Shown: positions 1-64,000 of the stretch, one piece after another
How the letters are laid out: each line of letters begins with the position of its first letter
How positions within the stretch are numbered: position 1 is the stretch's first letter
Source: Gemmatimonadales bacterium
GTDB taxonomy: Bacteria > Gemmatimonadota > Gemmatimonadetes > Gemmatimonadales > GWC2-71-9
Direction: 5' to 3'
NCBI GenBank assembly: GCA_035518815.1
Contig: DATIXG010000060.1
Location: 64,881 to 128,880 of the forward strand
DNA: 64,000 nucleotides
The notes under the pieces: model-generated
What the model saw: only the letters and a program-made list of their open reading frames with translations
The model's database searches: none
Told to the model about the DNA's origin: nothing
Translations under genes and position numbers: made by a program

Positions 1-677
1 CCCTCGGCCGGCTGGTCCTGTCCGTCGAAACGAACCGGGCCATGGCCGCTTGTCGCGGACCGTGGGGCGTGTATATCCAGGCGGACGAGGTCTTGCACGA
101 GGACGGCGTGGCGATCCTGCGCGACATGGTGCGCGGGGTCGATGGTGACGCCGGCGTCGAAGGACTACTGGTCGAGTACGTGCACCTGTACGGCGATTTC
201 GAGACCGTGGCCACGAACCGCCACTGGTACCGCCGCGAGGTTCGCGTGGTACGCCTCGGTGGCGACATCCGCTCCTTTGGTGACGCGCAGGGGTTCCGCG
301 TGGGGGCAGGCGAGCGCCGGCTGCGCGCGCGGCTGACTGGCGCGCGCATGTTCCACTACGGGTGGGCCCGGCCGCCCGCGTCGCTCCTGCGCAAGCAGCG
401 GGCGTGGCAGGAGATCTTCGCGGCAGGCCAGGAGACCGAAGCGCAGCGCGACCCCGAGGATTCACTCGAGTGGACGCCACTACTGCGTCCCTTGCGTGGG
501 GCGCACCCACGGGCCGTGGCCGAATGGGTGGCGGCCCGTCGCTCGGAGGGGGTGGCCGCGCCTCACGTCGGCCCGCGCCGCCTCCGGCCGGGCGACCTGC
601 GCTACTACATGTCCGACTGGATCGAGCGCCTGACGGGCGCCCGCATCTTCGAGTACAAGAACTACGTCGAGGTATGA
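1..677 (+). CDS. glycosyltransferase family 2-like protein, C-terminal part (5' end lies outside the window)
   Basis: The frame is open from the window edge to TGA at 675-677. The translation (..VYIQADEVLHEDGV..MFHYGWARPP..) looks like the C-terminal half of GT2-type enzymes. The stop overlaps the next gene's ATG at 674. Confidence 0.5.
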   Translation, partial: LGRLVLSVETNRAMAACRGPWGVYIQADEVLHEDGVAILRDMVRGVDGDAGVEGLLVEYVHLYGDFETVATNRHWYRREVRVVRLGGDIRSFGDAQGFRVGAGERRLRARLTGARMFHYGWARPPASLLRKQRAWQEIFAAGQETEAQRDPEDSLEWTPLLRPLRGAHPRAVAEWVAARRSEGVAAPHVGPRRLRPGDLRYYMSDWIERLTGARIFEYKNYVEV

Positions 678-1609
678 ATGGCGCGCGCGTGATCCTCGTG
701 GCCGCCTTCGACCGGCGCTACCACCGCAGCGGCTATGCGCTCGCCACGGCGCTCGCATCGCTCGGCTGCGAGGTGCGCTGTTGCGAGGAGCGCGAGCGCG
801 GCTGGCGCGCGTGGCTGGGCCAGCCCAGCTCGCTGGCCGATCGTCTGGCCGCGGAGCTGAAGCGCGAGCATACCGATCTCGTGCTCGTGTTCAAAGGCGC
901 GCGTTTGTCGCCCGTGGCCATCGCCGCCTTGCGGCGCGGCACGAAGGCGCGCTGGGCGAACTGGTTCCCCGATGACCCGCACGACTTCGAGACTTCCGTC
1001 CGGATCGCCCCCGCGTACGACTGCTTTTTCACGCACGACTCCTCGTGCCTCGACCGCCATCGCGCGGCGGGCGCGCGTGCTCACTATCTGGCGTTCGGGT
1101 GCGATCCCGACTTCCTGCGACCGCTCGAAATCCCGCGCGCGCCCCTTGTGTTCGTCGGGACGCGCGATCCGCTGCGCGAGCAGCTGTTGCGCGAAATCAC
1201 CGACCTCGGGCTGGTTGCACGCGGGCCGGGGTGGCCCGGCGGACCGGTCTACGGCGACGCGTTCGTGCGGGCGCTCGCCGGGGCGAAGGTCGGCGTGAAC
1301 GTGCATCAGCAATTCGGCACGGGGGACGTCGAGCGCTACGGCTCGGGTGCGAACATGCGCGTCTTCGAGCTGGCGGCCATCGGGACCCCGCAGCTGTCAG
1401 ACGCGAAGGGCGACATCCCGCGACACTTCACTCCCGACCGAGAGATCGTGCTCTATCGGACTGCCGCCGAGCTGCGCGAGCGCGCGAAAGCGCTGCTCGA
1501 CGACGAAGCGCTGTGCCGCTCGCTCGCTACGGCGGCGCGCGGGCGCGCGCTGCGCGAGCATACCTGGGCGCAGCGGTTGCGGGAGCTGCTCAGCGCGGCG
1601 CTGCCTTAG
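674..1609 (+). CDS. CgeB-like / group-1-type glycosyltransferase domain protein
   Basis: ATG at 674 (MNGARVILVAAFD..) lies inside the longer 362..1609 ORF. The C-terminal part (..ANMRVFELAAIGTPQLSD..EIVLYRTAAELRERAKALLDDE..) is typical of the CgeB/DUF3880 glycosyltransferase family. Confidence 0.6.
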   Translation: MNGARVILVAAFDRRYHRSGYALATALASLGCEVRCCEERERGWRAWLGQPSSLADRLAAELKREHTDLVLVFKGARLSPVAIAALRRGTKARWANWFPDDPHDFETSVRIAPAYDCFFTHDSSCLDRHRAAGARAHYLAFGCDPDFLRPLEIPRAPLVFVGTRDPLREQLLREITDLGLVARGPGWPGGPVYGDAFVRALAGAKVGVNVHQQFGTGDVERYGSGANMRVFELAAIGTPQLSDAKGDIPRHFTPDREIVLYRTAAELRERAKALLDDEALCRSLATAARGRALREHTWAQRLRELLSAALP

Positions 1610-2556
1610 GGGTTCGGGGTTGGGGCATAGGGGGTGGGAATCCCCGGCGGGAGCTTTCCAGTCTCGAGTAGAGTCTTGTACATCCTGACGTAACCTTCTG
1701 CCATTGCGAGGTGACTGAAGTATTTCACCGCATGCGCCCGGCAGGTCTCGGCGCTGCGGGTGTCGATCGTCGCGACCGCGGCGACCATGTCCTCGAGCGT
1801 GTCGCACAGCGCGCCGACTTCCGGCGTCACCAGCTCGGGCAGCGCGCCCCGCCTGGTGCCGAGCACCGGGGTGCCCGAGAACAACGCCTCAATGGTCGTC
1901 AGGCCGAAGTGCTCTTCCCACAGGGCGGGCACCCACAAGCAGCGGGCTCCCGCGAGCAGCGCGACTTTCTCTGACTCGTCCACCGTCCCGATGAACTTGA
2001 TCCCCGGCCGGAGCGTGGGCCGCCAGCCGCCCACGAGAATCAGCCGGCGTTTGGCCATCCGCGCGCCCTTGATCGCCCAACGATACCCTTTCACGCGGTG
2101 CAGGCGGCCCAGGAAGAGGTCGTAGTCGTCCTTCTGAGAGCGGAATTGGAAGTCCGCCGGGTCGAGGCCGTTGTAGACGAAGATCTCGCTGCCCTGGTGC
2201 CGGGCGTGCTTCTGCGACTGAAGGACCGTGTCGGGCGATGCGATGTATCCGGCCGGCCCCTCACCGTACATCGTTTGCAGGAAGGGACGGGACGGGCGGC
2301 GGCCCGCGAGGAACTGGACGTGAATCACGTCCACGTCGCGCGGGACGATGCTGGCGAGATCGAGGTCGTGCGAGGTGACGACGTCGGGGGGGATCTCGAT
2401 GACGCTCGCTTCGGGCACCTGCGTTCCCGGTGCGGCGACGAGGGTGACCCGGTGACCAAGCGCAGCGAGTCCGCGCGCCAGCGCGACCACCACGCGCTCG
2501 GTGCCGCCATACTTGCGGACCGGCAGGCGATAGTGGGAGACGAGGGCTACGTGCAC
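1606..2556 (-). CDS. glycosyltransferase family 4 (group 1), paralog A
   Basis: The translation VHVALVSHYRLPVRKYGGTERVVVALARGLAALGHRVTL.. has a GT4 N-terminus and an EEHFGLTTIEALFSGTPVL motif. I placed the start at GTG 2556 by alignment with MHIVVAS of the paralog at 3231..4208; the ORF is open to 2640. Confidence 0.75.
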   Translation of the reverse strand: MHVALVSHYRLPVRKYGGTERVVVALARGLAALGHRVTLVAAPGTQVPEASVIEIPPDVVTSHDLDLASIVPRDVDVIHVQFLAGRRPSRPFLQTMYGEGPAGYIASPDTVLQSQKHARHQGSEIFVYNGLDPADFQFRSQKDDYDLFLGRLHRVKGYRWAIKGARMAKRRLILVGGWRPTLRPGIKFIGTVDESEKVALLAGARCLWVPALWEEHFGLTTIEALFSGTPVLGTRRGALPELVTPEVGALCDTLEDMVAAVATIDTRSAETCRAHAVKYFSHLAMAEGYVRMYKTLLETGKLPPGIPTPYAPTPNP

Positions 2557-2679
2557 GCGACTATGGTAGCGGCGTTCTCGACGCGCTGTCCAGACAAGTG
2601 TCGGCGTCGTTGACCGCTCGTTGAGGCTCCCGCACACCATTTGATTGCGACGCTTGCCGAGAGACCTTACGTTGCCACC

Positions 2680-3225
2680 ATGTCACGCCCCGTGCCGATG
2701 ACTGCTGACGAGCTGCTTCACGCCCCGGTCGCCAACAAACGAACGGAGCTGGTGCAGGGGGTGCTCGTCGTGCGGGAGCCGCCGGGTGGGAGACATGGCT
2801 TTGTCGCCATGAACCTCGGCGTCGAGCTCAGCACGTATGTCCGGCGTACCGGTGCTGGCGCCGTATTCGCCGCCGAGACCGGGTTCAAGCTCGCGACGGA
2901 TCCGGACACGGTTCGTGCCCCCGACGTCGCATTCGTGGCCCGCGAACGCGTGCCCGCCGCGCTCACCCGAGGATATCCCGCGCTTGCCCCTGACCTCGCA
3001 GCTGAGGTCCTGTCCCCCGATGACCGTCCCGGCGAGGTATTGGCCAAGATCGCTGACTGGCTGTCGGCCGGAACGAAGCTCGTTTGGGTTGTTGATCCGG
3101 AGCGCCGTCTCGCGCGTGTCTATCGTGCTGACGGCAGTGAGCGCCTCGTTCCCGCGGGAGAGATGCTCGATGGGGAGGAGGTCGTGCCGGGATTCAGCTG
3201 TCCACTCGCAACACTGTTCGACTAG
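2680..3225 (+). CDS. Uma2 family (DUF820) restriction-endonuclease-fold protein
   Basis: MSRPVPMTADELL.. with the APDVAFV and PDLAAEVLSPDD motifs characteristic of Uma2/DUF820. The start is ATG 2680, inside the TTG-initiated ORF at 2641. Confidence 0.75.
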   Translation: MSRPVPMTADELLHAPVANKRTELVQGVLVVREPPGGRHGFVAMNLGVELSTYVRRTGAGAVFAAETGFKLATDPDTVRAPDVAFVARERVPAALTRGYPALAPDLAAEVLSPDDRPGEVLAKIADWLSAGTKLVWVVDPERRLARVYRADGSERLVPAGEMLDGEEVVPGFSCPLATLFD

Positions 3226-3230
3226 GTATG

Positions 3231-4208
3231 TCATCCTGAGCGCCGATGTCGCGAAGGATCTGTGGCGCTCGCGGGTGTAGGCCGCCCCGCCGGCAGCGTC
3301 CCTGATTCGAGCAGAGTCCGGTACATCCGCACGTATTCTTCCGCCATCACGACGTGCGTGAAATACCGCTCGGCGTGGGCGCGGCACGCCAGCGGATCGC
3401 GCGTGTGAATCGTCTCGGCGGCGACAATCATCTCATCCATCGTGCGCGACAGCGCCCCGACCTCGGGCGTGATCAGCTCGGGCAGCGCCCCCCGCCGCGT
3501 CGCAAGCACAGGCGTCCCCGAGAACAATGCCTCGATGGTCACCAACCCGAACGGCTCGTCCCACTCGGCGGGATTCCACAGGCAGCGCGCCCGCGCCAGT
3601 AGCGCGGCCTTCGCGCCGTCCTCGACCTCACCGACGTACTTGACCGACCCCGTGAACGTCGGCCGCCAGCCACCCGCCACAATCAGCGGATGCCCCGTGC
3701 GCCGCGCGGCCTCGATCGCCCAATGGTATCCCTTGGTGCGATGCAGCTTGCCGAGGAACAGGTCGTACTGATCGGGACGCTTCGCGAACCGACGCGCGAA
3801 ATACGCCGCCGGATCGAGCCCGTTGTAGACGAACACCGTGCTGCCATGGCGACTTGCATGGTCGCGCGACAAGTAGATGGCGTTTGGGGGATGAGCCGAG
3901 CCCGCCTTCAGGTTGCCGTGCACCGTCTGGACGACCGGCACGCGGTCGGGCGCATGCGCCACCGGAAAGTGCACGTGCAGGAGATCCGCATCATCCGGAA
4001 TGTGCTGCGCGACCAATTTCGGGTCCGCGAACTTTCCGGGAGCGATGCCGACCACCGCTGCGTCGGCGACTCGGCTGCCCGGCGGCGCGAGCAGCGTCAC
4101 CCGGTGGCCCAGTACCGCGAGCCCGCGCACCAGCGCGACCACCACGCGCTGCGGCCCACCGTAGCCCTTGGCCGGCAAGACCTGGTTCGACGCGACGACG
4201 ATGTGCAT
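3231..4208 (-). CDS. glycosyltransferase family 4 (group 1), paralog B
   Basis: MHIVVASNQVLPAKGYGGPQRVVVALVRGLAVLGHRVTL..DEPFGLVTIEALFSGTPVL.. is collinear with and clearly similar to the 1606..2556 product. Confidence 0.8.
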   Translation of the reverse strand: MHIVVASNQVLPAKGYGGPQRVVVALVRGLAVLGHRVTLLAPPGSRVADAAVVGIAPGKFADPKLVAQHIPDDADLLHVHFPVAHAPDRVPVVQTVHGNLKAGSAHPPNAIYLSRDHASRHGSTVFVYNGLDPAAYFARRFAKRPDQYDLFLGKLHRTKGYHWAIEAARRTGHPLIVAGGWRPTFTGSVKYVGEVEDGAKAALLARARCLWNPAEWDEPFGLVTIEALFSGTPVLATRRGALPELITPEVGALSRTMDEMIVAAETIHTRDPLACRAHAERYFTHVVMAEEYVRMYRTLLESGTLPAGRPTPASATDPSRHRRSG

Positions 4209-4217
4209 CGCGCTAAG

Positions 4218-5027
4218 CTACGGCCCCAGCGAGCCGCGGCCGGAGGGACCGTCGCCGGGCGACTCCGGGGAGTGGGGAGTGGCGGTTGTCGGGAGTCGAG
4301 CCCAAGACGGTCCCTCCAGCCGCAGCCACCGGAGTCGAAACAGGGTCCACCGCAGGCGCCTCGGGGTCGTGTGTTGATCGATCCACAGGCGCGTGAGCCG
4401 GAACGGGTCCGTGCGCCTCGTGTTCATGCGCGGTCGGGCGATCACAGCGGCCTCGTACCCCGCCTGGCGCGCGAGGTCTCGCACCGCCTTGTTCTGCTTG
4501 CCGTATGGATAGCACAGCACGGTGACGGGCGCGCCCAGCAGGCGCGTGAGCGCGGCGCGCGAGCCGGTCAACTGCTCGAGCGCCTGCTCGGCCGGGATCA
4601 TCGTGAGCGCCGGATGGGTGCGGGTGTGGGATTCGAAACGGATGCCGGCCGCCTGCATCTGGGCGATCTCCCCCGCGCCGAGCAGCGGCTCGACGGGCTC
4701 GGGCGGGTCCCAGGAGTTCGTCTTGCCTACGTGATCCGAAACGAGAAACACGGTCGCACTGAAGCCGAATTTCCGGAGCGGGGGCAGGGCGAACCTCGCC
4801 AGCGATCGGTAGCCGTCGTCGAAGGTGATGATGATCGGCCGCCGGGGCAGGGTACCGTCGCCCCGCCGGTACGCGAGCCACCCGGCGAAGGAAATCGTCT
4901 CGTAGCCGAGCTGCCGCAGGGTCGCGAGTTGGGCCTCGAATTGTTCGGGCGGAACGTAGAGTCGGGGCGAGCGGGCCTGCGGTGGAATCCGATCCACGCC
5001 GTGGTACATCAGGATCGGCAGCCTCAT
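4218..5027 (-). CDS. polysaccharide deacetylase (CE4 family)
   Basis: MRLPILMYHGV..IIITFDDGYRS..FLVSDHVG..ESHTRTHP.. are the NodB/CE4 motifs. The start overlaps the upstream gene's stop by 4 nt. Confidence 0.85.
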   Translation of the reverse strand: MRLPILMYHGVDRIPPQARSPRLYVPPEQFEAQLATLRQLGYETISFAGWLAYRRGDGTLPRRPIIITFDDGYRSLARFALPPLRKFGFSATVFLVSDHVGKTNSWDPPEPVEPLLGAGEIAQMQAAGIRFESHTRTHPALTMIPAEQALEQLTGSRAALTRLLGAPVTVLCYPYGKQNKAVRDLARQAGYEAAVIARPRMNTRRTDPFRLTRLWIDQHTTPRRLRWTLFRLRWLRLEGPSWARLPTTATPHSPESPGDGPSGRGSLGP

Positions 5028-5785
5028 CCCGCGGCCGAACGCTCCGTCATGTCCCAGAGATAGGCGTACTTGAGGAACGCCGAGTAGGCCGTGAGCGCGG
5101 AGGCTACGAAGCCGTAGCGGCCATCGAGGAAGCTCCCGTAGATGACGTAGTCACGCACGAACCGCCACCACGGGCGCAGCACGAGATCCCACAGGCTCGC
5201 GCGCCGGCCCCGGGCGTGCAGCTCCTCGGCGCCCCAGCGGGCGTAGGCGATCATCTTCTCGAGATGGTGCGTCAGGTCGCGATAGGGGACATGCCGGATG
5301 GTGCCGTTGAGCGTCCCGACGTCGGTGATGGATTCGAGATCGGGATGGATCCGCGAATCCGCAAAGCGGCGGTCGCGGGTAAACAGACGCACGTGCCAGT
5401 CACGGCCCCAGCGGCCGCGGTGACGCACCCGTCCCAGGTAGACGTTCTCGAAGCGAATGCGGTACGCCTGATGCCTGGGCGCCTCGACCACGCCGGCGAG
5501 ATCCTCCCGCAGGGAGGCCGTCACTCGCTCGTCGGCGTCGAGCGCCAGCACCCAGTGATGGCGCGCTGCCTCGATGGCGGCGTTGCGCTGCGCGCCGAGC
5601 GAGCGGCCGCGCAGCTCGATCACCCGCGCCCCGAGGCGCCGCGCGATCGCCACCGTGTCGTCGCTCGAGCCGCCGTCCGCCACGATCACATCATCCGCCC
5701 AGCTGAGCGACGGCACGAGCTCGGCGATGTGCGTCGCCTCGTTGAGCGTCGGGATCACCACGGTGAGCGGCAGCTTGGCGGACAT
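5024..5785 (-). CDS. glycosyltransferase family 2
   Basis: MSAKLPLTVVIPTLNEATHI..DDVIVADGGSSDDT..LALDADE is a GT2 signature. I chose ATG 5785 because GAGGA lies 7 nt upstream; the ORF is open to 5878. Confidence 0.8.
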   Translation of the reverse strand: MSAKLPLTVVIPTLNEATHIAELVPSLSWADDVIVADGGSSDDTVAIARRLGARVIELRGRSLGAQRNAAIEAARHHWVLALDADERVTASLREDLAGVVEAPRHQAYRIRFENVYLGRVRHRGRWGRDWHVRLFTRDRRFADSRIHPDLESITDVGTLNGTIRHVPYRDLTHHLEKMIAYARWGAEELHARGRRASLWDLVLRPWWRFVRDYVIYGSFLDGRYGFVASALTAYSAFLKYAYLWDMTERSAAG

Positions 5786-5809
5786 GGCGTCCTCGTGTGC
5801 GGAAGCCCC

Positions 5810-5817
5810 ATTATACT
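5810..5817. promoter_or_regulatory. overlapping divergent -10 elements (TATACT on plus, TATAAT on minus)
   Basis: The sequence is cATTATACTg. The plus-strand TATACT ends 8 nt before GTG 5826. The minus-strand TATAAT lies 24 nt before ATG 5785, which has a GAGGA SD sequence. Confidence 0.45.
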
Positions 5818-5825
5818 GCGTGCCT

Positions 5826-7022
5826 GTGTCTCCCGCGCTCCTCCTTGCGCAAGACTTCCCCCCGATGGGCGGCGGCATCGCGCGCTTTCACGGCGAGCTG
5901 GTCCGTCATTACCCCGCGGGCGAGCTGTTCGTCTCCACGCCGCAGGACCCCGACGCCGCCGAGGTGGACGCGCAGTTCGGCGGCGTCGTGGACCGTCTGC
6001 CGATCAGCCGCCGCGTCACCAAATCCCTGCCGGGACTCCTGTTTTGGTCGCGGCATGCATCAGCCCTGGCGCGTCGAAGTGGCGCCCGCTTCCTGTACTG
6101 CGGCAACATCAAGCCGGCAGGATACCCGGCGCGCTGGGTGCACGAGCGGACCGGCATCCCCTATTGCGTCTTCCTCTATGGCGCCGACCTCCTGTCGGAG
6201 CAGCATAAGTACCATGGCTCCGTCCTGAAGCGGCGCACCGCGCGCGCCATCCTCGGGGGCGCGGCGGCGCTCGTCGCCATCAGCACCTGGACGCGTGACC
6301 TCGCGCTCACGGTCCTGGGCGAGCTGGGGCTCGACGGCCACGGCCAGCGCCTGCGTGTCGTCCACCTCGGCACCGATCCCGAGCGGTTCCGACCTGGGAT
6401 CGATGCGCGCGCATTGCGGGAGCGGCTCGGCCTCGAGGATGGAGGCGCGCGCTGGCTGCTCACCGTCGCGCGGCTCGAAATGCACAAGGGCGTGGACACC
6501 GTGCTGGGTGCGCTGCCCGCGATCCTTGAGCGCGCGCCCGACGTGCGCTACGCGGTCGCGGGGCGCGGACCCGCCCGCGAGCGCCTCGAAAAGCTCGCGC
6601 ACAAGATCGGCGTGGCGGACAAGGTGCGGTTTCTCGGCGAGGTGGGCGAGCACGACCTGCCCGCCCTCTACAACCTCGCGTCCGTCTACGTGGGCGCGTC
6701 ACGCCGCGCCGATCGGATCAGCGTCGAGGGGTTCGGCATCTCGCTCGTCGAAGCGTCGGCGTGCGGGCTGCCCGTCGTGGCGGGAAATTCAGGTGGTGTC
6801 GCTGACGCCGTTCGAAATGGGGAGACGGGCCTGCTGGTCGAACCCGAGGACGGCGCCGCAGTGACCGAGGCAGTGTGCCGCCTGCTCGCCGACGAGCCTC
6901 TGGCCCAACGGCTCGCTGCCGCGGGCCGCCAGGAAGTCGAGCGCTACTACAACTGGGACCGGGTTGTGCGCGACTTGCGCGCAATCGAGAGCGAGGTCGA
7001 GGCAGCTAAGAAGCGGACGTAG
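5826..7022 (+). CDS. glycosyltransferase family 4
   Basis: ..LLLAQDFPPMGGGIARF.. and ..EGFGISLVEASACGLPVVAGNSGGV.. are the GT4 EX7E region. The start is uncertain: GTG 5826 is preferred, with GTG 5820 or ATG 5865 as alternatives. Confidence 0.75.
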   Translation: MSPALLLAQDFPPMGGGIARFHGELVRHYPAGELFVSTPQDPDAAEVDAQFGGVVDRLPISRRVTKSLPGLLFWSRHASALARRSGARFLYCGNIKPAGYPARWVHERTGIPYCVFLYGADLLSEQHKYHGSVLKRRTARAILGGAAALVAISTWTRDLALTVLGELGLDGHGQRLRVVHLGTDPERFRPGIDARALRERLGLEDGGARWLLTVARLEMHKGVDTVLGALPAILERAPDVRYAVAGRGPARERLEKLAHKIGVADKVRFLGEVGEHDLPALYNLASVYVGASRRADRISVEGFGISLVEASACGLPVVAGNSGGVADAVRNGETGLLVEPEDGAAVTEAVCRLLADEPLAQRLAAAGRQEVERYYNWDRVVRDLRAIESEVEAAKKRT

Positions 7023-7620
7023 CGGCCGGCGGCTCGATCCGGATGCTGTCATCCTGGATGCTGATGCGGGCGCCGGGCCGCTTGGCGAGCACGAACGCGC
7101 GGAGCTCGTCAATCGAGGGATAGGCAGGATCGCTCCCGAACGCCCGCGCATCATCGATGACGATCACGTGCCCCAGGTCTCTGGCGCCGAGGATCTGGTC
7201 CAGCTCCTCGTAGATCGGGGTGTCTTTCTGTCCTCGCGCCGTCTCTCCCGCGGAGTAGTGTCCGTCCAGCCAGAACAGCGACGGTCGATCGAGCCGCTCC
7301 ACCACACGACGCAACTCCGTGGCGCTGTCTCCCTGAATCAGCTCGACATGGGCAACGCGCTTGAACCGCTTCCGCGCCGCGGTGAATAGGTCCTGGCCCA
7401 GCTCGATGGAGACGATTTTCTCGAACACCGGCCGCATTGCCTCCACCATGTCGCCCCGATATGTCCCGGTCTCAACCAGCGTCCGCAGGCCGTAGCGCTC
7501 CGCGTATGCGCGCAGCAGCCGCTGTTTCACGATGTGCGGTGGAGGGACGGGGCGCCCGCGGCGCTCCCACTCCTCGAGCGTGCGCCGGTCCCGTCTCGCG
7601 CGAAGCCATTGGCGGATCAT
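7006..7620 (-). CDS. class I SAM-dependent methyltransferase-like protein
   Basis: MIRQWLRAR..LVETGTYRGDM..FWLDGHYS..VIVIDDARAF suggests a Rossmann-type methyltransferase fold. It overlaps the 3' end of the GT4 gene convergently by 17 nt. Confidence 0.55.
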   Translation of the reverse strand: MIRQWLRARRDRRTLEEWERRGRPVPPPHIVKQRLLRAYAERYGLRTLVETGTYRGDMVEAMRPVFEKIVSIELGQDLFTAARKRFKRVAHVELIQGDSATELRRVVERLDRPSLFWLDGHYSAGETARGQKDTPIYEELDQILGARDLGHVIVIDDARAFGSDPAYPSIDELRAFVLAKRPGARISIQDDSIRIEPPAATSAS

Positions 7621-7667
7621 CGGTCCCGCAAAGCTAGCGCGCGCGACTGCGCGGCGCGGGATCGTGA

Positions 7668-7676
7668 TGCTATACT
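7668..7676 (+). promoter_or_regulatory. extended -10 element TGCTATACT, 7 nt upstream of the epimerase ATG (leaderless candidate)
   Basis: TGCTATACT-ggtggac-ATG. There is no room for an SD sequence. Confidence 0.45.
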
Positions 7677-7683
7677 GGTGGAC

Positions 7684-8664
7684 ATGAAACGAGCACTGGT
7701 GTGCGGCGCGGGCGGGTTCATCGCGAGCCACCTGGTCACCCGGCTCAAGCGCGAGGGATACTGGGTCCGCGGCGTGGATGTGAAGCGGCCGGAGTTCTCA
7801 CCCTCGACGGCCGACGAGTTCAAGCTGCACGACCTGCGGGAGCCCGACGCGTGCGCGGCCGCGCTCGCGCGGGACGGTGGCGCCTTCGACGAGGTCTATC
7901 AGCTCGCAGCCGACATGGGCGGGATGGGCTTCATCCATTCGGCCGAGTGCGAGATCATGCGCAACAACGCGCTGATCAATCTCAGCATGATCCACGCCGC
8001 CGCCGCCGCCGGGATCGAGCGCTACTTCTTCTCGTCCTCCGTGTGCATCTACCGCGACATGAAGCCCGGGGAGCCGGAGCTGACAGAGGCCCAAGCCTAC
8101 CCCGCCATGCCGGACAACGAATACGGCTGGGAGAAGCTCTACGCCGAGCGCGTGGCGCAGGCCTTTGGCAGAAAACACGGGTTCGCGGTGCGCATCGCGC
8201 GGTTTCAGAACTGCTACGGGCCCGATGGCACCTGGACGGGCGGGCGGGAAAAGGCCCCGGCTGCCATCTGCCGCAAGGTCGCCAGCTCGACGGACGGGAC
8301 GATCGAGGTGTGGGGTGACGGCACGGCGATTCGTTCCTACACGTATGTCGACGACATGGTGGACGGCATCTATCGCCTGACGCACTCGGCGCTCGAAGGG
8401 CCCGTGAATATCGGGAGCCCTGAGTACGTCTCCGTCAACGAGCTGGTGAGAACCGTCGCCGACGTGGCCGGGAAGAGCATCAAGATCAAGCACGTCTCGG
8501 GCCCCGTCGGCGTGCAGTCGCGGAATTTCTCGAACGAGCGCATCTACTCGACCGGCTGGAAGTCGCGGTTCTCGCTCAAGGATGGCATTGCGCGCACCTA
8601 TCCGTGGGTGCTCGCGCAGGTGCAGGCGCAGCGCAGTGGCGCCCGTTCGGCGGTCGTGGCATAG
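7684..8664 (+). CDS. NAD-dependent epimerase, GDP-mannose 3,5-epimerase-like
   Basis: MKRALVCGAGGFIASHLV..LAADMGGMGFI..YGWEKL..FQNCYGPDGTWTGGREKAPAAICRK closely follows the GME family pattern (AADMGGMGFI, GTWxGGREKAPAAFCRK). Confidence 0.75.
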   Translation: MKRALVCGAGGFIASHLVTRLKREGYWVRGVDVKRPEFSPSTADEFKLHDLREPDACAAALARDGGAFDEVYQLAADMGGMGFIHSAECEIMRNNALINLSMIHAAAAAGIERYFFSSSVCIYRDMKPGEPELTEAQAYPAMPDNEYGWEKLYAERVAQAFGRKHGFAVRIARFQNCYGPDGTWTGGREKAPAAICRKVASSTDGTIEVWGDGTAIRSYTYVDDMVDGIYRLTHSALEGPVNIGSPEYVSVNELVRTVADVAGKSIKIKHVSGPVGVQSRNFSNERIYSTGWKSRFSLKDGIARTYPWVLAQVQAQRSGARSAVVA

Positions 8665-8668
8665 CCCT

Positions 8669-8708
8669 TACCGCCTCCTACCGCCTCCTACCGCTCCGTA
8701 CCGTCACA
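8669..8708. repeat. tandem decamer repeat (TACCGCCTCC x2, then two degenerate units)
   Basis: It fills the 39-nt gap between the convergent epimerase and GT11 genes and overlaps the GT11 stop codon. Confidence 0.8.
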
Positions 8709-9546
8709 CCCGGATCCATCCCTCCGGCACCACATCCCGGTCATCCACCCGTGCGTCGTTCATCCATCGGTTCGGCGCCAACACCACCTTGTCGGACCGC
8801 GGGTTCAGCCACGCCCCCCACCAGCTGAAGCTGCTGTTGGCGAGAATGTGATGCCGGCATTTGCTCATCATGTCCAAGTCCCCGCAGGCGCTCCGTGCCG
8901 GACTTTGGCTCACGACCGTGGTCGGGTAGTCGAAGCGGAGGTTGTCAGCGACCCAACCGGGATCGTCTGAAAACAGGAACAGGTGAGGTTTCGCGACGCG
9001 CTCGGCCAGGCGCGCGACGCAGCTCGCGTAGTAGCCGGGCGTACAGACGCTCCGCTCGGGACTCCCGACGTAGTCCCCCCGGCGCACGTGCACGCTGACT
9101 GACTCGGTTGCCGTGATGTGCTTGAGCAGCTCCAGGCTGCGCGCGTCGGGCTCCCAGTTGATCGTGAAATCGCGCCGAATAGAGTCCGCGACGTCCGCGA
9201 AGTAACCCTCGCTCTGCCAATATCCGTCCAAGTAAGTCCATGCGCTGGCATGCAGCACGCGTCGGTCGATCGGGGACAAGAAGCGCTCCCGCATCCAGCT
9301 CCAGCGGTACCCAAGCCTCAAGACCCGTCGGAGTCGAGATGCTTCTCGGATCTCCGCCAGCTCGGCCGGCGTAGCGAAGGGGACGTCGATGCTGAGCGCA
9401 TCGAGCGCGTAGACACGGGCGGGCACGCTGCCGAACCAGGACACGTCGAGCTTCAGCGGCACCCGGCGCGTGAGCGCGAGGCGACGGGCGGCGGCGTACT
9501 GAAACATCTGGTTGCCGATCCCGCCCATGAGGCGCGTGATCACCAT
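8704..9546 (-). CDS. alpha-1,2-fucosyltransferase-like glycosyltransferase (GT11)
   Basis: MVITRLMGGIGNQMFQYAAARRLA..SVHVRRGDY..ANSSFSWWGAWL are the canonical GT11 motifs. Confidence 0.85.
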   Translation of the reverse strand: MVITRLMGGIGNQMFQYAAARRLALTRRVPLKLDVSWFGSVPARVYALDALSIDVPFATPAELAEIREASRLRRVLRLGYRWSWMRERFLSPIDRRVLHASAWTYLDGYWQSEGYFADVADSIRRDFTINWEPDARSLELLKHITATESVSVHVRRGDYVGSPERSVCTPGYYASCVARLAERVAKPHLFLFSDDPGWVADNLRFDYPTTVVSQSPARSACGDLDMMSKCRHHILANSSFSWWGAWLNPRSDKVVLAPNRWMNDARVDDRDVVPEGWIRV

Positions 9547-10611
9547 TCAGGAGGTGACGGGTGTCGGACGCGCGCTGATGGCGTAGGTGGGACAGTGCCG
9601 GATGAATCCGCCGTTCGTGGGCGACCACACCTGCTCGGGCTTGGTGACGACCGCCTTCCCCTCGGCGTCGAGCACGAACATCCCGCGCGGCGCGTGGATC
9701 AGGCAGGCGCCGCAGCCGATGCAGCGCTCGCGCTGCACGCGCACGGTGACGCGGCGCTTCGGGTACACGCCCTGCTCGCCGTTCCTCGGCCAGTCCTGCG
9801 GATGGTCGAGGGCGGCCATGGCCTCCCGATAGCCTTCCTCCACCAGCTCCCGCAGGTGGTCGAACGAGAACGCCGAGATGTGCTCGACGCGGGGATGCAT
9901 GAAGTAGATCGGCGGCGTGGTCCAGTGCTCGAGCTCCACCTCGAGCGCCGAGTGCATGGCGATCTCGGTGGCCCGCGCGAAGACCGCGGCGAACCCCTCG
10001 TCCTGCGTATCCGCGCGGAACGCACTCGACGCCGACACGTCCACCGCGATCACGAGGTCCACGCCGGCGGTAGTCGCCGTCGCGACGGGCAGATTGTCGA
10101 CGGTCGCGCCGTCCACGTAGTAGCGGCCCCGGATCTCGCGGGGCGGCAGGTAGCCGGGCATGGCGCAGGATGCGAACACGGCGTCCGCCACACGCACGTC
10201 CTCGAGACCCGGCAGGCCCCAAAACACCTGCATCCCGGAGTTGATGTCGACCGTGCTCACGATGAGGGGGCGAGGCAGGTCGCGGAACGTGATGTCGCCG
10301 ACCACCGAGCTCAGCAGCTCGTCGAGCGGCTCGCGGCGGAACAGGGCGGGGGAGCGCATCCGCTTGAACGCCATGTCGGCGTGCGCGACCACGAAAATGT
10401 CGCGGCGGCGCAACCGGACGGCGATCTCGCGCAGCTCCTCTGAATCACGGCCGGCGGCCCAGGCGGCGCCCACGAGCGCGCCCACGCTGGTCCCGATCAC
10501 GCACGTCGGCATGAGCCCGCGCTCCGCGAGGGCCTGGAGCACACCGATGTGCGCCAGCCCCTTCATGCCGCCCCCGCCGAGGACGAGGCTGAAGCGCGTG
10601 TTGGTGTTCAA
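9547..10611 (-). CDS. patatin-like phospholipase with a C-terminal single-cluster ferredoxin domain
   Basis: The N-terminus has LGGGGMKG (oxyanion hole), GTSVG (GXSXG) and a D-G dyad region. The C-terminus has CIGCGAC..(33 aa)..CP, a ferredoxin-type motif. Confidence 0.85.
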   Translation of the reverse strand: MNTNTRFSLVLGGGGMKGLAHIGVLQALAERGLMPTCVIGTSVGALVGAAWAAGRDSEELREIAVRLRRRDIFVVAHADMAFKRMRSPALFRREPLDELLSSVVGDITFRDLPRPLIVSTVDINSGMQVFWGLPGLEDVRVADAVFASCAMPGYLPPREIRGRYYVDGATVDNLPVATATTAGVDLVIAVDVSASSAFRADTQDEGFAAVFARATEIAMHSALEVELEHWTTPPIYFMHPRVEHISAFSFDHLRELVEEGYREAMAALDHPQDWPRNGEQGVYPKRRVTVRVQRERCIGCGACLIHAPRGMFVLDAEGKAVVTKPEQVWSPTNGGFIRHCPTYAISARPTPVTS

Positions 10612-10696
10612 GTCGTGTCGCCCGCTTGCCCGGAAGGTCGGGCCCCGGGTAACGTACTCGCTGTCCCCATCTCCGCGCCACTTGCTGGCGGCTCCG

Positions 10697-11884
10697 GTGA
10701 CCGAGATTACCTATCACCCCACGCATCTCCGCGCTGTGAGCGAAAGCTTCCGCGCGTTGCGCGCCGCCGAATTTCCGTGGACCGCCGATACCGTCTACCT
10801 GAACAACGCGTCCATCGGACCCATCCCCGAGCGGACGCGCCGGGCACTCGACGAATTCACGTCGAAGCGCACCGCGCCCCACCTCTTGCCCGATCGCGAT
10901 CTCCTCGGCGGATTGCAGGCCGCCCGCGAGGCCGTGGCGCGCCTCGTGAATGCGGAGACTGGGGAGATCGCCCTCACGACCAACACTGGCGTCGGATTAC
11001 ACGCCGCCGCGCGCGCACTGCCCCTTAAACGCGGCGACGTCGTGCTCCTGTCCGATCGCGAGTTTCCCGCGATCGTCTACCCGTGGCTCCTGCTCAAGAA
11101 CCAGGGGATCGAGGTCGAGCTGGCCCCGTGCACCGCCGAGGGATGGCCCGACGAGGACTACCTCGTGGAGCGACTCGAAGACCCGCGGGTGCGCGTGCTC
11201 GCGGTGTCGTTCGTCCAGTTCTCGAACGGGTACCGTTGCGATCTCGCGCGCCTCGGCGCCGCGTGCCGCGCGAACGGGACGTTTCTCGTGGTCGACGCCA
11301 TTCAGGGGGTCGGCAACTCCGTGCTCGACGTACGGGAGACGCCGGTGGATATCCTCTCCTGCGGCGGGCAAAAGTGGCTTCTCTCTCCCTGGGGCACGGG
11401 GTTCCTCTATGTGCGCCGCGACCTGGTGCGCGCGCTCGAACCCGCCGCGGCCGGGTGGATGGCCTTCGAGGGGACCGACGACTTCTCCCGCCTCACCGAG
11501 TACAATCCCACGTTCCGTTCCGACGCGCGCCGCTTCGAGATGGCGACCCTTCCCTATCAGGACTTCTGCGGAATGACGGTGTCCGTCGGGTTGCTGAACG
11601 AGCTGGGCATTCGCAACGTCGCCGAGCATACCCACCTGCTGCATGAGCCGGTGTGGCGGTGGGCCGACGAGCGGGGCGTCCGGGTCCGCTCCTGCCGCGA
11701 CGAGGCGCACCGCTCCGCGATCATCGCGGTCGCGCCCGAGCCGGCCGCCGAGGCATACCATGCGCTCAAGCGCGCCCACATCGTCTGCTCGCTGCGTGAG
11801 GGCGCGATCCGCCTCTCACCGCACTGCTACAACACGGTGGAAGAGATGGAGCGGGTGCTGGATGTGCTGGATGAGATAGAATGA
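10697..11884 (+). CDS. class V aminotransferase-fold PLP enzyme (cysteine desulfurase / selenocysteine lyase-like)
   Basis: ..VYLNNASIGPIP..LSCGGQKWLLSPWGTGFLY.. The start is tentative (GTG 10697; TTG 10682 is possible). The long 10160 ORF upstream is antisense to the patatin gene. Confidence 0.75.
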   Translation: MTEITYHPTHLRAVSESFRALRAAEFPWTADTVYLNNASIGPIPERTRRALDEFTSKRTAPHLLPDRDLLGGLQAAREAVARLVNAETGEIALTTNTGVGLHAAARALPLKRGDVVLLSDREFPAIVYPWLLLKNQGIEVELAPCTAEGWPDEDYLVERLEDPRVRVLAVSFVQFSNGYRCDLARLGAACRANGTFLVVDAIQGVGNSVLDVRETPVDILSCGGQKWLLSPWGTGFLYVRRDLVRALEPAAAGWMAFEGTDDFSRLTEYNPTFRSDARRFEMATLPYQDFCGMTVSVGLLNELGIRNVAEHTHLLHEPVWRWADERGVRVRSCRDEAHRSAIIAVAPEPAAEAYHALKRAHIVCSLREGAIRLSPHCYNTVEEMERVLDVLDEIE

Positions 11885-11893
11885 CCGTTGCCA

Positions 11894-11958
11894 GTCGCTA
11901 AGACGCTAAGACGCCAGCGAGAAGCCAGACCTACCGACTTAGCGACTTAGCGTCTTGC
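11894..11958. terminator. bidirectional hairpin with tandem-octamer arms (GACGCTAA units)
   Basis: GTCGCTAAGACGCTAAGACGCC pairs with CCGACTTAGCGACTTAGCGTC at 17 of 21 positions. It lies between convergent genes, and the right arm encodes the last 8 codons of the 11931..12602 gene. Confidence 0.6.
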
Positions 11959-12602
11959 AACGCCTCTCTGTGTTTGTCTGCCCACCACGCCCACGCCACA
12001 AACAACCACCCGAACACGATCCCGCCGATCGCGAGCGCCGGCATGACGGGCGGCGGTGAGAACAGACTGCCTACGTAGCTCGCGACCAGCATCGCGATGA
12101 ATCCCCAGAACGCGTAGCGCCCCACGCGGTCGCGGGCGCGCGTCGCGGCCAAGTAGACCCCGAGGCCCGCCGCGAACATGACGGATTCGATCGTTACCGT
12201 CCCAAGCACCGAGCCCCAAAGCCCCAGCCCCACCTTGGGCCCGCCCGGATACAGCGGCATGTCGGGTCGGTGCGTGACCCAGTCGAGTACCCAATGACTG
12301 AGCACGAGGAGCGCGACCACCACCGCGCCCCGCGCGTACCCGGTGCGCCAGCGATACAGACCTCCGAACAGCGCCGCCCACAGCGCGAGCGCGAGCAGGC
12401 TGTGCGAGATCGGGTAGGAGTCGAACGTGTAGTTAAAAAATGGATTCGTCGCCGGGGCAGGGGTGGCCCGCTCCCAGCCGGTGAGCAGGAAAACGGGCCA
12501 GAGCATATCGGCGAGCGTCGGCGCCGCGATGAGTGGGCCGAGCGACGTGCGTGGCGCGATGCGCTTGGCCGCCAACCCCAGCGCGTAGTGACCGATGAAC
12601 AT
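11931..12602 (-). CDS. membrane-bound metal-dependent hydrolase-like protein (YdjM/DUF457-like)
   Basis: MFIGHYALGLAAK.. is a multi-pass hydrophobic protein with a conserved His (SHWVLDWVTH). Confidence 0.5.
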   Translation of the reverse strand: MFIGHYALGLAAKRIAPRTSLGPLIAAPTLADMLWPVFLLTGWERATPAPATNPFFNYTFDSYPISHSLLALALWAALFGGLYRWRTGYARGAVVVALLVLSHWVLDWVTHRPDMPLYPGGPKVGLGLWGSVLGTVTIESVMFAAGLGVYLAATRARDRVGRYAFWGFIAMLVASYVGSLFSPPPVMPALAIGGIVFGWLFVAWAWWADKHREALQDAKSLSR

Positions 12603-12659
12603 GCGCGACCCCCTTTCGAACGGCGTCCTTCAGGACGCCCACCGCGCCGAGCCCGGGCT

Positions 12660-13913
12660 TTAGCCCGGGGATCCCCCGGACACGCGTATCAGCGCGTAGT
12701 CCTTCTTCCCTTTCCGCAGCAGCAGCTCGATGCCGCCAGGCCCTTTCCAGTCTTCCGGGCCCGGTCGCTGATCGACGTCGGTGACGCGCTCGTTGTTCAC
12801 ATAGATCCCGCCCTGCTGGATCAGGCGTCGCGCTTCGCTCTTCGATTTGGCCAGGCCCGTTGCGACCAGTGCGTCCACAATCGTCTCGGGCCTGGCCGTG
12901 AGCGTGGTGACGGGCGCGTGCTGTCCGATGGCCTCGACCCCGGCATCGCCGAACAACGACTTGGCTGCCTGAACGACGCCCTTCGTGACGTCCTCACCAT
13001 GCACCAAGGTCACGACGTCCTTGGCGAGCGCCTCCTGTGCCGCGCGCGCCCCAGGATTCCTGGCCTGGTCCGACATCAGCGAGCGGATGTCGTCGGCGGT
13101 CCTCAAGGTGAACAGCTTCAGGTAGCGCTCCACGTCGCGATCGTCGGTGTTCCGCCAGAACTGATACAGGTCGTACGGCCGCGTGAGGGCGGGATCGAGC
13201 CAGATCGCCCCCGCCTCCGTCTTGCCGAACTTGGCGCCGGCCGCCGTCGTGACGAGCGGCGCCACGAGCCCGTGCGCTTCGCTGCCCTCCACGCGCCGGA
13301 CGAGATCGATCCCCGCGGTGATGTTCCCCCACTGATCGCTCCCGCCCACCTGCAGCGTGCAGCGGTGCGTGCGGTACAGGTGGAGGAAATCGAATGCCTG
13401 AAGGAGCATGTAACTGAACTCGGTGAACGAAATGCCCGCTTCGAGCCGGCCCTGCACCGATTCCTTCTGCAGCATGATGTTCACCGTGAAGTGCTTCCCC
13501 ACGTCCCGCAGGAAGTCGATCAGGGGCTCCTTGCTCAACCAGTCGGCGTTGTTCAGGACGAGGGCCTGCGCGGGGCCGGGATCGAAATCGAGGAAGCGCT
13601 GCATCTGGTCGCGCTGGTGCTGCAGGTGCTCGCGGATCTGCTCCTTCGACAGGAGCTGCCGCTCGTTGCGCTTGCCGCTCGGATCGCCGATGAGGCCGGT
13701 CCCGCCGCCCATCAGCACGATCGGCTTGTGTCCCGCCCGCTGGAAATGCCGGAGCAGCATGAGCGGCATCAGGTTTCCGAGCTGGAGGCTGCTCGCGGTA
13801 GGATCGAAGCCGCAGTAGAGGGTGGCGGGACCCTTGGCGAGGTGCGCCCGCAGCTGCGGCGTGGCCTGCTGGACGAAGCCCCGCCACTCGAGTTCGGCGA
13901 ACAGGTCCGACAT
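12660..13913 (-). CDS. tyrS: tyrosine--tRNA ligase
   Basis: MSDLFAELEWRGF..YCGFDPTASSLQLGNL (HIGH-like region)..KFGKTE (KMSKS-like region) plus a C-terminal S4 domain. It is the lower 418 codons of the artefactual 869-aa ORF. Confidence 0.95.
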   Translation of the reverse strand: MSDLFAELEWRGFVQQATPQLRAHLAKGPATLYCGFDPTASSLQLGNLMPLMLLRHFQRAGHKPIVLMGGGTGLIGDPSGKRNERQLLSKEQIREHLQHQRDQMQRFLDFDPGPAQALVLNNADWLSKEPLIDFLRDVGKHFTVNIMLQKESVQGRLEAGISFTEFSYMLLQAFDFLHLYRTHRCTLQVGGSDQWGNITAGIDLVRRVEGSEAHGLVAPLVTTAAGAKFGKTEAGAIWLDPALTRPYDLYQFWRNTDDRDVERYLKLFTLRTADDIRSLMSDQARNPGARAAQEALAKDVVTLVHGEDVTKGVVQAAKSLFGDAGVEAIGQHAPVTTLTARPETIVDALVATGLAKSKSEARRLIQQGGIYVNNERVTDVDQRPGPEDWKGPGGIELLLRKGKKDYALIRVSGGSPG

Positions 13914-13921
13914 GGCGCGGA

Positions 13922-13950
13922 ATCGTAAGAGCGGGTGAAGACGCTGGCAA
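13922..13950 (-). promoter_or_regulatory. candidate sigma70-type promoter for tyrS (TTGCCA-N17-TACGAT), leaderless geometry
   Basis: The minus strand reads TTGCCA gcgtcttcacccgctct TACGAT tccgcgcc ATG. Confidence 0.5.
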
Positions 13951-13982
13951 GCGTCCGACCCCCTTTGTAGGTTGTAGGTCCG

Positions 13983-16145
13983 ATGGCTTCCGCAACGGCG
14001 CAGGTCGCGCCGCGCTTCCTTTCCCAGGGTTGGTGGCAGAACCCCAAGACCCGGGCCCGCCTGGTGGGCGCGGGCGCGCTCGCCCTCGCGTACGGTGTGG
14101 GCATCGGCTACGGCTCGTGGACGCGCGTCTGCGCCGCGGAGCGCTGCCCCAGCATCTCCCGCCTGCTCTCGGGCCAGGGTCCGCAGCAGACCTCGAAAGC
14201 CTACGCTGCCGATGGTCGCCTGATCACCGAGCTGGGGCTCGAGCGCCGCACGGTACTCCCGCTCTCCCAGATCCCTGAGCCCCTGCGTCAGGCGTTCATC
14301 GCCACCGAGGACAAGCGGTTCTACTCGCATCATGGGATCGACTACATCCGCATCTTCGGCGCGATCAAGGCCGACATCTTCTCCTTGAGCTGGGCCCAGG
14401 GATTCTCGACCATCACCATGCAGCTCGCGCGCAACATCTTCCCCGAGGAGATCTCGCGCGAGAAGAAGGTGACCCGCAAGCTCAAGGAAGCGCGCGTTGC
14501 GATGGAGATCGAGGACAACTTCACGAAGGACTCCATTCTCCAGATGTATCTGAACCAGATCGACCTCGGCGCGGGCTCCCATGGGGTCGAGGCCGCGGCA
14601 CTGGTCTATTTCGGGAAATCGGCCCGGCAGCTCAATACGGCCGAAGCCGCGACGCTGGCCGCACTGCCCAAAGCCCCGGCCTTCTACAATCCCCGCACCC
14701 ACCCCGACCGCGCCGTGCGCCGCCGCAACGCCGTGCTGGCCCTCATGCGCGATCAGGGATTCCTGACGCCTGAAGACGCAGAGTTGTGGCAGGCCTATCC
14801 GCTGGTGCTGACGACCAATCGCACGAACTACGGCGACGTTGCGCCCTACTTCGTGGAATGGCTCCGCCAGCAGCTCGACGCGCGGTTCGGGCGTGACCTG
14901 TACGAGGGCGGCCTGCGGATCTACACGACGCTGGACCTGGACATGCAGGAGGCCGCCGAGCGCGCGCTCCAGACGCAGCTCGACGCGATCGAGGCGGGCG
15001 TCTATTCGAACGGCAAGCCGCCGCTCGGCCGTGTCAGCTACCACGACTACCTCGAGTCCGCCAAGGCGTCGGGAGAAGACCACGGACCGTTCAGCCCCTA
15101 CCTGCAGGGCGCCATCGTGGCCATGGAGGCGAGCACCGGCTACATCCGCGTCATGGTGGGCGGGCGCGACTTCGACGACTCGAAGTTCAACCGCGCCACC
15201 CAGGCCGTGCGCCAGCCGGGCTCGACATTCAAACCGTTCGTGTACTCGGCGGCGATCCGCGCCGGGCACCCGGTCAGCGAGATGCTCGACGACTCGCCCT
15301 TGAACCCTCCCGTGCTCCAGCTCGACAGCACGCTATGGGCGCCGAAGGACGACGACGACACGACGCTCGGCATGATCCCGATGCGCCAGGCGCTGTACAT
15401 GTCCCGTAACCTCGCGACGATCAAGCTGGGGATGCAGCTCGGCGAGCAGACCGTCGTGGGCGAAGCGCGGCGCTATGGGATCACCACGCCGCTGCGGCCC
15501 TATCCTTCGCTCCACATCGGCGCGAACGGCGTGATCCCGCTCGAGATCATCGCCGCGTACACCTCGTTCGCCACGCTCGGCACGCGCGCGCTGCCGCAGG
15601 GCGTGCTGCGCGTCGAGGATACGCACGGCAACATCCTCTGGCAGCCCACGGTACGGCGCGAAGAAGTCATGGACCCGGCCCACACCTGGCTGCTCGTGGA
15701 CATGATGAAAGACGTCATCCGACGCGGCACCGCCTACAGCGCCGTGTGGAAGGCCGGCTTCACGATCCCCGCGGCCGGCAAGACCGGGACGACGGACGAC
15801 TACACCGACGCGTGGTTCGTCGGCTACACGCCCGAGCTCGTGGCGGGCGTGTGGGTCGGGTACGATCTCCAGCAACGCATTCTCGACCACAACGCCGGTG
15901 GCGGGCGCATCACCGCGCCCGCGTGGACGGCGTTCATGCGCGACGTGTACGACCGGCGGCCGGCGCCGGCGGACTGGGCGCGCCCGGACTCGCTCATCAC
16001 CCGCGAGGTCGACCAGACGAATGGCTATCTCGCGACGCCCTATTGCCCGCTCGAGGTGCGCCACTGGGACTGGTTCTATCCCGGCACCGAGCCCACCAAG
16101 TCGTGCCCGGTACACTCGCCGTTCGGGCTGGGCGTCACGCCGTAG
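13983..16145 (+). CDS. mrcA: penicillin-binding protein 1A (bifunctional transglycosylase/transpeptidase)
   Basis: It has the GT51 motifs (ATEDKRFYSHHGID, TITMQLAR) and the transpeptidase motifs (STFKP, KTGTT). Confidence 0.9.
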   Translation: MASATAQVAPRFLSQGWWQNPKTRARLVGAGALALAYGVGIGYGSWTRVCAAERCPSISRLLSGQGPQQTSKAYAADGRLITELGLERRTVLPLSQIPEPLRQAFIATEDKRFYSHHGIDYIRIFGAIKADIFSLSWAQGFSTITMQLARNIFPEEISREKKVTRKLKEARVAMEIEDNFTKDSILQMYLNQIDLGAGSHGVEAAALVYFGKSARQLNTAEAATLAALPKAPAFYNPRTHPDRAVRRRNAVLALMRDQGFLTPEDAELWQAYPLVLTTNRTNYGDVAPYFVEWLRQQLDARFGRDLYEGGLRIYTTLDLDMQEAAERALQTQLDAIEAGVYSNGKPPLGRVSYHDYLESAKASGEDHGPFSPYLQGAIVAMEASTGYIRVMVGGRDFDDSKFNRATQAVRQPGSTFKPFVYSAAIRAGHPVSEMLDDSPLNPPVLQLDSTLWAPKDDDDTTLGMIPMRQALYMSRNLATIKLGMQLGEQTVVGEARRYGITTPLRPYPSLHIGANGVIPLEIIAAYTSFATLGTRALPQGVLRVEDTHGNILWQPTVRREEVMDPAHTWLLVDMMKDVIRRGTAYSAVWKAGFTIPAAGKTGTTDDYTDAWFVGYTPELVAGVWVGYDLQQRILDHNAGGGRITAPAWTAFMRDVYDRRPAPADWARPDSLITREVDQTNGYLATPYCPLEVRHWDWFYPGTEPTKSCPVHSPFGLGVTP

Positions 16146-16148
16146 TCC

Positions 16149-17366
16149 GTGCTGCGCATCCGGGCCGGCTCGGTCCATCCTGTCACGGCGCCGCCGATCA
16201 CCGACGGCGCCGTTCTCGTTGACGGCGCGGTGATCGCGGCGGTTGGACCCGACCAGACGGTGCCACGCCCGCCCCAGGCCGAGTCCCTCGAATTCCCGCA
16301 CGGCGCGCTGACCCCGGGGCTCGTCAACTGCCACACGCATCTCGAGCTCACGGCGTTCGGAGGCCGCGTCGCCGATCCCGAGTTTCCGCGCTGGATCCGA
16401 CAGCTGCGCGAGCTCAAGGATGCCACGGACCCCGAGACCTTCCGGCGAGCGGCCGAGCAGGGAGTGCGCGACGGCTGGGCGGCCGGCGTCACCTGCGTGG
16501 CCGATACGGGCTCGACCGGGGCAGCGATGCACGCGCTGCACGCCCTCGGCGGGCGCGGCGTGATCTACCAGGAAGTGTTCGGTCCGGATCCTGCGCGCTG
16601 CGAGCGGAGCATGAGCGAGCTCGTCGCTGCCGTCGAGGGCCTCAGCCCGCTCGCGTCGGACCGTCTGCGTCTCGGCGTCTCGCCCCACGCGCCGTACACC
16701 GTCAGCGCGCCGCTCTATCGCGCCGTTGCCGACTTCGCGCGCACCGAGCGGCTGCCGATCGCCGTTCATCTCGCGGAGTCGCGGGAGGAAGTCGAGTTCG
16801 TGCGCCACGGGCGCGGCCCATTCGCCGAGGCTCTGCGTGCTCGCGGCATCGCGGTTGACGCGCGGCGCCTCTCTCCAGTCGCCTACCTCTTACAACTTGG
16901 CGTCTTGGCGTCTGGTAACTGTCTCACCATCCATTGCGTCCAGGTCGATGGGGCCGACATTGCTCGGCTCCGCGATGCTGGCGCGTCCGTCGCCCACTGC
17001 CCGCGTTCGAACACTGCACACCGACACGGTACCGCGCCGCTCGCTGCCATGCGCGCTGCGGGCTTGAAGGTCGGCCTCGGGACCGATTCGGTGGTCAGCA
17101 CGGGCGACGTGTATCTCTGGGGTGACGCGCTCGCCGCAGGCCTGGAAAGGGAAGACGCGCTCCGGATGCTGACCATCGAGGGCGCTCGGGCCTTGGGCCT
17201 CGATGCGGAGATCGGCTCGCTCGAGGTCGGGAAACAGGCCGACCTCGCAGTCTTTACCTCGACCGTCCTTGACCGTCCTCGCCCGTCTTTGACTGTCCTT
17301 GACCGCCCTCGCCCGTCGTCGCCCGCCCTTCTCACCCTCATCGCCGGTCGCGTGGTCCACGGCTAG
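16149..17366 (+). CDS. amidohydrolase family protein (chlorohydrolase/deaminase-like)
   Basis: GLVNCHTHLE is the metal-binding HxH motif. ..HLAES.. and ..HCV.. follow the amidohydrolase pattern. The 3' end contains a translated decamer repeat. Confidence 0.8.
   Translation: MLRIRAGSVHPVTAPPITDGAVLVDGAVIAAVGPDQTVPRPPQAESLEFPHGALTPGLVNCHTHLELTAFGGRVADPEFPRWIRQLRELKDATDPETFRRAAEQGVRDGWAAGVTCVADTGSTGAAMHALHALGGRGVIYQEVFGPDPARCERSMSELVAAVEGLSPLASDRLRLGVSPHAPYTVSAPLYRAVADFARTERLPIAVHLAESREEVEFVRHGRGPFAEALRARGIAVDARRLSPVAYLLQLGVLASGNCLTIHCVQVDGADIARLRDAGASVAHCPRSNTAHRHGTAPLAAMRAAGLKVGLGTDSVVSTGDVYLWGDALAAGLEREDALRMLTIEGARALGLDAEIGSLEVGKQADLAVFTSTVLDRPRPSLTVLDRPRPSSPALLTLIAGRVVHG
17261..17330. repeat. 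seven tandem decamers (GACCGTCCTT / GCCCGTCYTY type) translated within the amidohydrolase 3' end
   Basis: The 10-nt periodicity is read directly from the sequence. It gives a 30-nt (10-aa) protein repeat, TVLDRPRPS(L/S), twice. Confidence 0.85.
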
Positions 17367-17378
17367 ATTGAAATCGCG

Positions 17379-17840
17379 ATGAAGACCCAGCGCCACGCCG
17401 CCATCCTCAGGATCGTGCGCCATCAGCATGTGGCGAGCCAGGAGCAGCTGCGCGAGCGCTTGCGCGCTGAGGGCTTCGACGTCACGCAGGCGACGCTGTC
17501 GCGCGACATCAGAGAGCTGGGCCTCGCGAAGGTCCCGGCCTCGGATGGCGGCTCGCACTACTCCCCACCGGCCGAAAGCAGCTCCTCCATGCGGCCGCAC
17601 CTGGAGCAGCTCCTTCCCGCCATGCTCGTCTCCCTCGACGGCGTTGGCCCTCTCCTCGTGGTGAAAACTCCGGCTGGCGGCGCGCAGGCCCTTGGTCTCG
17701 CACTCGACGGCGCCGGATGGTCCGAGATCATCGGCACCATCGCCGGCGATGACGCGGTGCTCGTTATCACGCGCAGCCCGCGCGCCCGCAAAGCGGTCCA
17801 CACCCGGCTCGAAGGCTTGGCGGGTCTCTCGCCCAGTTGA
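17379..17840 (+). CDS. argR: arginine repressor
   Basis: MKTQRHAAILRIV..SQEQL..GFDVTQATLSRDIRELGL is a winged-helix region. The C-terminal part (GTIAGDDAVLVI) is the oligomerisation domain. Confidence 0.9.
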   Translation: MKTQRHAAILRIVRHQHVASQEQLRERLRAEGFDVTQATLSRDIRELGLAKVPASDGGSHYSPPAESSSSMRPHLEQLLPAMLVSLDGVGPLLVVKTPAGGAQALGLALDGAGWSEIIGTIAGDDAVLVITRSPRARKAVHTRLEGLAGLSPS

Positions 17841-17884
17841 CAGCGGGCCCGGCTCTTGTATGTTTATGCATCTTTGTGCATAAA
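17837..17884 (+). promoter_or_regulatory. candidate argG promoter (TTGACA-N16-TATGTT) with an overlapping AT-rich palindromic ArgR-type operator
   Basis: TTGACA lies at 17837-42 and TATGTT at 17859-64. The inverted repeat TTTATGCA-N6-TGCATAAA lies at 17863-84. TGTATGTTTATGCA fits the TGNAT-N4-ATNCA ARG-box shape. Confidence 0.55.
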
Positions 17885-17901
17885 CCTACAGGAGGCGGAT
17901 C

Positions 17902-19131
17902 ATGGGGCCGTTGGTAGTCCTTGCATACTCGGGCGGGCTCGACACATCGGCGATCGTACCCTGGCTGCGCGAGCAACACGGCGCCAGGGTGCTGTGCTTT
18001 GCGGCCGATGTGGGTCAGGGGTCGGGCGAGCTGCGGGGACTCGCGGAAAAGGCCAAACGCTCGGGCGCGATCGACTGCGTCGTCGAGGACCTGCGCGAAG
18101 AGTTCGTGCGGGACTTCGTGTTCCCGACGCTGCGCGCCGGCGCTGTATACGCGCGCACCTACCTCCTCGGCACCGCGATGGCTCGGCCCCTCACCGCGGC
18201 GCGCCAGGTGGCGGTGGCCCACCAGGCCGGCGCCCAGGCCTTGGCGCATGGCTGCACGGGCAAGGGCAATGACCAGGTTCGCTTCGAGCTGACCTACGCC
18301 GCGCTCGCGCCAGATCTCCGCGTGATTGCGCCGTGGCGCGAGTGGACGTTCCAGAGCCGCGAGGACCTGATCGCCTACGTCGCGGCCAAGGGCATTGCCG
18401 TTCAGGCGACCGCCGACAAGCCGTACTCCACCGACCGCAACCTGTGGCACTGCTCCCACGAGGGCGGCATCCTCGAGGATCCCTCGAAGGAAGCGCCCGA
18501 GCACATCTTCGTGATGACCGACAACCCGCTGCGCTCGCCCGACGAGCCCGTGATCGTGACGATCGGGTTCGAGGAGGGCACGCCGGTGTCGGTCGATGCC
18601 GTCCCGCTCGGTCCGGTGAAGCTGCTCGAGACGCTGAACGCCGTCGCCGGCGAGCACGGCGTCGGCCGGGCGGACGTGGTGGAAGACCGGCTCGTGGGGA
18701 TGAAATCCCGCGGTGTGTACGAGACCCCGGGCGGTACCCTGCTGTACGCCGCGCACCGCGAGCTCGAGCAGCTGGTGCTCGACCGGCGGACGCTGCACCT
18801 CAAGGATCAGCTCGCCCTGCAGTACGCCGACCTCGTGTACGATGGCCGCTGGTGGACGCCGGAGCGTGAAGCGCTCGACGCGTGCATCACGGCCACCCAA
18901 AAGCAGGTGACGGGGACCGTGCGGCTCAAGCTGTACAAGGGCAGCGTGACCGTCGCCGGGCGGGAGAGTCCCTTCGCGTTGTATCAGCCGTCGTATGCGA
19001 CCTTCGGCAAGGACAACGTCTACAATCAGAAGGACGCCGAGGGCTTCATTCACCTCTACGGTCTTGCCGTGAAGATCGGCGCGGGGCTCGAGGCTGAGCG
19101 CCAGCGCCAGGTCGAGGCCCCAGCCGAATGA
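17902..19131 (+). CDS. argG: argininosuccinate synthase
   Basis: VLAYSGGLDTS.. is the canonical ArgG N-terminus. AGGAGG lies 6 nt upstream of the ATG. Confidence 0.95.
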   Translation: MGPLVVLAYSGGLDTSAIVPWLREQHGARVLCFAADVGQGSGELRGLAEKAKRSGAIDCVVEDLREEFVRDFVFPTLRAGAVYARTYLLGTAMARPLTAARQVAVAHQAGAQALAHGCTGKGNDQVRFELTYAALAPDLRVIAPWREWTFQSREDLIAYVAAKGIAVQATADKPYSTDRNLWHCSHEGGILEDPSKEAPEHIFVMTDNPLRSPDEPVIVTIGFEEGTPVSVDAVPLGPVKLLETLNAVAGEHGVGRADVVEDRLVGMKSRGVYETPGGTLLYAAHRELEQLVLDRRTLHLKDQLALQYADLVYDGRWWTPEREALDACITATQKQVTGTVRLKLYKGSVTVAGRESPFALYQPSYATFGKDNVYNQKDAEGFIHLYGLAVKIGAGLEAERQRQVEAPAE

Positions 19132-20540
19132 TGAGCGACCATCCGACCGAGTCCGCTCCGCACCAGATGTGGGGCGGGCGGTTTGCGCTCGGGCCGAGCG
19201 AAGCGCTCGATGCCTTGAATCGCAGCCTGCCCGTCGATCACCGCCTGTGGCCGCAGGACGTCGCGGCGAGCAAGGCGTGGGTGCACGCGCTCGGTCGCGC
19301 CGGCGTGCTTGCGCCGGCGGAGGAGTCGCAGCTGCTCGACGGCCTGGATCGCGTCGCCGAGCGCCTCGCGGACGGCGCGGCCGTGGGCGCCGCGGACGAG
19401 GACGTGCACACGCTCGTCGAACGGCTCTTGTATGAGGAGATCGGCGCCCTCGCGGGCAAGCTGCATACCGGTCGCTCGCGCAACGACCAGGTGGCGACCG
19501 ATCTGCGCCTTTGGACCCTCGGCGCGATCGATCACCTCGACAAGGATCTCGCGACCCTCGGCCGGACCCTCGTAGCCCGCGCCACCGACAGCGTCGGCGA
19601 CTTGCTTCCCGGATACACCCACGGGCAGCGGGCCCAGCCGGTTCGCTGGGCCTACGTGTTGCTCGCGCACGCGTGGCCCCTCACGCGCGATCGCCAACGG
19701 CTGGCCGATGCGCGGCGCCGCGTCGCCGAGTTGCCGCTCGGCTCGGGCGCCATTGCGGGCTCCGGATTCCCCGTCGATCGCGTCCTGCTGAAGGAAGCGC
19801 TCGGGTTTCGATCGATCTCGGCCAATGCCCTGGACGCCACCGGCGACCGTGATTTCGTCGCCGAGGTGCTGTTCGCCCTGACGCTCGCGGGCACGCACCT
19901 GTCGCGGCTCGGCGCCGAGCTCGTGCTCTACTCGAGCGCGGAGTTCGGATTCGTGCGGTTGGCCGACGAGTTCAGCACGGGATCGAGTTTGCTGCCGCAG
20001 AAACGGAACCCCGACGTCTTCGAGCTGGTGCGCGCCAAGTCGGCCCGCCTGCTCGGCGACCTGGTCGCGCTGCTCGGAACGTTGAAGGGGTTGCCCGCGG
20101 GCTACAGCAAGGATCTCCAGGAAGACAAGTCGCTCCTGTTCGACGCCTTCGACACCCTCGCCTTGGTGCTACCGGCGGTGAGCGGTGCGGTGGCGACGTT
20201 GAGCCTCAACACCGACCGCATGCGGGCGGCGCTCGATGCCTCGCTGCGCGCCACCGACTTGGCGGATCTGCTCGTCGAAGCGGGCATCCCGTTCCGGGAG
20301 AGCCACACCCTCGTGGGCCAACTCGTGCGCGAAGCCGAGCGCGCAGGCGTGCCGCTCGACGCAGTCCCGGCTGCAACGGCGGCGAAGCTTCATCCGGCGC
20401 TCGCCACGGCCCTGGGGCAGTTGGGTTCCTGGGACGCGAGCGTCGAGAGCCGGGCCACGCCCGGGGGATCATCTCGTAAGGCCGTAGAGGATCAGCTGGA
20501 GGAGCTGCGCAAGGTGTTCGCTGCCGGTGGAGCGCCATAA
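19128..20540 (+). CDS. argH: argininosuccinate lyase
   Basis: ..LHTGRSRNDQV.. and GSSLLPQKRNPD are fumarate-lyase signatures. It overlaps argG by 4 nt. Confidence 0.95.
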   Translation: MMSDHPTESAPHQMWGGRFALGPSEALDALNRSLPVDHRLWPQDVAASKAWVHALGRAGVLAPAEESQLLDGLDRVAERLADGAAVGAADEDVHTLVERLLYEEIGALAGKLHTGRSRNDQVATDLRLWTLGAIDHLDKDLATLGRTLVARATDSVGDLLPGYTHGQRAQPVRWAYVLLAHAWPLTRDRQRLADARRRVAELPLGSGAIAGSGFPVDRVLLKEALGFRSISANALDATGDRDFVAEVLFALTLAGTHLSRLGAELVLYSSAEFGFVRLADEFSTGSSLLPQKRNPDVFELVRAKSARLLGDLVALLGTLKGLPAGYSKDLQEDKSLLFDAFDTLALVLPAVSGAVATLSLNTDRMRAALDASLRATDLADLLVEAGIPFRESHTLVGQLVREAERAGVPLDAVPAATAAKLHPALATALGQLGSWDASVESRATPGGSSRKAVEDQLEELRKVFAAGGAP

Positions 20541-20582
20541 GCTTCACTCTTGCCTAGTGTTAGCCGGCCATGTTAGCATACG

Positions 20583-21185
20583 ATGCCGTCCCGCTCAGGT
20601 TCGGGCGAGGCGGCTGTTTTTTCGGGGGGGAGTTTCGTGCGCTGCTTGGCTCTCAATGCGTCGTTTGAGCCTCTGACCATGGTGCCCGTGCGCCGGGCGC
20701 TGCGTCTCGTCATCGACCGCAAGGCCGAGATCGTCGAGGCGGAGGGCTCGGTGGTGAAGAGCGAACGACTCGCGCTGCCGCGACCTGCGGTCATTCGCCT
20801 GGTCAAGTTCGTCCACGTCCCCCGCCGCTTCCGCCGCCAAGTCACCAACACATTCCTCTTCGCCCGCGACAACTACCGCTGCCAGTTCTGCGGTCGCAGC
20901 CAGCCGCAGCTCCGGCCACGCGAGTGCCTGACGCGCGATCATCTCGTGCCGCTCTCGCGAGGGGGGACGAACGCGTGGAATAACGTGCTGACGGCGTGTT
21001 CGTCCTGTAACACGCGCAAGGGCAACCTGTTGCCCGACGAGGCCGGGATGCACCCGCTGAAGCCGCCCGTCGAGCCGCACTTCGTGCACCTCTCCTGGGC
21101 CGTGCGCCGCCTCACGTCGATTCAGTCGAAGTACATCCGGCTGTTCTACGGCGCGGACGTGCTCGCGACGCTCGAGGCGTTGTGA
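20583..21185 (+). CDS. HNH endonuclease domain protein
   Basis: CQFCG..DHLVPLSRGGTNAWNNVLTACSSCNTRKG is an HNH/CxxC motif. The start could instead be GTG 20637. Confidence 0.8.
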   Translation: MPSRSGSGEAAVFSGGSFVRCLALNASFEPLTMVPVRRALRLVIDRKAEIVEAEGSVVKSERLALPRPAVIRLVKFVHVPRRFRRQVTNTFLFARDNYRCQFCGRSQPQLRPRECLTRDHLVPLSRGGTNAWNNVLTACSSCNTRKGNLLPDEAGMHPLKPPVEPHFVHLSWAVRRLTSIQSKYIRLFYGADVLATLEAL

Positions 21186-21586
21186 GCGGACGCGCGGTGC
21201 TGCCATGGGTGGTGGCGGGCGTGGCGCTCGCGGCGCTCGGGGTAACGCTGGGGCGAAGCTCGCACGGCCGTGCCGTCCAGCACCCCGAGCCGCGTCCCGG
21301 CATCACGGCGGCGAACGTGCTCCCGGCCGCCATGGTACCCGCGCCGGGGGCGCGCGAGGCGTACGAGGCGGCGCGCGGTGCGCCGCAGATCTTGGACGGC
21401 CTCTACTGTCATTGCAATTGCAGCAAGCACTCGGGACATCGCTCCCTGTTGACCTGCTTCGAATCCGAGCATGGGGCCTACTGCGACATCTGCATGGGCG
21501 AGGCCATGCTTGCGAGCCAGCTCGCGGCGTCCGGCTCCTCACTCGCCGCCATCCGCAACGCCATCGACGCCCGTTTCGGCACCTAA
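21182..21586 (+). CDS. Cys-rich membrane-anchored/secreted protein with a CHCNC (CYCxC-type) motif
   Basis: It has an N-terminal hydrophobic segment, then GLYCHCNC..H..C..H..C..C. The GTG start overlaps the HNH stop (GTGA). Confidence 0.55.
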   Translation: MSGRAVLPWVVAGVALAALGVTLGRSSHGRAVQHPEPRPGITAANVLPAAMVPAPGAREAYEAARGAPQILDGLYCHCNCSKHSGHRSLLTCFESEHGAYCDICMGEAMLASQLAASGSSLAAIRNAIDARFGT

Positions 21587-22314
21587 GGCGGTCGCGCGAA
21601 GGACCCGGACCGCGCTTCGAGCGTGAGCCGGGGTAACCCCGCCATGCGTACGAGCAGGCGCTGCGCGCTCCGCGCCAGTGTGCTCCCGAGCTCCGTCCGG
21701 CCTGTGACGGTCGGGGACACGTCTCCCTTCAACCATCGCTCCAGTTCCTGAAGATCCGTGTCGTTCAGCGTCGAAATCTCGAGGCGCACCAGATAATAGA
21801 ATCGGCCCGCGTTCTTCGGCGCGAGCGCGACGCGGTAGGGAAGCTCGAGCGCTCGCTCCAGTGCGTCCACGCTCGCGTGGCGTGCCACGCTCCCGCCCGA
21901 GCGGATGAGGAGGTAGTCGTCTGGAAGCGGGTCGTAGTGCGCCACCGCGTCCCACGACGCGTCGCTCACATGCTCGTCAAACCAGGTCGACCGGGTGCGC
22001 CACAACTCGAGGCGGTAGTGCAGGCGCAGCGGCAGCCCGGAGTGCATGAGCGAAACGAACTTGCCGTTGGCGAGGAGAGAGACGGCTTGAACGCGCGGGA
22101 CGCCGTCTTGCAGCGTGATGGTGAGTGATGGATCTTGTGCGGCGGCGCGTGCCGCCGCTCCGAGGAGGAGGGCAAGGACCGCGTGCCCGCGCCACCTCAG
22201 AAGCGATGATCCAATCGCAGCGTCAGGCGGACTGGCTCGCCGGACGTCACCCCCTTCGCGACATACACGCCCAGCCCGCCCCAATCGATGCCGAGCCCGA
22301 GGTCCGCGAGCCAC
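21583..22314 (-). CDS. DUF4390-like protein
   Basis: ..LRLHYRLELWRTRSTWFDEHV..HYDPLPDDYLL.. resembles the DUF4390 core (RPRWYWFDE-type). The start is unresolved. The only canonical start, ATG 22314, overlaps the upstream gene by 118 nt, and a signal-peptide-like segment begins near 22200. Confidence 0.55.
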   Translation of the reverse strand: MARGPRARHRLGRAGRVCREGGDVRRASPPDAAIGSSLLRWRGHAVLALLLGAAARAAAQDPSLTITLQDGVPRVQAVSLLANGKFVSLMHSGLPLRLHYRLELWRTRSTWFDEHVSDASWDAVAHYDPLPDDYLLIRSGGSVARHASVDALERALELPYRVALAPKNAGRFYYLVRLEISTLNDTDLQELERWLKGDVSPTVTGRTELGSTLARSAQRLLVRMAGLPRLTLEARSGSFARPP

Positions 22315-23930
22315 GACCCGATGGTCGGGAACTTGTTCTCAGGCAGCCGCCCCGGTCCGCTGCCCACCAGCCACGCCTGCCCTGCGTCTCCGAACACCAC
22401 GAAATCGGGTCCCTGCAGCGACCACAACGATTTCTTCGAGCTCTCATCCTCGGGTCGGGCCTTCCCGTAGAACCAGTGGAGCGCGAGGTGCCCCCGATAC
22501 TCGATCTGCGTCAGGATCAACCGGTCGCACGCAGCGAGCTGGGTGCCGGCGAACGCGGCGTCGGTGATGTCCGCACTACAGGCGCTGTGCCGGAACGTGT
22601 ACCCGGAGAGCAGTGCCGGGCCCCCGATCGACACGCGCTGCTGCAAGGGCAGTGGGTCGCCGCCCAGCCAGCCGCCCATCAGCAGGCGCAGGTTCACGCG
22701 GCCCGCCGGGCTCACCCGCGTATAGCGCCGCACGTCCAGCGACAGGCGGTTGAATTGATACGAGCCGTCGGTGGGGATCGGCGCGCGGACGCTCGCAGGC
22801 AACGGCTGTGGCTCCACGTCCGGCGCCCAGCTCGCGGCAATCCGCCCTTCGATCAGCCAGCCGGCGGTCGGCTGCTCAGCGTCGTTGCGGGTGTCGACCG
22901 TCACGGTGCCGCCGAGCGTCGTGTAGTGCCCCGCGTCGATCGGTCCGTTCGCGCGCCACGACTCGTTGCGGAACAGCGACCAGGGATCGGCAGCCGAGAC
23001 GCTCGTCTGCCAGTCGTACGACAGGTCGAGCGACAGGGTGATGGGTTCGGCCGGGCTCGCGAACACACGGCCGCGCACCCCGCGGTTGAAGTAGTAGTCC
23101 CGGTAGTCGCGCTGCACGAGGAACGCCGCCCAGCCGACTTCGGCGCTCGTCAGTCCCGCGTCCTCGACCGGCGCGACCACGCTGTACGCCCGCGCGCCAA
23201 TGCCGACTCCCGTGTGCCCCCCCCCCGCGCGGACCTCCGTGCGGACGATATAGCCCAAGTCCCCGGGCGTGTCGCCCAGGTCGCCCACCGATCGCACGAT
23301 CCCGAGCGCGTCCACGCGGAGTCCCACGGTTTCCGACAGGCGCCAGGCGAACTCGGGGCCCAGCACGATCGGCAGGCCTTCCACCCGATTGAACGTGCCG
23401 CCGGTCGCGATCGTCAGCGATGAACGCGTGTCGGCCCCGGTCCATGTCTTCCGCGCGCTCAGGAACGGCAGGCGCGGGCGCTGGGACACGAGGGCGATCT
23501 CGTCGCCCTTCGCCTTGTAGGCCAGGGGCTCACGATAGACACGCACCTCCCCGCCCACCCGCGCCTGCGGCGCGCGCGCGATGCTGCCGCCGATCACGGT
23601 GATGCTGCCCGTCACCTCGCCCGTCGAGTCGAGCACGACCTCCCCGTCGATCACGAGCAGGCTGCCGGCGATGCGGCCGGCCAGCGAGACCGACCCGTTC
23701 CGCACGGCCACGTTGCCCCGCCACTCGTTCCCGTGCGGCAGGGTCGTGCGTCCCACGAGCCGGGTGGTGGTCGCCGCATTGAAGAACGCCACCGCTTCTT
23801 CGGCCACCGTCCGGGGGAGCTCGTGCGGCGCCGTGGCGGAGCTTTCGGGGTTGATGACGATCGCGGTGTCCTGGCCCCGGGCGAGCGCGGGACCGAAGAC
23901 CACTATTGCGGCGAGTGCGACGGTACGCAT
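22197..23930 (-). CDS. Omp85/BamA-superfamily outer membrane protein with an N-terminal beta-helix-like repeat region
   Basis: It has the signal peptide MRTVALAAIVVFGPALARGQD, then repetitive G-x-V/I segments (GNVAVRNGSVSLAGRIAGSLLVIDGEVVLDSTGEVTGSITVIGGSI). The C-terminal barrel ends ..LRLDHRF. Confidence 0.7.
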   Translation of the reverse strand: MRTVALAAIVVFGPALARGQDTAIVINPESSATAPHELPRTVAEEAVAFFNAATTTRLVGRTTLPHGNEWRGNVAVRNGSVSLAGRIAGSLLVIDGEVVLDSTGEVTGSITVIGGSIARAPQARVGGEVRVYREPLAYKAKGDEIALVSQRPRLPFLSARKTWTGADTRSSLTIATGGTFNRVEGLPIVLGPEFAWRLSETVGLRVDALGIVRSVGDLGDTPGDLGYIVRTEVRAGGGHTGVGIGARAYSVVAPVEDAGLTSAEVGWAAFLVQRDYRDYYFNRGVRGRVFASPAEPITLSLDLSYDWQTSVSAADPWSLFRNESWRANGPIDAGHYTTLGGTVTVDTRNDAEQPTAGWLIEGRIAASWAPDVEPQPLPASVRAPIPTDGSYQFNRLSLDVRRYTRVSPAGRVNLRLLMGGWLGGDPLPLQQRVSIGGPALLSGYTFRHSACSADITDAAFAGTQLAACDRLILTQIEYRGHLALHWFYGKARPEDESSKKSLWSLQGPDFVVFGDAGQAWLVGSGPGRLPENKFPTIGSWLADLGLGIDWGGLGVYVAKGVTSGEPVRLTLRLDHRF

Positions 23931-23964
23931 GACACGACCCCAGGACGCGGACGAGGCGCGGGGG

Positions 23965-23980
23965 TGCATGGGGTGTGCCG
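23965..23980 (-). promoter_or_regulatory. candidate sigma54 (-24/-12) promoter
   Basis: The minus strand reads CGGCACACCCCATGCA, compared with the consensus TGGCACG-N4-TTGCW. GG and GC are separated by exactly 10 nt. It lies 34 nt upstream of the Omp85-like ATG and just downstream of a sigma54-activator gene. Confidence 0.55.
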
Positions 23981-24046
23981 CTTTCCGGTCGTTCTTGCGG
24001 CCCGCCGTAGTGTGTCGGCTCCGTGTCCGGAGGCAGGCTGGGCGTG

Positions 24047-25426
24047 TCATCCTGCCACGGTCCGGGGCGGCTCGAGACCGAGCCGGCGCATGCGGCGGTA
24101 GAGATTCGCGCGGTCGGTGGACAGCTTGCGTGCCGCGTCGGCCACGTTGCCCTGGGCTGCCGACAGGGCGCGCGCGATCAGTGTGCGCTCGTAGCGGTCG
24201 AGCGCCTGGGACAGCTCCAGGTCCGTCCACGCCCCACCGTCGACGGCGACGTCCGCGCCTGCCTCGGGCGGCAACACGCGCGTCACGTCGTCCGCGGTGA
24301 TCACGTCGCCGGTGGCGAGGATCGTCAGCCGCTCGATGATGTTCGCCAGCTCACGCACGTTCCCCGGCCAGCCGTAGGCCACGAGGAGTTGCAGTGCCCC
24401 GGCGTCGATCCTCGCCAACCGGCCCAGGCGCGCCTGGTGCCGGGCGAGGAAATGGTGGACGAGGGGGGCCACGTCCTCCGCGCGCTGCCGCAACGGTGGA
24501 ATGTGAATCGGGAGCACGTTGAGACGGAACAGCAGGTCTTCGCGGAACTGCCCGTTCTGCACCGCCCGCGCCAGATCCTTGTTCGTCGCTGCGATCACGC
24601 GCACGTTCACCGCGACAGGCTTCTCGGCGCCGAGCCGCTCAATCACGCCCGTCTCGAGGACGCGGAGCAGCTTGGCCTGCGCGTCGAGGCTCAGGTCGCC
24701 CACCTCGTCGAGGAACAGCGTGCCTTGATCGGCGAGCTCGAACCGGCCGACGCGTCGCTCCGTGGCGCCGGTGAAGGCGCCGCGCTCATGGCCGAACATC
24801 TCCGACTCGACGAGGTCCTTCGGGATCGCCGCGCTGTTGACGCACACAAAGGGACGCGCCGCGCGCGTGCTGTTGCGATGAATCGCGGATGCCACGAGCT
24901 CCTTGCCCGTGCCCGACTCCCCCGTGATGAGCACCCGGGCTTCAGTGGGCGCCACGCGGCCAATCATCGCCCGCAGGTCCTCCAGCGCCTGGCTCACTCC
25001 CACCAGCGGATCGCTGTGCCCCAGCGCTTCGTGCAGCCGCCGGTTTTCGGCGCGCGCGCGAGACAGCTCGAGGGCGCTGCGCAGGGCCACGAGCAGACCC
25101 TCGGGCGTCAATGGCTTCTCGAGAAACTGAAAAGCGCCGAGCTTCGTGGCCCGCACCGCGTCCGCCAGATTCGCCTTGCCGCTCATCATGACGACCGGCA
25201 CGTCGGGCGCCCGCAGCTTCAGCTGCTCGAGCGTGGCGAGGCCGTCGGGGCCGCCCGGCATCATCAGATCGAGCAGGATCGCGTCGGGCGCGGCCGCGTC
25301 AAGCCCGGCGAGTGCCGCGCTCCCGTTGGACGCCTCCGCGGTCTCGAATCCCTCCATCTCGAGCAGGGCGCGCACCATGCGGCGGATGTTCGCCTCGTCG
25401 TCCACCACGAGAACCCGCGGGCTCAT
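24047..25426 (-). CDS. sigma54-dependent response regulator (NtrC family)
   Basis: It has a REC domain (VLVVDDE..), an AAA+ domain (GESGTGKE, ESEMFGHERGAFTGA i.e. a GAFTGA loop) and a C-terminal HTH. Confidence 0.9.
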   Translation of the reverse strand: MSPRVLVVDDEANIRRMVRALLEMEGFETAEASNGSAALAGLDAAAPDAILLDLMMPGGPDGLATLEQLKLRAPDVPVVMMSGKANLADAVRATKLGAFQFLEKPLTPEGLLVALRSALELSRARAENRRLHEALGHSDPLVGVSQALEDLRAMIGRVAPTEARVLITGESGTGKELVASAIHRNSTRAARPFVCVNSAAIPKDLVESEMFGHERGAFTGATERRVGRFELADQGTLFLDEVGDLSLDAQAKLLRVLETGVIERLGAEKPVAVNVRVIAATNKDLARAVQNGQFREDLLFRLNVLPIHIPPLRQRAEDVAPLVHHFLARHQARLGRLARIDAGALQLLVAYGWPGNVRELANIIERLTILATGDVITADDVTRVLPPEAGADVAVDGGAWTDLELSQALDRYERTLIARALSAAQGNVADAARKLSTDRANLYRRMRRLGLEPPRTVAG

Positions 25427-26613
25427 GCGGGGAAGACCATGGTAAAGGTCGCTCCGCCTCCCGGGGTGTCGCCCAACCGGATCGTGCCACCGTGCGCGTC
25501 GAGCGTCTGGCGCACCAGCGCGAGCCCGAGCCCCGTGCCGTCCTCCTTGGTGGTGAAGTACGGCTCGAATACGCGCTGGCCGATCTCCGCGGGCACGCCC
25601 GGCCCGTGGTCCGCCACCTTCACCACCAGGCCCGCGTCGTCGCTCGTCACGGCGACGTCGATTCTCCCCCGGCCCCCCATCGCCTCGGCGGCGTTGCGCA
25701 GCAGGTTCGAGAACGCCCGGCGTAGCGGATCGTAGTGCCCGCGCAGCGTGCGGCGGCCACCGTTCGCGCTCACGACCACGGCTACGCCCTCAGGCACGCT
25801 CGTGCGACCCAGCTCCTCGAGCAGCTCGACCACGTCGACCTCGCTCTGGGGTCCCTCCGGCAAGCGGCCGAAGTCGGCGAACTCCCGCGCCAGCCGATCG
25901 AGGCGCTCGGTCTCCGCTGCCATCACGTCGACCGCGACGCCGCTCCGTCCCTCGAGCGGCGCTTCGGGACGCCGCAGCTGATCCACGGCGATCCGCATCG
26001 CCGTGAGCGGATTCTTGATCTCGTGTGCCACCCGCCGCGCCACTTCCCGGAACGCTCGGAGCCGCACGGCTTCGAGCTCCCGCTCGTGCGCCGCCTCGAG
26101 CGCGCTCGCCAGCTCGCGCAGCGCCTGCCGGAGTGCCTCGAATTCGGGAGCGCCGCGCGACGCCGGGCCGACCGGAAGCGGCAGGCGACGCCTGATCAGC
26201 CGCGTCCACCCCACCAGCTCGTCGATTGGCCGGGAGAGCTGTCGCGACAGATGTCCCACCAGGCGCACGGCCGCGAACAGCACCAACGCGCCGAGCACGA
26301 CCACCACCGCGACGAATCCACCCGCGTAGTAGCGGAAATAGGTCTCGGCCCGCCGCGCCAGCGTGACCGAGGTCGAGATCTCGCCGAGGTGCGTCCGCAT
26401 CGCCTCTCGCTCGGCGGGCGCGAGACGCACCGTGTCCACCTGCTCGAGCATCCGGCGCGCGGACTGCGCCACCTGCTCAAGCGAGGCCCGCGCTCCCGCC
26501 GACGGGGCCGCCGCCCGCACCGCCAGCGCCCACCCGATCACGGCCAGAAACGTCGGCACGGCCGTCACGGCCGCCAGTACGAGGAAAATCCGCTGCCGAA
26601 ACGAAAGCGGCAT
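25423..26613 (-). CDS. sensor histidine kinase (NtrY/NtrB-like)
   Basis: Starting at MPLSFRQRIF.., it has two TM segments, a HAMP-like linker, the H-box VAHEIKNPLT, N/G boxes and ..GTGLGLA... It overlaps the regulator gene by 4 nt. Confidence 0.85.
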   Translation of the reverse strand: MPLSFRQRIFLVLAAVTAVPTFLAVIGWALAVRAAAPSAGARASLEQVAQSARRMLEQVDTVRLAPAEREAMRTHLGEISTSVTLARRAETYFRYYAGGFVAVVVVLGALVLFAAVRLVGHLSRQLSRPIDELVGWTRLIRRRLPLPVGPASRGAPEFEALRQALRELASALEAAHERELEAVRLRAFREVARRVAHEIKNPLTAMRIAVDQLRRPEAPLEGRSGVAVDVMAAETERLDRLAREFADFGRLPEGPQSEVDVVELLEELGRTSVPEGVAVVVSANGGRRTLRGHYDPLRRAFSNLLRNAAEAMGGRGRIDVAVTSDDAGLVVKVADHGPGVPAEIGQRVFEPYFTTKEDGTGLGLALVRQTLDAHGGTIRLGDTPGGGATFTMVFPA

Positions 26614-26694
26614 ATTTCGTCCGGAAGCCAATCTAGGGCCATGTCCCGGGTGCGACAATTCGACACGGAAGCCAACGGCAGGGAGGGAGCAGGG

Positions 26695-27114
26695 ATGAAG
26701 AGCCATACGCACTACCTCTGGTTCACCACCAAGCGCCGTCAGGAGATCATTGACGTCACGGATGACGTCGCGGCGCAGGTGGCCGCGAGCGCGGTGCGTG
26801 AGGGCGTCGTGCTCGTCAGTGCCATGCACATCACCGCCTCCGTGTTCGTCAACGATCACGAGTCGGGCCTGTGGCAGGACATTCTCCACTGGCTCGAGGA
26901 ATCGATCGCGCCGTGGGATCCGGAGCGCTACCACCACAACGAGACGGGCGAGGACAACGCGGCCGCCCACCTGCGCAGTCTCACCATCGGTCACGAGGTC
27001 ATTGTACCGATCACGGCGGGGAAGCTCGACCTGGGCCCCTGGCAGCGGGTTTTCTATGGGGAATGGGATGGGCAACGCCGTAAACGGGTGATTATCAAGG
27101 TCCTGGGCGACTGA
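26695..27114 (+). CDS. yjbQ: YjbQ/UPF0047 family protein (secondary thiamine-phosphate synthase-type)
   Basis: MKSHTHYLWFTTKRRQEIIDVTDDV..HITASV..NAAAHL..LGPWQRVFYGEWDG is the family pattern. GGAGG-rich sequence precedes ATG 26695. Confidence 0.85.
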   Translation: MKSHTHYLWFTTKRRQEIIDVTDDVAAQVAASAVREGVVLVSAMHITASVFVNDHESGLWQDILHWLEESIAPWDPERYHHNETGEDNAAAHLRSLTIGHEVIVPITAGKLDLGPWQRVFYGEWDGQRRKRVIIKVLGD

Positions 27115-27451
27115 CACCCCTTTTTCTTTCGCCGCAAGTTGTTTAATTTCAATACACTGATAGAAGCGGCAGGGATGGGGGTGGCGTCGGGCATCAGGCG
27201 GCGCTTGACGACTCCGGCATGAGAGCCGGGGATCGCTCGCTGGCGCGCCGAGGTGGTTTCGGCGGCCCACCCAGCATCGAACCTGCCGAATACAACACGA
27301 CGGGCGACGAGTTATTGAACGCGTTCCAACGCGCTGTCGCCGCACACATACAGCCAGACCCGGCGGTGTTGCCGCGAGACCCTCGTCCATCGTTCATGGA
27401 TGAGGGGCGCGGGACGCTGCGCCGGCTCGGGCGAACCACGAGTACAACCAC

Positions 27452-29332
27452 ATGATGCAACAACAGCCGCACGCCCACATCGCACGGCCTGCCCACAAAG
27501 AACCACCGCCTCACGCCCCCAATGCCGCGCTCATGATCGACTTCGACAACGTGACCATGGGCATCCGCTCGGACCTGCAGTCGGAGTTGAAGCGCTTGCT
27601 CCAGTCCGAGATCATCCGGGGCAAGGTTGCGGTGCAACGGGCCTACGCCGACTGGCGCCGCTACCCGCAATACATTGTCCCTCTCTCCGAATCGTCGATC
27701 GACCTGATCTTCGCACCTGCCTACGGCTCCAACAAGAAAAACGCCACCGACATTCGCCTCGCGATCGATGCGCTCGAGCTGGTGTTCACGAGACCCGAGA
27801 TCGGGACGTTCATTCTCCTGTCCGGGGACAGCGATTTCTCATCGCTCGTGCTCAAGCTGAAGGAATACGGCAAATACGTGATCGGAGTCGGGATCCGCGA
27901 ATCCTCGAGTGATCTCCTGATCCAGAACTGCGACGAGTACTACTCGTACAACGAGCTGGCGGGCCTGACCAAGGAATCGGAAGTGACGCTCGAGCGGCGC
28001 GATCCCTGGGAGCTCGTGGTCGAAGCCGTGAAGCAGATGACGGCCCACAACGACGTGATGCGCTCGGATCGCTTGAAGCAGGTGATGCAGGAAATCGATC
28101 CTTCTTTCAACGAGAAAGACGCGGGCTTCTCGCGGTTCAGCAAGTTCGTGCTCGAGGCTGCGCACCGGGGCCTCGTGTCGCTCACCAAGCTCGACAACGG
28201 CCAATACGAGCTGGCGCTCGGCCCCGATGTCCTGGGCGCGGCGGCGAATCCCTCGGCTGCGCGTGAACATGCGGCCCCCGCGCGGCGCGAGCGCCAGTCA
28301 GCCGGAACGGGAGAGGGCAACGGACGCACTCGGCGCGGGTCGGGATTCTCGCTCGGCGAGGCGTTCGGGCTCCTGAAGCAGGCGCTCGGCCGCCTCGGGG
28401 CGGGTGAGCACACCGTGACCGCCGACGAAGTCCGCGAGACGATGATCGAGATCAAAGGCGGCGAGGCAGGACCGCTCGAGGCGGAGCGATTCCCCAAGCT
28501 CCTCCGCCAGGCGCACGATGCCGAGATCATCGATCTCTCGAAGGTCGATGACGGCGCCTATGCCGTGAAACTCCGGGAATCGGCAGCCGCACCGGAAGTC
28601 GAGGCCGGGCCACCGGCGGAATCCGTCCCCATGGACGACACAGTTGGCGCGGCGCCTGCGTCTCCGGCGACCGGACCGGGTGCCACGCCCGCCGGCGTTC
28701 CATCCCGTAGCGCGCGCTTCCGGCGTGGCTCGCGGGGGGGACGCGTTCCGCCGCCCGAGATCCCCAGGATCGGGGTGGTCGAAGTCGACCCGAATTTCAA
28801 GCCACGCGTCGATCTCACCCCAGCCAAGCGCCCAAGCGCTGAACCGGGGATGGCCGGCACCCCCACCCCGGGGATGGGGGAGGCGGCTCGAGGGGCAGGA
28901 GGGTTTGGCGCGGGGCGCGTGGACGACGCTCGCAGCGGCGAGCGTGAGGACCGCGGGGCCCGCGGGGGTCGTGGAGGTCGGGGCGGGGGAGGGCGCGGTG
29001 GTCGGGGCAGCGCAGGGCGAGAAGGTCAGCCCCCTCGCAGTCATGAGGGAGCCGAGCGCGAGGGCGGAGGACGGAGCCGCGGCCGGCGCGGTGGCCGGGG
29101 ACGCGGCGGACGACGGCGCAATGGAGAGCCGGGGTCTGAGCGGCCAGCGGAGCGAACCGAACTCGGGGATGCATCGCAGCGCACGCGGGCGCCGTTTACC
29201 CCGGTTCCCACGCCTGCCCCAACGCCGGCTCCCACACGCCTGGCGGCGCCCCCTGCCGCGGCGCCCGCCGACGAGTCGGATGGCGAATCGTTCTGGACCA
29301 AGGTAAAGCGCGGGCTCACCGGCGGCGCGTGA
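27452..29332 (+). CDS. NYN (LabA-like) ribonuclease domain protein with two OST-HTH/LOTUS domains and an RGG-rich tail
   Basis: It has an NYN core (MIDFDNV..NATDIRLAIDA..LLSGDSDFSSLV..GVG) and two LOTUS-like segments (..FSRFSKFVLEAAHRGLVSL.. and ..RFPKLLRQAHDAEIIDL..). The C-terminus is rich in RGG/GRG repeats. Confidence 0.85.
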   Translation: MMQQQPHAHIARPAHKEPPPHAPNAALMIDFDNVTMGIRSDLQSELKRLLQSEIIRGKVAVQRAYADWRRYPQYIVPLSESSIDLIFAPAYGSNKKNATDIRLAIDALELVFTRPEIGTFILLSGDSDFSSLVLKLKEYGKYVIGVGIRESSSDLLIQNCDEYYSYNELAGLTKESEVTLERRDPWELVVEAVKQMTAHNDVMRSDRLKQVMQEIDPSFNEKDAGFSRFSKFVLEAAHRGLVSLTKLDNGQYELALGPDVLGAAANPSAAREHAAPARRERQSAGTGEGNGRTRRGSGFSLGEAFGLLKQALGRLGAGEHTVTADEVRETMIEIKGGEAGPLEAERFPKLLRQAHDAEIIDLSKVDDGAYAVKLRESAAAPEVEAGPPAESVPMDDTVGAAPASPATGPGATPAGVPSRSARFRRGSRGGRVPPPEIPRIGVVEVDPNFKPRVDLTPAKRPSAEPGMAGTPTPGMGEAARGAGGFGAGRVDDARSGEREDRGARGGRGGRGGGGRGGRGSAGREGQPPRSHEGAEREGGGRSRGRRGGRGRGGRRRNGEPGSERPAERTELGDASQRTRAPFTPVPTPAPTPAPTRLAAPPAAAPADESDGESFWTKVKRGLTGGA

Positions 29333-29904
29333 AGCCTCTACCGCCCTCGTTCTACGCGCGACCGACGCATCTGGTCGCGCGTAGGCTTTTGGGGCAGTTG
29401 GTCGTGAGCACGGTCGGTGGCACACGCACGGCCGGCGTCATTGTGGAGACCGAGGCCTACGTCGGTCCGCACGACCCCGCCTGTCACGCCTACGGCAACC
29501 GGCGCACCGCGCGTACCGAGGGCCTGTATGGGCCACCGGGCACCGCCTACGTCTACTTCACCTATGGCATGCACTGGTGTCTGAATGCGGTGACGATGCG
29601 GAGGGACTATCCGGCGGCGGTGCTGATCCGCGCGCTCGAGCCGCTCGAAGGGCTCGCCACCATGCGGCGGCGACGTGGGGATGTGAGAGATCGCGTCCTG
29701 TGCGCGGGGCCCGCGCGGCTCTGCCAGGCGCTCGGCGTCACGGGGAGGCTGAATGGCGTGTCGCTACAGCGGGGCACGTTGAGGATTCTCGAGATGCCAC
29801 GGCGCCGCGCCCGAATCGTCCGCACGCCCCGCGTCGGCATTTCGCGGGCGACCAGCTGGCCGCTTCGTTTTCTCTTCGCTGACTCGCCCTGGGTTACTGC
29901 TTAG
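29329..29904 (+). CDS. DNA-3-methyladenine glycosylase (Mpg/AAG family)
   Basis: FYARPTHLVARRLLG..IVETEAYVGPHDPACHAY..YFTYGMHWCLN is the canonical AAG family pattern. Confidence 0.9.
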   Translation: MKPLPPSFYARPTHLVARRLLGQLVVSTVGGTRTAGVIVETEAYVGPHDPACHAYGNRRTARTEGLYGPPGTAYVYFTYGMHWCLNAVTMRRDYPAAVLIRALEPLEGLATMRRRRGDVRDRVLCAGPARLCQALGVTGRLNGVSLQRGTLRILEMPRRRARIVRTPRVGISRATSWPLRFLFADSPWVTA

Positions 29905-31139
29905 CGCTCGCCGACACCTTCGCGCGCGCTGCCAAAGCTGTAGCGCAGGCCACCCTGAAGCGTGTGGGTCACGCCGCTGATGAGAAACCCGCTCGCACGC
30001 GACGTCAACAGGTAGTGACCGTAGAGGGACATCCGGCCCTGTCGCGCCTCGATCCCCGCCATCCAAAAGAAGAACGCCTTCGAGGAAGCATCCTCCGCCG
30101 CGAGCTGCACGAGCTGCGCGTCCGTCGCGGTGCACGCCGTGCAGGTTGCCACGGGATTCAGGATTTGCACAATCATGAAGCCGGCACCGCCGAACGGCTG
30201 GACGGCCTTTTGGACCGGGAAGGCCAGGACGCCCGCGATGATGCGGCGCATCTCGTTGAACGCCACATTGCCGGGCTCGAGCGTCCCGTCCGGATGGGTG
30301 ATCGTGGCGTGCCGGTCCGACAAGAAGAACGACTGCTCGTAGGCCACGTACAGCGCCGTCCGCTTTGCCGTCACGAGCCAGTGCCCGCCGAACGTCGGCT
30401 CGGCCGAGAACCCGTCGTAGTCCGTATTGAAGGCCACCACGCCGCCCTGCGCGCCCCAGAACCACTGCTGGTGCCACCCTGAGGTCTGGGTCACAATCTT
30501 TTCCTTGGTGGGGGGGGGAGGTGGCAGCGTTCCCCCGGCGGCGAGAATCGAGTCGCGGGTCTCCTTGGGCAGTTCGGGAGCGGCAGGTTCATGGGTCCCC
30601 CCGCCACCCTTGCCGAAGAGGAAGAACGACAAGCCAGCCGAACCCGTGAAGTCGAGGGGCTTGGCCCCGCCCAGGTACTGGTCGAACGAATAGAACGCCT
30701 TGGCCTCGAGCCGCAGGGCCAGCCTCTTCCCGAAGAAAATCTTGTCGCCGATCCCGCCGTGGATCATGTTGAGATCAACGAAGGGGTCCGTACCGCCCCA
30801 ATGCGCCCGGGTGTACCCCCCGATCACGTAGAGATTGTTGTGCTCGCCACCGGAATTGAGCACGAGGCTGGCACCGAACCGCTGGAGCCTGGTCCCGAAG
30901 GCAACGCCCCCGTTGACGCCAGTCGGGCTCGCCATGTCGAAGGTGGTCTCAATGCCGAAGTAATCGCTGAGGTAATAGCCCAGTACCGCGCCGCCACCGA
31001 AGCCGTTGTCGAGGGTGTAGGTGGCGTCGTAGCCGGTGTATGTCCCAAACCCACCTATCTCAAGCTGGTGGCCGTGTTGGGCGCTCAGGTTGGCGGTCCC
31101 AACTGCCAACGCCAGAGCAGCGATCGTGAGTACCCGCAT
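29901..31139 (-). CDS. outer membrane beta-barrel protein, two-lobed
   Basis: It has the signal peptide MRVLTIAALALAVGTANLSAQ and alternating Gly/aromatic beta-strand patterns. The two halves are joined by GKGGGGTHEPAAPELP..GGTLPPPPPTKE. GAGGAG precedes the ATG. Confidence 0.65.
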   Translation of the reverse strand: MRVLTIAALALAVGTANLSAQHGHQLEIGGFGTYTGYDATYTLDNGFGGGAVLGYYLSDYFGIETTFDMASPTGVNGGVAFGTRLQRFGASLVLNSGGEHNNLYVIGGYTRAHWGGTDPFVDLNMIHGGIGDKIFFGKRLALRLEAKAFYSFDQYLGGAKPLDFTGSAGLSFFLFGKGGGGTHEPAAPELPKETRDSILAAGGTLPPPPPTKEKIVTQTSGWHQQWFWGAQGGVVAFNTDYDGFSAEPTFGGHWLVTAKRTALYVAYEQSFFLSDRHATITHPDGTLEPGNVAFNEMRRIIAGVLAFPVQKAVQPFGGAGFMIVQILNPVATCTACTATDAQLVQLAAEDASSKAFFFWMAGIEARQGRMSLYGHYLLTSRASGFLISGVTHTLQGGLRYSFGSAREGVGER

Positions 31140-31337
31140 GGGACAGCTCCTCAGGTAAGGACCCTGGGGGGCAAAAGGCCCCCCAAAACGCACCGAAAAT
31201 AGGGGTTCGTACAAAAAAAGGCGATACCCGAAAAGCTTGTTGAGCGGGGAGTTAAGCCACCAAGCCTTGAAACTACTTGAAGGTAGGTCGCACCAAGGCC
31301 GAACTTATACCGTATATATACCGAAGATTTACCAATT

Positions 31338-31372
31338 TCAGATGAGTCCGAACCAATGTCAGATGAGTCCGA
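31338..31372. repeat. 14-bp direct repeat TCAGATGAGTCCGA (two copies, 21-nt period)
   Basis: The second copy contains the kbl stop codon and last codons. The first copy lies just downstream of kbl. Confidence 0.7.
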
Positions 31373-32552
31373 GTGACTTCCCCACCTTTCCGAAAGCGGC
31401 CAGGGCGAAATCGAGATCGTCCCGAGTGTGAGCTGCGGACACCTGGCACCGCACTCGCGCGTGTCCTTGCGGGACCACCGGATAACCGAACCCCGTCACG
31501 AACACACCCTCGTCCAGCAGCCGTTCGCTCACCTGGATTGCTTGAGCCGTCTCGCCCACGATGACGGGGATAATGGGCGTTTCGCCCGGCAGCGGCTTGA
31601 ACCCCAGGGCGGCCAGCCGTTCCCGGAAGTAGGTGGCGTTGTCGCGGAGGCGTTGCACCATCCCGGGCTGCTCCTCGACTTGGCGGACCGCGGCCAGGGC
31701 ACTGGCGGCGACGGTGGGGGGAATGGCGTTGCTGAAGAGCTGGGGGCGAGCACGCTGGGTGAGGTAGTCGGCCAGCTCCTGCGACCCGGCCACGAACCCA
31801 CCCGCCGCCCCCCCCAGCGCCTTGCCAAGCGTCGAGGTGATCACGTCCACTTCCCCCAACACCCCATGGTGCTCCGCGGCCCCTCTTCCCTGCGCGCCGA
31901 GCACTCCCGTCCCGTGTGAGTCGTCGACCGCGACGATGGCGCCGTGCTGTCGCGCCAATGTCACGATGTCTGCGAGTGGCGCAATGTCTCCTTCCATCGA
32001 GAACACGCCGTCCGTGATGATCAGTTTGAGGCCACGGTCCCGGGCAGCCCGAAGCTTCTCCTCGAGGTCCCCCATATCCGCGTGCCGGTAGACCGCGGAT
32101 TGGCATCGTGTGATCGCCTTGGCCAGGCGGATGGAATCGATGATCGACGCGTGATTCAACTGATCGGAGATGACTACGTCGTTCTCGCCGAGCAGGGTGG
32201 GGCAGAGCCCCTCGTTCGCGTTCCAGCAGCTCGCGAAGGTCAGCGCGGCGTCGCACCCGACCAGCTTGGCGAGCGCCGCCTCCAGGTCACGGTGAATCGT
32301 GAATGTGCCGCAGATGAACCGCACCGAAGCGGTACCCGCGCCGAACGCATCCAGCGCGCGCTTCCCGGCGGTCACTACCGCTGGGTGATTCGCAAGGCCC
32401 AAGTAGTTGTTGGAGGAGAGGATGACGACATCCCCCCGCCCCTCCATCCGAACGCGGGGTCCCTGGGGGGAGGCGAGATAGTTGAGGCGCTTGTACACCC
32501 CCTCCCGCCGGAACTGGTCGAGCTCCGAATGCAGTCGAGCGGTGAGGCTCAT
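31359..32552 (-). CDS. kbl: glycine C-acetyltransferase (2-amino-3-ketobutyrate CoA ligase)
   Basis: ..ILSSNNYLGLANHP..DDSHGTGVLG..TLGKALGG is the alpha-oxoamine synthase pattern. It is coupled to tdh upstream. Confidence 0.93.
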   Translation of the reverse strand: MSLTARLHSELDQFRREGVYKRLNYLASPQGPRVRMEGRGDVVILSSNNYLGLANHPAVVTAGKRALDAFGAGTASVRFICGTFTIHRDLEAALAKLVGCDAALTFASCWNANEGLCPTLLGENDVVISDQLNHASIIDSIRLAKAITRCQSAVYRHADMGDLEEKLRAARDRGLKLIITDGVFSMEGDIAPLADIVTLARQHGAIVAVDDSHGTGVLGAQGRGAAEHHGVLGEVDVITSTLGKALGGAAGGFVAGSQELADYLTQRARPQLFSNAIPPTVAASALAAVRQVEEQPGMVQRLRDNATYFRERLAALGFKPLPGETPIIPVIVGETAQAIQVSERLLDEGVFVTGFGYPVVPQGHARVRCQVSAAHTRDDLDFALAAFGKVGKSLGLI

Positions 32553-33577
32553 GCGATCTCCAGGATGATCTTGCCGGCGTCCCCGGAGCGGATGGCGGCG
32601 ATCGCATCGTCAATCCGGCTCAGGGGAAACTGGTGGGTGATCACGGGGCGGGGGTCGAACAAGCCGGCCGTGAGATAGCGCCGCATCTGGTGCCACGTCT
32701 CGTACATCTTGCGGCCGATCACGCCATACAGCGTCAAGCCTTTGAAAATGATCTCCTTGGCGAAGTCGATCGGGACCTCCCCGGTGGGGATGCCGAGGAG
32801 CTGCACCCGTCCTCCCATCCGCACGGCGGCCAAGGCCTGATGGAGGGCGGAGGGGACGCCCGACATTTCGCAGACGACGTCGGCGCCCTCGCCTCCCGTC
32901 TCGGCGAGCACGGCTTGCAGCACGTTGTCCTTCGCGGCGTCGATGACGACGTGCGCACCCATGCGCCGTGCCAGTGCGAGGCGCGTAGGGTTGACGTCCG
33001 AGGCGAGCACCTTCGTGGCCCCCGCAGCCCGGGCGATCCCCACGGCGAAGCAACCGATCGGTCCGCACCCCACGACGAACACCGTGCTGCCGGGGATGTC
33101 GGCAGTTAGCACCGTGTGAAACGCGTTTCCCATGGGATCCATCACGGCGCCCACGGTCGTGGGGATACCGTCGAGCGGCAGCACGTTGGTCGCTGGCATG
33201 ACGATGAAGTCCGCGAACGCACCGTCACGATCAACGCCGATGATCTTGGTCCGGCGACAGATGTGGCTGTTCCCCGTCCGGCATTGCAGGCAGTGGCCGC
33301 AGACGATGTGGCCCTCGGCCGTCACCATCTGTCCCGTCGTGAGCTCCTCAACCCGGTCACCAACGGCCGCGATCTCCCCGGCGAACTCGTGACCGATCAC
33401 GAGCGGCGGGTGTAACCGGCTTTGGGCCCACGCGTCCCAGTCGGCAATGTGGAGGTCCGTGCCGCAGACGCCCGCGTGTCGCACGGCGATCAAGACCTCG
33501 CCTGGGCCGGGGGTCGGCTTGGGTACGGTGGTGACGGTAAGGCCGGGAGCGCGGTGCTGCTTGACGATGGCGTGCAC
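32549..33577 (-). CDS. tdh: L-threonine 3-dehydrogenase
   Basis: ..AGVCGTDLHI..GHEFAGE..CGHCLQCRTG.. are the zinc-ADH motifs. It forms the tdh-kbl pair. Confidence 0.93.
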   Translation of the reverse strand: MHAIVKQHRAPGLTVTTVPKPTPGPGEVLIAVRHAGVCGTDLHIADWDAWAQSRLHPPLVIGHEFAGEIAAVGDRVEELTTGQMVTAEGHIVCGHCLQCRTGNSHICRRTKIIGVDRDGAFADFIVMPATNVLPLDGIPTTVGAVMDPMGNAFHTVLTADIPGSTVFVVGCGPIGCFAVGIARAAGATKVLASDVNPTRLALARRMGAHVVIDAAKDNVLQAVLAETGGEGADVVCEMSGVPSALHQALAAVRMGGRVQLLGIPTGEVPIDFAKEIIFKGLTLYGVIGRKMYETWHQMRRYLTAGLFDPRPVITHQFPLSRIDDAIAAIRSGDAGKIILEIA

Positions 33578-33610
33578 GGGGCCATCCCAATCTAGCAGCG
33601 GCGGAAACGA

Positions 33611-33637
33611 CTAGGGCCGGCGATCAGCCGGCCCTAG
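33611..33637 (-). terminator. GC-rich hairpin (11-bp perfect stem, 5-nt loop)
   Basis: CTAGGGCCGGC-GATCA-GCCGGCCCTAG. On the minus strand it follows the candidate small ORF stop by 9 nt and is followed by TCGTTTCC. Confidence 0.45.
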
Positions 33638-33646
33638 GTGGTTCAA

Positions 33647-33820
33647 TCAGCTTCCCTGAGTGCCCTCGACCGGGAGGTGCCGGTGAGGTTGGTCCTTCGA
33701 TTCCCCGTCACTGGCGCACCAGCAGTACGCCCAAATCTTCGCCGGACGCAGCAGCTGCCGGCCGGTCCGGAGGATGATGCCGATCGGCTCCTCGTCGAGA
33801 ACAAGCGGAAGACTGGTCAT
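33647..33820 (-). CDS. candidate small protein (57 aa), unknown function
   Basis: My own translation is MTSLPLVLDEEPIGIILRTGRQLLRPAKIWAYCWCASDGESKDQPHRHLPVEGTQGS. It is below the 60-aa cutoff of the ORF track and is followed by a hairpin. There is no clear SD sequence. Confidence 0.25.
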   Translation of the reverse strand: MTSLPLVLDEEPIGIILRTGRQLLRPAKIWAYCWCASDGESKDQPHRHLPVEGTQGS

Positions 33821-33937
33821 GACATAGCGCTACCGGTTGCGGGATGCCCCCCGGCAATGCAGGAAGCTTGCCCCGGGGCACATACGTCAAACTATTGTGA
33901 TTAATGAAGTTACAGACCGCTGCTGGAAGGGGATTCG

Positions 33938-34816
33938 CTACTCTGACACGTTCAGGGCCGTGTCGAGCTGACGCTCTGGCTTGGTGGCCATGAACCCGGT
34001 CCCCGTCCGGGACCGCTTGGCGCGGTTGATCTGCCACTGATCGTAGAGCGATTTCAGGGCGTCGGGGGCCAGCGGGATGACCTCGCGCGAGGTGGGGGCG
34101 GCGAGTATCAGATGAACGCCACCCGCGCGCGTGCGTGCCTGGAGCTCGGCGATGGTGGCGTGCCGATCTTTGACCCGCGCAACGCTCAGAGCAGCCGGGT
34201 CAATCACCACCAGGCTCGGAGTCACGTCGGGGAGCCAGGTCCCGATCCGGATCACCAGGGCGTGAAACCGGCCGGCCAGTTGCTCGGACACCGCTCGGCT
34301 CTCCGCGGCTTCGATCGCGCGCAGGTCCTGGTCGAGCAGGAACACCTCGGCGTCGTGCGCCGCCAGGAACAGAGCGCCCGCGAGCACGCCGGCGCCGGCC
34401 ACCACCACCACGTCTCCCGGCTCGAGCCGGCGTGCGAGCCCCACGATGGGCGAGCCCTGGTCCAGACCCCAGTGCGTCGGTTCGCGCTGGGCCACGCGGA
34501 GCGCACGGTGCTTCCGGTTCCAGCGCGGGAACGACGGGAGCCGCAGGCGTCGCGCGATCACGCGGTCGACATGCTCGAGCAACAGCACCTCCGTCAGGAG
34601 GTACTGGCCGGCCGCATTCGCCTCGAGCTCGCGAACGGCTTCGTCACCGATCTCGAGCAGCGACTCCCGGGACAGCATGTTCTTGTACTCCTCGATGCGC
34701 TCCAGCATGAACTCTTCGTATTCCTGCTTGAGCGAGCGAGGCGGACGGCGGGCCAGACGGGGGGGCTCCGCCTGGGCTCCGCGCGCGGACGGTGAAGGCG
34801 GGACGGCGTTCAACAT
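33938..34816 (-). CDS. hypothetical protein with a Rossmann-like (GxGxxG) domain
   Basis: VVVAGAGVLAGALFLAAHDAEVFLLDQD resembles a nucleotide/SAM-binding loop. The N-terminal ~110 aa are unrecognised. It overlaps the CDF gene's stop by 7 nt. Confidence 0.55.
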   Translation of the reverse strand: MLNAVPPSPSARGAQAEPPRLARRPPRSLKQEYEEFMLERIEEYKNMLSRESLLEIGDEAVRELEANAAGQYLLTEVLLLEHVDRVIARRLRLPSFPRWNRKHRALRVAQREPTHWGLDQGSPIVGLARRLEPGDVVVVAGAGVLAGALFLAAHDAEVFLLDQDLRAIEAAESRAVSEQLAGRFHALVIRIGTWLPDVTPSLVVIDPAALSVARVKDRHATIAELQARTRAGGVHLILAAPTSREVIPLAPDALKSLYDQWQINRAKRSRTGTGFMATKPERQLDTALNVSE

Positions 34817-35688
34817 GGCTCGACGTGGACCATGACCTCGTGAAGCCGCAGGTCGCGCTTCAAGCGCTCTTCGACCTGATCGGCGATCGCATGTGCCGTG
34901 GCGACGTCCGCATGCCCATCGACCGCAATCGTCACTTCGGCGTAGCGTAGGTCAGACGGGCCGCGGGAACGGATCCCATAGGCGCTCCGCACACCGGGCA
35001 CGGTTTGCGCCGTGTCGCGGATGTCGGTGGTCGGGAGGACCGCCTGGTCCACGAGCACCGGCACCGTGCGCACGAGAATGCGGTAGGCGACGAACACGAT
35101 GACGCATGCGACGATGATCGCCATTCCGGGATCGGCCCACCACCAGCCCTGGCGCGCGGAGAGGAGCCCGATCAGTGCGCCCGCGGTGATGAACACGTCG
35201 GCGCGTGTGTGCGCCGCATCGGCGACCAGGAGCTCGCTGCCGAGCACGGTGCCCCGCCGGTTCTCGTACCAGGCGATGAGCACGTTCCCCGCGAGAGTGA
35301 CGATCAGCACGGCGATGTGCCATCCGGACACCTGCACCCGATTGCCACCGGAGAGGAGCTTGTTGACGGCGCTGCGCACCAGTTCGAAGCACGTGATGGA
35401 CAGAACGCCCACGACGCCAAGCGCGCCGAGCGTCTCGAACTTGCCGTGCCCGTAGGGGTGGTCTTCGTCGGGTTCCTTCTGGGCCACGCGCACGACAACC
35501 AGGGCCACGACGTTGTTCAACGCGTCGACGGCCGAGTCCAGAGCGCTGCTCAGGACGGCAAGTGAGCCGGAGGCGAGACCGACGACAAACTTGGCACCCA
35601 CGACCGACACGTTGGCGACCAGCAGGCCGACGAATACGCGGCGAACCAGCGCAGTCTTGTCGCGCCCCTCGGGCCGGGAGAGCGGCAT
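34810..35688 (-). CDS. cation diffusion facilitator family transporter
   Basis: ..SSALDSAVDALNN..DEDHPYGHGKFE.. is the CDF signature, with a C-terminal cytoplasmic domain. I prefer ATG 35688 to TTG 35724. Confidence 0.85.
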   Translation of the reverse strand: MPLSRPEGRDKTALVRRVFVGLLVANVSVVGAKFVVGLASGSLAVLSSALDSAVDALNNVVALVVVRVAQKEPDEDHPYGHGKFETLGALGVVGVLSITCFELVRSAVNKLLSGGNRVQVSGWHIAVLIVTLAGNVLIAWYENRRGTVLGSELLVADAAHTRADVFITAGALIGLLSARQGWWWADPGMAIIVACVIVFVAYRILVRTVPVLVDQAVLPTTDIRDTAQTVPGVRSAYGIRSRGPSDLRYAEVTIAVDGHADVATAHAIADQVEERLKRDLRLHEVMVHVEPC

Positions 35689-35716
35689 GGGATGCAACCT
35701 TGTAAATGAGCCCGTT

Positions 35717-36931
35717 TTAGTCAACGGCGCGCAGGATGGCCCCCTTCAAATACCCGGTCTCGGGAACGTTCAACAGCTCGGGGTGGTCGGCCGCCGCTCC
35801 CGTCCACCGCGCGAGCTGCACGCGCCGGCCACTGTCGCGGGCGGCCGCCGCGAGCATATCGGCAAAGGCCGCGCGGTGCACGTGGTAGGAGCACGAGCAG
35901 GTGAACAGAATGCCCGCGGGAGCGAGCAATCGCATCGCACGCAGGTTGATCTCTTTGTAGCCGGCCACTGCGCGGGCCAGGTTGTCCTTGGTCTTCGCGA
36001 ACGCCGGAGGGTCGAGCACGATCGTGTCGAACGTTTCGCCGCGCCGCTCGAGCTCGCGGAGCAGATCGAAGACGTTCGCCTCGCGCCACGTGATGTTCGT
36101 GAAGCCGTTCAGCGCTGCGTTCTCCCCTCCCCGCGCGAGGGCGTCGGGGCTCGAGTCCACGGCGAGCACGGTCGCCGATCGGCGCGCGAGGTGCAGGGCG
36201 AAGGAACCATGGTAGGTGAACAGATCGAGCGCCCGCCCTCCAGCCGGCGCGTACTCGCCGACCAGGACCCGGTTGTCCCGCTGATCGAGGAAGGCGCCCG
36301 TCTTCTGTCCGGTGTGCGGCGCCGCCAGATACCGGATGCCCGCTTCGGCGACCTCCACGGTTTCAGGCACGGCGCCCGCGGCCGATACGACTTCGAGCGG
36401 CAGGCCTTCGTGTCGTCGGATGGGGGCATCGTTGCGCAGCAGGACGCCGGCGGGTGCGAGCGCCGCCGCGATGCCGGCGAGCACATCCTCCCGCGCCTGC
36501 TCGAGTCCCGCCGACAGGAGCTGCGCGACCACGTAGGGCCCATAACGGTCCAACACGAGCGACGGTAACCCGTCGCCCTCCGCGTGCACCACGCGGTAGG
36601 CGGTGTCGGAGATCGAGGCCCGCCGCGCGGCGGCGGCCGTGATCTGCTTCTCCCACCAGGCCGCGTTCACCGGCGCTGCGTCGCGGGTGAGAAGGCGGAG
36701 ACGGATTTCGGAACGGGGGGAGTACAGCGCCTGCCCCAGGTGGCGGCCACGGCGATCGGTGACGGTCACGATCCCCGCCGCGTCCCGCGGCTCGGCATAC
36801 ACGTCGGTTCGGTAGATCCACGGGTGGCCCGCTGCCCAGCGAGCCGCGCCCCGGGCCGACACCACCACGTCGCGCGCTCCTTCCCCGCAAGTGCGGGCCG
36901 GTGCCCGACTCGTAGCGGGGTTGTGGCTCAC
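35717..36931 (-). CDS. class I SAM-dependent rRNA methyltransferase (RlmI-like, PUA + MTase)
   Basis: ..GHPWIYRTDV.. is PUA-like and ..GQKTGAFLDQRDNR..DPPAFAK.. is the MTase part. The GTG start at 36931 overlaps the aroH stop (GTGA). Confidence 0.8.
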   Translation of the reverse strand: MSHNPATSRAPARTCGEGARDVVVSARGAARWAAGHPWIYRTDVYAEPRDAAGIVTVTDRRGRHLGQALYSPRSEIRLRLLTRDAAPVNAAWWEKQITAAAARRASISDTAYRVVHAEGDGLPSLVLDRYGPYVVAQLLSAGLEQAREDVLAGIAAALAPAGVLLRNDAPIRRHEGLPLEVVSAAGAVPETVEVAEAGIRYLAAPHTGQKTGAFLDQRDNRVLVGEYAPAGGRALDLFTYHGSFALHLARRSATVLAVDSSPDALARGGENAALNGFTNITWREANVFDLLRELERRGETFDTIVLDPPAFAKTKDNLARAVAGYKEINLRAMRLLAPAGILFTCSCSYHVHRAAFADMLAAAARDSGRRVQLARWTGAAADHPELLNVPETGYLKGAILRAVD

Positions 36932-37296
36932 GTCGTTCGGTCGGGGCGGAGCCGGGCGGCGTCGCGCAGGTAGATATGTTTCAACGCGCCGGGCGGCTTG
37001 GTCGTGTAGAGGTGCAGCAGCAGCCGGATGCAGCGCGGCACTCCGTCCGGCACGGCGACCTCGCTGGCGCCGAGTAGCGGGACGGTGTCCCACCCCAGTC
37101 GTCGCGCCGCGCGCGCTGGGTACTCCGCGGTCAGGTCGGGCGACGAGGTGAAGATCGCGCTCTCCACGTCCTCGGGGACGAAACCATTCGTCTCCTGGAG
37201 CACGCGAATCAGCTCCTCCGTCGCTTCGAGGATCGCCTCACGAGTGTTGGCTGCGGCCGTGGTTGCGCCGCGCAGTCCACGCAGGATCTTGGGCAT
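36928..37296 (-). CDS. aroH: chorismate mutase, AroH class
   Basis: LRGLRGATT..NT.EAI..AT.EL..ES..FT.T.DL is the monofunctional AroH pattern, at about 120 aa. Confidence 0.85.
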   Translation of the reverse strand: MPKILRGLRGATTAAANTREAILEATEELIRVLQETNGFVPEDVESAIFTSSPDLTAEYPARAARRLGWDTVPLLGASEVAVPDGVPRCIRLLLHLYTTKPPGALKHIYLRDAARLRPDRTT

Positions 37297-37918
37297 GGCT
37301 CTCGCCGATCAGTTGCGCTTGATGGTGCTCACGGACGCCACGTTACTCAAGGGGCGCGATCCGGTCGATGCCTGCCGCCGGGCGGTGCGGGGCGGCGCCA
37401 CCGCTGTGCAGGTCCGCCTCAAGGGCGCGCCCGCGCGCGAGCTGGCGGACCTTGCTCGCGCCCTGGTGCTGGCCCTTTCCGTGCCGGTCCTCGTCAACGA
37501 CCGCGTCGACGTGGCGCTCGCAGTCGGTGCGGCCGGCGCGCACCTCGGTCACGAGGATCCCCCCCTCGACACGCTCCGGCCCCACGTTCCCCCCGGTTTC
37601 ATTCTCGGCCTCTCCGTGGGCACGGCGGCCGAGGCGGCCCAGGCCGACCGGTGGCCGGCGGACTACTGGAGCGTCGGCCCGTGTTTCGGCACCGTCCACA
37701 AGGCGGACGCCGGACCGGCGCTCGGCGCTGCGGGGTTTACGGCGCTCGCCCGGCGCGCCCCCCGGGGAATCCCCGTGATCGCGATTGGCGGCATCACAGC
37801 CGCGAACGCGGCCTCCATCATCCGGGCCGGCGCCGCCGGCGTGGCCGTCCTCGGCGCGGTCTGGGAAGCTAGCGATCCGGAGACCGCTGCTCGCGCGCTC
37901 CGTTCCCCAGGCGCTTGA
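37295..37918 (+). CDS. thiE: thiamine-phosphate synthase
   Basis: ..VQVRLK..LVNDRVDVALA..GAHLG..IAIGGI.. is the ThiE pattern. ATG 37295 overlaps the aroH start codon on the other strand. Confidence 0.85.
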   Translation: MALADQLRLMVLTDATLLKGRDPVDACRRAVRGGATAVQVRLKGAPARELADLARALVLALSVPVLVNDRVDVALAVGAAGAHLGHEDPPLDTLRPHVPPGFILGLSVGTAAEAAQADRWPADYWSVGPCFGTVHKADAGPALGAAGFTALARRAPRGIPVIAIGGITAANAASIIRAGAAGVAVLGAVWEASDPETAARALRSPGA

Positions 37919-38924
37919 CCGTGCGGATGGCGGCCTCGTGCTCGGCGAAATTGGTCGAGAAGATGTGCTTGCCGTCGGGCTGCGCGACGAAGAACAGGAA
38001 CGGGACTGGCGCGGGGTACAGCGCCGCCAGGAGACTCGCGCGACCCGGTTGGGAGATCGGACCGGGAGGCAGGCCCGCGTGCAGGTACGTGTTGTACGGC
38101 GACTGGACGGCCAGGTTCTTCTCCCACACGCGTTTCAAACGGCGCTGGTACGCATAGAGGATCGTCGGATCGGCTTCGAGCTTCATGCCGCGCTTCAGCC
38201 GGTTGTGGTACACGGCGGAGACGAACGGGCGATCGGGTGCGTAGCGTACCTCGGACTCGACGATCGACGCGAGCGTCACGAGCTGGTAGCGCGTCATGTG
38301 CAGCGTGTCCAGCCGTGCGTCCCACGCCGAGTCCCATTGCGCGAGAAACTCGCGGGCCATGAGGCGTACGAGATCGCGCGCGGTGCTTCGGGTTTGCACG
38401 ATGTAGGTCGTCGGGAAGAGGTAGCCCTCCACATTGGTGGCGGTCGGCGGAAGGCCGAGTTCTCCTCGCACTACCGGATCGCGTGCGGCCGAGACGAGCG
38501 AGTCGCGGGGGATGCGCAACTCTCGCTTCGCAACGTCGGCGATCTCGGTGAGCATGAGGCCTTCGCGCACGGTGAAGCGGACTTCGACGCCGCGTCCCCG
38601 CTCGAGGGTGGTGACGATCTCGCTCCACGAGGCGTCTGGCGCAACGAGGTACTCGCCCGTCTTCAGGTCGCGCCCCAGGCCGCGCAGGCGGGCGTACCAA
38701 TGGAAGGTCGTGGTGTGCTGGACCAGTCCGTGGCGTGCGAGCGAATCGATGGCAGCGTCGAGCGTGGCGCCGGGCGGGATCGTCACGGCGACGGGTGGTG
38801 CGTCGGACGCCTTGCCGCATGCGGCGATTGCGAGCAGAACGGCGAACGCGGAAGTCGGAACGCGGAACAGCGGCGGCCGCCATCCATCGGTATTCCGCGT
38901 TCTGCGTTCCGCGTTCGCCTTCAT
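37869..38924 (-). CDS. mltG: endolytic murein transglycosylase MltG (YceG family)
   Basis: It has a single N-terminal TM segment. ..NVEGYLFPTTY..ASIVESE..SPYNTY..GLPPGPI are the YceG motifs. Confidence 0.9.
   Translation of the reverse strand: MKANAERRTRNTDGWRPPLFRVPTSAFAVLLAIAACGKASDAPPVAVTIPPGATLDAAIDSLARHGLVQHTTTFHWYARLRGLGRDLKTGEYLVAPDASWSEIVTTLERGRGVEVRFTVREGLMLTEIADVAKRELRIPRDSLVSAARDPVVRGELGLPPTATNVEGYLFPTTYIVQTRSTARDLVRLMAREFLAQWDSAWDARLDTLHMTRYQLVTLASIVESEVRYAPDRPFVSAVYHNRLKRGMKLEADPTILYAYQRRLKRVWEKNLAVQSPYNTYLHAGLPPGPISQPGRASLLAALYPAPVPFLFFVAQPDGKHIFSTNFAEHEAAIRTVKRLGNGAREQRSPDR
38841..38919. repeat. long imperfect hairpin with tandem-heptamer arms inside the mltG 5' coding region
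   Basis: The left arm is GGCGAACGCGGAAGTCGGAACGCGGAACA. The reverse complement of the right arm is GGCGAACGCGGAACGCAGAACGCGGAATA. I count 25 of 29 positions pairing by hand alignment. Confidence 0.8.
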
Positions 38925-39337
38925 GTCGCCGATCCCCGCCTCGCATCCAGATAGTGCTGCAGCAGCACGGTGGCCGCGAGCGCGTCCACGTCCTCGCGCC
39001 GACCCCGCGTCCCTCCTCCCATCTCCCGAACCGCCTGCAGAGCCCGGGCGGTGGTCATCCGCTCGTCCCACAGGTCGACGGGCAGGGTGGCGCGCCGCCC
39101 GACATCCTGGGCCAGCCGGCGGGTTTCCCGGGCTGGCTCGCCCTCGGATCCGTCGGCGTCGAGCGCCAACCCGACCACGATTCCGGTCACGGTGTGCTGT
39201 CGGAGGAGAGCGAGGAGCTGTTGCATCGGGAAGCGCTTGCCCGCGCGCCGCGTGAGCGTCGTCAGCGGCTGGGCGAGCAGCTGCCCTTCATCAGACAGGG
39301 CGAGGCCGATGCGGCGCTCGCCCCAGTCCACCCCCAA
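38921..39337 (-). CDS. ruvX: Holliday junction resolvase-like RuvX (YqgF)
   Basis: LGVDWGERRIGLALSD.. is the YqgF N-terminus. The start is TTG at 39337. The stop overlaps the mltG ATG (ATGA). Confidence 0.8.
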   Translation of the reverse strand: MGVDWGERRIGLALSDEGQLLAQPLTTLTRRAGKRFPMQQLLALLRQHTVTGIVVGLALDADGSEGEPARETRRLAQDVGRRATLPVDLWDERMTTARALQAVREMGGGTRGRREDVDALAATVLLQHYLDARRGSAT

Positions 39338-39368
39338 CAGTCGTCCCTGCGTCGGACAGTCCGTCGCC

Positions 39369-40622
39369 TCACCCTTGTGCCATCGTCGCGAAGAACTCGA
39401 CGTTCGTCTTCGTGCGCTTCATGCGCTCGAGCAGGAACTCGATCGCCTCGACGGGTGGCATGTCGGAGAGGAAGTTGCGGAGCAGATAGACCTTGTTGAG
39501 CTCTTCCTTCGTGAGGAGCAGCTCCTCTTTGCGGGTCGAGCTGCGTTGAACGTCGATCGCCGGATACACGCGGCGGTCGGCAATGCGCCGGTCGAGGATG
39601 ACTTCCATGTTGCCGGTGCCCTTGAACTCCTCGAAGATCACCTCGTCCATCCGCGAGCCGGTGTCGATCAGCGCGGTGGCGATGATCGTGAGCGAGCCGC
39701 CGCCCTCGATGTTCCGCGCGGCCCCGAAGAAGCGCTTGGGCTTCTGGAGCGCGTTCGCGTCCACGCCGCCCGACAAGATCTTCCCGGAGTGGGGCACGAC
39801 GACGTTATGCGCCCGCCCCAGACGCGTGATCGAGTCGAGCAGAATCACGACGTCCTTCCCGTGCTCCACCATCCGCTTCGCCTTCTCGATCACCATGTCG
39901 GCGACCTGGACGTGACGGTCCGCGGGCTCGTCGAAGGTGGACGAGATGACCTCGGCCCCCTTCACGCTCTCCTCCATGTCCGTCACTTCTTCGGGCCGCT
40001 CGTCGATCAGGAGGACGATCAGGTACACCTCGGGATGGTTCTCGATGATCGAATTGGCGAGCTTCTGCATCAGGATCGTCTTACCAGCCTTGGGCGGGGA
40101 GACGATGAGGCCGCGTTGGCCCTTGCCGATGGGACAGAGGATGTCCATGACCCGCATCGACAGATCGCCGTCCTTGCGCTCGAGCCGGATCCGCTCCTCG
40201 GGGTAGCGCGGGCGCAGGTTGTCGAACGCAACCCGATGCTTGGCCTTCTCGGGCTCGTCTCCGTTCACGACCTCCACCTTCAGCAGGGCGAGGTAGCGTT
40301 CGCCCTCCTTTGGAGGTCGTACCTGCCCCATGATCGTATCGCCCGTGCGCAGGTCGAAGCGCTTGATCTGACTCGGCGAGACGTAGATGTCGTCGGGGCC
40401 GTACAGGTAGTTCCAGTCCGGGCTGCGCAGGAACCCGTATCCCTCCGGGAGTATCTCGAGCACTCCCTCCCCACGCAGCACCGTGTCCGAGTCGAGCAGC
40501 GATTGCTCGATGCGGAAGATGAGATCCTGCTTGCGGAGACCCGAGTAGTTGGTGATGTTCAGGGTCTCGGCCATCGCGTGCAGTTCCGCGACGGATTTCC
40601 TCTTGAGTTCAGCGATATCCAC
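39369..40622 (-). CDS. rho: transcription termination factor Rho
   Basis: [15 protein letters not shown].. is the Rho N-terminal domain. It also has an RNA-binding region and Walker A (PPKAGKT). Confidence 0.97.
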
Positions 40623-40724
40623 TGTGCTCTTGCTCCGTTACGCTACGGCAGGGGGACCCCAGGAGTGGGGGAGTGATCGTGTCGAAAGTGAGAACTAGGG
40701 AATGGGCTGAGGTGCGAGCGCCCT

Positions 40725-40753
40725 ATAGTAGGCCCCGCCTGACTAACAGTCAA
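40725..40753 (-). promoter_or_regulatory. candidate sigma70-type promoter for rho (TTGACT-N17-TACTAT)
   Basis: The minus strand reads TTGACT gttagtcaggcggggcc TACTAT. The -10 element ends about 100 nt upstream of the rho start. Confidence 0.55.
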
Positions 40754-40761
40754 GAGCGCTC

Positions 40762-41871
40762 ATGGAGCTGAGGGGGTTTCTCTTGGCGTGGCGCACCACG
40801 CCACTCCACGACCGGGAAGTCATTGATGCGCTTGTAGATCCGATCCACGCCGGGCCCTCCCCGGCGCTCCTGGCCGCCTTGGCACGCTGGCCGGGGCGTT
40901 ACTACTGGTCGGACGAGCCGGATGGGCGCCACCTGGTGCTCACGCGGCTCGGCGCACGGCCGCGGCGCGAGCGCTGGTGGCTCCACCTCGCCCTGTTCCT
41001 CGCCACGCTGGTCACCACCACCTTCGCGGGGGCGATCCTCGCGGGCGCGATTCCCTACGACAACCCGCTGGATCTGTTGGTCGGCAGCTATCCGATTCCT
41101 GACGGGGTCGTGCGAGCCTGGGAAACCGGCTTCGCGTTCTCGCTACCGCTCCTCGCCTTCCTCCTGGCGCACGAGTTCGGTCACTACCTGACCGCGCGTT
41201 GGTACCAGCTGGACGTCTCTCCGCCGTATTTCATTCCGGTGCCCCTCTTCCCCACGTTCATCGGCACGATGGGCGCGTTCATTCGGCTGCGCACTGTCCT
41301 CTCCGACCGGCGTCAGCTACTCGACGTTGGTGCGGCTGGACCCCTCGCCGGCTTCGTCGTCGCGCTCCCCGTGCTTTGGATCGGCCTCCTTCGGAGCCAC
41401 GCGCTGCCTGGCCACCCAGGGGCGGGAGGGATGCTGCTTCCAATGGGAGACTGGAACATCAGTATCGGTGACTCCCTGATCACGCTGGTGCTGCGCCACC
41501 TCGTGCATCCGGGCGCTGCCGCCGTCCTGCTGAGCCCCATCGCTTTCGCCGGCTACATGGGCATGTTCATCACGGCGCTCAATCTCGTCCCCATCTCGCA
41601 GCTCGATGGCGGGCACATCCTGTTCGCCGCGTTGCCGCGCTGGCACCAGCGCGTCGCGCTCGCGTTCTGGTTCGTCGCGCTGGCGCTGGGCCTGTTTTGG
41701 GTAGGGTGGCTCGTGTGGGGGGTGCTCGTGCTCGCGTTGTCGCGGGGCCGCCTCGGCCATCCGCCCGTGCTCGACTCCTACCGTCCGTTGCCGCGCTCGC
41801 GGCCCGCGCTGGCCTGGGCATCGGCTGTCCTGTTCGCAATCACGTTCACGCCGGTGCCGTTCAAGGTGTGA
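40762..41871 (+). CDS. site-2 protease family (M50) membrane metalloprotease
   Basis: It has the HEFGHY zinc motif, multiple TM segments and a later LDGGH motif. Confidence 0.85.
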   Translation: MELRGFLLAWRTTPLHDREVIDALVDPIHAGPSPALLAALARWPGRYYWSDEPDGRHLVLTRLGARPRRERWWLHLALFLATLVTTTFAGAILAGAIPYDNPLDLLVGSYPIPDGVVRAWETGFAFSLPLLAFLLAHEFGHYLTARWYQLDVSPPYFIPVPLFPTFIGTMGAFIRLRTVLSDRRQLLDVGAAGPLAGFVVALPVLWIGLLRSHALPGHPGAGGMLLPMGDWNISIGDSLITLVLRHLVHPGAAAVLLSPIAFAGYMGMFITALNLVPISQLDGGHILFAALPRWHQRVALAFWFVALALGLFWVGWLVWGVLVLALSRGRLGHPPVLDSYRPLPRSRPALAWASAVLFAITFTPVPFKV

Positions 41872-41944
41872 GGCAGGTGCTCAGTGCTAGGTGTGAGGAG
41901 CTGGCGGAGTGGGGCCCTAGCACCTGACACCTGGCACCTCGCCC
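41864..41944 (+). terminator. hairpin-forming region built from AGGTGYK repeats and their CACCTGR complements
   Basis: GTGCTAGG (41884-91) pairs perfectly with CCTAGCAC (41916-23), and other registers are possible. It starts at the stop codon of the M50 protease gene. Confidence 0.5.
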
Positions 41945-42007
41945 TTCTGAAGTATTGCGTAAGTTGCGGAGTTTTATATCTTTGCCCAAACCAGCCCACG
42001 GCACGGC

Positions 42008-42292
42008 ATGCCAGCGCAACCGGCGCGATATTCAGCCTCCGAAGTCACCGAAGCGGTCGTTCACGACCTTCCCCCCATCCGATTCGACGGGCAACTCATC
42101 CCCATTCGCCTCTTGGTGCGCCGGACTGAAGACGCTGTCTGGCGCGGCAAAGTGCTGTTCGGGGCCGCCGACACCGAGGCGGAGCGGTCGACGGCGGAGA
42201 TCTTCTGCGCCACTTCCGAGCAGGATCTGTGGCAGTCGGTGCGTGACCTGCGAGATCACCACCTGCGTGATCTGTACCGCTCGCTGCTTTGA
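42008..42292 (+). CDS. hypothetical small protein (94 aa)
   Basis: The ORF has sensible composition and GC-rich third positions. Its TGA overlaps the next gene's ATG by 1 nt (TGATG). Confidence 0.5.
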   Translation: MPAQPARYSASEVTEAVVHDLPPIRFDGQLIPIRLLVRRTEDAVWRGKVLFGAADTEAERSTAEIFCATSEQDLWQSVRDLRDHHLRDLYRSLL

Positions 42293-42516
42293 TGGCCGGG
42301 CCGCCCGGCGCTGAGCAGTCCGAGGGGGCGCCCGGGGCGGGGGTGTTGCGCAAGCTGCGCCATGACCTGTCCAATCCTCTTGCCGCCGTGCTTGCCGAGA
42401 CGCAGCTCCTGCTGTTGAACCCCGAGCGGCTCAGTCCCGACGTCACCTCGAGTCTCCAGCAGATCGAGGCGCTCGCCCGCCGGATGCGGCAGATCCTCGA
42501 AGACCTGGATCCGTGA
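42292..42516 (+). CDS. free-standing HisKA (DHp) domain protein (74 aa)
   Basis: LRKLRHDLSNPLAAVLAETQLLL is an H-box followed by a second helix. No ATPase domain follows. Confidence 0.55.
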   Translation: MAGPPGAEQSEGAPGAGVLRKLRHDLSNPLAAVLAETQLLLLNPERLSPDVTSSLQQIEALARRMRQILEDLDP

Positions 42517-42553
42517 GACGCCGCCACCTGCCGCGCTTTTGTCCCCCATCCCG

Positions 42554-44239
42554 ATGGTGGCGTCCCTACCACCACCAGGCGGTCATGCACAGCCGGCGCT
42601 TCCGCTGGCCCCCGCGAAGGCGGCCCCTGTGGCTCGTGCGCTGATCGCCCGCTTGCTGGTGGTCCTCCTCCTCGGTAGCTGCGTTTTTCCCACCGAGAAG
42701 GACGAATCGGTCCACGTGAGCCTCACGCCCGTCAGAATCCTGTTCCGGGGCAGTGATACCATCGCGACGGCGCAGGCATGGCAAATGACGAGCGCGTCGG
42801 ACTCCCAGCCGATCGCGAACGCCGTATTCGTATGGTCGAGCAGCAATCCAGACGTTGCCACGGTGGACGGGGCGGGTCGCGTGGTCGGCATCAACTCGGG
42901 CACCGCCATCGTGACGGCTGCTGTTGCCAACTTCGACAAGGCGGCGAAACTCGGAGCCGATACGATCCGTGTCGCGAGTCCTCTCGAGATCGACAGCGTA
43001 CTCCCCAAGACAGTGCACTACGGTGAGATGCTCACGATCTACGGCGTGAGCGTGGATTCGATCTTCTCGGCGAGCCTGAAAGGCGCGAACCTCATTCGCG
43101 TGCCGCTTGGCGAGACGACGTATGCGAATGGCACGGTGCGCTCGCGTTGGTGGGTGCCGCCCCCGGCGCATACCGATTCCTTGTTCTTCCTCGGGATCAC
43201 GGGGGGCAACGGCGTGCTCGGATACGTCCACGGCGACACCACTACCGTGGTCGAGCAGGACCTGTACGAGCCCAACGACATCGTCCCACAGCTGCTGAAC
43301 CTTGACGGTCCGCCGCCGTTCCCCCCGCTGCCCACCATCATCTTCGCGAATCCGGCCCTCGCGTTCGAGCCGGTGGTGCGTCCGGCCGTCGCGGGCGTGG
43401 ACTGGTACCGGCTGGAACAGAGCGGACCGCGCGATCTCACGGTCATTCTGACGGCGCCTCAGGTCGTCGGGACCTTCCGGACCTTCCTTGCGGACTCGGT
43501 GGTCTGGGACACCACGAAGAAGAACTTCGTCCTCGGGCCGAACGCCTGGACCTTTGGTCCGGGGTCGCACGCGTGCCACGGGGCTGCCTTCAACGTAAGC
43601 GAGGCCATCGGCGACTCGACGATCATGGCGTTCAAAGCGTTGCCCGCCGGGACGTTCGAGGCAGTGGCGGTCTTTACGGTGCCCGGACGCTATGGACTCA
43701 CCCTGATCGCTGGGTATCAGAGTGAGATTCCCCCCGACGCGCACGAAGACGACAACTCTTGCAACGCCGCGGACGCGCTAGGCCCGCGGCCCGACCCGTT
43801 CCGCGACTCGCTGCTGGCGATCGAGAACCCGCACGCCGTGGATTGGACGCTCTTTAACTCCGTCGGCGGCGCACACCAGATCCGCTTGCACGCGTTCTCG
43901 AGCGGTAACGCGCAGATCGATGCCAAGAAGGACCTCGATTTGTACGTCATCAAGGTGCCAACGCCGGGAGACACGACTGTACAGGTGGTGTTCGCTGATA
44001 CGGCCCCCAGCCCGGACGTGTCGAAGAACAACCTCACCCTCCCGGTGGGCGCCTACTACGCGGTAGTGGTGGACTACGCGGGAGTCAGCACGCGGTACGG
44101 ACTCTGCATGGGGCCCAATGGGGGATCGGGCAAGTGTGCGACGGCCTTCCCTGCCTCGCCCCCGATCGCCACGACCCGGCGCAAGTCCGCCGTGCGGGCG
44201 CTCGCACCCCGGTTCGTCCCTGCGCCGAGTGGACCATGA
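42554..44239 (+). CDS. lipoprotein with a Big_2-like Ig domain and two PPC (pre-peptidase C-terminal)-like domains
   Basis: It has the lipobox LLLGSC and a Big_2-like segment (..VWSSSNPDVATVDGAGRVVGINSGTAIVTA). EPND..DWYRL and EDDNSCN..VDWTLF..DLDLYV match the PPC pattern. The start may instead be GTG 42629. Confidence 0.7.
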   Translation: MVASLPPPGGHAQPALPLAPAKAAPVARALIARLLVVLLLGSCVFPTEKDESVHVSLTPVRILFRGSDTIATAQAWQMTSASDSQPIANAVFVWSSSNPDVATVDGAGRVVGINSGTAIVTAAVANFDKAAKLGADTIRVASPLEIDSVLPKTVHYGEMLTIYGVSVDSIFSASLKGANLIRVPLGETTYANGTVRSRWWVPPPAHTDSLFFLGITGGNGVLGYVHGDTTTVVEQDLYEPNDIVPQLLNLDGPPPFPPLPTIIFANPALAFEPVVRPAVAGVDWYRLEQSGPRDLTVILTAPQVVGTFRTFLADSVVWDTTKKNFVLGPNAWTFGPGSHACHGAAFNVSEAIGDSTIMAFKALPAGTFEAVAVFTVPGRYGLTLIAGYQSEIPPDAHEDDNSCNAADALGPRPDPFRDSLLAIENPHAVDWTLFNSVGGAHQIRLHAFSSGNAQIDAKKDLDLYVIKVPTPGDTTVQVVFADTAPSPDVSKNNLTLPVGAYYAVVVDYAGVSTRYGLCMGPNGGSGKCATAFPASPPIATTRRKSAVRALAPRFVPAPSGP

Positions 44240-45792
44240 CGGCCAACGGCACCGTGGAGTGCGTCCATTGCCACACGCCCCTCCCCACGGGTGGCCGCTA
44301 TTGCTCGGCGTGCGGCGCCGATCAAACCGGTGCCGGCGGCCCCCCCAGCACGACCAGCACGCCCGCCCTCGAACAGCGCCTGCAACGCCTGGTGGCAAGC
44401 AAGTACAAGATCGAGCGCTTGCTCGGGAAGGGCGGGATGGGCGCGGTGTTCCTGGCGCACGATCTGACGCTCGAGCGCGAGGTCGCCATCAAGGTGCTCC
44501 CACCCGACGTGGCCCAGGACGACCAGGTCGTGCGGCGTTTTCATCAGGAGGCGAAGACCGCCGCGAGACTCGACCATCCCAACATCATTCCGATTTACCG
44601 CGTCGAGAGCGAGGGCGGGCTCAACTACTTCGTGATGAAGTACGTCGCCGGCACATCGCTCGAGGACGTCCTGGCACGCCCGGAGCCGCTCGCGCCGGAC
44701 TACATCCAGCGCGTCCTGTGGGAGGCGGCGTGCGCCCTGGGGCATGCGCACCAGCGCGGCGTGGTGCACCGCGACGTCAAGCCGGCGAACATCATGTTCG
44801 ATCATGAGGGGCGCGTGATGCTGACCGACTTCGGTATCTCCAAGGCCTTGCAGGCGGCGACGGGGTTCACGGCGACGGGGATGCTCATCGGTACGCCGCA
44901 CTACATGGCCCCGGAGCAGGCCAAGGGGACCCCGGTCGACGGACGGGCCGACCAGTACTCCCTCGGCGTCGTCGGCTACCGCATGATCACGGGCGACGTC
45001 CCGTTCTACGGCGATTCGGTTCACACGATTCTCTACAAGCACATCTTCGAGCCCGTCCCTACGCCCAAGGAGCTCCCGGCCAATCTCCCGCGCTACGTCT
45101 GGGCAGCGATCGCCCGCGCGATGGCCAAGGAGCCCGGGCAGCGCTTCCCGACGATGGAGGAATTCGCCACCGCGGTTTGGCCGGAGCACCCGGTTGCGGC
45201 GGGGCCGCCCCGCCGGCCTTCGCAGGCGATCAGTGCGCCGGGTGTCGGGTCAGACACCCCCACCGAGATCAGCGGCGCGATAACCGACGCGCGCACCACC
45301 CCGATGCGCACTCCAGCCGGGGCGGCTGCGCCTGCTCCCGTCCCGCAGCAGTCTCGAAGGCGGTTGTTGGCCGCGATCGTTGTTGTCGCAGTGGCGGGGG
45401 TGGCTGGATATCTCGCCCTTGGTCGGGGTACGGGTCGCAACGAACCCGCCGCGCCGGCGGTGGAGACCGTTCAGGTCCCGAACACGGTGAGAGTCAACGC
45501 GCCGCTGGCGCCCGCGCGCCGATCGCCGTCCCGCAGCGCTGCGGCGCCGACGGCCCCGCCCCCCCCGGCCGCGCAGGCCCAAGGATATCTCACGGTCAAC
45601 GCCGACCCGTACGGCGAGTTGTTCGTCGACGGCGTCGACGTCGGGCCGACGCCCGTCGTGCGGTATGCCGTCCCGCCCGGCGTGCATACGGTCAAGGTGG
45701 TCCGTGAGGGCTACCGCACGGTGACGGAGCGCGTGCACGTGGACGCGGGCAATACGGTACCGAAGCGCTACACGCTCATACCCGAGGGATGA
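44236..45792 (+). CDS. Ser/Thr protein kinase with an N-terminal zinc ribbon and a C-terminal PEGA domain
   Basis: It has CVHC..CSAC, GKGGMGAVF, AIK, HRDVKPANI, DFG, one TM segment (LLAAIVVVAVAGVAGYLAL) and a PEGA-like end (GYLTVNADPYGELFVDGVDVGPTP..PGVHTVKV). Confidence 0.9.
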   Translation: MTANGTVECVHCHTPLPTGGRYCSACGADQTGAGGPPSTTSTPALEQRLQRLVASKYKIERLLGKGGMGAVFLAHDLTLEREVAIKVLPPDVAQDDQVVRRFHQEAKTAARLDHPNIIPIYRVESEGGLNYFVMKYVAGTSLEDVLARPEPLAPDYIQRVLWEAACALGHAHQRGVVHRDVKPANIMFDHEGRVMLTDFGISKALQAATGFTATGMLIGTPHYMAPEQAKGTPVDGRADQYSLGVVGYRMITGDVPFYGDSVHTILYKHIFEPVPTPKELPANLPRYVWAAIARAMAKEPGQRFPTMEEFATAVWPEHPVAAGPPRRPSQAISAPGVGSDTPTEISGAITDARTTPMRTPAGAAAPAPVPQQSRRRLLAAIVVVAVAGVAGYLALGRGTGRNEPAAPAVETVQVPNTVRVNAPLAPARRSPSRSAAAPTAPPPPAAQAQGYLTVNADPYGELFVDGVDVGPTPVVRYAVPPGVHTVKVVREGYRTVTERVHVDAGNTVPKRYTLIPEG

Positions 45793-46841
45793 CCGCGATG
45801 CGCCGATGCTCGTTGCTGCTCGTGCTGGCTCTGTGCGATCCCTTGGCGGTCTGGGCGCAGGCAGCGCACCAGCCCAAGAGCGCCACGCTCCGTCAGGCGC
45901 TCCAGGCGTACGACAACCTCGACTTCACGCGTGCCGTCGCGCTCGCGCGCCGGGCGCTGACCGAGCGTCTCTCCGGGCCAGATCAGGCGCAGACCTACGA
46001 GCTTCTGGGGTTTGCTTTCGCTGCCGTCGACTCACAGGCCAAAGCCGTAGACGCCTTCAAGCAGGCCATCCTGCTCGACCCCGATCGGCAGTTGGACCAG
46101 AGCAAGGTGTCCCCCAAGATCACGAGCCTGTTCTACTCGGCCATGGGACAGGTGTTGGTCGTGCGCCAGCTGCGCGTCGACAGCGCGCGGTTCATCCCGG
46201 GTCAGGGATCGGTGCCGCTGCGGTTCACGATTACGAGCCCGGCCCGCGTGCGGGTGCGGGCCGTGAGCGGCGCGACCACCCTGCTCGTCGATTCGATGGT
46301 CACGACGGGGTTGGTGAACACGCGCTGGACGGCGCGGTTGCCCGGGGGCGATCCCGTGGCGACGGGCGCCTGGCTGATTGTCGTCGAGGCCACCGCGGGG
46401 CAGAACGCCTACTCGGCATCGCAAGCGCTCCGCGTGGCCTATAACCTGGTGGACACGCTTCCGCACCTCACGAGCCTCCCCGGCTACCAGGAGCTTCCCG
46501 AGACGGAGGTGCCGCCCCAGAGCTGGCGCCCCTTGGGACTCGCGTTTCTCTTCACGACCGCGACGGCGGTTGGTGTAGTGGCGCTCCACAGCGGAGACCT
46601 GGGCTCGGCACCAGGGACCGAGCTGGCGACCGTCGGGGCCGTGACGATCGGGACCGGTCTCGTCATGACCCTGCGCAAGCCCGCGCCGCGTCCTGCGACC
46701 GGGAACATTCTCTACAACAAGTTGCTGCGAGAGCAGCTCGCTCAGCGGAACGCGGACATCACCAAGGAAAACGTCAAGCGGCGCCAGCAGGTCGTGCTGA
46801 GCGTCGTGCCACTCCCGCCACCCGCTGGCGCGCCGCGGTGA
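45789..46841 (+). CDS. hypothetical exported/membrane protein (TPR-like N-terminal domain, beta-rich middle, two C-terminal TM segments)
   Basis: It has the signal peptide MTAMRRCSLLLVLALC... It is coupled by ATGA to the kinase gene and by GTGA to the next gene. Confidence 0.6.
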   Translation: MTAMRRCSLLLVLALCDPLAVWAQAAHQPKSATLRQALQAYDNLDFTRAVALARRALTERLSGPDQAQTYELLGFAFAAVDSQAKAVDAFKQAILLDPDRQLDQSKVSPKITSLFYSAMGQVLVVRQLRVDSARFIPGQGSVPLRFTITSPARVRVRAVSGATTLLVDSMVTTGLVNTRWTARLPGGDPVATGAWLIVVEATAGQNAYSASQALRVAYNLVDTLPHLTSLPGYQELPETEVPPQSWRPLGLAFLFTTATAVGVVALHSGDLGSAPGTELATVGAVTIGTGLVMTLRKPAPRPATGNILYNKLLREQLAQRNADITKENVKRRQQVVLSVVPLPPPAGAPR

Positions 46842-47482
46842 CCCGGAGCGGCTTCATCACCCTGCTCGGGGCGCTCACCGCCGCACCCGCAGCCGCGCAA
46901 CACCTGGTCATCACACCACAGGCTGCGCTGGTGGACTACGGGGAAGTGTCGTCCGCGCTGCGATTCTCAGGGGTGGGGCCGGCGGTGCAGGCGTCGTTCA
47001 CATTCGGTCGCTTCGCCGCCGAAGGCTCCTTTGTCTCGGTGCAAATGGATCCGACCGACCAGACCTCGGCCGCCGAAGGGTTCCAGGCGACCGAGATCGT
47101 TGGCCACATCCGGTACGAAGTGACCGGGTACCTCGGCCTCGAGGTCGGACTCACCAGCCGCACCACGGACTCCGAGTTCGCCGCGCAGTCGATCGGGGCC
47201 GCGAGCGTGGGGGTACGCACCCACTACCTGTTGGGTCCCGGCGCCCGGGTATGGGCTCGCGGCGGCTATCTCGCCGCGGCGCAGTTCTCAGGTGGTGGCA
47301 GCGCGCCGCTCTCCTTCGAAGTCGGACTCGGCGTCGACGTCACGTTGGTGCGACACGTCCACCTCACCGCCGACTACGGGTTCGAAAAGTTCGGTCGCAA
47401 GACGGAGCCCGGTGGCGGCGCCGAAGTAACTGCGCCGATCGAACAGTCGCAGGCGCGCCTCGGGGTGGCGGCGGTGTTCTAG
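46838..47482 (+). CDS. outer membrane beta-barrel protein
   Basis: It has the signal peptide ..LLGALTAAPAAAQ, an alternating beta-strand pattern and a C-terminal ..RLGVAAVF. Confidence 0.65.
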   Translation: MTRSGFITLLGALTAAPAAAQHLVITPQAALVDYGEVSSALRFSGVGPAVQASFTFGRFAAEGSFVSVQMDPTDQTSAAEGFQATEIVGHIRYEVTGYLGLEVGLTSRTTDSEFAAQSIGAASVGVRTHYLLGPGARVWARGGYLAAAQFSGGGSAPLSFEVGLGVDVTLVRHVHLTADYGFEKFGRKTEPGGGAEVTAPIEQSQARLGVAAVF

Positions 47483-47504
47483 CCCACCTAGACTACTCGA
47501 TACC

Positions 47505-48899
47505 ATGGCAAAAGAGCGGTCGATGAAGACCGGCCCGCACGCGGGCCGTCTGCCGCAGGAGGGATCTCCAAAGAACCGGGACTACCCTCGTATCGTCGTG
47601 GCCCCCCCCGGTCCCAGGGCCCGAGCCATCGTAGCCCGGCAGGATCGCTGGGCGTCCACGTCGTATCAGAAGGAATACCCGCTCGCCATCGCGCGTGGCG
47701 AGGGGGTCATGGTCGAAGATGTGGACGGCAACCGCTACCTCGATTTCATGGCGGGGATTGCGGTGAGTGCCACGGGCTATGCGCATCCGCGCGTCACCGC
47801 GGCGGTGCAAGAGGCTGCCGCCCGTTTCCTCCACTTCTGCGGCAGCGATTTCTATTACGAGGGGTTCGCCGCGCTGTGCGAGCGGCTGGCGAAGCTCGCC
47901 CCGGGCTCGAGTCCCAAGCGGGTGCTCTTGGCGAACTCGGGAACGGAAACGGTCGAAGCCGCGATGAAGCTGGCGCGGCACTCCACCGGCCGCACCGCGT
48001 TCGTGGCGTTCACCGGGGCGTTTCACGGGCGCACCTACGGCGGGCTGAGCCTCACGGCCAGCAAGGCGGTGCAGCGGGCCGGGTTCGCGCCCTTCGTTCC
48101 CGAGGTCTACCACGTCCCCTACGCGTACCGCTATCGGTGCGAGCTGTGCCGTGGCGAGGAGGCGTGCAGCAAGCGGTGCGTGTCGACGATCGAAGACGAG
48201 TTGTTCGCCCGGCGGCTCGATCCGCGCACCGTGGCGGCGCTCTTCGTTGAGCCGATCCAGGGCGAAGGGGGCTATATCGTTCCTCCCGCCGGATTTCTGC
48301 CCGCCTTGCGCGCGCTGTGCGACCGGCACGGCATCCTGCTCGTGTGCGACGAAGTCCAGAGCGGGGTCGGACGCACGGGGACGATGTTCGCGTGCGAGCA
48401 GGAGGGCATCGAGCCCGACGTCCTGCTCGTGGCCAAGGGGCTTGCAAGCGGTCTACCGATCGGCGCGATGGTGGCCAAAGAGTCGGTCATGAAGTGGGGG
48501 CCCGGCGCGCACGCGAGCACGTTCGGGGGCAACCCCGTGTGCTGTGCCGCGGCGCTGGCTACCCTCGACGTGGTCGAGGGTGAGCTTCTCCCGAATGTCC
48601 GTCGCACGGGCGAGCGGCTCTTGGCGGGCCTCGCGGCGCTTGAAGCCCGCCACCTGTCGATCGGCGAGGTGCGGGGGCGGGGACTCATGGTTGGTGTCGA
48701 GTTCGTCAAGGACCGCGCCACGCGCGAGCCGGCACCCGACATTCCTCGGCAGGTGGTGCAGCGAGCCTTCCGGCGCGGGTTGCTGCTGCTCGGCGCCGGC
48801 CGCAGCACGTTGCGCTTGGCACCGCCCCTGGTCATCGACGAGTACGACGTCGATGTGGCGCTCAGGATCATCGACGAATGCCTGGCGGAGACGAGCTAG
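47505..48899 (+). CDS. class III aminotransferase (4-aminobutyrate / acetylornithine aminotransferase-like)
   Basis: ..NSGTETVEAAMKLAR..FHGRT..DEVQSGVGRTG..STFGGNP is the class III PLP pattern. Confidence 0.9.
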   Translation: MAKERSMKTGPHAGRLPQEGSPKNRDYPRIVVAPPGPRARAIVARQDRWASTSYQKEYPLAIARGEGVMVEDVDGNRYLDFMAGIAVSATGYAHPRVTAAVQEAAARFLHFCGSDFYYEGFAALCERLAKLAPGSSPKRVLLANSGTETVEAAMKLARHSTGRTAFVAFTGAFHGRTYGGLSLTASKAVQRAGFAPFVPEVYHVPYAYRYRCELCRGEEACSKRCVSTIEDELFARRLDPRTVAALFVEPIQGEGGYIVPPAGFLPALRALCDRHGILLVCDEVQSGVGRTGTMFACEQEGIEPDVLLVAKGLASGLPIGAMVAKESVMKWGPGAHASTFGGNPVCCAAALATLDVVEGELLPNVRRTGERLLAGLAALEARHLSIGEVRGRGLMVGVEFVKDRATREPAPDIPRQVVQRAFRRGLLLLGAGRSTLRLAPPLVIDEYDVDVALRIIDECLAETS

Positions 48900-49031
48900 T
48901 GCTGCGCCGACGCCACAGCGTGCCCCGATATTGGGCCCTCCCGGTCCCCAAGGCCCCCGTAGTATTCTGAGACAGTAGCAGTCGTCTCAGCCTCAGCGTT
49001 CACGAACGGACGAGCCGCCAGTCTCCGCGAG

Positions 49032-50417
49032 ATGCGGGCGGAGGTCTGTATTACGGGACCGCGGTTGTTTCGGTATTTCGCAGTCTCGGCCATTTTGGCC
49101 GCTGCGTATTTCGTCGCGGGCAAGTTAGGGTTGCGCCTCGCCTTTGTGCATGCGAGCGCCACCGGCGTATGGCCCCCGACGGGCATCGCTGTGGCGGCCT
49201 TGCTCATCTACGGCTATCGCATGTGGCCCGCCATCCTCACGGCCGCCTTTCTCGTGAATGTGACGACCGCGGGTTCCGCGGGGACCTCGCTCGGTATCGG
49301 CGTCGGTAACACACTCGAGGCTCTGGCGGCGGCGTTCCTCGTGAACCGATATGCGGGGGGCATCGGGGCGTTTGCGGACTCGCGCAACACCTTCAAGTTC
49401 ATCCTCGCTGCGATGGTCAGCACCGCCGTTAGTCCAACCATCGGGGTTTCGAGCCTCGCCCTCGGCGGGTATGCTCACTGGGCCACCTTCGGCTCCATCT
49501 GGCTCACCTGGTGGATGGGTGATACCGTGGGGGCCCTCGTCGTGGCGCCAGCGTTGATCCTGTGGGGTGTCAACCCCCGGATTCGCTGGAGCCGCACTCG
49601 CATCGCCGAAGTGGTTGCGCTGTTCTGCTGTCTCATCCTCCTGAGCCGCAGTGTCTTCGACGGACTGCTGCCGTTCGGGGTCCACAACTATCCGCTCGAA
49701 TTCCTCTGCTTCCCGATCCTCTTGTGGGCGGCGTTCCGGTTCAGCCAGCGAGAGGTCGCGACCGCGCTCGTTGTGTTATCGGCGATCGCCATTGCGGGCA
49801 CGCTCAGGGGAGATGGCCCGTTCGCGCGTCACGCGCCCAACGAGGCCCTGGTGCTGCTGCAGGCGTTTACCGGCGTGACGGCCGTGATGTCGCTCGCCGT
49901 GGGGGCGGTGGTGTCGGAGCGCAAGCGGGTCGAGGATCGGATGCGGCGGCTGGCGGTAAGCGACCCTCTCACCGGTCTGGCCAACTACCGGCAGTTGGTC
50001 GAGGTGCTGGACGTGGAGATCAAGCGCGCCGAGCGCACCGGGCGGCCGTTCGCGGTCGTGTTCCTCGACCTCGACCGATTGAAGAAGATCAACGATCGCC
50101 ACGGCCACATCGTGGGGAGCCGAGCCCTGTGCCGGGTGGCCGATGCGATCCGCGCATCGTCCCGTCTCATCGACACGGCGGCGCGGTTCGGCGGCGACGA
50201 GTTCGCGCTCGTGCTTCCGGAAACGGACGAGCACGGGGCCCGGGAGGTGGCAACACGGCTGCAGGAGCGGGTGGCGGCGGATAAGGAAGTGCCCAGGCTC
50301 TCGGTGAGTCTGGGGGTGGCCGTCTACCCTAAGGAAGGCGATACCGCCGACGGCTTGCTGGCTTCCGCCGACCAGGCGTTGTACGCGGCGAGAGAATACT
50401 CAGGGAGCGGTCGCTGA
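49032..50417 (+). CDS. diguanylate cyclase with an N-terminal MASE1-like membrane domain
   Basis: The N-terminal half is multi-pass. The C-terminus has DPLTGLANYR..RFGGDEFALVLPE (GGDEF). Confidence 0.85.
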   Translation: MRAEVCITGPRLFRYFAVSAILAAAYFVAGKLGLRLAFVHASATGVWPPTGIAVAALLIYGYRMWPAILTAAFLVNVTTAGSAGTSLGIGVGNTLEALAAAFLVNRYAGGIGAFADSRNTFKFILAAMVSTAVSPTIGVSSLALGGYAHWATFGSIWLTWWMGDTVGALVVAPALILWGVNPRIRWSRTRIAEVVALFCCLILLSRSVFDGLLPFGVHNYPLEFLCFPILLWAAFRFSQREVATALVVLSAIAIAGTLRGDGPFARHAPNEALVLLQAFTGVTAVMSLAVGAVVSERKRVEDRMRRLAVSDPLTGLANYRQLVEVLDVEIKRAERTGRPFAVVFLDLDRLKKINDRHGHIVGSRALCRVADAIRASSRLIDTAARFGGDEFALVLPETDEHGAREVATRLQERVAADKEVPRLSVSLGVAVYPKEGDTADGLLASADQALYAAREYSGSGR

Positions 50418-50428
50418 GTTGCGGGTGA

Positions 50429-50502
50429 TGCGCCAGCCGCGATTCGAACGCGGGACCTTCGGCTCCGGAGGCCGACGCTCTATCCAGCTGAGCTACTGGC
50501 GC
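50429..50502 (-). tRNA. tRNA-Arg(CCG)
   Basis: Hand-folded cloverleaf: GCGCCAG..CTGGCGC acceptor stem, anticodon loop CTCCGGA, T-loop TTCGAAT. No CCA is encoded. Confidence 0.85.
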
Positions 50503-50521
50503 GTACAGAGGGTGGTGGCAA

Positions 50522-50596
50522 TCGGGGCGAGTGGATTTGAACCACCGACCTCCTGGTCCCGAACCAGGCGCGCTAACCGGGCTGCGCTACGCCCCG
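50522..50596 (-). tRNA. tRNA-Pro(CGG)
   Basis: CGGGGCG..CGCCCCG acceptor stem, anticodon loop TTCGGGA, T-loop TTCAAAT. Confidence 0.85.
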
Positions 50597-50610
50597 CAAC
50601 GACCGACCAA

Positions 50611-50684
50611 TGCGCCCAGAGGGACTCGAACCCCCAGCCTTTTGGTCCGTAGCCAAACGCTCTATCCAATTGAGCTATGGGCGC
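50611..50684 (-). tRNA. tRNA-Arg(ACG)
   Basis: GCGCCCA..TGGGCGC acceptor stem, anticodon loop CTACGGA, T-loop TTCGAGT. Confidence 0.85.
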
Positions 50685-50687
50685 GAG

Positions 50688-50761
<74 letters not shown>

Positions 50762-50766
50762 AAGCA

Positions 50767-50842
50767 AATGCGGAACGCGAAATGGCGAATGCGGAATGGT
50801 TGTCGCTGGACATTCCGCATTCCACACTCCGCATTCCGCATT
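50767..50842. repeat. long imperfect hairpin (32-nt arms made of GCGGAAT-type heptamers) in a tRNA spacer
   Basis: The left arm is AATGCGGAACGCGAAATGGCGAATGCGGAATG. The reverse complement of the right arm is AATGCGGAATGCGGAGTGTGGAATGCGGAATG. I count 27 of 32 positions pairing, with a 12-nt loop. Confidence 0.8.
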
Positions 50843-50845
50843 GAG

Positions 50846-50919
50846 TAGCGGGGGTGGGATTTGAACCCACGACCTCCGGGTTATGAGCCCGGCGAGCTAC
50901 CAGACTGCTCCACCCCGCG
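50846..50919 (-). tRNA. initiator tRNA-fMet(CAT)
   Basis: The 5' end is CGCGGGG with a C1:U72 mismatch. The anticodon stem has three G:C pairs (GGG/CCC) and the loop is CTCATAA. Confidence 0.85.
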
Positions 50920-50986
50920 TCGCTTGTCAGTCAGCCAGACGGACTGATCGCTAACCTCTACCCGTCTAACTATCTATCCCTTGCAG

Positions 50987-51059
50987 AGCGGGAAACGGGA
51001 CTCGAACCCGCGACCCCAACCTTGGCAAGGTTGTGCTCTACCAACTGAGCTATTCCCGC
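50987..51059 (-). tRNA. tRNA-Gly(GCC)
   Basis: GCGGGAA..TTCCCGC acceptor stem, anticodon loop TTGCCAA. Confidence 0.85.
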
Positions 51060-51130
51060 GTGCGCTGCTAATGTAACCGCTCAATTGGACAAGCTCTACC
51101 GCCTCCGCCCCTGCCCCGGCCGCCCTGCAG

Positions 51131-51203
51131 TGGAGGCGAGGGGGATCGAACCCCTGACCTCGTGAATGCCATTCACGCGCTCTCCCAACTGAGCTACGCC
51201 CCC
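51131..51203 (-). tRNA. tRNA-Ala(GGC)
   Basis: GGGGGCG..CGCCTCC acceptor stem with the G3:U70 identity pair. The anticodon loop is ATGGCAT. Confidence 0.85.
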
Positions 51204-51251
51204 GTTATATTGGCGCCCCCTAAACCCACCCCGGTCGGGCCGGAACACGGG

Positions 51252-51280
51252 ATGTTACCCGGGCGTTCTGGGGGTGTCAA
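51252..51280 (-). promoter_or_regulatory. candidate sigma70-type promoter of the tRNA cluster (TTGACA-N17-TAACAT)
   Basis: The minus strand reads TTGACA cccccagaacgcccggg TAACAT. It ends about 48 nt upstream of tRNA-Ala. Confidence 0.55.
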
Positions 51281-51314
51281 GCGAAGTTGCGCAGGCGCGC
51301 GAACCTTTGACCCC

Positions 51315-51330
51315 TGTGAGGCGTATCACA
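51315..51330. promoter_or_regulatory. perfect TGTGA-N6-TCACA palindrome (CRP/FNR-type site, or the core of a 9-bp stem hairpin)
   Basis: TGTGAGGCGTATCACA is embedded in CCCCTGTGA-GGCGTA-TCACAGGGG. It lies 47 nt upstream of the sigma factor ATG. Confidence 0.5.
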
Positions 51331-51376
51331 GGGGAGCCTCCGAAGCGGTACCACCACGAGCGAAACGGCCGAGGAC

Positions 51377-52390
51377 ATGCCCAAGCAGACGCGACGTGCC
51401 AAGACTGCTGTTGCCGCAGCCCGGACCAAGTCCCGGGCTGCTGTTGCGCGCCCTGCGGGTGCAGCGCCCGCGCCGCCGACGCCGCCTCCGGCCGCCAAGC
51501 CGAAGGGAGGCCGGAAGCGTGGCCGCCGGGGAAACCTGCTCTCGGGCTTGGGGCATCACGAACACGAGCGCGACATCCTCGATCAGTACCTCCACGAGGT
51601 TTCGAAGACCCCGCTCCTCACGCAAAAGGAGGAGATCGCTCTCGCCCGCAAGGTCCGGGCGGGCGACCAGGAGGCGATGCAGGAGCTGGTCAAGCGGAAT
51701 CTCCGCTTCGTCATCTCGGTCGCGAAGAAGTACCAGAACCGCGGCTTGCCGCTGACCGATCTGATCGGGGAAGGCAACGTCGGGTTGCTCACGGCTGCCC
51801 GGAAGTTCGACCCCGACCAGGGCGTGAAGTTCATCTCCTATGCGGTCTGGTGGATCCGTCAGGCGATTCTCGCCGCGCTCGCTCGGCAGGGGCGCACAGT
51901 GCGGGTGCCGCTGAACCGCACCGCGGACCTGTCCCGCATCGTGCGCACGGCGGAGTACCTGCGCCAGACGCTGCGGCGCGAGCCCACGCCTGAGGAGATC
52001 GCGGACGCCACCCGGCTGTCGCTCGAGGTCGTGCAGTCGCTCGCGGCCCTGAATACGGGTGACGTGCGGCTGGACGCGCCCCTCGATCCCGACGGCGATC
52101 GCTCGCTGATCGAGCGCTTCATCGCCGAGGACCTGCCCGACACCGAGGACCAGGCGATGGATCGGTTCTTGTCGGACGAGGTGGAGTCGGCGCTGTCCAC
52201 ACTGCAGCGGCGCGACGCGAAGGTGCTGCGGCTGTATTTCGGCCTCGACGGTGGCCGCGAGCACACGCTCGAGGAGATTGGCGCCATGCTCGGCGTGACG
52301 CGCGAGCGGGTCCGGCAGCTGCGTGATCGGGCGCTCAAGCGGCTGCGCGACGGCGACGTCGGGAAGGCGCTCGCGAGCTTCGCGGCGTAG
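51377..52390 (+). CDS. RNA polymerase sigma-70 family factor, compact RpoD-like type with a basic Ala/Pro/Lys/Arg-rich N-terminal tail
   Basis: Regions 1.2-4.2 are present (NLRFVISVAKKYQNRGLPLTDLIGEGNVGLL..FISYAVWWIRQAI..LEEIGAMLGVTRERVRQL). There is no region 1.1 and no large non-conserved insert. Confidence 0.9.
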   Translation: MPKQTRRAKTAVAAARTKSRAAVARPAGAAPAPPTPPPAAKPKGGRKRGRRGNLLSGLGHHEHERDILDQYLHEVSKTPLLTQKEEIALARKVRAGDQEAMQELVKRNLRFVISVAKKYQNRGLPLTDLIGEGNVGLLTAARKFDPDQGVKFISYAVWWIRQAILAALARQGRTVRVPLNRTADLSRIVRTAEYLRQTLRREPTPEEIADATRLSLEVVQSLAALNTGDVRLDAPLDPDGDRSLIERFIAEDLPDTEDQAMDRFLSDEVESALSTLQRRDAKVLRLYFGLDGGREHTLEEIGAMLGVTRERVRQLRDRALKRLRDGDVGKALASFAA

Positions 52391-52414
52391 CGGCACCGTT
52401 GTAAGTCGCTAGAC

Positions 52415-52477
52415 GCTACGTTGTACGAGGCGGCTCGGGGTTTCCACGGGCCGCCTCGTCGTTTCGTACAACGTAGC
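52415..52477 (+). terminator. long hairpin downstream of the sigma factor gene
   Basis: GCTACGTTGTACGA pairs with TCGTACAACGTAGC (14-bp perfect stem), and GGCGGC pairs with GCCGCC as an inner stem. The flanks carry GACGCTA-type repeats. Confidence 0.55.
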
Positions 52478-52508
52478 GACGTATGACGCAGCGTCGTAGT
52501 TTATCCCC

Positions 52509-53273
52509 GTGATTGAACGGATCGGCGCGAAGACCGCCGACCTCATCGAGGCCGTCGGGCGCTGGGGCCTGTTCACAGGCGACATGGTGCGGGCTCTGCC
52601 GGACGCGTCGACCTGGAGTCGCGAGGCGCTCGTGCAGATGCGGCGCATCGGGGTGGACTCCCTTCCGGTCGTGCTGTTCATCGCCGCATTCACGGGCGTG
52701 GTCCTCGCCCTCCAGGCGTCTTACACCTTTACGGGAACCGTCCCGCTCTATTTCGTCGGGACCCTCGTTGGCAAGACCATGATGCTCGAGCTCGGGCCGG
52801 TCCTCGTTGGCCTTGCGCTGGCCGGGCGCGTGGGAGGGAGCATGGCCGCCGAGCTCGGGACCATGAAGGTCACCGAGCAGGTCGACGCGCTCGAGACGCT
52901 CGCCTACGATCCCCAGAGCTTCCTGGTGGTGCCCCGTGTCCTCGCCGGGACGATCATGTTTCCGCTCGTCGTGGCGCTCGCCATGCTGGTCGGCATCGCG
53001 ACGGGCTGGGTGACGAGCCTGTGGCTGCTCCACCTGTCCACGGCCGAATTCGTGAAGGGGTTGAAGCAGTTCTACGAGTTCAAGGACACCTGGTTCGGCC
53101 TGTTCAAGAGCGGGACGTTCGGCTTCACGATTACCCTCGTGGGCTGCATGGTCGGGCTCTCGACGCGGGGCGGCGCCGAGGGGGTCGGGCGGAGCGCGAC
53201 GCGCGCCGTGGTCTACGCCGCCGTCCTGATACTCGTGCTCGACGCCTTCTGGGCGGCCGTGCTGCTCAGGTGA
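52509..53273 (+). CDS. mlaE: MlaE family ABC transporter permease
   Basis: ..LGPVLVGLALAGRVGGSMAAELGTMKVTEQVDALE.. is the MlaE signature. Confidence 0.9.
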   Translation: MIERIGAKTADLIEAVGRWGLFTGDMVRALPDASTWSREALVQMRRIGVDSLPVVLFIAAFTGVVLALQASYTFTGTVPLYFVGTLVGKTMMLELGPVLVGLALAGRVGGSMAAELGTMKVTEQVDALETLAYDPQSFLVVPRVLAGTIMFPLVVALAMLVGIATGWVTSLWLLHLSTAEFVKGLKQFYEFKDTWFGLFKSGTFGFTITLVGCMVGLSTRGGAEGVGRSATRAVVYAAVLILVLDAFWAAVLLR

Positions 53274-53995
53274 TCCGCTTGGCGGACCTGTGGAAGGCAT
53301 TCGGCAAGCAGCAGGTGCTCGCCGGTCTCACGCTCGAGGTTGAGGACGGGGAGACCCTCGTGCTCATCGGCTATTCGGGGAGCGGCAAGAGCGTGGTCCT
53401 GAAGCACATCGTGGGGCTGCTCGTCCCCGATCGAGGGGAGGTGTTCGTCGACGATCGCGCGGTTTCGACCCTCGAACGTCCGGCGCTGAACGCGCTGCGG
53501 GCCGAGATCGGGTACGTGTTTCAGTTCGCCGCGCTGTTCGACTCGATGACCGTCGCCGACAACATCGCCTTGGGGCTGCGGCGTCGAGACCTGAGCGAGG
53601 ACGAGATCGGCGAGCGCGTCGGGGAGGCGCTCGCCGTTGTGGACCTGACGGGAGCGGGGGAGCGCTATCCGGCCGAGCTGTCGGGGGGGATGCGGAAGAG
53701 GGTCGGGATCGCGCGCGCGATCGCGCTGCGGCCGCGCTATATCCTTTATGACGAGCCCACGACCGGGCTCGACCCGGTGACGGCCGCGGTGATCGACCGG
53801 CTCATCGTACGGACCCGCGAGCGCTTCGGGGTGACGGGCTTGGTGGTGACACACGACATGCGCAGTGCCTACACCGTGGGAGACCGCATGGCGATGCTGT
53901 ACGAGGGCCGGATCCACCAGGTGGGGACGGTGGCAGAGATGCGGGAGACGAGCGACCCGGTGGTGCGCCAGTTCATCGAGGGGCGCCCGACATGA
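53270..53995 (+). CDS. mlaF: ABC transporter ATP-binding protein (MlaF-like)
   Basis: It has Walker A (GYSGSGKS), the signature LSGGMRKR and Walker B (ILYDEP). The GTG start overlaps the mlaE stop. Confidence 0.9.
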   Translation: MIRLADLWKAFGKQQVLAGLTLEVEDGETLVLIGYSGSGKSVVLKHIVGLLVPDRGEVFVDDRAVSTLERPALNALRAEIGYVFQFAALFDSMTVADNIALGLRRRDLSEDEIGERVGEALAVVDLTGAGERYPAELSGGMRKRVGIARAIALRPRYILYDEPTTGLDPVTAAVIDRLIVRTRERFGVTGLVVTHDMRSAYTVGDRMAMLYEGRIHQVGTVAEMRETSDPVVRQFIEGRPT

Positions 53996-54999
53996 AGCGC
54001 GCGAACGAATTCACGGTCGGGGTGGTGGTGATCGTCGCCTTAGCCGTGGTGGTCGTCGGCGCGCTCTGGTTGTCGGGCGTCCACATCGGCAGGGCGGAGG
54101 CGGTCTACACCGCCCGCTTCCGGACGGTGGGAGGGCTCGGGGTGGGCGCGCCCGTCGTGCTGCGGGGCGTGCGGATCGGCCGGGTGGAGGCGATCCGTCT
54201 GGCGACCGGGAACTGGGTCGAGGCGAACTTGAAGGTGTACCGCGGAGTGACGCTCCCACCCCGACCGGCCGTGGTGGCCGCGTCCGCTTCCCTCTTTGGG
54301 GAGTGGGCGGCGACGCTGGTCCCGATCGAGCAGCTTCCCGACGATCCCAACCTGCGCCAGGCCATCGCGGAAGCGTCGGAAGGCGCGGGCACGAAGTGGC
54401 CCGGCGCCACCCTGCCCGACATCGGCCAGCTCACGGCACAGGCGAGCCGGATCGCGACCGACATCGCCGTTGTGGCGAACCGTGTGCAGACGGCCTTCGA
54501 CTCGGAGGCCGTGTTCGAGCTGCGGCACTCGATCCGGGATTTCGGGCGCGTGGCCGATCGCCTGGCGCGGGTCACGAACGAGCAAGCCGAGGTGCTTGGC
54601 TCCGTCGGGTCGAATCTGCGGCAGGGCTCCGATATCCTGGCCAAAGCGGCCTCCAACCTGTCGGCGACATTGGGCCGGGTGGATTCCGCCACGAATCAGG
54701 GCCAGCTGTCCACCATCCTCAACAACTCCGCCGCGACGAGCCAGGATCTGCGCACGGCGTCGCAGAATCTCCGGGACCTGAGCGAGGCGGCGCACCGCAA
54801 TCAAGAGAGCCTGATCCGGGTGCTCGTGTCGGCCGATACGGTCATGTCCCGGATCGCCAACGGCAGCGGCACCCTGGGCCTCCTCGTATCCGATTCGACG
54901 CTGTATCGCGAGACGACGCTGACGATGATCCAGCTGCGGCAGCTGCTGTCGGACATCCAGGCGAATCCGAGGAAGTACTTCACCTTCAGCGTCTTCTAG
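53992..54999 (+). CDS. mlaD: MlaD/MCE domain protein
   Basis: It has an N-terminal TM segment, an MCE core (..GLGVGAPVVLRGVRIGRVEAI..) and a long helical C-terminus. Confidence 0.85.
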   Translation: MKRANEFTVGVVVIVALAVVVVGALWLSGVHIGRAEAVYTARFRTVGGLGVGAPVVLRGVRIGRVEAIRLATGNWVEANLKVYRGVTLPPRPAVVAASASLFGEWAATLVPIEQLPDDPNLRQAIAEASEGAGTKWPGATLPDIGQLTAQASRIATDIAVVANRVQTAFDSEAVFELRHSIRDFGRVADRLARVTNEQAEVLGSVGSNLRQGSDILAKAASNLSATLGRVDSATNQGQLSTILNNSAATSQDLRTASQNLRDLSEAAHRNQESLIRVLVSADTVMSRIANGSGTLGLLVSDSTLYRETTLTMIQLRQLLSDIQANPRKYFTFSVF

Positions 55000-55007
55000 A
55001 GCGTCAC

Positions 55008-55466
55008 GTGGCGAAGACCAAGCGACGGGCACAGCGGGAGACGAGCGCCGGCGGTGTCGTGTTTCGCCGGACCGGGGATGCCCCGCGGTTCCTGTTGATC
55101 CGTGACTCGTACAAGAACTGGGGGCTTCCGAAAGGGCACCTGGAGCCCGGGGAGCCTCCCGCAGACGCGGCCCGCCGGGAGGTGATTGAGGAAACGGCGC
55201 TCTCTGACTTGGTGGTGCATGGGCCGATTCAGGTGATCGATTGGTATTTCCGGTTTCGCGGCCGCACGATCCACAAGTACTGTCACTTCTTCCTGTTCGA
55301 ATCGCAGAACGGTGATCCCGTACCCCAGGCGGAGGAAGGCATTACAGCCTGCGCGTGGCACACGTTCGAAGAGGCGGTCGCAACCATTTCCTACGACAAC
55401 GCACGCGGGGTATTGGAGCGCGCGGCGGACATGGTGCGCACGCTCGCCGAGGAGCGCGCGGGGTGA
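55008..55466 (+). CDS. NUDIX hydrolase
   Basis: The Nudix box is GLPKGHLEPGEPPADAARREVIEETA. Confidence 0.85.
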   Translation: MAKTKRRAQRETSAGGVVFRRTGDAPRFLLIRDSYKNWGLPKGHLEPGEPPADAARREVIEETALSDLVVHGPIQVIDWYFRFRGRTIHKYCHFFLFESQNGDPVPQAEEGITACAWHTFEEAVATISYDNARGVLERAADMVRTLAEERAG

Positions 55467-56230
55467 GCATCGTGCCCGTATTCCACCCGCGGCGCGAAGC
55501 GCGGCGGGCGGTGCAGCGCGGGTATCCGCGTGCGGCCGGCAGCGTGCGGCTTTGCCGCACGTTTGCCGCGGTCGAGCGATTGCTGGCGGATCGCCTCGTC
55601 GACGCTGTCGTGCTGGATGTGAAGGCCGCGCCCGACCGGGGCCTTGCCCTCCCGCGCCGCTTCCCCCGGATTCCCATCTATGTGCTGTCGGCATTTCGGC
55701 CCGACGATGGTGTGCTCCTGGCCGCGTGCCAGCGGGCGGGCTACGCCGGGGTGTTGGTGGAAGGGGTGGACAACGCCGTGTCCGGAGAGTGGGTGGCGGC
55801 TCGGACCGCGCAAGCCGCCCGGCGCGCGGCGTTGAGCGATGCTCCCCGCCTGCTCCGACTCACGGACCGTCTGCAGCTTGCCGCCTGGGACGAGGTCCAG
55901 CGGCGGGTCGCGGCCCCCATTCAGACCGCTCACGTCGCGCAGGCACTCCGGGTGACCCGGGAGCATTTGTCGCGCGAGTTCGCGGTCGGGGGCGCGCCGA
56001 ATCTGAAGCGGGTGATCGACTTGGCGCGCACCGCCTGCGCCGCCGATCTGCTTGGCAACCCTGGGTATAGCGTCGGCGCGGTCGCGCGCATCCTGGGATA
56101 CGCGACGGCCGGTCATCTGGCCGTCGTGGCACGGCGGGTAGCGGGCACGACCGCCCGGGAGCTACGCGACCTCGGCCCGCGCGGCGTCCTGTCCCGTTTT
56201 GTGCGGGGGAGAACCCGGTCCCGGGTTTGA
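55463..56230 (+). CDS. AraC-family transcriptional regulator with a receiver-like N-terminal domain
   Basis: The C-terminus has an HTH_18-type region (..[35 protein letters not shown]..). The N-terminus has DAVVLDV but lacks the acidic pair. The GTGA start overlaps the Nudix stop. Confidence 0.75.
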
Positions 56231-56264
56231 CCAGGGCGGCCTGCTATTCCCCATTCGGTCTCCA

Positions 56265-56280
56265 TGTGATAAAATTCACA
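56265..56280. promoter_or_regulatory. perfect TGTGA-N6-TCACA palindrome overlapping an extended -10-like TGATAAAAT
   Basis: TGTGATAAAATTCACA ends 29 nt upstream of the atpA ATG. Confidence 0.5.
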
Positions 56281-56309
56281 AACTTCAACCCACCCTAACT
56301 CCTGATCCC

Positions 56310-57851
<1,542 letters not shown>

Positions 57852-57852
57852 C

Positions 57853-58740
57853 ATGGCCAAGCCCCGGGAGCTGCGCCGGCGCATTCGCTCGGTCCAGAAC
57901 ACGCGCAAGATCACGAAGACCATGGAGCTGGTCGCCACGTCCAAGCTGAAGCGCGCGCAGGACCGGGTGGTGGCCGCGCGTCCCTATGCGGCCGCTCTGT
58001 CCGACGTGATCGCCGATCTCTATTCGCCGGCGCTCGCCGAGCGGTTTCCGCTGCTGCGGCAGCCTGCAGCGGGGGGCGTGAAGCGGGTCGCGCTCGTCGT
58101 CATCACGTCGAACCGCGGCCTGTGCGGCGCGTTCAACGCGAATCTCATCCGGGAAGGCCGCCGGCGCACCCAGGAGCTCGAAGGCGAGGGGGCGACCGTC
58201 GATCTGCACCTCGTGGGGAAGAAGGGAATCGGGTTCTTCAGGTTCTCCAAGCGGGTGATCGCTTCGCAGCGCATCGATATCGGTGACCGGCCCACCGCTG
58301 CGCACGCGACCGAACTCGTGAAGCCATTGATGGAGGCCTTCGAAGCCGGGACGCTCGACGCCGTCGAGGTCGTGTACGCGAAGTTCATCACTCCGGTTTC
58401 GACGCCGGCGTCGGTGTTGCGCATCCTCCCTGCTACCCCACCCCAGGCGGTCGAGGGCGGTCAGGGGCGGTCGGGGGCGGACGCCTACATCCTCAAGCCT
58501 TCGGCAGAGGCGATTCTCGAGCGCCTGCTCCCGTTGTACGTGCAGAACCAGATGTTCCGCGCGCTGGTCGAGACCGCCGCGGCGGAGCATGGCGCCCGCC
58601 GAACTGCGATGAAGAACGCGACCGACTCGGCCGGTGACATCCTCGACATCCTGCGCCGCACCTACAATCGGGCGCGGCAGGCCCAAATCACCCAGGAGAT
58701 CGCCGAAATCGTCGGCGGGGCTGAAGCGCTGCAAGGGTGA
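57853..58740 (+). CDS. atpG: F1 ATP synthase subunit gamma
   Basis: MAKPRELRRRIRSVQNTRKITKTMELVA.. with a C-terminal ..YNRARQAQITQEIAEIVGGAEAL. Confidence 0.95.
   Translation: MAKPRELRRRIRSVQNTRKITKTMELVATSKLKRAQDRVVAARPYAAALSDVIADLYSPALAERFPLLRQPAAGGVKRVALVVITSNRGLCGAFNANLIREGRRRTQELEGEGATVDLHLVGKKGIGFFRFSKRVIASQRIDIGDRPTAAHATELVKPLMEAFEAGTLDAVEVVYAKFITPVSTPASVLRILPATPPQAVEGGQGRSGADAYILKPSAEAILERLLPLYVQNQMFRALVETAAAEHGARRTAMKNATDSAGDILDILRRTYNRARQAQITQEIAEIVGGAEALQG
58447..58486. repeat. four tandem decamers (GGCGGTCGAG/GGCGGTCAGG/GGCGGTCGGG/GGCGGACGCC) inside atpG
   Basis: The reverse complement contains GACCGCCCTC, which is identical to one unit of the 17261-17330 array. It is translated as ..QAVEGGQGRSGADA.. 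Confidence 0.8.
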
Positions 58741-58751
58741 GCACCCTCTAA

Positions 58752-60218
<1,467 letters not shown>

Positions 60219-60222
60219 GCGC

Positions 60223-60471
60223 ATGCACGTCACCGTCATCTCTCCCGAGCGCGGCGTGTTCGACGGCGAGGCCGACGCGTTGGTTGCACCCGCCTTCGAC
60301 GGGCTCGTCGGCATCCAACCTCATCACGCCCCGTTTCTCACACTGCTCGGTGAAGGAACGTTGCACGTGCGCCACGGCGGGGCGACCAGCACGTTCCGCG
60401 TCGCAGGCGGATTTCTCCAAGTGACGCAGAACACAGTCCGAGTGGTCACTGATCGAGTGGAAACCTCTTGA
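60223..60471 (+). CDS. atpC: F1 ATP synthase subunit epsilon, short form (beta-sandwich only)
   Basis: MHVTVISPERGVFDGEADALVAPAFDGLVGIQPHHAPFLT.. is the epsilon N-domain at 82 aa. An alternative GTG at 60211 overlaps the atpD stop. Confidence 0.8.
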   Translation: MHVTVISPERGVFDGEADALVAPAFDGLVGIQPHHAPFLTLLGEGTLHVRHGGATSTFRVAGGFLQVTQNTVRVVTDRVETS

Positions 60472-60484
60472 CAGGATCGTAGTG

Positions 60485-60525
60485 CTGCCTTAGAGGTTGG
60501 GCGCTCCACGAGGCGCCCTAGGCAG
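60485..60525 (+). terminator. compound GC-rich hairpin after atpC
   Basis: CTGCCT..GGGCGC-tccacgag-GCGCCC..AGGCAG, followed by TTCC. Confidence 0.45.
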
Positions 60526-60555
60526 TTCCAATACGTACCTGTCCGGAGGAATGCC

Positions 60556-61152
60556 ATGTTGAAGGTCCTCGGTAGTGCGTTCCTGGTAGGGAGTCTCATC
60601 GGGCTCGCCATGCCCGCCTCCGCCCAGCGGCGAGCCACCACGACGACGAGCTCGAGCAGCATGAGCGCCCCCAAGCATGAGCTTGGCGCCGACCTCGCGA
60701 CGCAGTTCGTCAATCGCGGCGATGGCGTCGGCGGCGGCATCCAGTTCGGGGCGCCCGTGGATGTGCGGTGGGGCTTCCTGTCGAAGTCGCCGTTGAATTT
60801 CGAAGTGCGGGCGTCGTTCGCGTACGACAGCAAGGGAGCCGGCGGCGATGCGCTGCTCACCTTCTCCCCTGGTGTCAACGCGCTGTATCAGCTGAAGCGC
60901 GGTGGCGGGCCACACGGGCTGCTGCGGGCGCCGTATGTCACGGGCGGCGTCGGCCTGAATCTCGTGAAGTTCGGCGCAGCCGGCACCGACACGCAGTTCG
61001 GACTGGGCGCCGGGCTCGGCACGCGCCTCCCCGCCGGGGGCGGCAGCCTCGTCTGGCGGCCGGAGGGATTCATGACCTACTCCTTTGCGTCCGGAAATCT
61101 GCCGAGTGCCTTCGCGATCGGCCTCCGGATGGGCATGTCCTTCTGGCACTAG
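60556..61152 (+). CDS. small outer membrane beta-barrel-like protein
   Basis: It has the signal peptide ..LAMPASAQ and Gly/Ala-rich alternating strands. It ends ..GMSFWH. Confidence 0.6.
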   Translation: MLKVLGSAFLVGSLIGLAMPASAQRRATTTTSSSSMSAPKHELGADLATQFVNRGDGVGGGIQFGAPVDVRWGFLSKSPLNFEVRASFAYDSKGAGGDALLTFSPGVNALYQLKRGGGPHGLLRAPYVTGGVGLNLVKFGAAGTDTQFGLGAGLGTRLPAGGGSLVWRPEGFMTYSFASGNLPSAFAIGLRMGMSFWH

Positions 61153-61197
61153 TCGGAGGGCGTGGCGCGGCGTGAGCCGCATCACCCGCGCGGTCTC

Positions 61198-61222
61198 CGG
61201 CCCGCCCCGAAGTGGGGCGGGC
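61198..61222 (+). terminator. GC hairpin (10-bp perfect stem)
   Basis: GGCCCGCCCC-gaagt-GGGGCGGGCC, 46 nt after the preceding stop codon. Confidence 0.5.
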
Positions 61223-61317
61223 CGTTGCGCGTCGGGCCCCGCATCGGAACGATGCAGAGCTCCTCGGGTACCGGTAACTGCATTTCATACCTGATGATCG
61301 CATCGAAGGAGGACTGT

Positions 61318-61920
61318 ATGCGCCCTAAGACAGCTTGCTTGGCCGTTGGGCTCATCGCGGTACTGGCAGCTCCCCTCTGCTCCCAGACGACCGGGATGCC
61401 GCCCTTCAATGCACCCTATCGCGCCTTTCAGCGCTCGGAGTTCGGTGGGATCGTGAGCTTCCCCGGCGGCGACGGCTTCAGCGTCGAGGGAGTGTATCGA
61501 TACGCCAGCGGCAACTTCGACGTCGGCTTCCGGGCCGGCATGCTCGACCCCGGAGCCGGGAACACGAGGCTCCTGCTCAGCGCCGAGGGCCGGTCGCGCA
61601 TCATCACGCACAACAGCGACTTTCCGCTTGACGGGGCGCTGGTGGCTGGTGTCGGCACGGCGCTGGCGAGTGGCAGCGGGGCGTTGTACACCCCTGTGGG
61701 CCTCTCGCTCGGGCGCCGGATCGCCATCAAGAATTCGAGCGTGACTGTCGTCCCCTACGTACAGCCGACGGCGTTCTACACGGTCGATGGCGAGTCCCAG
61801 CTGCTGTTCACGTTGGGGTTCGGCGCCGATGCCAGGCTGAGCCCCTCGCTCGACGCCCGGATCAGCGCAGGCGTTGGCGATGTACACGGCGTGTCCCTCG
61901 GTCTCGTCTGGGTGCACTAG
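61318..61920 (+). CDS. small outer membrane beta-barrel-like protein
   Basis: AAGGAGG precedes ATG 61318. It has the signal peptide MRPKTACLAVGLIAVLAAPLCSQ and ends ..LGLVWVH. Confidence 0.6.
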   Translation: MRPKTACLAVGLIAVLAAPLCSQTTGMPPFNAPYRAFQRSEFGGIVSFPGGDGFSVEGVYRYASGNFDVGFRAGMLDPGAGNTRLLLSAEGRSRIITHNSDFPLDGALVAGVGTALASGSGALYTPVGLSLGRRIAIKNSSVTVVPYVQPTAFYTVDGESQLLFTLGFGADARLSPSLDARISAGVGDVHGVSLGLVWVH

Positions 61921-62018
61921 CCCCGACCCCGGGCGCCGTGTGACCAAACGGGGCCCTGACGTATCATTAAGTGCGAGTACCGGCGACAGGCGAAGTCTCT
62001 CACGCGTGGAGGCAGTTC

Positions 62019-62687
62019 ATGAGGCGTGCAGTCGTCATCGTGGGGCTGGTGTTCTTGCCGGGCGCGACCCTCGCGGCCCAATGGACTGGTATGCCGGCGT
62101 GGAACGACCCGGCGGGAGGCACAGGGGTGGTGATCGCCGCCGACTGGGGCATGCCGAATGACGCGGCGGGGAACGGCGACGCATATGGCGCACGGGCCAG
62201 CCTCGGTCTCGGCTCCATGACACTGACCGCCGGCGGTGGCAGCTACAAGCCCAGCGGCTACACCGACGCGACGACGACCTGGGGAGGCCAGGTGGCATTC
62301 CGCCTGATCGGTGGCAGCCTCACCCCGATCGCGGTGAATCTCCAACTCGGGGCCGGGACCTCGTCGAGCATTACGTCGGGGACGGGCACGTACCCACAAA
62401 TCACGACGATCGTAGGGGCGGTGGGGATCGCCGTCCCGCTTCCCACGCCCGGTATCCATCTCGAGGGGTTCTTCTCCCCCGGCATGCGGCACCGCGAGCT
62501 GACCGAGCGGGGCGGCGGGCTTCCCGACTTCAGCGAGACCAAGTTCGGCTATACCGTGGGTGGCAACATCGGGTTCGGGCTGTTCGGTGTTCATGTTGCC
62601 TACGATCACCAAGACACCAGCTCGGGCAGCATTGGGACCTTTGGACTGGGAATGCATCTCGCGTTCCGCCCGTCCCTGGGCCTCTAA
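62019..62687 (+). CDS. small outer membrane beta-barrel-like protein
   Basis: GGAGG precedes ATG 62019. It has the signal peptide MRRAVVIVGLVFLPGATLAAQ and Gly-rich strands. Confidence 0.55.
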   Translation: MRRAVVIVGLVFLPGATLAAQWTGMPAWNDPAGGTGVVIAADWGMPNDAAGNGDAYGARASLGLGSMTLTAGGGSYKPSGYTDATTTWGGQVAFRLIGGSLTPIAVNLQLGAGTSSSITSGTGTYPQITTIVGAVGIAVPLPTPGIHLEGFFSPGMRHRELTERGGGLPDFSETKFGYTVGGNIGFGLFGVHVAYDHQDTSSGSIGTFGLGMHLAFRPSLGL

Positions 62688-62766
62688 GCAGGTTCACAAC
62701 CAGACTTTGAGCGACTACCTTTGGTGCGCGCTGTTTCCGGCGCACCCTATTGCTCCCAGGAGCCGT

Positions 62767-63129
62767 GTGAAGCGTTTCGCTGCACGCGCGATTATCGTCG
62801 CGCTGGCGCTGTCGACGAGCGGCTGTACCATGACGTTTGACGCGGCGCATCTTGGCGTCGTCGCGACCATGGCCGAGCCCCCTCAGGCGCCCCCGGGCGC
62901 GGCGTTCAAGGTCACCAAGCACCCGCTGTATCTGGGATGGGGTCTGTTCGAGATCGGCGAGACGAACCTGGACGATCTCCTGGCCGGACAGCTCGGCGCC
63001 GGCGGGTCGATCGCGGGCCTCAAGATCAAGGTACACACCACGGTATTGGGTGGGATTTTCACCTTCGTCACGCTGGGGCTCGTCGCCCCGCGCTCCGTGA
63101 CCTACGAGGGAGTAGTCGTTCCGAAATAG
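62767..63129 (+). CDS. Bor/Iss-like lipoprotein
   Basis: It has the lipobox LSTSGC. The C-terminal ..LGGIFTFVTLGLVAPRSVTYEG resembles the Bor family end (..GFITLGIYTP..). AGGAG precedes the GTG start. Confidence 0.55.
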   Translation: MKRFAARAIIVALALSTSGCTMTFDAAHLGVVATMAEPPQAPPGAAFKVTKHPLYLGWGLFEIGETNLDDLLAGQLGAGGSIAGLKIKVHTTVLGGIFTFVTLGLVAPRSVTYEGVVVPK

Positions 63130-63140
63130 CGACGGGTCTG

Positions 63141-64000
63141 CTACGACCCGATATCATGCACCAGTCCCTGCACGAGCGCCGTCGTCCGCTCGGCGGCGCC
63201 ACGTCCCTCTCCCACCATCCGCTCGCCAATGCCCCCCGCCCGCTTGCGGGCGCTCCGGTCGTGAAACCACGTGAGCCACTGCGCGTGCAGCGGTTGCCGG
63301 CCGTCCGCGGGCACGCTGACCGCTCCTCCCCGTTCTATCAGGATGCGCGCGTCCCGGCTCATCTCCCAATGCGGCCCGACGGTGACGGGGACGCCGAACA
63401 CGGCAGGCTCGAGCACGGAGTGTAACCCGGCGCGATGGAAGCCCCCGCCGACGAACGCGACATCGCCCAGGGCATAGAGGTCGGCGAGGATGCCGACTCG
63501 GTCGACGACCACCACGGATGACGGCTCAGCGTGCTCGAGCTGTGAGATGCGCACGGGCCGCGACAGGCCAAGTGTCTGGGCGCGCTGGGCGATCCCCGCA
63601 AGGTGATCCGGCGTGGGCTCGTGGGGGGCGAGGATGAGGCGCGCGCCCGGCACCTGCGCTCCCAGGTCGGCGAACGCCTCCAACACCACGGTCTCGTCCG
63701 CCGGCCAGGTGGAGCCGGCCACGATGGTGAAGGCGGGGCGCGCCGCGGCGAGCCGAGCGAAGGGCTCGCGCGTGCGATCGAAACGCTCGGCCCGCTCAGC
63801 CACGCTGTCGTACCGGGTATCCCCCGTGACCTCGATGGCCTCCCGTCGGGCGCCCAGCTGCTCGAGGCGCTGCGCGTCGTCCTCGCTGATCGCGCCGATC
63901 CGCTCGAGCGCGCCGTACGCGCCCGCCGCCCAGCCGCGCGTAGGCCACCGCAAGCGGGAGCTCGTCGGCGCGACGGTCGCGGAGATGAGGGCGAGCTTGA
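63141..64000 (-). CDS. waaA: 3-deoxy-D-manno-octulosonic acid (Kdo) transferase, C-terminal part (5' end outside the window)
   Basis: ..GDTRYDS..GSTWP.DE..FVGGGFHRAGLHSVLEPAVFGVPVTVGPH is the KdtA pattern. The frame stays open to position 64000. Confidence 0.8.
   Translation of the reverse strand, partial: KLALISATVAPTSSRLRWPTRGWAAGAYGALERIGAISEDDAQRLEQLGARREAIEVTGDTRYDSVAERAERFDRTREPFARLAAARPAFTIVAGSTWPADETVVLEAFADLGAQVPGARLILAPHEPTPDHLAGIAQRAQTLGLSRPVRISQLEHAEPSSVVVVDRVGILADLYALGDVAFVGGGFHRAGLHSVLEPAVFGVPVTVGPHWEMSRDARILIERGGAVSVPADGRQPLHAQWLTWFHDRSARKRAGGIGERMVGEGRGAAERTTALVQGLVHDIGS

Follow-up and report, generated by a model that had tools for sequence, protein, structure and literature searches.

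Four overlapping genes in the window, as we call the whole 64,000-nucleotide stretch of DNA analyzed here, make up what sequence comparison indicates is a real, undescribed module conserved across the Gemmatimonadales. The comparisons support reading these genes, g3 to g6 (42629-47482), as a block kept together in evolution and coupled in translation, whose products are predicted to sit in the inner membrane, periplasm and outer membrane around a catalytically intact Zn-ribbon/PEGA Ser/Thr kinase. Two further genes, g1 and g2, lie directly in front of them; on the comparative evidence, they were joined to the block only recently, by loss of a 6.8-kb MoxR/DUF58 gene cluster.

All six open reading frames given by an earlier note on this DNA are present in succession on the forward strand (42008-47482; Table 1), and the ATGA, ATGA and GTGA overlaps that it claimed for the last four genes can be read from the sequence at all three junctions (44236-44239, 45789-45792 and 46838-46841, respectively). 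At the g1/g2 junction, TGATG, the stop codon of g1 is overlapped by the ATG of g2 at 42292. The domains of that gene list were also recovered; the starts of g2 and g3, the layout of g5 and a pair of PPC domains required correction.

Table 1. Features of the six-gene region and its upstream element
Feature	Position	Strand or placement	Basis and details
Conserved non-coding element	41952..41997	+	Upstream of g1; GTATTGCGTAAG ... TTATATCTTTGCCCAAACCAGCCC; alignment of related loci
g1, 94-aa cytoplasmic protein, fold unknown	42008..42292	+	ORF; conservation
g2, free-standing DHp (HisKA), 74 aa	42292..42516	+	Pfam HisKA; orthologue alignment
g3, lipoprotein, 536 aa	42629..44239	+	Homology start; alternative start 42554
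g4, receptor-type Hanks Ser/Thr kinase, 518 aa	44236..45792	+	Pfam; motifs; hydropathy
g4 Zn ribbon	aa 9-29, nt 44260-44322	+	CxxC-x12-CxxC motif
g4 kinase domain	aa 57-303, nt 44404-45144	+	Pkinase E 9e-49 (Pfam)
g4 single TM helix	aa 375-399, nt 45358-45432	+	Hydropathy; RRR in front
g4 PEGA domain, C-terminal	aa 451-514, nt 45586-45777	+	E 6.5e-12 (Pfam)
g5, exported membrane protein, 350 aa	45789..46841	+	AF2, family alignments, hydropathy
g5 TPR-like head	aa 32-121	After signal peptide	AF2; Foldseek
g5 Ig-like/FlgD_ig-type beta-sandwich	aa 125-220	Between TPR head and membrane segment	AF2
g5 conserved DTLPHLTSLPGY linker		Between Ig-like sandwich and hydrophobic helices	Family alignments
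g5 hydrophobic helices	aa 247-268 (strong), aa 276-295 (weak)		Hydropathy
g5 conserved Asn-rich C-terminal helix	aa 304-331		AF2; family alignments
g6, exported, 214 aa, signal peptide (AAAQ), C-terminal Phe	46838..47482	+	Pfam; profile comparison

The order g3-g4-g5-g6 is kept in 21 of the 21 Gemmatimonadales loci that reach g6, so the four-gene block is indeed conserved beyond this genome; within the limits of each contig, it is present in 29 Gemmatimonadales genomes at species level. Gene order and overlaps recur at 37 other loci, 29 of them close and 8 distant, which is more than chance would give. Among 29 g3/g4 junctions the overlap measures 4 nucleotides in 20, 1 nucleotide in 5 and 8 nucleotides in 1, and a start codon giving a 4-nucleotide overlap is available at 17 of 21 g4/g5 and 19 of 21 g5/g6 junctions. 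Downstream of g6 the genes differ between loci, which marks g6 as the end of the block. Domains were called by a Pfam scan with family cut-offs, and NCBIfam, PADLOC and the PDB were also searched; neither these nor the literature yielded a described system matching g3-g6, in agreement with the earlier note, which had recognized none.

For g4, Pfam matches, CxxC motifs and hydropathy concur on the membrane Ser/Thr kinase with zinc ribbon and PEGA domain that had been proposed. The Zn_Ribbon_1 match is under the Pfam cut-off (18.2 bits), and the CxxC-x12-CxxC motif is kept in every orthologue examined, close and distant. A Pro/Ala-rich linker of ~50 residues separates the transmembrane helix from the PEGA domain. 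The VAIK, HRDVKPAN, DFG and APE motifs are conserved in orthologues, and of the 36 orthologues whose length allows a call, 34 have intact catalytic motifs, indicating that kinase activity is under selection.

The TPR-like helical head previously suggested for g5 is borne out by its AF2 model (pLDDT 78.5) and by Foldseek, which returned matches to TPR and Ig proteins at the domain level only; the Ig-like sandwich behind the head had been missed. All TPR matches of g5 itself are under the Pfam cut-off, and its homologues carry precomputed annotations for both FlgD_ig and TPR. Of the two C-terminal transmembrane helices once assigned to this protein, hydropathy gives one strongly and the second weakly. 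The topology of the C terminus is ambiguous, given the weak second helix and an RKPAPRP stretch after it that fits a cytoplasmic tail.

The lipoprotein and Big_2 assignments of g3 stand (signal peptide, LLGSC lipobox; Big_2 E 4.8e-8, Pfam), but its start most likely lies at GTG 42629, not at 42554 as first given. This GTG aligns with the Met of all g3 homologues, is the start chosen by the gene caller (P0001), and places the invariant lipobox Cys at residue 18. The C-terminal region is beta-rich and carries the invariant motifs DAHEDDNSCN, IENPH and DLDLY; of the two PPC-like domains reported there is a weak trace, with PPC matches in 2 of 12 family members (best E 7e-4). The AF2 model of g3 (pLDDT 44) was too low for use. 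The last gene, g6, probably encodes a small outer-membrane beta-barrel, as had been thought, and gives a barrel-type signal, although its OMP_b-brl match (24.3 bits, E 3.9e-5) falls below the Pfam cut-off of 28.7 and the PDB returned only porin and designed-barrel matches, none significant. Each distant g5 homologue is followed by a protein of 199-225 amino acids, whose homology to g6 was confirmed by profile comparison (hhalign probability 95%, E 2e-8). These distant homologues end in Arg and lack a C-terminal aromatic residue, which together with the sub-cut-off Pfam score makes the outer-membrane location insecure.

Through g5 homologues that are 23-30% identical, we found eight distant loci, in which the kinase-g5-g6 core persists with the same overlaps at about 25% g5 identity, between flanks that are entirely different on both sides. 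The Big_2 protein in front of the core is variable: g3 and its 988-1026-amino-acid distant counterparts have only the N-terminal ~200 residues in common, and the variable part resembles an input module that faces a ligand or the surface. In one subgroup, the g5 homologues have two PEGA domains inserted after the TPR region and before the Ig domain, a gain that ties PEGA to the periplasmic part of g5. At two loci (L036 and L037), the Gly loop, catalytic Lys, HRD and DFG are gone from the kinase; catalysis is thus dispensable in at least one lineage, which is as compatible with a structural or scaffolding function as with signaling. The retention of PEGA and both partners beside such a pseudokinase argues, at the level of sequence, for a physical assembly.

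Taken together, g3-g6 may be read as an envelope module in which a receptor-type Hanks kinase works with periplasmic and outer-membrane partners, an interpretation to which we give roughly even credence. The zinc ribbon and catalytic domain would lie in the cytoplasm, joined by the one transmembrane helix to a PEGA beta-sandwich in the periplasm. There, PEGA would touch the periplasmic domains of g5, an inner-membrane anchor whose TPR head and Ig-like domain would face the same compartment. In turn, g5 would be coupled to g6, the small outer-membrane-type beta protein, and, via the Big_2 lipoprotein g3 with its lineage-variable outer part, to the outer membrane or surface. Envelope state or a surface ligand could then govern kinase oligomerization and activity, with Ser/Thr phosphorylation of cytoplasmic targets encoded outside the block as the output. 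Near the block, the window shows no evident output partner such as an FHA or PP2C protein.

A block with no dedicated output genes could also serve mainly to build or hold together the envelope, for example as a tether or platform that links inner membrane, periplasm and outer membrane and in which the kinase is a scaffold or local regulator and not a relay sensor of an external signal. We consider this unlikely, though it accommodates several observations: the pseudokinase with its retained partners, the very high conservation across close relatives (kinase 61-79% identical, g5 57-88%), and the housekeeping neighborhood (rho, mltG/YceG, ruvX, sigma-70, Mla and ATP synthase). The selection on catalytic motifs speaks against it, as does the input-like character of the variable lipoprotein part.

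The position of g1 and g2 has a different history. In every other close locus whose DNA extends upstream, 27 of 27, g3 is directly preceded by a DUF58 gene, which ends about 25-160 nucleotides (typically ~70) before it. Where the DNA continues further, this gene is seen to close a five-gene MoxR cluster of 6.8 kb: it opens with a reverse-strand RDD/SpoIIM gene, and DUF4129, DUF4350, MoxR and DUF58 follow on the strand of g3. Beyond the cluster, g2 lies ~6.8-7 kb upstream of g3 in 16 of the 16 close relatives whose contigs reach that far, with g1 beside it in 13 of them. Among the close loci, only the window, over its entire length, and its nearest relative, L030, are without the cluster, and the adjacency of g1-g2 to g3 is thus a lineage-specific deletion. 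The MoxR AAA+/DUF58 (VWA) cluster is also missing from all distant loci carrying the kinase core, making it a neighbor in one family and not a part of the module. The six-gene unit can no longer be regarded as an ancestral design, and the reported union of His-kinase and Ser/Thr-kinase parts reflects a derived adjacency. We place g1 with g2, from sequence and synteny, in a pair located downstream of an M50 protease gene and outside the ancestral kinase block; g1 is very strongly conserved, with 80-87% identity across relatives whose g3 identity is no more than 47-66%.

g1 has no match in Pfam, NCBIfam or the PDB. g2 resembles two-component histidine kinases in its bona fide HisKA helix pair (35.6 bits, Pfam cut-off 26.9) and H-box His, invariant among 17 orthologues within a conserved LRHDL[SA]NPLAA motif, but differs from them in its 74-residue length and in lacking a sensor or receiver domain and HATPase_c, HisKA being the sole Pfam domain. 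It is equally short in relatives, where the reverse-strand RDD/SpoIIM gene comes next. On its own g2 cannot autophosphorylate; it could be a phosphotransfer protein or a dimerization decoy.

A hybrid pathway, in which g1-g6 are one functional unit and the g2 DHp domain and g1 exchange signals with the kinase complex, seems to us more doubtful still than the structural device. The genes are adjacent on one strand in the window and L030, and the window has lost the AT-rich conserved element that lies directly before g3 in relatives; six genes may therefore be co-transcribed in this genome, possibly from the element before g1. Relatives including L030, however, keep that element before g3, and in the 16 informative ones five unrelated genes stand between g2 and g3. 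Two distant loci possibly hold a g1-like gene next to an RsbRD_N gene, as a pair 3 kb upstream of the block in L032 and, in L031, with a 90-amino-acid g1-like protein, 90 nucleotides upstream of the Big_2-kinase block. The homology of g1 to these 74-90-amino-acid proteins is weak, both by hhalign (P 3.8e-4, probability 36%) and by reciprocal HMM ranking (E 0.2-0.9). In L035 the 5 kb preceding the kinase hold no g1-like gene, and none of the distant loci with the kinase core has a g2 counterpart. The g1-g2 pair is better seen as separate and conserved, perhaps co-transcribed with the block in this genome.

That unrelated envelope and kinase genes merely share an operon is improbable: the link between the products is so far predicted from sequence, but order and start/stop overlaps are kept to about 25% identity between replaced flanks, and g5 homologues have gained PEGA domains. 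Least credible of all is a defence locus with g4 as an anti-phage PD-T4-6-type kinase, since the PADLOC PD-T4-6 matches (up to 318 bits) and the sub-threshold NCBIfam matches to MADS6 and PglW kinases cover the generic Hanks domain, the latter far under their cut-offs, none of the other five proteins matches any defence model, and the block holds a fixed core chromosomal position across the order, with no defence-island variability or mobile-element context.

By architecture, the closest analogues of g3-g6 appear to be TagQRST-PpkA and Rcs. Rcs of Enterobacterales comprises the lipoprotein RcsF, OmpA-type barrels and BamA, IgaA and RcsC/D/B. Its lipoprotein, its barrel and its inner-membrane protein whose periplasmic domain controls a membrane kinase resemble parts of g3-g6, but Rcs is a histidine kinase/phosphorelay, its genes do not form one overlapping operon, and NCBIfam and Pfam scans gave no sequence similarity. 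In PpkA, the periplasmic domain is VWA, in place of the PEGA of g4. The TagQRST-PpkA-Fha1-PppA threonine phosphorylation pathway of the P. aeruginosa H1-T6SS relays envelope damage across the envelope (PMC7817224). Like g3-g6, it co-encodes a membrane Hanks-type kinase bearing a periplasmic domain, an outer-membrane lipoprotein and periplasmic or inner-membrane accessories. Homology is limited to the kinase domain, and two proteins of g3-g6, one of beta-barrel type and the other a TPR/Ig membrane protein, are additions. Pfam and NCBIfam scans and the window neighborhood showed no TagQ/R/S/T, Fha, PppA or T6SS genes, and g5 scores 21.7 bits against the NCBIfam TssQ cut-off of 65. PknB/Stk1 PASTA kinases, known from Gram-positive bacteria and without outer-membrane partners, share with g4 a Hanks domain, one transmembrane helix and a sensor domain outside the cytoplasm; in g4, however, PASTA repeats are absent, and a single PEGA on a long linker and an N-terminal Zn ribbon are present instead. 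The best NCBIfam match of g4 is PknB_PASTA_kin, at 325 bits against a 450-bit cut-off.

The non-coding element upstream of g1 is almost unchanged in most of 14 aligned related loci and probably serves g1-g2 as promoter or 5' leader. Its TAnnTTTG core was ruled out as a general promoter consensus, as the window holds only 3 copies, the number expected by chance.

All six plus-strand reading frames of the candidate operon, g1 to g6, are present in the window as claimed. Direct reading of the junctions bore out the ATGA, ATGA and GTGA overlaps said to chain the lipoprotein (g3), the Ser/Thr kinase (g4), the TPR/Ig membrane protein (g5) and the small barrel-type exported protein (g6). A g3-anchored scan of close relatives, with one genome per species, gave 29 loci, 28 of them titled as Gemmatimonadota MAGs and the remaining one as 'uncultured bacterium'. 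Using the window proteins as tblastn queries, we found the order g3-g4-g5-g6 wherever the contig was long enough (g6 was reached in 21 loci), so that the four-gene block recurs across Gemmatimonadales relatives. Both g3 and g5 have many homologues, and those named by organism all belong to Gemmatimonadales or Gemmatimonadetes. The g3/g4 overlap measures 4 nucleotides in 20 of 29 junctions, 1 nucleotide in five and 8 nucleotides in one, and a start codon overlapping by 4 nucleotides is available at 17 of 21 g4/g5 junctions and 19 of 21 g5/g6 junctions. These overlaps argue for coupled translation of the genes; they are no proof of the fixed stoichiometry that had been read from them. A sigma-70 and terminator scan gave no informative signal inside the block.

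Coordinates of gene junctions, flanking features and compared loci (window positions unless a locus in another genome, L001 to L041, is named)
Feature	Position	Strand	Remarks
Non-coding element: GTATTGCGTAAG, ~12 nt, TTATATCTTTGCCCAAACCAGCCC	41952-41997		nearly invariant; ends ~10 nt before g1 start in all relatives
g1/g2 junction, TGATG	42290-42294	+	g2 ATG at 42292; read directly
g3/g4 junction, ATGA	44236-44239	+	read directly
g4/g5 junction, ATGA	45789-45792	+	read directly
g5/g6 junction, GTGA	46838-46841	+	read directly
Class-III aminotransferase	47505-48899		starts 22 nt past g6
MASE1-GGDEF diguanylate cyclase	49032-50417		after aminotransferase gene
Seven consecutive tRNA genes	50429-51203	-	Rfam 64-72 bits
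MoxR cluster between g2 and g3: RDD/SpoIIM membrane protein, DUF4129, DUF4350, MoxR AAA_3 ATPase, DUF58/VWA	L009:1200-7886		6.8 kb, five genes, in almost all relatives; RDD/SpoIIM gene on opposite strand
RsbRD_N protein (166-171 aa) and small protein (74-90 aa)	L031:4412-5181; L032:1261-2067		translationally coupled

The first two genes, g1 and g2, are not ancestral members of the kinase block. By tblastn, 16 relatives' loci have g2 some 6.8-7 kb 5' of g3 (g1 was detected too in 13 of the 16), with the MoxR cluster between them. As an ancestral arrangement, the six-gene unit that combines His-kinase-type and Ser/Thr-kinase-type parts does not survive this observation. The DUF58 gene of the cluster is immediately 5' of g3 in all 27 close loci having upstream DNA, the nearest relative (L030) aside. 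None of the five MoxR-cluster proteins matched anywhere in the 64-kb window, and no remnant of the cluster is recognisable at the junction at 42516-42629. The cluster is also missing in L030, whose g3 is 76% identical; because this genome has the same order of M50 protease gene, g1, g2 and g3 as the window, the loss of the cluster appears real and common to a small clade. An AT-rich TTAGATTGG-like element is found about 30 nucleotides 5' of g3 in relatives including L030 (L001:7940-7976; L030:4990-5024) and is absent at window positions 42517-42628, so that g3 to g6 may here be read through from the element in front of g1. Such a six-gene transcript would be a derived state. A deletion can thus make an apparent 'hybrid' operon, which calls for caution when a single genome is read.

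The g1-g2 genes, themselves a conserved pair, are preceded by the M50 protease gene. The g1 protein has no Pfam or NCBIfam match and no significant match in a profile search of the PDB; its identity across relatives is 80-87%, far above that of neighbouring genes. The description of g2 as a free DHp domain was correct: HisKA scores 35.6 bits against a Pfam cut-off of 26.9, the phospho-acceptor His is invariant in 17 orthologues, and Pfam finds no HATPase_c in the 74-residue protein, whose stop codon is at 42514-42516 and which is equally short in relatives. The non-coding element upstream of g1 may be a regulatory leader, as its conservation goes beyond the need of a simple promoter. A Bacteroidetes-type TAnnTTTG promoter consensus in the core of this element was rejected, since it occurs at chance frequency within the window. 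An imperfect inverted repeat 3' of the M50 gene (41884-41935; -43 kcal/mol, with a z of only -1.8 versus shuffles) may be a terminator between M50 and g1.

The product of g4 is a Hanks-type (eukaryote-like) Ser/Thr kinase (Pkinase, E 9.2e-49) in which the GKGGMG, VAIK, HRDVKPAN, DFG and APE motifs are all present and conserved among orthologues. A PEGA domain (PF08308) covers residues 451-514 (45.6 bits versus a cut-off of 20.8, E 6.5e-12) and is also carried by the orthologues from L030, L031, L035 and L036. The N-terminal zinc ribbon (PF13240/DZR) scores 18.2 bits, below its Pfam cut-off of 25; its two knuckles, CxxC-x12/13-CxxC, are found in 37 of 37 orthologues examined, distant ones included. 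Hydropathy predicts a single TM helix at residues 375-399 with RRR just before it, placing the kinase domain in the cytoplasm and the PEGA domain outside. The earlier note's picture of a membrane kinase with a zinc ribbon and a PEGA domain is thereby upheld. Assignment of g4 to the PknB/Stk1 PASTA kinases (NF033483) was rejected: the score is 325 bits versus 450, only residues 51-418 match, and the C-terminus is PEGA.

Homology places the start of g3 at GTG 42629, giving 536 residues and a g2-g3 gap of 112 nucleotides; this start agrees with the gene caller, and the Met of every homologue aligns to it. With an LLGSC lipobox whose Cys is invariant in 12 of 12 sequences, and Big_2 (E 4.5e-8) in every one of the 12 family members, g3 is a Big_2 lipoprotein as proposed. 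PPC (PF04151) matched two of the 12 (best E 7e-4) and was not matched in the window protein. A profile search of the PDB gave no significant match besides Big_2, and the AF2 model from the 12-sequence alignment (pLDDT 44) is too poor for use.

For g5, the AF2 model (pLDDT 78.5) has a signal peptide, a TPR-like head (residues 32-121) and an Ig-like sandwich (residues 125-220), the last being an addition to the domains first listed; these are followed by two hydrophobic helices and a conserved C-terminal helix. Export and the TPR-like head therefore stand, and of the two C-terminal TM helices claimed, one is clear and the second weak. TPR matches in the window sequence are below the Pfam cut-off, TPR_1/TPR_2 are annotated on some homologues, and the modelled helices of the head match TPR structures with a Foldseek probability of 1.0 and a TM of up to 0.75 (target-normalised). 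Foldseek returned TPR and Ig domain matches only, and none to the whole protein. The g6 protein scores 24.3 bits for OMP_b-brl (PF13505), just short of the 28.7 required, and its profile gave only non-significant porin matches in the PDB (E 0.19-0.7). A signal peptide and a terminal Phe are found in the close family; distant homologues terminate in Arg. Elsewhere in the window, a 437-aa protein on the minus strand (29901-31214) scores 35.4 bits for OMP_b-brl, above the Pfam cut-off, and is unrelated to g6 by BLAST.

An exhaustive g5 profile search yielded 402 cluster representatives at E <= 1e-10, among them a distant subfamily of full-length proteins, 23-28% identical, with an unchanged architecture. 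Nine exact-protein look-ups of distant contexts gave eight informative loci (L031-L035, L036/L037, L038 and L041), the look-up for protein P0409 (L039) being uninformative. In all eight, the gene just 5' of the g5 homologue encodes a kinase, cut down to its C-terminal part where the contig ends, and the gene just 3' encodes an exported protein of 199-225 aa; most junctions are 4-nucleotide overlaps. This exported protein is a g6 homologue (hhalign probability 95%, E 2e-8), and the distant kinases retain the N-terminal CxxC..CxxC ribbon. The gene 5' of the kinase encodes a Big_2 protein, of 222 aa in L035 and of 988-1026 aa in both L031 and L032. Since the N-terminal 200 residues or so are all that these variable proteins share with g3, the position of the lipoprotein is conserved and its outer part is exchangeable. 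The four-gene block is more exactly a three-gene core, kinase-g5-g6, with a variable lipoprotein.

Three kinds of variation are instructive. In the g5 homologues P0404 (L038:3992-5857), P0398 (L033:588-2414) and P0379, a pair of PEGA domains is inserted between the TPR head and a FlgD_ig-like Ig domain. In L033 and L038 a gene for a double-FHA protein adjoins the triad on the opposite strand. In the kinase orthologue at L036:700-2193 (the same in L037), RRDRRS replaces the Gly loop, VTLR replaces VAIK, HGG replaces HRD and DPG replaces DFG, so that a pseudokinase is predicted; it keeps its PEGA domain and is followed, with 4-nucleotide overlaps, by g5-like and g6-like genes.

Upstream of two distant blocks we found a pair of genes encoding an RsbRD_N protein and a small protein. 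The L031 pair, with a small protein of 90 aa, is separated from the Big_2 gene by 90 nucleotides; that of L032 is 3 kb upstream, with two glutamine synthetase genes between. The likeness of the small protein to g1 is weak: the alignment spans 51 columns, with an hhalign P of 3.8e-4 and a probability of 36%, and an HMM of both small proteins ranks g1 orthologues top among 2,370 six-frame ORFs (E 0.2-1.6). No such g1-like gene was found in L035, and an apparent g1 match in L039 was spurious, being an Arg/Ala-rich reverse-frame ORF. A remote homology of the small protein to g1, and with it an old link to the block, is possible; we regard this as a lead and not a finding.

Extracytoplasmic partners are known for very few bacterial receptor kinases of the Hanks type. 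In architecture, the Rcs system is close to the block. TagQRST-PpkA, from the T6SS of P. aeruginosa, comes nearest (PMC7817224). Homology of the block with either system is limited to the kinase domain. No TagQ, TagR, TagS, TagT, Fha, PppA or T6SS family was found in g1-g6 or in the scanned neighbours, and g5 scores 21.7 bits against TssQ, with a cut-off of 65. In keeping with the earlier note, neither database nor literature comparison found a described system that matches the block, and among the literature on PEGA-domain kinases we found no paper assigning a function to PEGA on kinases. The block, we infer, encodes a receptor-type Ser/Thr kinase and its partners in the envelope.

The analysis shows which domains the proteins contain, what topology they are predicted to have, how tightly and deeply kinase, g5 and g6 are linked, and that g5 homologues have gained PEGA. 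The mechanism is inferred: the periplasmic PEGA of g4, on a long flexible linker, probably binds the TPR/Ig part of g5; g5 is probably connected at the outer membrane with the lipoprotein and the barrel-type g6; and the assembly probably controls g4 activity on cytoplasmic targets. A bolder proposal, which we advance tentatively and hold to be less likely than not, is that the core and a lineage-specific Big_2 lipoprotein constitute an undescribed trans-envelope signalling complex, in which an outer-membrane barrel and the surface lipoprotein would report to the kinase PEGA domain by way of a TPR/Ig adaptor in the inner membrane; in the window's lineage it may also have become wired by co-transcription to the free DHp phosphotransfer protein. 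If true, this would be a Ser/Thr-kinase counterpart of Rcs or TagQRST, and the PEGA domain, which is widespread, would be given its first function on bacterial kinases. A mainly structural role of the block is a serious rival, because the pseudokinase lineage still has its partners. A role as an anti-phage defence locus was judged very unlikely on genomic context: PADLOC PD-T4-6 models, which are without a curated PADLOC cut-off, reach up to 318 bits with g4 in the generic kinase region, and the conserved core-chromosome surroundings of the block argue against such a role. The module is tightly conserved and is predicted to span three envelope compartments, and with its natural variants (PEGA-bearing g5, pseudokinase, swapped lipoprotein heads) it offers a testable system for the coupling of outer-envelope state to Ser/Thr phosphorylation in diderms outside Proteobacteria.

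Downstream of g6, the genes of L009 and L003 encode a CHASE3-PAS histidine kinase and a rhomboid, L001 has a receiver-like protein, and the window shares with L030 an aminotransferase and a MASE1-GGDEF cyclase. A conserved fifth gene was rejected on these grounds, and the variation indicates that the block ends at g6. No terminator-like site was found between g6 and the aminotransferase gene. Only the window and L030 have an aminotransferase gene at this point; the cyclase occurs downstream of the block in L001 and L007 as well. Rfam found no RNA family in 40.5-50.4 kb and, beyond the block, tRNAs only. One MAG, SMAG_U13732, has two g3 homologues on separate contigs (L021 and L022), with identities of 55% and 53% to that of the window; the block could be present there in a second, paralogous copy, or strains could be mixed.
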